DNA of 20,000 nt, from IMG/VR virus record IMGVR_UViG_3300032328_000910. The stretch is one strand, 5' to 3'. The DNA comes from an uncultured virus (IMG/VR IMGVR_UViG_3300032328_000910). Lineage: Duplodnaviria; Heunggongvirae; Uroviricota; Caudoviricetes; Crassvirales. Under the pieces are notes generated by a model, which saw nothing but the letters and a program-made list of their open reading frames with translations, did not search any database and had not been told where the DNA came from. Below, piece by piece: positions 1 through 20,000 of this stretch (within the stretch, counting starts at the first letter, position 1; each line of letters starts with the position of its first letter). A program made the position numbers and the translations under genes.

Positions 1-83
1 AAGGCGATGACGATGATGAAGAAGAGGGTGCTGAAGAATTGTTCTCTGCCCCAAAAACCGAAGCTAAACCTAAAAAGAAATAG
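1..83 (+). CDS. 3' end of an upstream gene with an acidic then basic tail (...GDDDDEEEGAEELFSAPKTEAKPKKK*)
   Basis: Open frame from position 3 to TAG at 81-83, followed by a terminator hairpin. Confidence 0.75.
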   Translation, partial: GDDDDEEEGAEELFSAPKTEAKPKKK

Positions 84-102
84 CTTAGGTATGTAACTAT
101 TA

Positions 103-136
103 AAGCCCGTACACATTAGTGTGCGGGTTATTTTTT
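103..136 (+). terminator. Rho-independent terminator
   Basis: GCCCGTACAC-ATTA-GTGTGCGGGT stem-loop (with G-U pairs) followed by TATTTTTT. Confidence 0.85.
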
Positions 137-161
137 AATCGGCTTATAATTTATCAAACAT

Positions 162-728
162 ATGAAACTCGAAATCAGATTCCAATTCCCTGTTACTATC
201 CAATTTCAACCTCTTAGAGGTATATTAGCAATAGATGCTGCACGTAATGTAGCTAATTGTAAACTTGATATTGGTCGTATTTCAAATACTATAAACAAAC
301 GTGATAGTATTTTAGTAGAAATAACTGAAGACATTGCAAGAACTGCACCTCAATTTAATAACAGCAATTACGCTGTTATTCAAATTAAATGTCTTTACGT
401 CAATGAAAATGAAGAAGCTCTCACTTGCTTTGAAGAATATGGATTTGTATCTCATACTTCATTTGTAACAAGAGATGCAAGTACAGATGAAGTTCTCAAA
501 GTTGACCTTATGCCTATGCCTGATGAAGAAGCGATTCTTAAGTTTTGGATTGCAAACGGTTGCCCTAATAGCATAACACTTCAAACTATAGCTTATCATA
601 ATAACCGCGAACGTATTAAAGCTGCACAAATAGCTGTTGATATTTATCGCGATGATAATGTGGACGATGTAGAAGAAGATGAAGATGATTACGATTCTTA
701 TGGAGAGGATGACGCGAATGAAGATTAA
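162..728 (+). CDS. Hypothetical phage protein with acidic C-terminal tail
   Basis: 188-aa ORF with an A-rich leader, flanked by terminators. No recognisable motif. Confidence 0.75.
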   Translation: MKLEIRFQFPVTIQFQPLRGILAIDAARNVANCKLDIGRISNTINKRDSILVEITEDIARTAPQFNNSNYAVIQIKCLYVNENEEALTCFEEYGFVSHTSFVTRDASTDEVLKVDLMPMPDEEAILKFWIANGCPNSITLQTIAYHNNRERIKAAQIAVDIYRDDNVDDVEEDEDDYDSYGEDDANED

Positions 729-748
729 TTAGTGTATTGTTTTATCAT

Positions 749-779
749 TACCCTGCACATCACAGTGTAGGGTATTTTT
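749..779 (+). terminator. Rho-independent terminator
   Basis: TACCCTGCAC-ATCACA-GTGTAGGGTA followed by TTTTT. Confidence 0.85.
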
Positions 780-814
780 CTAATCGGCTTGCACATCGTA
801 ATATACCACTGTTC

Positions 815-951
815 TGTACACAGCGCAGACCCAATCTAAACGTAGGGTCGAACCATAAACTTAACCGACTACTAAGTATTGATGTACACAGCGGTAACGA
901 GTGGTATAACCATAACGTTAACCACCTACTAAGGTTTGCGAGCAAACAGCG
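815..951 (+). repeat. Degenerate direct repeats
   Basis: TGTACACAGCG at 815-825 and 883-893. AACCATAAACTTAACCGACTACTAAG (851-876) vs AACCATAACGTTAACCACCTACTAAG (908-933), 22/26 identical. Confidence 0.8.
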
Positions 952-1245
952 CGGTGCGAACGCTACGCTATGTATTTGCGCAGCAGGGTAAATTATTCTC
1001 GGCAGCTAAATTTGGATGAAACTGTTTATTATATTATATGTCAAGTTGTGCTTGGTTGCGCAGCTCTATATATTATACTATATGGTTGTAGTTCTATCTA
1101 TGGTCGCGCAGCTAATACTAAATAATTTACAGCTTCGCATCCACATTGTCGTCATTAAGCTATACATAGTAGGCATATCAGTCATTGTACAGATACTATG
1201 CCTAACAATGCAAAGCCAAATGTAAAAGACAATTTAGATAGGATT

Positions 1246-1272
1246 TTAGGTAAAATATTAGGTAAAATATTA
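1246..1272 (+). repeat. 12-bp tandem repeat TTAGGTAAAATA x2.25
   Basis: Read directly from the sequence. Confidence 0.9.
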
Positions 1273-1318
1273 AGCCGTAGGATTGATTATTGTATTAAGG
1301 TAATAGGTAATTAGAGTG

Positions 1319-1360
1319 TAGGTGTTGCGCTGCGCGTAGCTCTTCGAGCTACTCCACCTA
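1319..1360. other. Nested hairpin at the centre of the composition switch
   Basis: GTAGCTC-TTC-GAGCTAC (1336-1352; C-GAA-G loop on the minus strand) inside an outer TAGGTG/CACCTA pair. GCGC-T-GCGC at 1327-1335. Confidence 0.8.
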
Positions 1361-1578
1361 TTTCTACAAATCTCAAGCCTACCACACATAATAATATAAC
1401 CTAAACTCAATCTAAACCTAAACATCTACTCAATTCTAACAACTACAATCCTCAAAAACTTAACAATATAAGTGTCTAAACAACTACACTTATAACAATC
1501 GCCTGCAATCCAAACTCTACAATTCCAACACTTAATAACTACGCTCTTAATCCTACTAACTCTTAAAACAACATTCAC

Positions 1579-1794
1579 ATGAATATCCACGAAGCTAAAC
1601 AACAACCTAACGGAACTCTTTTTAAACAACCAAACCACACTACAATTTGGATGGTTCGTAATGATAATCTAATAGCAATAGTTAATGGTACAGTTGACTT
1701 TGCTAATTTTGAATTAGAAATCATTAAAGATGTACCACCATCTGAACATAAACCTGAAAGTACATATATTACTTCACTTAGACTTTGGTTATAA
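1579..1794 (+). CDS. Small hypothetical protein, paralog of the N-terminus of 2571-2909
   Basis: Shared motif PxGTLFxQP..TTIW; A-rich leader. Confidence 0.75.
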   Translation: MNIHEAKQQPNGTLFKQPNHTTIWMVRNDNLIAIVNGTVDFANFELEIIKDVPPSEHKPESTYITSLRLWL

Positions 1795-1795
1795 C

Positions 1796-2569
1796 ATGAT
1801 TAACGAACAACTCGAAGCTGCTGTATTAGCTCTTAGAAAAGAGTACAATAAGCACATTACATTCGTAGATGATAATACATACAGCGAAATAATGGAAAAC
1901 TTAATTAAAGTTTCAAATCTTATTACCAGTAATGACGAAACTAACATCGAAATTGCATTCATGCTTATGCAGCAAGTATTACCCGACAATGTAAATGACG
2001 CAATAGCTGAGATTGTAAATACTCAACTAATACACAATCGTTACGAAGATAAAACATTACTTATTGCCACTGATAACTACCAAAACCAATGGCACGATGA
2101 ATATTCATTTAAAGGGTTTATGAAACATGATGTGTATCAATCTCCAATTCCTTTTATTCAAATAGAACTTAGCCATACAAGCTATCAAGCTAAATGTTTT
2201 AAAAAGAATGGTAAAGATATGGGTATAATTCGATTTGACAGTTACACTGTAATCTCCATGCAAATCTTCTTCAAGATTGGAGAATATAACTACGCTGAGT
2301 TCGAACTATACTATCCAATTGTTTATCATTTTAATTGCCAAACTCACGGAAAAGATGAACCTCGACTTACAGATGAGATATTCTCTTCTGCTGCAAGTTG
2401 TCAATTACAAACTGATATTAGACAAGCTATAACTGTTGTAACTAACCAAGTAGGTAAGATTAAAGATATTGACATCAAAGTCCTACCATTTAGTTATGAC
2501 ATTGCAGGTAACACCAGCAAACTTGAACCCTATACACTCGAAATCTTAAACCAAATAACACTCTACTAA
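1796..2569 (+). CDS. Hypothetical phage protein
   Basis: Long ORF. The ATG at 1796 (TAA-C-ATG junction) is preferred over the 1730 start, which overlaps the upstream gene. Confidence 0.75.
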   Translation: MINEQLEAAVLALRKEYNKHITFVDDNTYSEIMENLIKVSNLITSNDETNIEIAFMLMQQVLPDNVNDAIAEIVNTQLIHNRYEDKTLLIATDNYQNQWHDEYSFKGFMKHDVYQSPIPFIQIELSHTSYQAKCFKKNGKDMGIIRFDSYTVISMQIFFKIGEYNYAEFELYYPIVYHFNCQTHGKDEPRLTDEIFSSAASCQLQTDIRQAITVVTNQVGKIKDIDIKVLPFSYDIAGNTSKLEPYTLEILNQITLY

Positions 2570-2570
2570 C

Positions 2571-2909
2571 ATGAACAGATTAAAAGCACAGAAAGAACCA
2601 ATTGGCACTCTATTTATGCAACCAGGTGGTTATACCACTATATGGGTAAATACAAACCAAGGACTATATGTCTTTGAAGGCGGAACAACAGGAAATCTCA
2701 ATGATTACCATATTGTTACAATGGACGAACTTACATTGCACATTAAAGATATACTAGAATCTGAATATATTACTACAGGTATTAAGTTAAGTATCATTAA
2801 TTGGCAAAATGCACTTAAACTTAAAGAAGCGTTTAAAGAAGGTGATGAATTGTACTATGAAGCTATTACTAAACTTATCACTTACGATGTAAATGCCGAA
2901 AACAAATAA
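2571..2909 (+). CDS. Hypothetical protein, paralog of 1579-1794
   Basis: MNRLKAQKEPIGTLFMQPGGYTTIW matches MNIHEAKQQPNGTLFKQPNHTTIW; TAA-C-ATG junction. Confidence 0.75.
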   Translation: MNRLKAQKEPIGTLFMQPGGYTTIWVNTNQGLYVFEGGTTGNLNDYHIVTMDELTLHIKDILESEYITTGIKLSIINWQNALKLKEAFKEGDELYYEAITKLITYDVNAENK

Positions 2910-2917
2910 TTAAGAAT

Positions 2918-2966
2918 TAAGCTGTTAAACAGCTTATATATCAAATATTATTTGTATCTTTACAGT
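2918..2966 (+). promoter_or_regulatory. Putative Bacteroidota-like promoter (-7 box variant TATCTTTA) with an upstream 19-bp palindrome
   Basis: TATCTTTACAGT at 2955-2966 is identical to 14858-14869. TAAGCTGTT-A-AACAGCTTA at 2918-2936 covers the expected -33 region. Confidence 0.5.
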
Positions 2967-2974
2967 CCAACAAC

Positions 2975-3026
2975 CGGAAAAGTAGCCAAATTAAGGGCAG
3001 AAACCCCGATTTTAGCTACTTTTTCG
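2975..3026 (+). other. Long stem-loop in the predicted 5' leader (attenuator or small RNA candidate)
   Basis: CGGAAAAGTAGC (2975-2986) pairs with GCTACTTTTTCG (3015-3026); inner GGG/CCC stem. Confidence 0.55.
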
Positions 3027-3102
3027 CTAAAGTGAACACTTACTATTAACCAACGGCGGAAAGCTTTAAAACGGCTATTCCCTGTAATAAAGAACTGGCA
3101 AT

Positions 3103-3549
3103 ATGGGCTATTTTATTGAATCCCTTACAGACAAAACTAACAATATAACTAAGACTGTAACTAAGTCTAAAGTTAAATTTTTAGAAGAACTAACTGAAGA
3201 AGTTGAACGTAAACCTCGTACTACATACAAACGTATGCGAGAAGTTATTACATTTCAACTCCCTTTTATTACAGGGAAACAGCGAGATACACTAACCAAA
3301 GTACGCAACTTTCCAACAGTGACTAAAACTATCAGCCACCGTAACAACGTACTTATTATTGAAAAGCTCATTCAAGATGAAAAAATTGAATGTCTATTTA
3401 ATGATTTAGCTAAACCTCGCATTACAGTTGGTCAAAATGGTTACTGCATCGACTACGACATTATTGTAATTACAGTTCGCTTTGTAGGTACTGATAAACA
3501 AATCAGTATTAGTCACAATGGAGAACTAATATTGCGGTCAAAACCCTGA
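3103..3549 (+). CDS. Hypothetical basic protein
   Basis: 148-aa ORF sharing an RTTYK motif with the next gene. Confidence 0.7.
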   Translation: MGYFIESLTDKTNNITKTVTKSKVKFLEELTEEVERKPRTTYKRMREVITFQLPFITGKQRDTLTKVRNFPTVTKTISHRNNVLIIEKLIQDEKIECLFNDLAKPRITVGQNGYCIDYDIIVITVRFVGTDKQISISHNGELILRSKP

Positions 3550-3572
3550 AATTCTTATATATTAGGGGCTTA

Positions 3573-3677
3573 TAAGTCGTTGATAATCAATAAGTTACGA
3601 CCGATTTTTTCCGTCCTGCGCGGAAAATTTGCACGCGCTACGCGGAAAAACCCGACCACGAACCGTTATTTAATAAC
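3573..3677. promoter_or_regulatory. Cluster of candidate protein-binding sites (iteron- or operator-like) upstream of the RepL-like gene
   Basis: Imperfect palindrome TAAGTCGTTGAT-A-ATCAATAAGTTA (3573-3597). CT(G/A)CGCGGAAAA at 3616-3627 and 3638-3649 (22-bp period). Inverted TTTTCCG at 3607-3613. GTTATT-T-AATAAC at 3665-3677. Confidence 0.5.
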
Positions 3678-3693
3678 CAACATAATACTGTAA

Positions 3694-4191
3694 GTGAAGA
3701 AAACAATCAACCCCAGCTTACTAATCTACTTACATAATCAAGACAATCTAATTGGTGATGCAATTAAACCTGTATCTAAGATTAAGACTAATAGCTTACC
3801 TGCTGAAATAGCTAATGAAATTTCAGAAGAACAGCTTGAAGCTTGGAAGTGTAAGGCTCGTACTACATATAAGACACAGTTTGTCTACGAGTTTACAGAT
3901 TATCCGTACCGCGTACTTAATGAACTTGGTATGAAAGCTTATGGGTTTATTAAACATCATAAGCTTAAATTCCATAGTGACGAGTTTACGCTTAGCATTG
4001 AAGACATTATGACCGAACTATCTATAAAGAAGACAGCAGCCTACAATGTAATTAAGCATCTACTTGATGCAAAGATTATATTTAAGACTGATTACAAAGA
4101 TGTATTTTATATCAATGTGCTGATAGTCTTTAAAGGTAACATAAAGAGGTTGTTAGATACCAAATTAAGTAATGATAAATTAATCCGCTAA
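3694..4191 (+). CDS. RepL-like (plasmid replication protein family) winged helix-turn-helix protein
   Basis: C-terminal HTH-wing pattern LSIEDIMTELSIKKTAAYNVIKHLLDAKII...FYINVLIVFKGN resembles the RepL Y-x-I-N-P-x-x-x-F-K-G end. GTG start. Confidence 0.65.
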   Translation: MKKTINPSLLIYLHNQDNLIGDAIKPVSKIKTNSLPAEIANEISEEQLEAWKCKARTTYKTQFVYEFTDYPYRVLNELGMKAYGFIKHHKLKFHSDEFTLSIEDIMTELSIKKTAAYNVIKHLLDAKIIFKTDYKDVFYINVLIVFKGNIKRLLDTKLSNDKLIR

Positions 4192-4673
4192 TGAAAAGCA
4201 TGATACGTAAACTAACGAATGATTTATTACATAAGCTAAAGAGTAAAGTTACACTTCATGTTAAAGATACTATAACTAAAGATAATCCATACCCACATGG
4301 TTTTTATTTTTATAGTGTTAAACTTGGTGAAGAAGTTGATTTTGTAGGTGGTTATTTTAATGCATATAAAAGTGCTATTATGACTACTCCATTTGATTAT
4401 GTATATTGTGTAGCTGTTAATAAACATATTACTTATGAACTGTTTAAAAAGACAGTTCTAAAGTTTGAATATGAATGGCAATGGCTTGAAGTTCGACGAT
4501 TTGACCACGCTATTCGCAATAGTGTAAGTAAAAAACAGTATGAATTGCAAACTGAACTTGCATTTCAAAAATACAAACAAATATTTGACGATACATTAAC
4601 TCGTGAAGTATTCGACGATTACCTACAAATAGTGAACAGCATAGAAATCTTAAATTTATTAAAACAAATTTAA
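4191..4673 (+). CDS. Hypothetical phage protein
   Basis: 160-aa ORF with a TAATG stop/start overlap. Confidence 0.7.
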   Translation: MKSMIRKLTNDLLHKLKSKVTLHVKDTITKDNPYPHGFYFYSVKLGEEVDFVGGYFNAYKSAIMTTPFDYVYCVAVNKHITYELFKKTVLKFEYEWQWLEVRRFDHAIRNSVSKKQYELQTELAFQKYKQIFDDTLTREVFDDYLQIVNSIEILNLLKQI

Positions 4674-4675
4674 GT

Positions 4676-5083
4676 GTGAATACGCTTATAACTCTTTTAA
4701 GCCAAAGAAGTCAAAAAGCAAATAAGGTTCTCGGTGCATGGTATAATGAACGACAGTTTACATTACCATTTACTGACTTTCTTATGCTTGACAATGTACA
4801 CCTACAAGTAGGAGTCTTTAAGCAATTCTTTATTAGTCGATATAACGTCGACATAGAGTATTCGCATAGAGGTTATTCTATTGCAGCTGCTCAACAGCTA
4901 AGTAAATATGAAGATGACTTCCGTTATAATAAACGTGACGGAGTTTACTATATTGAATATAACTATTCAATTCTAAGTACTGCACCTGATGATTATCTCA
5001 CTTCAATTGAGAAAGAAACTGAATATTGGCTTATTAAAAGCGTGTTGTCCGCAATGGAGTGGATAGATGCTGGAATTACATAA
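4676..5083 (+). CDS. Hypothetical phage protein
   Basis: 135-aa ORF with a GTG start, tightly packed between neighbours. Confidence 0.7.
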   Translation: MNTLITLLSQRSQKANKVLGAWYNERQFTLPFTDFLMLDNVHLQVGVFKQFFISRYNVDIEYSHRGYSIAAAQQLSKYEDDFRYNKRDGVYYIEYNYSILSTAPDDYLTSIEKETEYWLIKSVLSAMEWIDAGIT

Positions 5084-5093
5084 CACAATAAAA

Positions 5094-6686
5094 ATGGACT
5101 TTAATAAACTTCTTGACGACAAAAAAGCTCTTGAACTTCAACAACCTAATCAGCTATCTGCTGATGAAGTTGAAGAAGAGATAGATGCCATTCAGCTAAA
5201 CGAATGTCAAGAACTTGCAGTTCAAGATATAGTCGGTTGGGCTTACACTAAAGGTGGTAGCTCATGGACTCTATCAGGTGCTGCCGGTACAGGCAAAACA
5301 TTTGTTACTAATGTTATTCTTAAACAAATCCGACAAAGTGCTATATGTGTTAGTGCACCTACGCATAAGGCTAAAAAAATAGTTGGAGATGTTACAGGGT
5401 ATCATGCTGAAACCCTACAAGCTCTATTAGGTCTTGCACCTAATCAAGACGTTGAAGATTTTGACATCAATCGCGCTAAGTTTGACCAAAAGAACAAAGC
5501 AAAGATTAAAAACTACAGCTTCATAGTAATAGATGAAGCCTCGATGATAGGTAAGGACTTGTTCAACCTATTAATGAAAGAAGCTAAGGAATGTGGGTGC
5601 AAGATTCTATTTGTAGGTGACCACATACAACTACCGCCTATTGGTGAAGAGATAAGTCCTGTATTTATCCCTAATCAAACAGCTGGTATTAGTGTTCTTA
5701 AGACACCTGCAAGACAGAAACCAAGTAATCCTGCAAGTATGCTACTGATAGCATTAAGAATAGATATAGATATAGCTCAAGCTAATAATCTATTTCCATA
5801 TCTTGAGATTGCTATTCTATTGTTTGGCGGTAATAATACAGATGTACTCAATGCTCGTAATGCAATTCGCGGTCATGGTGTATTTCGCACTCTAATCAAT
5901 CGTTTTCCTGAATTATGGAATAACGGTGAAGGATACAAACGATTTACAGATGCGGTTGATTTTGCAGATGCGATAAAAGAACTGTACAGTAATGTAAATC
6001 CAAGTGATTTTGATTATATTAAAATGCTCGCTTTCACTAATAAGCGTGTAAGTGAATATAATCGCGCTCTTAGAGATATTGTACTGAAGAACCCTGAAAA
6101 GCCGATAGTAGTTGGAGATATTCTTATTTCTTATACTACCATTAGTAAGTACCCTGAAAAATCGAATGTAGTTGTAAACTCTGAAGAATATACAGTTGTA
6201 TCTGTCGAAGAGTTTGAAACTTCATTTGGTATTGACGTATTTGCTGTTGGTATGGAAACTGATAAAGGTGTCCGTACTGACATTAATATAGTCAAAGAAG
6301 AGGCGTATAAGCTCTTCAATATGACTCATAATGTGTGGCTTGATAGAGGAAAAACTAAACGTGATTGGGTAGGTTACTATAAGTTCAAACATGGACATTT
6401 AGTTATGGATAGTCTTAACGACATCTTTAAGACTAAAGACCTGCCTAAGAAAGATGTTGATTACAACTATGCTCTTACAGTGCATAAATCGCAAGGGTCT
6501 ACATATACCCATGCTTGTATTGATGGAAATAACATACGCGAAGCCTACACCTTTGCTAAGTCAGCTAAAGAAATGGAAGGTGGATGGACTGAAAAAGAAG
6601 AGCTTAATGCTCGCCTCTTTACACTTCGACTTATGTATGTAGCATTTAGTCGTGCTAAAGAGAGTGTTAGAATCATATTATCATAA
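5094..6686 (+). CDS. SF1B Dda/RecD-like 5'-3' DNA helicase
   Basis: Motifs GAAGTGKT, APTHKA, IDEASM, GDHIQLPP, AFTNK, YALTVHKSQGSTY, YVAFSRA. Start 5094 avoids overlap with the upstream gene. Confidence 0.92.
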   Translation: MDFNKLLDDKKALELQQPNQLSADEVEEEIDAIQLNECQELAVQDIVGWAYTKGGSSWTLSGAAGTGKTFVTNVILKQIRQSAICVSAPTHKAKKIVGDVTGYHAETLQALLGLAPNQDVEDFDINRAKFDQKNKAKIKNYSFIVIDEASMIGKDLFNLLMKEAKECGCKILFVGDHIQLPPIGEEISPVFIPNQTAGISVLKTPARQKPSNPASMLLIALRIDIDIAQANNLFPYLEIAILLFGGNNTDVLNARNAIRGHGVFRTLINRFPELWNNGEGYKRFTDAVDFADAIKELYSNVNPSDFDYIKMLAFTNKRVSEYNRALRDIVLKNPEKPIVVGDILISYTTISKYPEKSNVVVNSEEYTVVSVEEFETSFGIDVFAVGMETDKGVRTDINIVKEEAYKLFNMTHNVWLDRGKTKRDWVGYYKFKHGHLVMDSLNDIFKTKDLPKKDVDYNYALTVHKSQGSTYTHACIDGNNIREAYTFAKSAKEMEGGWTEKEELNARLFTLRLMYVAFSRAKESVRIILS

Positions 6687-6708
6687 CCTAATAAACAATC
6701 TATTAATT

Positions 6709-7203
6709 ATGTACGTAGCTATTGTTGTAAATGACACTATTCACGTTTCAAAACAAGACCCAATAGAAAAAATTGATGCTGTAATTGCGGCGTTAAATTC
6801 TAATCCATATCGTGAAGGAGCTTATGCTAAAAACATTGAGGACGCAATTATTCGTCTTAAAGACGTAAAAACTATCGGTGTTACTGAAAAAATTTTCTTA
6901 CGTGACAATTGTAATATTCTTTGCAGCACTCTTAAAAGTGATAAAGAAGGTACTATTGTCGCAGTGAGTAATTTTGAAACTTTCATTGACATTCACATTC
7001 AAAATCGCACTGAAGACCTTTTTGATGCCGCATTTGCAGTAATGAAAGACCACTTCAATTACGAAACTGTTGAGGAAATCTACAACGAGTTTATTCAATT
7101 ACGTAACAGTCTTACTGACGAAGACCCTGCACTTCAAATTGAAGACCTTGAAACAATTGCTTTTGATTATGGCATATTGGTCACAGCTGCAATGCTGTAT
7201 TAA
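6709..7203 (+). CDS. Hypothetical acidic protein
   Basis: ORF; the ATG at 6709 follows an AT-rich leader and is preferred to 6652. Confidence 0.7.
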   Translation: MYVAIVVNDTIHVSKQDPIEKIDAVIAALNSNPYREGAYAKNIEDAIIRLKDVKTIGVTEKIFLRDNCNILCSTLKSDKEGTIVAVSNFETFIDIHIQNRTEDLFDAAFAVMKDHFNYETVEEIYNEFIQLRNSLTDEDPALQIEDLETIAFDYGILVTAAMLY

Positions 7204-7242
7204 TACTAATCACAATTCCGACCGAAATCATTTTATTAATCA

Positions 7243-7692
7243 ATGAACACATTACAAAAATACTATTCATATATGAATGCTAAAGCCCGTTTAGAAGACG
7301 CTATTAATGAGCGTCGTAAACAATATTTTCTCAAACCACGTAATTCTCGTACTATTGAGCATGGCGGTGTTCCTATTAGCATTCCATTAAAGAGTGCTAA
7401 AGCTAAATACAACGGTTCTCATGCACGTACTATTGAACAAGCTCTTCTTAAACCTTGGTTGTTCGTATTTGTGCCTAAAAGAAAAGATGGCAAATTGTGC
7501 AAAAGTAAAACTAAAATTGCAATCGCACAACCTGATGGTAGTAAAAAAGAACTTGTGCATCCTGCTTTTGACAAAGAAACAAGCTTTTGGAAATTCAACC
7601 CTGTACTTAAAAATGCGGGATACAAAGAGTATCAATTTGAGAAGCCCACTACATTCTCTATTCGTAAACATTTTGAACTTATTTATAAGTAA
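7243..7692 (+). CDS. Hypothetical basic protein (possible nucleic-acid binding)
   Basis: 149-aa Lys/Arg-rich ORF; TAATG overlap with the next gene. Confidence 0.7.
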   Translation: MNTLQKYYSYMNAKARLEDAINERRKQYFLKPRNSRTIEHGGVPISIPLKSAKAKYNGSHARTIEQALLKPWLFVFVPKRKDGKLCKSKTKIAIAQPDGSKKELVHPAFDKETSFWKFNPVLKNAGYKEYQFEKPTTFSIRKHFELIYK

Positions 7693-7994
7693 TGGAACAT
7701 ACCGCTATTGTAGGTATATGTGATGAACATGAACTATCTATGCATGAAGTAAAAATAGATAATGACATCTCGCATGAACTACGTAAAGCCGAACTAATAG
7801 CATTAGCTGTTAAACAACAACTTGAATACAACCATCTTGACGAATTCGCTAAACATGAATTTGACACCGCATATAATGAAGCAATGGAAGAATTTGTTAA
7901 AGATGAAAATCTTTACAAATTTAAACTTGCATTTGAGAATTATTATGACATCGTCATTAGTGACCCTGTTTTCTTTAAAGGTCATACTTATTAA
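7692..7994 (+). CDS. Hypothetical protein, tandem paralog 1
   Basis: Aligns end to end with 7998-8309. Confidence 0.8.
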   Translation: MEHTAIVGICDEHELSMHEVKIDNDISHELRKAELIALAVKQQLEYNHLDEFAKHEFDTAYNEAMEEFVKDENLYKFKLAFENYYDIVISDPVFFKGHTY

Positions 7995-7997
7995 ATC

Positions 7998-8309
7998 ATG
8001 GAACATACATTTGTTGTTGGTATTCTCAAATACAAACCGCTTTTAGGTAAAGTTACATTACATCAAATAAAAATTGTTAAGAACGGTACTCCCGACAATT
8101 GGGAAAATGCAATAGCAGTGAAATTGGCGGTAAAAGAATGGTTAGATTTTGATAACCGTTCAACTAAAGATAAAGAAGATTTTAAAGAAATCTTTGAACT
8201 TGCTAAAGAGCAATTTATTGAAGATAATGATATTAACGAATTTATAAAAGCATTTGAGTATTTATATGATGCTCGAATTAGCTTGCCTTTATTAGTTAAT
8301 AGTAAATAA
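7998..8309 (+). CDS. Hypothetical protein, tandem paralog 2
   Basis: MEHT..VGI, AVK..L, F..D.....F..AFE..YD..IS.P shared with 7692-7994. Confidence 0.8.
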   Translation: MEHTFVVGILKYKPLLGKVTLHQIKIVKNGTPDNWENAIAVKLAVKEWLDFDNRSTKDKEDFKEIFELAKEQFIEDNDINEFIKAFEYLYDARISLPLLVNSK

Positions 8310-8436
8310 AAACCAATCGAAATGCCCACTAAACAAGTTAAAGTTCTTGTACCTACAGAAATGTAGGTGGGTGTCTACGGATATGCACTATGCCGTATTG
8401 ATAAGAATGTGCAATTATTAACCAAAACTTATAACA

Positions 8437-9018
8437 ATGAAAACATCGTGGAAAGAAACAATTAAAATAATCCTGTTCTTTATGACATGGGCAGCAACCA
8501 ATGTAAGCATCATTTGGTACACTCATACACATCCACATATTAGTATTGTGGAGAAAGAGAAAATTGTTACTGTTATTGACACTATTGTTAAAACTCAAAT
8601 TGTTTACCGTGATACTTCAGATAGCCAATTTTTTAAGGCTATTCTTGAAATCGAAAGTGGAACTATCACAATGTTTGAAAAAGATAGTACTTATCTCGAC
8701 AAACAAATCTCTGCCGAGCACGGTAGAGGTAAAGGTCACCTTGGCATCTATGAAGTCTGTGTACGTGGTACTGGATTTCATAAGGTATTAGGTTACACTC
8801 ATGATGATATGTTTGAGCTTGAAAAAAGTTCTCATGTATTCTGGGCGATGATGGGTATTTTTGTAGATAGATTTTCACGTAAGTATGGACGTTATCCTAC
8901 ACGTGAAGAACTATCTCGTATGTGGAGCGGTGGTCCAGACGGACATAAAAAGAAATCTACTAAACGTTACGAAACTAAATTTAAAAAACTATATGCTAGT
9001 ATTCGTAACGAACGATAA
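8437..9018 (+). CDS. Lysozyme-like / lytic transglycosylase-fold muralytic enzyme with an N-terminal membrane anchor
   Basis: Hydrophobic IILFFMTWAATNVSIIW segment; catalytic-type ILEIESG; GHLGI; RMWSGGPDG (cf. WNGGP of destabilase/i-type lysozyme-like proteins). Confidence 0.7.
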   Translation: MKTSWKETIKIILFFMTWAATNVSIIWYTHTHPHISIVEKEKIVTVIDTIVKTQIVYRDTSDSQFFKAILEIESGTITMFEKDSTYLDKQISAEHGRGKGHLGIYEVCVRGTGFHKVLGYTHDDMFELEKSSHVFWAMMGIFVDRFSRKYGRYPTREELSRMWSGGPDGHKKKSTKRYETKFKKLYASIRNER

Positions 9019-11620
9019 TAATCGTCATAAATTCAGCGGTATTAACTTAGCTGTCCATCAGTGTAAAACTATGTTTAATGAATTCATTAAAGAAAACAAT
9101 AACGATTTTATTGGCATTGACTTTGAAACTACTGGTCTTGATGCGTTAGTACATCACCCACTACTCATTGCAATTGGTAATGCAAAAGACCAATTTGTAA
9201 TTGATTGTACGACTGTTAATGTCGAACGTTTTTTGGATATGGAAATGAATATGATAAATCATAACTGTAAGTTTGATTTAAAGTATTTTAAAGTACATTA
9301 CCCTGAAGTTCGCATTAAAGAAATCTATGATACTATGATTATGGAACAAAAATTGTTTCAAAATACAAGTCGTAGATTTAGCCTTGATAATCTTGTACTT
9401 AGATATACAGGTGGCGTTCCTGCTGAAATGATAAAAACAACTCGACTTGAATTTGTTAATGCAAATCCGAATACAGTTATTTTTACTGATAAGCAAATTA
9501 ATTATGCCGCTACTGATGTAAAACATCTGCACGATATCAGAGATAAACAAGTTGCAATGGCTAAAAGTAATGGTCAACTCGAATGGATGATGAACGTAGA
9601 GTTCCCACTAATTGAAGTTTTAGCTACAATGGAATTAACAGGTTTTAATCTGGATGTACCTGCGCTTAAAGCTATCATTAAGAAAAATCATCAAATTAAG
9701 TTTGATACTGCCATTGCTTTAGATGAAGAAGTTCGTTATCTACGTGACACGTTGTTGCCTGAAAATGAACGTATCTATCTTAAGCATGGTAAATACGACC
9801 GTGAACGTCGTAATGACGTTAAACCTGAATACGTCGGTTTATTTGGTGAAATGAGTGAGTTTGATTATTTCAAGCCTTCTAAAGCTAAAGTTAAGATTGA
9901 CAAAAAAACTCGCACTGTTAAGTTTGATGATAATATTGGTAATATTAATTGGGGTAGTCCTGATGATATTATGGAAATTTTTGCCAAACTAAAGCAGCCT
10001 CTTCCATTACAGGGAGAGATTGCTAAAAAGTATGGGTATCTTATCCCTGTAATAAAGAATGGTAAACTGCTCAAACATTTAGGTATAAATGCCAATGGTG
10101 AGCAAGTTACAATTACTGGTAGTAGTACTCAAGGAGAAGGTTTTACAATTGGTAAAAAAGCTTTCATAAAATATTTCATTGACAATCCGCATACACCTAT
10201 GCGTAAGTTAATAAAACTACTTGAAACTTATACCAAAGCGAGCCATGAAATTAGTAGCTTTGGTGAAAATTTCATAAACAATCTCAATCCGCGTACAAAT
10301 AGAATCCATACTGCAATTCGTCAATGCGAATCTGTAAATGGACGTTTGCAATCAGGTGGAGGTAAATTGGAAAGCGACAAAGTAAATCTTCAAAACATTC
10401 CACGCTTGAAAGAGTTTAGACAGTTGTTTTATGGTACTAAAGGAAATAGTGTTATCACTTGTGACCTTACTGGTGCTGAAGTTACATTTATGTGTGACAT
10501 GGCAAACGATGAAACTCTATATGAATGGGCTGTTGTAAATGACGATAGTCATAGTCCAATGGTGCAAAATGTATGGCGTACTATATTTGAGTATCGTGCA
10601 GGTCTTGAAGCTGGTTATTGGGAAAACGCGTACAAATTCTTTAACAAGCGTAATAAAGATAACTTTCTAAAGATGCTTTCACACCCCAATGCAGAAGTGC
10701 GTAAACTTGTTGACTTAGCTATTAACTTTAAAGTTAATAAAAAAGAAAACACAGCTTATCGTGTAGCTGGTAAAAATGGTACGTTTGGAGGTATATATGG
10801 AATGAAAGCTCGTAAAGCGCAAGAAACTTTTAACGGTACTGATATTGAGTTAGCTAAAGCTGACCCTAATTTTAAGCCTGTTAATGTTACTCTCGAAGAA
10901 GGAAAGGTTATTTTGTATGCGCAAAAACGTGCTATTCCTAAAACTTTTGCTATGGTTGAACGTAACGTTCAACTTGCATTTAAACAAGGATATCTCGTTC
11001 TTAACGACCGTAGTAATAGCCGTATTTGGTTTGAAGGTGTTATTAATATGTTCAAATTTATTAATTCTGAATATGGCGATAACGTTTCTATTGAATATGA
11101 TGGTAACAACTCATACAATGTTCGAGATAGTGATGACGAATACATTGGTAGTGAAGAACTTGATTGGAATATTGCAAAAGACCTTGATGGTCAAGCTCGT
11201 AATGTTCCGATTAGTGGAACTCAAGCTGATTGTGTCAAAGAAGCTATGGTCATTATAGACAAAGCTATTAAAAGTCATAATCTCACCGATAAATGTTTCT
11301 TACTGTCCCAAGTACACGATGAACTTGTTTACGATTGTCCTAAATACCTCGACGGTCAAAGTCAAGAATGGATTGATAATCGAAATGGTGTCGGGCACGG
11401 TTTTGTTTACAAAGCTGACCCTGATGACGATTTGTACAAAATTGCAGAACAAGGTGGTATTCATATTATAGGAGAACCTTATGACCTTAGTGGTAATAGG
11501 TATCTTGATATGAGTTTCGCTTATTTCATTAAATGTATGCTAATCAAAGCAGCGAATCGTTTCTTAAAGAACGTAAAGATGCAAGCGTCAATCGAGATAC
11601 ATGACACATGGACGAAATAA
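8993..11620 (+). CDS. polA: Family A DNA polymerase with 3'-5' exonuclease and no 5' nuclease domain
   Basis: ExoI DFETTG, ExoII HNCKFD, ExoIII YAATD; NGRLQS, NLQNIP, motif A DLTGAE, motif B RVAGKNGTFGGIYG, motif C QVHDE. Start 8993 preferred over 8885. Confidence 0.95.
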   Translation: MLVFVTNDNNRHKFSGINLAVHQCKTMFNEFIKENNNDFIGIDFETTGLDALVHHPLLIAIGNAKDQFVIDCTTVNVERFLDMEMNMINHNCKFDLKYFKVHYPEVRIKEIYDTMIMEQKLFQNTSRRFSLDNLVLRYTGGVPAEMIKTTRLEFVNANPNTVIFTDKQINYAATDVKHLHDIRDKQVAMAKSNGQLEWMMNVEFPLIEVLATMELTGFNLDVPALKAIIKKNHQIKFDTAIALDEEVRYLRDTLLPENERIYLKHGKYDRERRNDVKPEYVGLFGEMSEFDYFKPSKAKVKIDKKTRTVKFDDNIGNINWGSPDDIMEIFAKLKQPLPLQGEIAKKYGYLIPVIKNGKLLKHLGINANGEQVTITGSSTQGEGFTIGKKAFIKYFIDNPHTPMRKLIKLLETYTKASHEISSFGENFINNLNPRTNRIHTAIRQCESVNGRLQSGGGKLESDKVNLQNIPRLKEFRQLFYGTKGNSVITCDLTGAEVTFMCDMANDETLYEWAVVNDDSHSPMVQNVWRTIFEYRAGLEAGYWENAYKFFNKRNKDNFLKMLSHPNAEVRKLVDLAINFKVNKKENTAYRVAGKNGTFGGIYGMKARKAQETFNGTDIELAKADPNFKPVNVTLEEGKVILYAQKRAIPKTFAMVERNVQLAFKQGYLVLNDRSNSRIWFEGVINMFKFINSEYGDNVSIEYDGNNSYNVRDSDDEYIGSEELDWNIAKDLDGQARNVPISGTQADCVKEAMVIIDKAIKSHNLTDKCFLLSQVHDELVYDCPKYLDGQSQEWIDNRNGVGHGFVYKADPDDDLYKIAEQGGIHIIGEPYDLSGNRYLDMSFAYFIKCMLIKAANRFLKNVKMQASIEIHDTWTK

Positions 11621-11634
11621 AAATTGTTTAAAAT

Positions 11635-13077
11635 ATGGAAAAAACTGAAAGACAAAGTATAGGTGCTAATAAGTGGCGTGATAATAAAGGTAAAGGACTT
11701 GTAGTTCAACCTACGGGTTTTGGAAAAACTATCGGAACGATACGCCAAATTGTAGTCCCTATGCTACAAAAAGCACCCTACAAGATTTTAATATTAGTGC
11801 ATCGTACTAAGTTATTAGAACAATGGAAAAGTCGCTTAGACGCGGAAATAAGCCCTAAATTTCGGGGCATGGTTCGCGTTGAAACGGTGCAATGGTATAT
11901 AACTAATAATGCTATTGATGCTGTTGATTTACTTGTAGTTGATGAAATACATAAGTTTTACAGTGAAGATTACATTGAATATATTAATGGTAATAAAATT
12001 AAGTTTAAGTTTAATCTTGGACTTACAGCTACGCCATACGACAAATATAAACGATGGAAACTACTTGAAACTATATATCCGATTGTCGATGAAATTACAC
12101 AAGAAGAAGCTATCCGCGAAGGTTGGGTTAGTAACTTCATTGAGTTTAATGTTCCTGTCGCTCTGACAGATGAAGAAATTGAATTGTACAAAGAAGCTGT
12201 TGAAACTGTAGTTGCTGGAGAGTCTAAATTTGACTGTCAAGGTAAATTAGCTATCGACCGTGCTACTAAAGTACTGTACGGTGGCGAAAATAACGAAGGC
12301 GTTCGAGTTACAGGTATCGCATGGGCGACTATGTGGGCTAAGTATAAAGGTTGGAATGCAGAACTCGCTAAAGATGACCCTATTAATCAGCTTTGGAATC
12401 CGCATAAAATTATAGGATATGCCAAGATGATTTTTACAGGGTACAGAGATAGAGATGCTATTCTTAACCATTGTAAATCTAAATACGAAGCTACGATAGC
12501 ATTGCTAAGAAAGTTTAAAGACTTGAAAGCGATGTGTTTCTCTGAAAGTACCGTCTTTGCAGACGACCTTAAAGATAAATATCGCAGGCAATACCAAGAT
12601 GATAAAATGGTTGTATACCATTCTCAGCTTCCATCTACCTATATGAAAGATAGTTTAGGTAACTGGATTACTTACAAAACAGGTAAGAAAGCCGGAGAGC
12701 GTAAGCTATTTGGTAATACTACAATAAAAGAAGCTGTAATGTCGCAGTTTCTTAGTAACGAAGCAAGAATACTTAGTACTGCGCGTATCCTCGATGAAGG
12801 ATTTGATTGTGAAGATATTCGACTTGGTATTATTACAAGTAGAACATCTAATTATAATCAACAAACTCAAAGAGGTGGGCGTATAAAACGAATAATCCCT
12901 ACCACACCGAAGGACGTAATGATGATAGTAAATTTGTACGTGGCAAACACAGAGGATGAACGCAGGCTCAATCAAGCCCAATCCCAATATACCCATAGGG
13001 TTATACCCGTACAAAGTGTTGAAAACGTTAATTTCGATGCGATTGGTGATGATGAAATATCTAATAACGATTTATAA
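11635..13077 (+). CDS. Superfamily 2 DExH helicase (UvsW/XPB/SSL2-like)
   Basis: PTGFGKT, VDEIH, GLTAT, ILDEGFD, QRGGR. Confidence 0.9.
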   Translation: MEKTERQSIGANKWRDNKGKGLVVQPTGFGKTIGTIRQIVVPMLQKAPYKILILVHRTKLLEQWKSRLDAEISPKFRGMVRVETVQWYITNNAIDAVDLLVVDEIHKFYSEDYIEYINGNKIKFKFNLGLTATPYDKYKRWKLLETIYPIVDEITQEEAIREGWVSNFIEFNVPVALTDEEIELYKEAVETVVAGESKFDCQGKLAIDRATKVLYGGENNEGVRVTGIAWATMWAKYKGWNAELAKDDPINQLWNPHKIIGYAKMIFTGYRDRDAILNHCKSKYEATIALLRKFKDLKAMCFSESTVFADDLKDKYRRQYQDDKMVVYHSQLPSTYMKDSLGNWITYKTGKKAGERKLFGNTTIKEAVMSQFLSNEARILSTARILDEGFDCEDIRLGIITSRTSNYNQQTQRGGRIKRIIPTTPKDVMMIVNLYVANTEDERRLNQAQSQYTHRVIPVQSVENVNFDAIGDDEISNNDL

Positions 13078-13085
13078 ATCTCACT

Positions 13086-13634
13086 ATGTTTATCAATGTT
13101 AATGAGTATGTAAAATTCCTCACAAAGCACAAGTTGACGCCGGGGCAGTTCCTCGCGTTGTACCTACTACACATTAAGAAACCTAAACTTATTACCGCAT
13201 ATAGAGATGCGTTAGGTGCTAGTGTTATCAGTCCCGAAGAAAAAGACGACCTGTTTAAACGTGGTTATATGATTGAGGAAAGGAATAATATTCGTGTTAC
13301 TGAAAAGTTTAGCATGGAATTTATAAGTAACTACGACGCTGCTAATGAAGCGTGGGATGCTTATCCTGCGTATTCTATTAGTAACGGTAATACTTATCCT
13401 CTGAAGAATATGAGCATAACTGTATTTGCTGATTTGTATGAAAAAGTTCATAAAGGCGTTCCAGACGAGCATCATCAATTCGTTGAAGATGTAAAGTATG
13501 GCGTTATGCAAGGACTTATTAAAGTCAAGCTATTTAACTTTATGGAAAGCCGTGCGTGGGTAGATTTACGTAAAATGCGTAATACTGCTAATGGGGGCGA
13601 TACTCAATCAAAACCAAGTCACAATGAGTTTTAG
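13086..13634 (+). CDS. Putative helicase loader or replication initiator-like protein
   Basis: N-terminal HTH-like segment (KLTPGQFLALYLL), WDAYP motif like the FWxxYP of phage replication proteins, and overlap with the DnaB start. Function is inferred from position. Confidence 0.5.
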   Translation: MFINVNEYVKFLTKHKLTPGQFLALYLLHIKKPKLITAYRDALGASVISPEEKDDLFKRGYMIEERNNIRVTEKFSMEFISNYDAANEAWDAYPAYSISNGNTYPLKNMSITVFADLYEKVHKGVPDEHHQFVEDVKYGVMQGLIKVKLFNFMESRAWVDLRKMRNTANGGDTQSKPSHNEF

Positions 13635-14790
13635 AGATTTTAGTGCAAAGCTAATCCAAACGCGTTCAGCAATAGAGTCTGCAAAACAGATGATATTAGA
13701 TGAACGTAGTGGTGAACAATTAGGTCTATATAGTCCTTGGCATAAGTTTAATCGTGCAATGCTAAAGTATTGTAGATTTAACCAAGTGACTATGATTGCA
13801 GGTATGAGTGGAAGTGGTAAAAGTTTTATATTGAATATGATACGTCAAGCATTTCTCGACTATGAAGATTGGGCTATCGAAGATAGTGACAATATATATC
13901 TTGGTCGTGAAGTGATTGATTTATATTACTCGAAAAAAACTGACAGTTACATTCCCTGTAATAAAGAAGAAGGGAACGCCTTATTGTTTCCTGAATCTGG
14001 ACTTATTAGACGTAATGATGACGATTATCTACATCATAGAGCTGTGAATAGAAATTGTAAGTTTAATACAGTTCTCGTTCACTTTGGCTATGAAATGTCC
14101 CCCGAAGATGAATTGCTTAGAAGTGCATCTACCATTATGGGTGCAAGTTTCGGTTATATTATGAGTAGTGAAATAGTTGAAGGTGAAAATAGTTCACAAG
14201 CGTACAACCGAATAACTGACAGTGAATATCAAACTATTAGTAACATTCTTGATACTTTTGATAACAGAAAGGAATATTATGTTCCAATCTCCCTTAACAT
14301 TCAAGAGATGAAGAAAGTAGTTGAATATGTCGCTGAAGTTAATCCTACCGCTAAGATTATTATTACACTTGACCATACACTTCTTAGTAAGAAACTGGAT
14401 GAAAAAGATGATATGGAACTGCAAGCAGCGATAGCTGAAGTTGTACTTGAGCTTAGACAACGATATGGTGCTCTAATTATTATTCTGAATCAATTGAATC
14501 AAAATATAGAACGCCCTGAACGTAGAGAAAAGCCTGTACTTCATTATCCTGTTAAAAGTGATATTCATCTTGGTGCTCAAATTTGGTGGGCGTGTGACAA
14601 TGTATTTGTATTTCATAGACCTAAACTACTTGGTATTATGGAATACGGTCCAGAAAAACTAAAGACTGATAAGCTCATTCATTGTGCAGCTATTAAATCA
14701 CGTCGTGGTAGAACTGGAGATATCTTCTTTGAAGAAGACTTTATACATGGTCGTATGCATGAACGTGCTGCTATTGATTTTCGCAAATAA
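13624..14790 (+). CDS. dnaB: DnaB-like replicative helicase (SF4 ATPase domain)
   Basis: H1 IAGMSGSGKS, H1a FGYEMS, H2 TLDH, H3 LNQLNQ, H4 SDI...DNVFVFHRP, arginine finger IKSRRG. Confidence 0.9.
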   Translation: MSFRDFSAKLIQTRSAIESAKQMILDERSGEQLGLYSPWHKFNRAMLKYCRFNQVTMIAGMSGSGKSFILNMIRQAFLDYEDWAIEDSDNIYLGREVIDLYYSKKTDSYIPCNKEEGNALLFPESGLIRRNDDDYLHHRAVNRNCKFNTVLVHFGYEMSPEDELLRSASTIMGASFGYIMSSEIVEGENSSQAYNRITDSEYQTISNILDTFDNRKEYYVPISLNIQEMKKVVEYVAEVNPTAKIIITLDHTLLSKKLDEKDDMELQAAIAEVVLELRQRYGALIIILNQLNQNIERPERREKPVLHYPVKSDIHLGAQIWWACDNVFVFHRPKLLGIMEYGPEKLKTDKLIHCAAIKSRRGRTGDIFFEEDFIHGRMHERAAIDFRK

Positions 14791-14834
14791 TGCAAATAAT
14801 TTTCAATTTGTAGCTAAAATAAAAGATGCTATAT

Positions 14835-14869
14835 TTTGATATTTAGAACATTTTATCTATCTTTACAGT
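14835..14869 (+). promoter_or_regulatory. Bacteroidota sigma-type promoter TTTG-N19-TATCTTTA, probably giving a leaderless mRNA
   Basis: TTTG at 14835-14838, 19-nt spacer, TATCTTTA at 14858-14865 (consensus TTTG-N19-21-TAnnTTTG), ATG at 14870. Confidence 0.6.
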
Positions 14870-15715
14870 ATGGAATTAAAGGAACAAAAAGAATTAACAA
14901 CGGCAAATCAATACGGAGTTCAAAGCATTGAACGTATGTTTGAAATTGCAGAACACCTTGTTAAATCGCAAATGTGTCCATTTAAAAAACCCGAAGACGT
15001 TGTGCTTGTTATGCAAGCTGGTAACGAACTTGGTATTGGATATATACAAGCGATTGGCAACCTTTATCCAATCAACGGTAGGGTTACAATGGGTGTTCAC
15101 CTACGCAGCGCACTTATAGGTGCAGAAAAGAACATTAGTATTAGTGTAATTGAAGACTTTGTTAAAGTTTATTACTTTAAAGCTAAAGGTGGTTACGAGT
15201 TAGAACTCACTGCTGACGAGCTTAAAGAAGGTATTCTTAATGACAAATATCAAATCATTACAGTTGATACTCTACCTGCCGATTATGTTGCAAGTAAAAT
15301 TCAACTATTTAAGATTGATGCGCCGTATATGCCTACCGATATGGATGACAGGCGAACTACGATTGAGTTTAATCTTAAAGACAAAGGAATTAAGGAACGA
15401 GTTACTTATTATCTTCATGAAGCAGTTCAAGCTGGACTTCCGGTTAATAATCCTAATACATGGGTAAAATACACCAGAGCTATGGTCTACAAAAGCTGTT
15501 TCAATCGTGGTAGTGATAGATATTGTTCTAACATTCTCAAAGGTATTAAAGATACGGGCGAGATGTTAGATGCGACTAAAGCTACTTACGGGATTGATGA
15601 TAATGGAGAAGTTGTTTCTGTAAATGGTAAACCATTCAAAGTTGCGGATGATATGGCTGATTTCAGTTATGAAGACGTTACTGATGATAAAGATACTAAC
15701 CTTGGGGAAGGTTGA
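14870..15715 (+). CDS. RecT/Red-beta-like single-strand annealing protein
   Basis: LVKSQMCP..KPED......GNELGI...QAI..LYPINGR and WVKYTRAM match the RecT-family pattern; acidic tail. Confidence 0.75.
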   Translation: MELKEQKELTTANQYGVQSIERMFEIAEHLVKSQMCPFKKPEDVVLVMQAGNELGIGYIQAIGNLYPINGRVTMGVHLRSALIGAEKNISISVIEDFVKVYYFKAKGGYELELTADELKEGILNDKYQIITVDTLPADYVASKIQLFKIDAPYMPTDMDDRRTTIEFNLKDKGIKERVTYYLHEAVQAGLPVNNPNTWVKYTRAMVYKSCFNRGSDRYCSNILKGIKDTGEMLDATKATYGIDDNGEVVSVNGKPFKVADDMADFSYEDVTDDKDTNLGEG

Positions 15716-15733
15716 TTTTAGAGTGTTTAGTTA

Positions 15734-15767
15734 GGCGGCAGTCGTAAGCCATGCGGCTGCCGTTTTT
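15734..15767 (+). terminator. Rho-independent terminator
   Basis: GGCGGCAGTCGTA-AGCCA-TGCGGCTGCCGTT followed by a T run. Confidence 0.85.
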
Positions 15768-15833
15768 AATCAAAAAGTTACTCAATTTATTTATACTATT
15801 ATTCATTTTTTTAATTTAAAAACAACAGTTATT

Positions 15834-16484
15834 ATGAAAATTCAATTTCTTGAAACCCTTACAGGTTCACGTGTACGCCCATCTGAGGCTCCTGCTCTTA
15901 TTGTTACTAATGGTGAAGGTCAACTTCGCATCAACGCTGCCTTTGCTCGCGGACTTAATGTCCCTTATAACGAAGTGAATACTGACAGCAAAGACGAAGC
16001 CGGAGTAAGGCTCGATGTTGGTGTTGTTGCCAAAGACGGTAGCAAGTCTATTTTCGGTGCATATATCATGCCACTTGGTAGCAAAAAAGGTGCTAAACTT
16101 GCTTCTCCAAACAAGAAGACTTCTGGTAACCTCAATGCAAACCATGGTAATGTATGGTCTCGCCTTGGTGGTGAAAAAGGCTTTATTACCACTTACGAAG
16201 TTGATTTCATGACTATTGGTCAAGGTGCTGATGGTTCTTTCATTACAGTTGAATCTGCTAAAGAGCAAGGCATCCTCAATGAAGATGGTGAATTCACAAC
16301 AATGGCTGTTGCTCTTGGTTTGGCTGAAGCTAACGAAGTAGGACAAGTTGCTGGACTTATGGCTATTCTGAAATTTGCTTCTAAAGTCGAGTTTGTTCCT
16401 CGCAAAAAAGGCGAAGGTGCTGACGAAGATGGCGAAGAAGAAGACGAAGATGGCGAAGAGTTTGCTAGTGCTGACTTCAACTAA
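15834..16484 (+). CDS. Probable ssDNA-binding or recombination accessory protein with a highly acidic tail
   Basis: Beta-rich sequence, tail DEDGEEEDEDGEEFASADFN, strongly biased codons, long AT-rich leader, located next to the RecT-like gene. CDS is certain; function is tentative. Confidence 0.5.
   Translation: MKIQFLETLTGSRVRPSEAPALIVTNGEGQLRINAAFARGLNVPYNEVNTDSKDEAGVRLDVGVVAKDGSKSIFGAYIMPLGSKKGAKLASPNKKTSGNLNANHGNVWSRLGGEKGFITTYEVDFMTIGQGADGSFITVESAKEQGILNEDGEFTTMAVALGLAEANEVGQVAGLMAILKFASKVEFVPRKKGEGADEDGEEEDEDGEEFASADFN
16422..16459 (+). repeat. In-frame 21-bp-period duplication encoding DEDGEE(E)
   Basis: GACGAAGATGGCGAAGA at 16422-16438 and 16443-16459. Confidence 0.9.
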
Positions 16485-16522
16485 GAAGCTCGCAGTATAA
16501 CTATCAACTGCCCCTACAATCT

Positions 16523-16565
16523 AAACCCTGCTATACAGCACAATGTGTAGCGGGGTTTTTATTTT
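16523..16565 (+). terminator. Rho-independent terminator
   Basis: AAACCCTGCTATACA / TGTGTAGCGGGGTTT stem followed by TTATTTT. Confidence 0.85.
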
Positions 16566-16614
16566 CTTGGTAATTATGTAAACAATTCTATTAACTAATA
16601 AAATCGATTCTCCA

Positions 16615-17301
16615 ATGAGAAAGACAGTAGGTATTGATTTAGAAGTACGGGCAGCGAACGAAGCGCTATTCCCCGTATCACCCGAAAACTGGAAGCACGT
16701 TGCTATCTTGGATAAGGTAAGTGTCGAAGAGAACACAAGCAAGGATGGTGATGAATACATTAGCCTTGATTTTCACTTTAAATCTCCGAATGGCGATTAT
16801 AACTTCACTCACAAAGAACGTGCGGTTGAAAGTGATGATGCCAAATTCGACGAAAAAAGCAAATGGTGTGACCAACGTATGGCACATATCTACAATGCTT
16901 TTATGGGTGTAAATGCCCATACAAATGTAGGTGGTAAAGGTCTTGGTACTCCGGAAGATGCGACAGATGCAAGTTGGGAAGGTTATTTCCGTGCACTTGC
17001 ACGTGACTTTAATACCGCCCGTAAAGGAGAAGCGGTGTTCAAAGACGACAAGAAAAAGCCACTCGTTGTATGGTTGCGCTTGGTATACACCAAAACAGGC
17101 TACTTGTCGTTGCCATTCCCCAACTTCATCGAACTGTACAGAGAAGACAAGCCTTGCCTTCTTATGAAAGGTAAAGACAATTACGAGCAACCTAAGAAAG
17201 ATAATCCTTTCGGCGGTGGTGGTAATGCAGGTGCTGGTAACGGTGGTGGTAATCCAGGTACACCTGTAACTGGTACTAAAACTCCTCCTCCTGGCTTCTA
17301 A
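16615..17301 (+). CDS. Putative single-stranded DNA-binding protein (OB-fold-like)
   Basis: Beta-strand pattern AILDKVSVEE..KDGDEYISLDFHF, Gly-rich disordered linker, terminal PPPGF reminiscent of SSB C-terminal PF tips, directly upstream of the primase. Confidence 0.6.
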   Translation: MRKTVGIDLEVRAANEALFPVSPENWKHVAILDKVSVEENTSKDGDEYISLDFHFKSPNGDYNFTHKERAVESDDAKFDEKSKWCDQRMAHIYNAFMGVNAHTNVGGKGLGTPEDATDASWEGYFRALARDFNTARKGEAVFKDDKKKPLVVWLRLVYTKTGYLSLPFPNFIELYREDKPCLLMKGKDNYEQPKKDNPFGGGGNAGAGNGGGNPGTPVTGTKTPPPGF

Positions 17302-17331
17302 CAACTAATTCGACACCATAATAAAATTGAT

Positions 17332-17367
17332 AATCGGGAGCGTATTAATTACGTTCCCGATTTTTTT
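17332..17367 (+). terminator. Rho-independent terminator
   Basis: AATCGGGAGCGTA-TTAAT-TACGTTCCCGATT followed by TTTTT. Confidence 0.85.
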
Positions 17368-17375
17368 ATATCTGT

Positions 17376-18491
17376 ATGAAGAAAAATTATATGTTACCCG
17401 ACCTAACTAAATCTTACATTCTCGATAATGTTAGTCAAGAAGATATATTTGCAGCTTATTTTGATGTTTCGCTTGCAGATATTGAATATTGTATTAGTAA
17501 AGGCAAGTTAATAGGAAGCGCGGTACGTAGCGTTGACGAGCGTCCGAGTATGGGCTTTACTAAACGTGCAGATGGAAAAATTGTTTGTCGTGATTTCGGT
17601 GGTTATTTTTGGGGTGATTGCTTCGATGCAGCTGCATTTGCACTTAATGCTGATGTTAAAAATAGCAGAGAGTTTATGCTTTTGCTTGTACATATAGCTA
17701 AAACCTTTAGAATACATGAATATACCGATGGACATACTTTTAAGAATGTGATTAAGACTACAACTAATTATATACCGCAAGGTAAAATTAGTCCTGTATT
17801 TGAGTTTAAGTTCCGAGATTGGGATGTGAATGACGGAAAGTATTGGTACAATAAGTATGGGATTACAAGAGCTATTCTTGAAGCCCATAGTGTTTACGCA
17901 ATACAAATACTATGGGTTAACGGTAAGATTGTCTATACGTATCGTAATACTGACCCTGCATATGGTTACTATCTTGGTCAGATTGGTGACTTACTTATTT
18001 GGAAAATATATTTTCCTTATAGGAAAGAGTATAGATTTATGACTAATGGTTCTCTAATTCAAGGTGGGAAACTGCTTAGAGAAGTTGAACATGGTGTAGT
18101 AATTAAGTCACTTAAAGACGTGATGCAATTAGCTGTATTCGCAGACACTATTTCTTTACAGGGAATTGCGCCTGCGAGTGAAACTATGATTCTAAATAGA
18201 GAACAATTTACTTATGTTGAAACATATTGGAAAGAGAATATATATACATTTAGTGATTTCGACCTCACTGGAGTTAGATTTGGAAGTGAAATGAGAAGGC
18301 GGTATAAAACTCGCCCTCTTTATCTCACTAATGGTCGATTTAACACTATTAATTTTCAAGCAAAAGATATAAGTGATTATGTAAGTAAGTTTGGTTTAAT
18401 ACAAGCCGAGAAGCTTATACTTCAATTTATAGAAGTTGGTGAAAATATAATAGACGATTGGGATTTTATTGTTAACGAACTTAAACATTAA
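17376..18491 (+). CDS. DnaG-type (TOPRIM) DNA primase of crAss-like type
   Basis: SAVRSVDERPSMGF / RDFGG..GDCFD N-terminal domain, WKIYFP, IKSLKDVM, APASE, DxD motif DFD, KDISDY. Confidence 0.85.
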   Translation: MKKNYMLPDLTKSYILDNVSQEDIFAAYFDVSLADIEYCISKGKLIGSAVRSVDERPSMGFTKRADGKIVCRDFGGYFWGDCFDAAAFALNADVKNSREFMLLLVHIAKTFRIHEYTDGHTFKNVIKTTTNYIPQGKISPVFEFKFRDWDVNDGKYWYNKYGITRAILEAHSVYAIQILWVNGKIVYTYRNTDPAYGYYLGQIGDLLIWKIYFPYRKEYRFMTNGSLIQGGKLLREVEHGVVIKSLKDVMQLAVFADTISLQGIAPASETMILNREQFTYVETYWKENIYTFSDFDLTGVRFGSEMRRRYKTRPLYLTNGRFNTINFQAKDISDYVSKFGLIQAEKLILQFIEVGENIIDDWDFIVNELKH

Positions 18492-18492
18492 T

Positions 18493-18918
18493 ATGTACCC
18501 CTATGTAAAGAAATTAGAATTAGTAGATGGTACTTTCATTATCCCTGTAAAAAAGAACGTGTATGAGCTAATCGTTAAGATTGCTAAAAAGCGTACTTAT
18601 ATCAAAGCTTTTGTTAAAGCTAATCCACATCTTAGTGATATTATTAATGATGACTTTATAGTTATCAATGATGATATTATTAAGTGGAAAGATATGATAG
18701 AGATAATGGAAGTAACTATCAATGACCATCCCCACAATATACAAGCACATTGTAAGAAACCTATTCAGCAAAAAGGTAGTACCGTTAGCTATTATTATGA
18801 CTATTGGGCAAGATACTATCAATATTATGGAATTGGTTATACTACTGTACAAGGTATGTGGGTGGGAATATTCACCGCATTACGTAAACCTGAATACATA
18901 CTAATATGGAAAAAGTAG
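18493..18918 (+). CDS. Hypothetical phage protein
   Basis: ORF; the ATG at 18493 lies just after the primase stop. Confidence 0.7.
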   Translation: MYPYVKKLELVDGTFIIPVKKNVYELIVKIAKKRTYIKAFVKANPHLSDIINDDFIVINDDIIKWKDMIEIMEVTINDHPHNIQAHCKKPIQQKGSTVSYYYDYWARYYQYYGIGYTTVQGMWVGIFTALRKPEYILIWKK

Positions 18919-19649
18919 AACTGACTTTCGAGAACTACATACGTAAGGTAAATTTATCTGCTAAACGTAGAGAAGTTTATTATGTTCGTAGTGATAAAGA
19001 TGGACAAATTGTAAGCGAAAAAGGTAAACCGCTACCTAATAAGTTTAAAGAACCTGGTGGAGTTATCAAACTTCAATACAATCTGAAAGAGTTTAAGCGT
19101 GGGAAACGTAAAATTGAAATTCTCGTTGATGAGAATGATAAGCCAGTTCTCGCTAACCCTAAGATTGCAGGAACACCTAAAGACTTAGCTATAAACGGTC
19201 AAGACTTTTACAGTGGAAACGTGGCTAAGCACACACGTGCTAAAGTCATGCGTGAAATTAAACTATCTTTTACAAAGATTGTTAATAATAAGCGCGAAAA
19301 GCTTAAACAATTCTTTGATGCTCTTAAAGAGCGTAAAGGTAAGTTCACGATGGAAATATTACTGCTCGATGAAGAAGGACTTGGCAACTGGGATTTACGT
19401 AACAGAATTTATCCTTATGAAAAGGGTATTCTTGATTTACTTGTTACTGGTCGTATTAGTTCAACAGAACAACTTGTCGACCCCGTACTTGAAGATGATA
19501 GCGTTAAATATAACGACTGCGTAATTACTCGTTTTAAGCCATTGTTTACGCGTCCGAATGAAATACCGTTTGATGACGATGAAGAAAAAGAGTCTGAATA
19601 CTACACTGTACCGATGATTAGAGTTGTTTTTTATCAATCAAAATTTTAA
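18906..19649 (+). CDS. RusA-like Holliday junction resolvase with an N-terminal extension
   Basis: WDLRN...EKGILDLL...LEDDSVKY follows the RusA D-x-D-N..K...D.L....DD pattern, with the second Asp replaced by Arg. Confidence 0.6.
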   Translation: MEKVELTFENYIRKVNLSAKRREVYYVRSDKDGQIVSEKGKPLPNKFKEPGGVIKLQYNLKEFKRGKRKIEILVDENDKPVLANPKIAGTPKDLAINGQDFYSGNVAKHTRAKVMREIKLSFTKIVNNKREKLKQFFDALKERKGKFTMEILLLDEEGLGNWDLRNRIYPYEKGILDLLVTGRISSTEQLVDPVLEDDSVKYNDCVITRFKPLFTRPNEIPFDDDEEKESEYYTVPMIRVVFYQSKF

Positions 19650-19660
19650 TCACACTAAAC

Positions 19661-20000
19661 ATGAAATTTGAAACTCTATTTGCACTCGCTGCTAATGGTA
19701 AGATTGCGTATTATGATGTAGAAGTCATTAATAACAAACTGTATATTAGTTGGGGGTTTATTGGTAGTAAAATGCTAACCAAAACTAAAACTATCGCTAA
19801 AGGTAAAAATCTTGGCAAAAGTAATGCTACTACTCCTCAACAACAAGCTAAAAACGAAGCTGAATCTATCCTTCGCGAAAAGCTTGACGAAGGGTACAAA
19901 CGTTTATCTGATTTTGGACATAAAATTACTAAGCAAGCGTTTTCTGCTGCGGATGGTGGAATAGTTGAATTTATTATTCCTGATGAATTGGGTGGACGAG
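19661..20000 (+). CDS. 5' part of a probable ATP-dependent DNA ligase (WGR-like N-terminal domain), truncated by the window end
   Basis: Translated by hand: MKFETLFALAANGKIAYYDVEV...SWGFIGSK...KGKNLGKSNATTPQQQAKNEAESILREKLDEGYK. This resembles the GKNxGxxNxTT..QA..EA....K...GY N-terminus of phage ligases. The catalytic KxDG motif is not within the window. Confidence 0.7.
   Translation, partial: MKFETLFALAANGKIAYYDVEVINNKLYISWGFIGSKMLTKTKTIAKGKNLGKSNATTPQQQAKNEAESILREKLDEGYKRLSDFGHKITKQAFSAADGGIVEFIIPDELGGR

Follow-up and report, generated by a model that had tools for sequence, protein, structure and literature searches.

An apparently lineage-specific cluster of GCGNAGC heptamers in the putative early leader of a distant crAss-like phage

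The window, a 20,000-nt stretch of DNA from an uncultured virus, contains a gap of 850 nt without assigned genes (729-1578) between ORF 162-728 and ORF 1579-1794. A terminator scan placed the intrinsic terminator of ORF 162-728 at 749-774 (+ strand, with a T-run behind it), and the next feature is a conserved 9-mer, AATCGGCTT (782-790, +), which stands after terminators at 137 and 782 in the window, at 1051 in the related locus L015, at 1203 in L089, and also in L093. Two copies of a motif named M1 come next, and just 3' of this early promoter-like motif lies a cluster of the heptamer GCGNAGC. By its proteins the source is a distant crAss-like phage, in keeping with the crAss-like phages that the initial annotation had invoked: PolA is ~25% identical to its counterparts in crAss phages, and a syntenic, complete relative of 78.7 kb (G001) encodes a crAss-type portal, TerL and MCP, the last of which matches Crassvirales capsid proteins at 36-38% identity along 98% of its length.

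A DNA similarity search with 700-1600 gave no match among 50,697 phage records, protein queries (188-aa, 257-aa and helicase) found no close relatives in viral_contigs, and an exact 38-mer from the window was not found in the same collection. A motif scan of metagenome_contigs returned 12 loci, three of which (L093, L089 and L095) were judged to be relatives by their flanks. Scanning with a second pattern returned three loci in viral_contigs, one of them on the contig of L015, and 54 in genome_contigs; these were taken as chance matches, because none had the upstream half of M1 in an AT-rich context after filtering. The window, L093, L015, L089 and L095 have a common layout, namely M1, a palindrome, the box GGCAGCTA, a 3' stem-loop and a G-poor leader of ~200 nt. 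Natural variants from four runs (X2-X5) were also compared.

M1 has the consensus ACCATAAAC-N2-4-AACCACCTACTAAG-NTTTG. Its weaker copy, AACCATAAAC-TT-AACCGACTACTAAGTATTG (851-881, +; PWM 24.3 bits), forms the direct repeat D2 with the second, AACCATAACG-TT-AACCACCTACTAAGGTTTG (908-938, +; 32.0 bits), whose counterpart in G001 is the final early promoter-like site of its block. In that genome M1 occurs three times in 78.7 kb, always on the + strand and confined to the three units that open the rightward block, and in L015, L089 and L095 it lies 46-60 nt 5' of ATGs. M1 is a sharply defined early promoter-like motif, linear rather than hairpin-forming, and conserved 5' of early genes. The earlier view that the region is regulatory is probably right. 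A sigma-70 promoter scan was uninformative (18 sites against 18.1 expected). A candidate Bacteroidota-type -7 box, TAnnTTTG (1007-1014, directly after GGCAGC), is not kept in L015, L089 or L095; TAnnTTTG is also common in coding DNA. The box GGCAGCTA, termed M2 (1001-1008, +; directly preceded by AAyTATnCTn), occurs once in the 20-kb window, has a homologously placed counterpart in each of L093, L015 and L089, and has two copies in L095. On inspection M2 was read in differing frames or fell beyond any ORF, and a coding motif is thereby excluded.

The seven heptamers lie between 962 and 1340, at the positions that the initial annotation had listed. Three with a GCA loop are on the + strand (978-984, 1058-1064 and 1106-1112), as is one with GTA (1334-1340); the - strand carries GTA at 962-968, GAA at 1132-1138 (GCTTCGC on the top strand) and GCA at 1329-1335. 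The loop centre is thus C in four, T in two and A in one, and inspection of the flanks found just 2-3 complementary pairs in each of the seven. Beyond the cluster, the copies at 3637 and 6538 had been correctly noted, and a third at 12028-12034 (-) had been missed. The enrichment that the annotation had proposed to check held both in the whole window, with 10 copies against 3.03 +/- 1.76 expected (at least 10 in 0/200 shuffles), and locally, where dinucleotide shuffles predicted 0.39 (934-1352), 0.28 (729-1578) or 0.34 (800-1360) copies in place of seven; their maximum was four, and 0/5000 gave seven. Block shuffles that preserve local composition predicted 0.08-0.10 copies, and 0/5000 reached four. 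The 3-nt spacing is specific: 10 of the 26 GC-N3-GC sites of the window fall in 729-1578, as against 1/36 for N4, 3/18 for N2 and 1/25 for N6, and 7 of these 10 read GNA on one strand. The enrichment of GC-N3-GC exceeds the repeat family described below, and a model of boxes alone leaves that excess unaccounted for. The cluster is a real, non-random statistical oddity.

The heptamers are not independent of one another, for those at 978, 1058 and 1106 and the variant behind 1329(-) are copies of a single 10-mer, GTTGCGCAGC, which accounts for four of the seven and is absent elsewhere in the 20-kb window. Its copies on the + strand are A (975-984), B (1055-1064), C (1103-1112) and the variant D, GTTGCGCTGC (1324-1333), which yields the heptamer 1329-1335(-); they are spaced by 80, 48 and 221 nt, and an AT-rich spacer follows each of A, B and C. 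In L093, X2, X3 and X4 the substitution C1105T turns copy C into TTGCGCAGC. This natural change from TCGCGCAGC to TTGCGCAGC leaves a 9-mer common to all copies of the box, which is longer than the heptamer. Copy A belongs to a GC-rich 5' element, CAGCGCGGTGCGAACGCTACGC...TTTGCGCAGC (947-984), that also holds the heptamers 962-968(-) and 978-984(+), is identical in L093 and is free of change among the variants listed for X2-X5. At the equivalent place the relatives carry other direct repeats, each in two copies: TCGTCATGYTCGCAATG in L015, TGWTGTCATTAAT in L089 and CTAAAGAGCNCGGCAGCTATT in L095.

The relatives conserve layout and stems, not heptamers or GNA loops. In the homologous stretch L015 has two GCGNAGC-type motifs, L089 one and L095 none, and none of the 20-kb loci of 79 relatives exceeded two copies per 400 nt, so that the comparable clusters expected in relatives under the initial annotation did not appear. 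Within the lineage, the heptamer 1132-1138 is unconserved, being lost in three of the four natural variants. On present evidence the cluster is a lineage-specific feature and not a general signal. The window has also lost DNA here: at a deletion scar (1273-1305) relatives carry 245 nt including a 77-codon ORF, as seen in the alignment with L093, in X2 and X3 (joint 1273>1305 with 245 letters between) and in matching loose ends in X4.

Longer hairpins were also found in the gap. Both that had been described before are present: the palindrome GTTTGC-GA-GCAAAC (934-947) overlaps the 3' TTTG of M1, and at 1336-1352 GTAGCTC-TTC-GAGCTAC forms a 7-bp stem, with a GAA loop when read on the bottom strand. 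The modules to which the two belong keep their places in relatives but differ in sequence. Inverted repeats at the position of the palindrome reach -11.2 kcal/mol (z -4.6) in L015, -12.4 (z -3.4) in L089 and -7.7 (z -2.8) in L095; the sequence differs in each, and the arms covary in four lineages. That of the window itself is weak (-3.0, z 0.1). Further 3', the hairpin AGTTGTGC-TTGGTT-GCGCAGCT (1044-1065, +), a terminator-like match whose 3' arm is box copy B, and a hairpin of box copy C with GCTTCGC around a 17-nt AT loop (1103-1138, +) are both part of the predicted RNA MFE structure. The variant A1044G changes the outermost A-U of the former to G-U, and G1137A, present in X2, X3 and X5, destroys both the heptamer 1132-1138 and its predicted pair in the latter. 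The 3' composite stem-loop (1318-1361, +; -17.8 kcal/mol, z -2.95) has an outer stem GTAGGTG/CCACCTA around GCG-CTG-CGC and the hairpin 1336-1352, and contains box copy D and the heptamers 1329-1335(-) and 1334-1340(+). Equivalent stem-loops 5' of the G-poor leader occur in L015 (-16.6, z -2.8) and L095 (-25.5, z -4.2), with unrelated loops. Behind it, a C/A-rich, apparently untranslated leader (1353-1578, +) extends to ORF 1579-1794 with only 6 G in 226 nt, compared with a median across the window of 38 per 200 nt; the counts are 7/227 in L093, 3/190 in L015 and 3/204 in L095. A lambda boxA-like CGCTCTTA at 1542 is not kept in L093.

As RNA, the + strand of 930-1360 folded at -123.6 kcal/mol, its shuffles at -108.3 +/- 4.4 (z -3.4, 0/100), and the other folds were weaker (z -2.3 for the - strand RNA, -1.1 and -2.4 for DNA). 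With A1044G and C1352T, pairing is retained only as G-U on the + strand. The relatives do not establish a conserved RNA fold, since structure in the homologous stretch is unremarkable in L015 (z +0.36 and -0.77) and equal on both strands in L089 (z -5.8 and -7.0). Long-range 5'/3' pairing in RNA was no better than in shuffles for the window (32/500), L015 (486/500) or L095 (449/500), and RNAalifold on four lineages gave no consensus because the hairpins were misaligned. Nothing in 1-4000 reached the Rfam gathering score, and no tRNA or tmRNA was found.

As the best explanation we tentatively propose that the cluster represents lineage-specific cis-regulatory boxes together with hairpin arms in an early leader. 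It would then belong to the leader sequence of such a transcription unit and be composite rather than one signal: the heptamers may be the repeated boxes and the GC arms of the hairpins 1044-1065, 1103-1138 and 1318-1361. The box GTTGCGCAGC would be specific to this lineage and its copies would have arisen through local duplication, and the 5' element (947-984) and the 3' module (1318-1361), which appear to present the same two boxes in inverted order, would bracket the unit. The enrichment, the repeat family, the layout common to the relatives and the covarying stems are observed; transcription of the region from M1 and a role of the boxes are what we infer. The boxes would act perhaps on the transcript or by binding a lineage-specific factor, and so shape the expression that runs from M1 through the G-poor leader to the replication genes further 3'. 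Against this, none of the neighbouring ORFs was recognisable as a DNA-binding protein. The loss of a predicted pair through G1137A in three of four runs also speaks against it.

Part of the cluster might instead be coding. A candidate ORF of 69 codons (1016-1225, +) contains the heptamers 1058, 1106 and 1132, and could specify a hydrophobic early protein of 69 residues, compatible with other readings for the remaining sites. In its frame the heptamers 1058 and 1106 form a 48-nt duplication (V-A-Q-L) and 1132 reads Q-L-R-I; the ORF is intact in L093, where the substitutions V>I, K>R, V>V, V>I and Q>E are all conservative or silent and the stop changes from TAA to TGA (p ~0.013 in simulations), and among the listed X2-X5 variants indels fall at 742-890 and beyond 1273 and none in 1016-1225. 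The repeats of L015, 63 nt apart, are likewise in frame within a hydrophobic ORF of 40 codons, GTCGTCAT reading V-V-I/M in both. Yet the codon-usage score is -0.19 per codon compared with 0.35 +/- 0.10 for real genes, another frame scores higher, the length is unremarkable (p = 0.12), and the X2/X3 substitution set is non-significant (p = 0.13). BLASTP between lineages, using the small ORFs of L089 and L015, was non-significant (E 0.27, none and 1.8), no homologue of ORF 1016-1225 was found in the protein collection, and hydrophobic pseudo-ORFs arise easily from AT-rich DNA, all of which makes a coding role somewhat unlikely. A transcription-activated replication origin, with an early promoter, GC boxes as lineage-specific iterons and AT-rich unwinding stretches 5' of the replication module, is unlikely. 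At least three direct repeats do lie beside an AT-rich stretch near replication genes, the three or four repeats having AT-rich spacers; tandem promoter-like motifs stand immediately 5', helicase, PolA, DnaB-like and primase genes follow downstream, the repeats differ from lineage to lineage, and long AT-rich palindromes occur in L089. A promoter and an unwinding element make up the T7 primary origin and T4 oriF/oriG, and the region resembles them in its tandem promoter-like motifs followed by AT-rich DNA 5' of replication genes; to our knowledge these origins lack GC-box iterons. Moreover, the neighbouring ORFs showed no recognisable member of an initiator family, no DnaA box with at most one mismatch occurs in 729-1578, GC skew tracks gene orientation without an origin signal, and each relative has just two repeats. 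Least credible to us is that the heptamers are a functionless, neutral by-product of a GC-rich segment duplicated a few times. One repeat does underlie four of the seven sites, one site is missing from variants, and the relatives lack the cluster, but 934-1039 is without substitution relative to L093 and among the variants listed for X2-X5 while its flanks carry indels and 4-20% divergence, and the N3 spacing and GNA bias exceed the repeat family.

The initial annotation had read the heptamers as DNA mini-hairpins with GNA triloops that form where the DNA is unwound or single-stranded, recognised by an injected crAss-type RNA polymerase, a primase or an initiator. The spacing-specific enrichment and the GNA sequence in 7 of 10 GC-N3-GC sites favour this reading, and the covarying palindrome on the 3' end of M1 fits it as well, an element that has to work as DNA if transcription starts 3' of it. 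L015 (GCGGAGC) and L089 (TCGAAGA) also have one bottom-strand triloop heptamer each, ~24 nt 5' of GGCAGCT, but at the equivalent site GNA is on the top strand in the window. PMC13037366 describes mini-hairpins at N4 early promoters, the G4 origin and RSF1010 ssiA, with GCGAAGC- or CCGAAGG-type heptamers at the initiation sites of G4 oric and ssiA. These are single defined hairpins on single-stranded genomes or exposed strands and not a cluster of seven, though the phage of the window, too, has its own primase gene. Phage N4 is among the closest known systems: its three early promoters P1-P3, DNA hairpins used by an injected T7-like virion RNA polymerase, stand at the start of the early region like M1 in G001 and hold a GC-rich GCGNAGC-type heptamer, and the hairpin 1336-1352 has an N4-like 7-bp stem and GAA loop on the template strand. 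N4 promoters nevertheless have stems of 5-7 bp with flanking inverted repeats (PMC4496689), and GGA or GAA loops read by a T7-like virion polymerase (PMC4496689 and PMC13037366). The heptamers have stems of 2-3 bp, only the separate hairpin 1336-1352 reaching 7 bp, and mostly GCA or GTA loops, with C or T in place of a purine at the centre in six of seven. One heptamer is missing from natural variants, the relatives lack the cluster and keep the 3' module as long stems with unrelated loops, hairpin promoters are not conserved among relatives 5' of early genes, and the motif that is conserved at the promoter positions of this clade, M1, is linear. The phage also has a crAss-type architecture and not that of a schitovirus, and its polymerase family would differ accordingly; no T7-like polymerase domain (PF00940) was found in G001, a search in which the control genomes were negative as well, and a 2043-aa ORF of G001 had no PHROG, PDB or DFDxD match. 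Mini-hairpins as the signal are thus unsupported and decidedly unlikely, though a role on single-stranded DNA is conceivable, and the heptamers are more probably regulatory repeats and hairpin arms than N4-style hairpin promoters. A related and very doubtful possibility is that M1 itself is the promoter of an injected crAss-type virion RNA polymerase, present three times per genome and confined to the start of the early block, where the palindrome and heptamers would extrude or remain folded on the unwound strand and give entry to an enzyme that prefers single-stranded DNA. If true, M1 would be a functional analogue of the N4 hairpin promoters for an unrelated polymerase family. We know of no promoter consensus for the crAss-type virion RNA polymerase.

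Another close known system is the crAss-like Cellulophaga phage phi14:2. According to its study, gp66 transcribes single-stranded DNA and hardly double-stranded DNA and the early transcripts have no common upstream motif, which would suit the mini-hairpin reading, and abundant early non-coding RNAs are left without explanation (10.1101/2020.03.07.982082). The long early non-coding transcripts come from the g004-g005 and g005-g006 intergenic regions, which are gene-poor over 700-1700 nt, lie a few kb into the rightward early block and have the orientation of the early genes. The gap 729-1578 is likewise a long gene-poor stretch in a rightward early block, its homologue in G001 lying 2-3 kb into the block. 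The two differ in that phi14:2 has PolB and the phage of the window PolA. Similarity of sequence, M1 or heptamers is also lacking: phi14:2 has 4 GCGNAGC in 100 kb, none in those regions, and one chance M1-like match, the promoter regions compared with M1 being four middle-promoter regions of phi14:2 read from its genome. For the study of how early transcription starts in crAss-like phages, this clade supplies a well-defined promoter-like motif, M1, and also offers a covarying palindrome on M1, lineage-specific repeat boxes and a G-depleted leader.

The initial annotation had described seven GCGNAGC heptamers, a palindrome at 934-947 and a 7-bp hairpin at 1336-1352, and we confirmed all of these at their positions. 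The copies that it named outside the cluster were also found, together with a third that had been overlooked (12028-12034, minus strand). The enrichment is robust. GCGNAGC occurs 10 times in the window against 3.0 ± 1.8 expected, a count reached in 0 of 200 shuffles, and the cluster holds seven sites against 0.28-0.39 expected from dinucleotide shuffles under three definitions of the region. Local dinucleotide shuffles gave a maximum of four sites (seven reached in 0 of 5000), and block shuffles keeping local composition, with 0.08-0.10 expected, reached four in 0 of 5000. The 3-nt spacer is specific, because 10 of the 26 GC-N3-GC sites in the window lie inside an 850-nt gap, compared with 1 of 36 for GC-N4-GC and 1 of 25 for GC-N6-GC; seven of these ten carry GNA on one strand. 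The heptamer sites are not independent, since four positions (975-984, 1055-1064, 1103-1112 and the variant 1324-1333, boxes A-D) are copies of a single 10-mer, GTTGCGCAGC.

The gap (729-1578) lies between ORF 162-728, whose intrinsic terminator was located at 749-774 by a terminator scan, and small ORFs leading to a replication module that includes a Dda-like helicase (5067-6686), PolA (8885-11620), a primase (17376-18491), an SF2 helicase and a DnaB-like protein. Every ORF in the window, whatever its length, lies on the plus strand. The closest retrievable relative, L015 (helicase identity 39%), sits on G001, a syntenic contig of 78,689 bp rated complete by CheckV. The guess of a regulatory region was right, and so was that of a crAss-like phage, which was borne out by PolA, which is ~25% identical to crAss-like phage PolA, and by the crAss-type portal, TerL and MCP of G001, the last being 36-38% identical to Crassvirales capsid proteins across 98% of its length. 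In G001, late genes are oriented leftward, and from ~41.4 kb the early and replication genes are oriented rightward. The window gap has its homologue 2-3 kb into this rightward block, a position that mirrors the placement of the long intergenic stretches in the early region of the Cellulophaga phage phi14:2. Those stretches are reported to yield early non-coding RNAs in abundance, with no function assigned (bioRxiv 10.1101/2020.03.07.982082). A 2043-codon ORF spans the contig ends of G001 (L085 12568 to the contig end, resuming at the contig start), so the assembly is circularly permuted; this ORF had no PHROG, PDB or DFDxD match and, if a virion polymerase, would be very divergent.

When metagenome contigs were scanned by motif, 12 loci matched and three were judged to be relatives, namely the strain-level L093 (identity 80-96%) and the more distant L089 and L095. 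Four runs carrying a freshwater or lake-water label contained variant contigs of the region (X2-X5). Comparison of the window, L093, L015, L089 and L095 revealed a common layout, in which a terminator and then AATCGGCTT are followed by M1, a 31-nt promoter-like motif (ACCATAAAC-N2-4-AACCACCTACTAAG-NTTTG), an inverted repeat that takes the TTTG end of M1 as its 5' arm, the M2 box GGCAGCTA, direct repeats particular to each lineage, a single small ORF or a pair of them, a stem-loop rich in GC, and lastly a leader of 190-227 nt that contains just 3-7 G and reaches the next ORF. M1 (window 851-881 and 908-938; L015 357-388 and 1298-1328; L089 481-511 and 1369-1399; L095 429, 1270 and 1997) is a candidate early promoter. 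Start codons lie 46-60 nt downstream of it in L015, L089 and L095, and the complete G001 (78.7 kb) has only three copies, all on the plus strand, in the three units that open the rightward block. M1 is absent from phi14:2. At its 3' end it is similar to the TAnnTTTG box that precedes the phi14:2 middle genes g070, g075, g108 and g110; its upstream two-thirds are unlike their TTG element. In L015, a perfect 24-bp inverted repeat (1236-1289) lies a short way upstream of the third M1 of that sequence.

The terminator and AATCGGCTT junctions (window 104-145 and 749-790; L015 1015-1059; L089 1160-1211) border exchangeable gene cassettes. Run X3 lacks ORF 162-728, with the first terminator junction joined directly, and unrelated genes occupy this position in L093 and L015, that of L015 likewise being 188 aa. 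M2 (window 1001-1008) is a single copy in the 20 kb; it is kept at the homologous place in the four other sequences, with two copies in L095, and its reading frame is inconsistent among sequences. A piece of 245 nt with a 77-codon ORF (MRKKNYVLSY...), present in L093, X2, X3 and probably X4, has been deleted from the window at 1273-1305. Directly before this scar, a C-free, G/T-rich stretch contains a tandem 12-nt repeat (TTAGGTAAAATA x2, 1246-1269) encoding a G-K-I-L repeat of a small ORF at 1198-1314. This ORF has 38 codons (43 in L093), natural substitutions at 1224 and 1242 that are both silent and third-position, and a start region (ATACTATG...CAAAGCC) conserved in L015. The G-depleted, C/A-rich untranslated leader (window 1353-1578, L093, L015 2027-2216, L095 2612-2815) stands after the GC stem-loop and before the first gene of an operon running into replication genes, and its composition fits a Rho-loading (rut-like) site or an unstructured translation leader.

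A palindrome after M1 occurs in all four lineages (window, L015, L089 and L095) with a different sequence in each (-3.0, -11.2, -12.4 and -7.7 kcal/mol; z -2.8 or below in three of four), and a 3' stem-loop with unrelated loops occurs in the window, L015 and L095 (-17.8, -16.6 and -25.5 kcal/mol; z -2.8 to -4.2). The heptamers are not conserved among relatives. The homologous stretch contains nine C-GNA-G heptamers in the window, two in L015, one in L089 and none in L095, and a search for the cluster in the loci of 79 relatives never found more than two per 400 nt. L093 keeps all seven. Among the run variants listed, G1137A abolishes heptamer 1132-1138 in three of four runs, and with C1105T (L093 and three of four runs) the box common to the copies grows to TTGCGCAGC; any conservation of the remaining heptamers in the most divergent run would hold for these listed variants only.

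The plus-strand RNA fold of 930-1360 beats shuffles (z -3.4, 0 of 100), and the comparison folds are weaker (minus-strand RNA z -2.3; DNA z -1.1 and -2.4). This fold places box B in hairpin 1044-1065 as its 3' arm and pairs the 1132 heptamer with box C; with A1044G and C1352T, pairing survives solely as G-U, on the plus strand. These models favour an RNA reading over a DNA one just weakly, because both substituted pairs are terminal, G1137A disrupts a pair, long-range pairing tested in the region was not significant, and the L015 and L089 folds are unsupportive. The L015 homologous region is unstructured, and the L089 leader (1392-1747) is full of AT-rich palindromes with structure equal on both strands (z -5.8 and -7.0).

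The proposal in the initial annotation that GNA mini-hairpins serve as polymerase or primase signals found no support in the comparison with relatives and phage N4, and keeps a low probability. N4 promoters have a GC-rich heptamer centred at -11, flanking inverted repeats, 5-7 bp stems and GGA/GAA loops, and their template strand is read by a T7-like polymerase assisted by supercoiling and SSB (PMC4496689, PMC13037366). In contrast, all seven window heptamers are without flanking inverted repeats, six have a pyrimidine loop centre, and the phage belongs to a different family. Only hairpin 1336-1352 shares N4-like geometry, which its counterparts in relatives lack. The sites are therefore not classed as N4-type hairpin promoters. 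A looser claim, that they work like N4 promoters, might hold: gp66, the phi14:2 RNA polymerase, is reported to prefer ssDNA in vitro (bioRxiv 10.1101/2020.03.07.982082), and the palindrome lying across the end of M1 may act at the DNA level as a structure or may serve as an operator. Alternative readings are ssDNA signals for the heptamers and a replication origin for the region. It is also conceivable, though rather unlikely, that ORF 1016-1225 (69 codons, hydrophobic) is coding, with heptamers 1058 and 1106 as an in-frame duplication (V-A-Q-L). Relative to L093, no substitution goes beyond a silent or conservative one, and TAA is replaced by TGA as the stop (p about 0.013), whereas the X2/X3 substitution set (p = 0.13) and the length (p = 0.12) are less favourable, codon usage speaks against coding, and protein similarity searches gave nothing significant.

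The most economical reading is that the cluster is a composite in an early-unit leader, which would combine a repeated box specific to this lineage with GC arms of conserved hairpin modules.

Follow-up and report, generated by a model that had tools for sequence, protein, structure and literature searches.

Comparative sequence evidence for a two-armed, strand-polarised non-coding element at the head of the replication genes of crAss-like phages

Organisation of the locus

We analysed a 20,000-nt stretch of phage DNA (the window), which corresponds to the replication block of a distant member of the crAss-like phages. The most abundant phages of the human gut belong to Crassvirales. The features surrounding the region of interest, 1231-1578, are collected in Table 1.

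Table 1 Features of the element and its surroundings, in window coordinates.
Feature	Position	Strand	Description
Intrinsic terminator of gene 162-728	749-774	+	followed by a T-run and TAATCGGCTT
43-nt direct repeat, two copies	839-881, 896-938	+	74% identical, starts 57 nt apart
T[T/C]GCGCAGC, three direct copies	976, 1056, 1104 (976-1112)	+	A+T-rich sequence after each
38-codon ORF	1198-1314	+	spans most of the left arm
Left arm	1231-1335		C-poor on the + strand
Fourth GCGCAGC, inverted	1329-1335	-	directly abuts the hairpin
Central hairpin	1336-1352	+	7-bp stem, 3-nt loop, GTAGCTC-TTC-GAGCTAC
Right arm	1353-1578	+	non-coding on substitution pattern, G-depleted, C/A-rich, ends at ATG 1579
Second small hairpin	1467-1494	+	9-bp stem inside the right arm, uses 2 of the tract's 6 G
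First downstream gene	1579-1794	+	71 aa, paralogue of 2571-2909
Rival origin site	3606-3650		17-nt inverted repeat plus CT[G/A]CGCGGAAAA twice, within the gap that immediately precedes the RepL-like gene
RepL-like winged-helix replication initiator candidate	3694-4191	+	165 aa, 2.1 kb downstream

A scan for intrinsic terminators listed 104-129, 749-774 and 1044-1065, and the first two have the tail of T-run and TAATCGGCTT in common. TAG serves as the stop codon of the plus-strand gene ending at 83. The sister variant of the phage carries an indel at the 43-nt direct repeats (839-938), and the region of the three T[T/C]GCGCAGC copies is 97.5% identical to the sister phage. GCGCAGC occurs four times in the window, always within 978-1335, against about 0.4 occurrences expected by arithmetic from base frequencies. 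We regard the longer direct copies as candidate iterons, operators or promoter parts; by their sequence the GCGCAGC copies could be initiator-binding repeats and equally promoter or operator parts. Treated as one structured RNA, the upstream region 791-1200 gave a z of -0.13, a sigma-70-type promoter scan returned 14 sites where 13.5 were expected, and searches for Rfam families and for tRNAs yielded no relevant hit and no tRNA, respectively.

The central hairpin has no T-run after it and is not listed by the terminator scan. Compared with the sister phage L080, 1305-1352 holds a single difference in 48 nt, at 1352, which produces a G-U pair on the + strand only. In the second hairpin, an A to G change at 1471 in the sister phage likewise produces a G-U pair on the + strand only. 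Both substitutions thus keep the stems paired as RNA, which would favour an RNA function, if weakly, since only two events are involved.

Further downstream lies the RepL-like gene. RepL (PF05732) was matched by 6 of 14 aligned sequences, comprising the protein of ORF 3694-4191 and 13 HMMER relatives (best E 1.1e-8); the protein itself gave no Pfam RepL match at E of 1 or less. A language-model search with the same protein found RepL in 21 of the 30 nearest clusters (score 0.95). At 11 loci of related phages, none of 85 ORFs between the element and the helicase matched RepL at E of 0.01 or less.

Strand composition and folding

The first-pass annotation had described a mirror-image switch in strand composition centred on the hairpin, and our recount bears this out, with both sides at the extremes of the window. 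The lowest-C 94-mer is 1231-1324 (A35 T34 G23 C2; the mean C of 94-mers is 15.3). To the right, 1351-1578 contains A95 C67 T60 G6, the lowest-G 228-mer begins at 1349 (mean G 43.1), and the longest G-free run in the window is the 94 nt of 1378-1471. The nine TAG trinucleotides of 1231-1350, six of them as TAGG, agree with the earlier count, as do the two C to the left, the six G to the right and the sequences that enclose the hairpin, TAGGTG (1319-1324) and CACCTA (1355-1360); the CTA count of 1351-1578 came to 15, however, and not to about 16. TAG and CTA are about twofold in excess of mononucleotide shuffles (p 0.004 and 0.003). This excess disappears in the window under dinucleotide-preserving shuffles (p 0.086 for TAG and 0.24 for CTA), and the enrichment is explained by dinucleotide content.

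Weak folding of each arm is restricted to the strand that runs 5' to 3' outward from the hairpin, which is the strand geometry that had been proposed. As + strand RNA, the 226-nt right arm is predicted to fold at -7.0 kcal/mol (window mean -47.2, sd 8.6) and all 330 other windows of 226 nt fold better; as - strand RNA it is ordinary at -34.6 kcal/mol. The left arm is G-poor on the - strand because it is C-poor on the + strand, and only when transcribed from the - strand is its predicted fold weak (-5.5 kcal/mol, 1.4th percentile). In a nearest-neighbour profile of duplex stability, the left arm is the 4th-5th least stable site at 40-80 bp and no site is conspicuous at 150 bp; the tract has average stability (z 0.1-1.5).

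Coding status of the two arms

Comparison with the sister phage shows, by the pattern of substitution, that the right arm is non-coding. The 41 substitutions relative to L080 are spread 14/14/13 over the three codon phases, and no + strand ORF of 20 codons or more lies between 1314 and 1579. A minus-strand frame does run through the tract at 1270-1638, as 70+51 codons with one TAG here and as 112 open codons in L080. We rejected it as a gene since the substitutions are phase-neutral; in addition, one Cys of a CxxC-like pair, read from the translations, is replaced by Phe in L080.

The right arm is 81.6% identical to L080 and 961-1352 is 97-98% identical, and the composition of the tract is kept as its sequence changes (A95 C67 T57 G7 in L080). 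A new G arises in only 4 of the 41 changes, and transitions are found at 4 of the 95 A sites but at 19 of the 127 pyrimidine sites (Fisher p 0.013, right arm against L080). This substitution pattern shows selection keeping G out of the right arm while the sequence drifts.

In both variants of the phage, the tract leads directly into the ATG of the first gene, whichever that gene is. In the window this is the gene at 1579, the first ~60 nt of whose coding region are still G-poor. That gene is absent from the sister variant, where the tract of L080, and of contigs from runs X2 and X4, directly joins the homologue of 1796-2569. The junction point is a CACATGA/AACATGA microhomology at the two start codons. 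G depletion ahead of start codons is general in the window, with 10.1% G at -30 to -1 of 25 genes against 19% overall, and no Shine-Dalgarno motif is found upstream of these 25 genes.

The left arm is less uniform. The first 25 codons of ORF 1198-1314 are kept in the sister phage and three of four differences are synonymous; to the left of the hairpin, the commoner sister variant has the end of a 77-codon ORF. No PHROG family was found for any of the small + strand ORFs (1198-1314, and L080 542-673 and 630-863). A 12-nt tandem, TTAGGTAAAATA, encodes Leu-Gly-Lys-Ile twice and supplies two of the six TAGGs. The left arms of crAss002, cr127_1 and L158 are clearly non-coding, with 0-1 C in 90 nt, and those of L152 and L154 are weak (G-C 9-12 in 90 nt). 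We also considered the arms as one long inverted repeat and rejected this, because arm-to-arm inverted similarity exceeds composition only in L158 (z 4.7), L155 (z 4.1) and the window (z 2.7); eight other loci score z 1.8 or less.

Recurrence in crAss-like phages

The first-pass annotation had suggested that relatives be searched for the same architecture, and this search was positive. The polarity of C-poor arm, hairpin and G-poor arm is the top switch in 13 of 27 dereplicated helicase loci, and the opposite polarity passes in one of 27. Cultured crAss002, which infects Bacteroides xylanisolvens and is the one whole genome scanned, carries the element at record position ~90,347, between gp79 and gp78. 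There it is the unique top switch of the genome (z 6.6, against 4.2 for the next), lies 2 kb into the replication block and has three same-strand genes upstream; the slope of the cumulative GC skew changes nearby, at ~89.25 kb. Among 15 related loci, the G-poor arm comes within ~60 nt of the next + strand start, or runs past it, in 8, and tract length in relatives ranges from 82 to 847 nt.

When positions were chosen by the right arm only, the left arm showed a skew of z 2.3 or more in 8 of 11 lineages. This test comprised lineages with a right-arm tract of z at least 4.5 and counted L152 and L154 apart; in L142 and L144 there is overlap between the right-arm tract and a 97-99-aa ORF, and the 11 include L135/L096, whose left arm is formed by the coding end of an ORF of 281-285 aa. 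The central 71-mer beats 94% or more of random 71-mers from its own locus in folding at 11 of 15 loci.

No 7-mer or 8-mer is common to 14 elements beyond the null expectation, and CTA/TAG enrichment is absent in six of nine lineages tested. Just 3' of the hairpin, CTACAAATC is found in L080 and L107 as well as in the window, and L156 has four copies; we discarded it as a wider signature, as a gapped pattern built from it matched only four unrelated sequences of viral_contigs. DNA searches of the phage collection with the window region, L158 and L156 found no relatives, nor did searches of viral_contigs with the hairpin core and the polymerase. In Cellulophaga phage phi14:2, the one crAss-like phage with mapped early transcripts, no switch exceeds z 3.2 in the first 12 kb, and its long gaps have normal G content. 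A genome end or terminal repeat was rejected: the available part of one source reports crAss002 as headful-packaged (PMC8042965), so the element is no fixed end there.

Compared across these loci, 1231-1578 is one example of a non-coding element that crAss-like phages conserve, two-armed and strand-polarised, at the head of the early/replication gene block. As aligned here, it is conserved in architecture and not in sequence. We found no description of it in the literature searched.

Interpretation of the element

We favour, tentatively and as something just short of probable, a reading in which the element acts as RNA, as a leader or landing pad. Transcription running rightward from the conserved upstream region 960-1200 would cross the stem-loop and then enter a 226-nt untranslated tract essentially without G. 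RNA without G forms neither G-C nor G-U pairs, and therefore the message would be naked to beyond the first start codon and could offer a place to land to machines that require single-stranded RNA. Two such machines are plausible, and we give them roughly equal weight. One is the 30S/S1 ribosome, for which the tract would provide standby and entry in a Shine-Dalgarno-less, Bacteroidota-type host; the other is the terminator Rho, plausible because the tract is C-rich, G-poor and untranslated. The hairpin would mark, and may protect, the 5' boundary of the tract. We infer the rightward transcription of the tract, the identity of the landing machine and the role of the left arm.

All + strand genes to the right of the tract need transcription from the left. 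Host-type promoter boxes (consensus TTTG / TAnnTTTG) contain G, so that a G-free tract cannot hold them. Rut regions form part of Rho-dependent terminators and leader attenuators, such as lambda tR1. The right arm is rut-like in being long, untranslated, C-rich, G-poor and nearly unstructured, and in lying between a small ORF with a stem-loop and delayed genes, a layout that resembles cro-nutR-tR1-replication genes of lambda. It also exceeds the 60-80 nt or more of C-rich, G-poor, unstructured and untranslated RNA by which rut sites are recognised. However, it is two to three times longer than typical and has a mirrored partner on the other strand, and, unlike in lambda, no antiterminator is identified here.

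The ribosomal alternative draws on Bacteroidota starts that lack a Shine-Dalgarno motif. In the available part of one study, initiation in Bacteroidetes is described as tuned by mRNA structure, with G-poor, A-rich, structure-free sequence before the start codon (PMC6847099). The general G depletion before starts in the window fits such tuning, and the tract resembles these starts. That bias spans a few tens of nucleotides, whereas the tract has 226 nt, begins behind a hairpin and is paired with a mirrored arm.

Several observations count against the leader. The left arm is left unexplained, being structure-free on the - strand with no leftward gene here. Ribosome access needs ~30-40 nt, and thus a tract of 226 nt (82-847 nt in relatives) asks for more. 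A leader that is naked and C-rich would expose the genes behind it to silencing by Rho, the uniqueness of the element in crAss002 would fit an origin or a single early promoter equally well, and the first 12 kb of phi14:2 lack such a switch.

The first-pass annotation had read the locus as a bidirectional replication origin with CTA as primase signal. Its geometry, and its recurrence in relatives, stood; the specific origin and primase reading did not fare as well, and we consider an origin unlikely. In an origin, the hairpin would be the centre, the two outward G-free strands would be lagging-strand templates of two diverging forks and unfolded loading tracks for DnaB-like helicase and DnaG-like primase, and the upstream GCGCAGC would bind the initiator. 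The strand-symmetric architecture suits this, each arm being structure-free exactly on its outward 5' to 3' strand, as does the presence of a left arm where no leftward gene exists. The element heads the replication block of a phage that encodes DnaB-like, primase and RepL-like proteins, and all four GCGCAGC copies lie beside it, one inverted against the hairpin. Its placement is like that of Ori-Finder predictions for p-crAssphage and a zeta crAss-like phage, as given in the available parts of two reports (PMC10983915, PMC12386605). The unique top switch of crAss002 likewise lies near the change in cumulative GC-skew slope, but this skew evidence is confounded by gene orientation.

The proposed priming signal fell away, because CTA and TAG do not exceed dinucleotide content here and their enrichment is missing from six of nine lineages. 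There is no outstanding easily melted zone, the tract having average duplex stability, and the tie of the right arm to start codons is not required of an origin. The commoner variant tolerates a gene insertion of 245 nt that separates the hairpin from the repeats. An origin of RepL type is expected to lie within the gene or next to it, for example in P1, according to the accessible text of one report (PMC10983915), but here four genes and 2.1 kb separate the element from the RepL-like gene, whose own upstream gap carries repeats.

Paired, oppositely oriented single-strand initiation signals exist in IncQ oriV (ssiA/ssiB), and there are also G4-type priming hairpins. The locus is like these in offering repeats, then a palindrome, with a candidate outward priming or loading signal on each strand; unlike them, it has no conserved priming motif and is tied to a start codon. 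The alternative that the first-pass annotation itself had named, back-to-back G-poor, C-rich RNA landing tracts facing outward, fits at least as well as an origin. The element looks more like an unfoldable early-gene leader RNA than a proven replication origin.

The element may alternatively be a hairpin promoter for the injected virion RNA polymerase, which we hold to be quite unlikely. Here the palindrome would extrude and expose single strands, and an ssDNA-dependent, crAss-type virion polymerase would start outward on both strands and make divergent G-free transcripts, by the logic of N4 with an unrelated enzyme. Put more generally, and with the same low likelihood, hairpin or cruciform and two G-free outward strands would form a strand-symmetric single-strand entry site serving as a virion-polymerase early promoter, one that would be defined by architecture and composition and not by sequence. 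N4-type promoters have a 5-7 bp stem, a 3-nt loop and a purine at the template-strand loop centre. The hairpin here, with its 7-bp stem, 3-nt loop and bottom-strand loop GAA, has this form, and, like the N4 promoters, precedes early genes, in phages whose group injects a polymerase with a preference for ssDNA. Unlike in N4, relatives carry a crAss-type polymerase of another enzyme family, unrelated to that of N4; and N4 promoters have conserved flanks, whereas no motif is common to the lineages here.

A promoter of this kind would account for both arms and for the first-gene junction. It agrees with the unusually good folding of the central 71-mer at 11 of 15 loci, with the lack of a k-mer common to lineages beyond chance, and with the uniqueness of the element in crAss002, whose genome encodes a large virion polymerase. 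The early transcripts of phi14:2 have no common upstream motif in the available part of the transcript study (bioRxiv 10.1101/2020.03.07.982082), and thus architecture without sequence conservation would fit. On the other hand, the first 12 kb of phi14:2 itself are free of the element, crAss002 has three same-strand genes upstream of it, no virion polymerase gene is visible within the window, and the conserved small ORF 1198-1314 suggests that transcription already crosses the hairpin. That part of the study also describes abundant, rightward early non-coding RNAs from the long gaps of phi14:2 (bioRxiv 10.1101/2020.03.07.982082). The tract resembles these gaps as a long gene-free stretch at the start of a crAss-like early region, but the gaps have normal G content and no polarity switch.

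Very unlikely, finally, is the absence of any unitary element, with the right arm a long leader, the left arm a purine-rich small-gene end or remnant and the mirror coincidental: the overlap of the left arm with the 38-codon ORF, the 77-codon ORF end in the commoner variant, the two TAGGs from the TTAGGTAAAATA tandem and the weak left arms of L152 and L154 would suit it, but the polarity tops 13 of 27 clusters against one opposite, the left arms of crAss002, cr127_1 and L158 are non-coding, and left-arm skew holds in 8 of 11 lineages at positions set by the right arm alone.

The element bears on two questions, the start site of DNA replication in Crassvirales and the way in which the injected virion RNA polymerase is directed to the early genes. 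Since it is present in cultured crAss002, the leader, origin and promoter readings are separable by RNA-end and marker-frequency experiments. It also matters for annotation, as gene callers put tiny spurious minus-strand ORFs in such tracts, for example in cr127_1.

A composition switch at the head of a replication block

The window comes from a distant member of the crAss-like phages and constitutes its replication block. All sizeable genes of the window lie on the + strand, in the gene order of Bacteroides phage crAss002, and its polymerase and primase are 22–27% and 27–34% identical, respectively, to those of crAss-like phages of Bacteroides and gut metagenomes. The regions upstream of 25 window genes are G-poor (10.1% vs 19%) and contain no Shine-Dalgarno motifs, as expected for a Bacteroidota host (excerpts of PMC6847099). 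GC skew is negative (C>G) over 1001–4000, which includes the + strand genes of 1579–3549, and differs in the rest of the window.

Features of the 850-nt gap and replication genes of the window
Feature	Coordinates	Strand
Terminator	749–774	
43-nt direct repeat, 2 copies, 74% identical, starts 57 nt apart	839–938	
T[T/C]GCGCAGC, three direct copies	976, 1056, 1104	
38-codon ORF	1198–1314	
Fourth GCGCAGC copy, inverted, adjoining the hairpin	1329–1335	
G-poor tract, ending at the ATG at 1579	to 1578	
Dda-like helicase	5067–6686	+
Family-A DNA polymerase	8885–11620	+
SF2 helicase	11635–13077	+
DnaB-like ATPase (weak call)	13591–14790	+
RecT-like protein	14870–15715	+
DnaG-like primase	17376–18491	+

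The element sits in an 850-nt gap (729–1578) and comprises a left arm, a hairpin and a G-poor right arm, the tract. The hairpin, GTAGCTC-TTC-GAGCTAC at 1336–1352, is flanked by TAGGTG and CACCTA. Base counts bear out the first-pass annotation, which had centred a switch in strand composition here: 1231–1324 holds 2 C in 94 nt and is the lowest-C 94-mer of the window, and 1351–1578 holds 6 G in 228 nt, the window's lowest-G 228-mer beginning at 1349. The longest G-free run spans 1378–1471. The nine or so TAG trinucleotides described left of the hairpin number exactly nine (six as TAGG), and 15 CTA were counted to the right, one short of the estimate. Within the 20 kb, GCGCAGC is confined to its four copies (976–1335), all kept in L080, a metagenome contig of a sister phage; the motif belongs to this lineage alone. 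The 43-nt repeat had no match in Rfam, and its region in L080 (~190–260) carries a 24-nt deletion and a 22–33-nt insertion.

In predicted folds, the 226-nt tract reaches −7.0 kcal/mol as + strand RNA, a weaker fold than in any of the other 330 windows of 226 nt (mean −47.2, sd 8.6); its − strand RNA is unexceptional (−34.6). The left arm gives −5.5 as − strand RNA (1.4th percentile) and an ordinary −17.3 as + strand RNA. Thus, each arm is predicted to be structure-free only on the strand running 5′ to 3′ outward from the hairpin, the strand geometry initially proposed. Both L080 substitutions within predicted stems (1352, 1471) leave a G-U pair, and do so on the + strand alone, a weak signal from two events.

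The architecture recurs in related phages

We scanned loci around Dda-like helicase homologues for the strongest C-poor to G-poor switch. Of 55 such loci, 43 extend 4 kb or more beyond the helicase on its upstream side, and dereplication of these gave 27 clusters. Four thresholds, fixed after inspection of the data, were applied: z ≥4.5, left G−C ≥12 over 90 nt, right C−G ≥20 over 150 nt, and a position 2.9–8.6 kb upstream of the helicase. The top switch of the locus passes all four in 13 of the 27 clusters, or 12 without a p-crAssphage-like cluster that has a coding left arm and only 2 passing members out of 10. A switch of opposite polarity clears these thresholds in 1 of 27, so the expectation that relatives share the architecture was upheld. 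Several of the 14 failing clusters are contigs >300 kb.

Among the carriers are crAss002 (Intestiviridae) and cr127_1 (Crevaviridae). In the full 93,030-bp genome of crAss002, no other switch scores as high as the one at 90,347 (z 6.6, against 4.2 for the runner-up), which lies in the 944-nt gp79–gp78 gap, 2 kb inside the replication block. The left arms of crAss002, cr127_1 and a further lineage (L158) are non-coding, with 0–1 C in 90 nt. The central 71-mer beats at least 94% of random 71-mers from its own locus in fold at 11 of 15 loci, and the right arm extends to within about 60 nt of the next + strand start, or beyond it, at 8 of 15. Arm lengths range among lineages from 26 to 369 nt (left) and from 82 to 847 nt (right), inverted-repeat similarity between the arms is seen at sequence level in some lineages only, and no k-mers are common to the lineages beyond chance. 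Conservation is at the level of architecture and composition rather than sequence. The element was not found in the first 12 kb of phi14:2, a Cellulophaga crAss-like phage.

Several local features accompany these loci. Four annotated − strand 'hypothetical proteins' of 29–37 aa within the G-free right arm of cr127_1 (L162, NC_055886; 3228–3740) are probably spurious calls. Another lineage (L156) has a ~20-nt motif ending CCTACAAATCAA in four + strand copies, of which the G-poor arm and the following gap have two each (2650–2730, 3540–3590), and a single TTGCGCAGC at 3396. Downstream of the element in the crAss002 locus (L161), two near-perfect palindromes on TTAGGATTT / AAATCCTAA lie ~180 nt apart (2775–2795 and 2955–2975).

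Variation in a sister phage

L080 covers the element region at 83–94% DNA identity. Positions 961–1352 are 97–98% identical and the tract only 81.6% (41 substitutions), its composition unchanged (A95 C67 T57 G7). Only 4 of the 41 changes produce a new G, their codon phases are spread 14/14/13, and transitions are rarer at A sites (4/95) than at pyrimidine sites (19/127; Fisher p 0.013). The tract is therefore non-coding, with selection against G and a sequence otherwise free to drift.

Two indels distinguish the forms. Between 1273 and 1305, L080 carries an insertion of 245 nt that includes a 77-codon ORF (L080 617–863). L080 also lacks the 71-aa gene at 1579–1794 (joint 1576/1794), so that its tract is fused to the next gene's ATG; this joint lies inside a CACATGA/AACATGA microhomology at both start codons. 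The 77-codon ORF occurs only in the L080-type variant and the 71-aa gene only in the window form. The window form is represented by one 81,191-nt contig, possibly the window's own source, and the L080-type form is the commoner variant, present in contigs from three runs with a freshwater metagenome label. Of these three, X2 has both L080 joints, X3 the 1273/1305 insertion only and X4 the 1576/1794 joint only. The hairpin and tract thus behave as a cassette leading whichever gene is first. The 71-aa gene is a paralogue of another small early gene, 2571–2909; the two have DNA repeats D5 and D6 and a motif at the N-terminus in common.

A possible RNA leader and its alternatives

Our leading interpretation, held at slightly less than even confidence, is that the message includes the tract as an unfoldable leader headed by the hairpin, with a role at the RNA level. 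Transcription of the genes right of the element must come from the left, and host-type promoter boxes contain G, which a G-free tract cannot supply; the tract therefore most likely lies within the message. Such a leader would lengthen to 226 nt the G-poor, structure-free start regions of the window genes and would be, by composition, an ideal Rho-loading site. It would serve ribosome standby or Rho loading, two roles of roughly equal likelihood. The element is akin to G-poor leaders lacking Shine-Dalgarno motifs and to rut-like tracts, but differs from both in its unexplained mirrored arm. As the leader does not account for the left arm, two strand-symmetric readings stay alive.

The first of these, a bidirectional replication origin with CTA-rich lagging-strand templates for DnaB and primase, was favoured by the first-pass annotation and now seems rather unlikely. 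The element is strand-symmetric, has a left arm without a leftward gene, is unique in crAss002 (the one whole genome scanned), heads the replication block and lies close to the GCGCAGC cluster; Ori-Finder origins of p-crAssphage and a zeta crAss-like phage are likewise placed at the replication-block head (excerpts of PMC10983915, PMC12386605). However, the CTA/TAG excess, advanced as a primase signal, amounts to ~2-fold when shuffles preserve mononucleotide content alone, disappears once they preserve dinucleotides and is missing in 6 of 9 lineages. Furthermore, duplex stability is unremarkable, the tract is bound to start codons, a gene-sized insertion is tolerated between repeats and hairpin, and a candidate RepL-like replication initiator, ORF 3694–4191 (165 aa), has its own repeat-bearing upstream gap. 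The RepL resemblance is seen only via relatives and language-model features: RepL accounts for 21 of the 30 nearest clusters in a language-model search (score 0.95), and Pfam RepL is matched by 6 of 14 aligned sequences (the ORF protein and 13 HMMER relatives; best E 1.1e-8), the ORF protein itself having no Pfam RepL match at E ≤1. In the 144-nt gap before this ORF (3550–3693) lie two 12-nt copies of CT[G/A]CGCGGAAAA and an inverted repeat of 17 nt. Origins of the RepL type are expected to lie within the initiator gene or next to it (P1, as cited in excerpts of PMC10983915), and this gap is a candidate for a more conventional origin.

The second, a hairpin promoter from which an injected, ssDNA-preferring virion polymerase would make divergent G-free RNAs, is quite improbable. 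Its basis is that gp66, the virion RNA polymerase of phi14:2, transcribes single-stranded and not double-stranded M13 DNA, and that its early transcripts are described as having no common motif (excerpts of bioRxiv 10.1101/2020.03.07.982082).

The architecture was not found described in the portions of the literature searched. The presence of the element in crAss002, a cultured phage, makes these readings testable there.

Other putative transcription signals were seen in the window. The stretches 104–145 and 749–790 each contain a strong terminator with an identical TAATCGGCTT tail after it, and a third terminator lies at 15735–15763. The gap before the RecT-like gene contains, at 14806–14840, a good match to the Bacteroidota promoter layout (TTTG, 19 nt, TATATTTTG).
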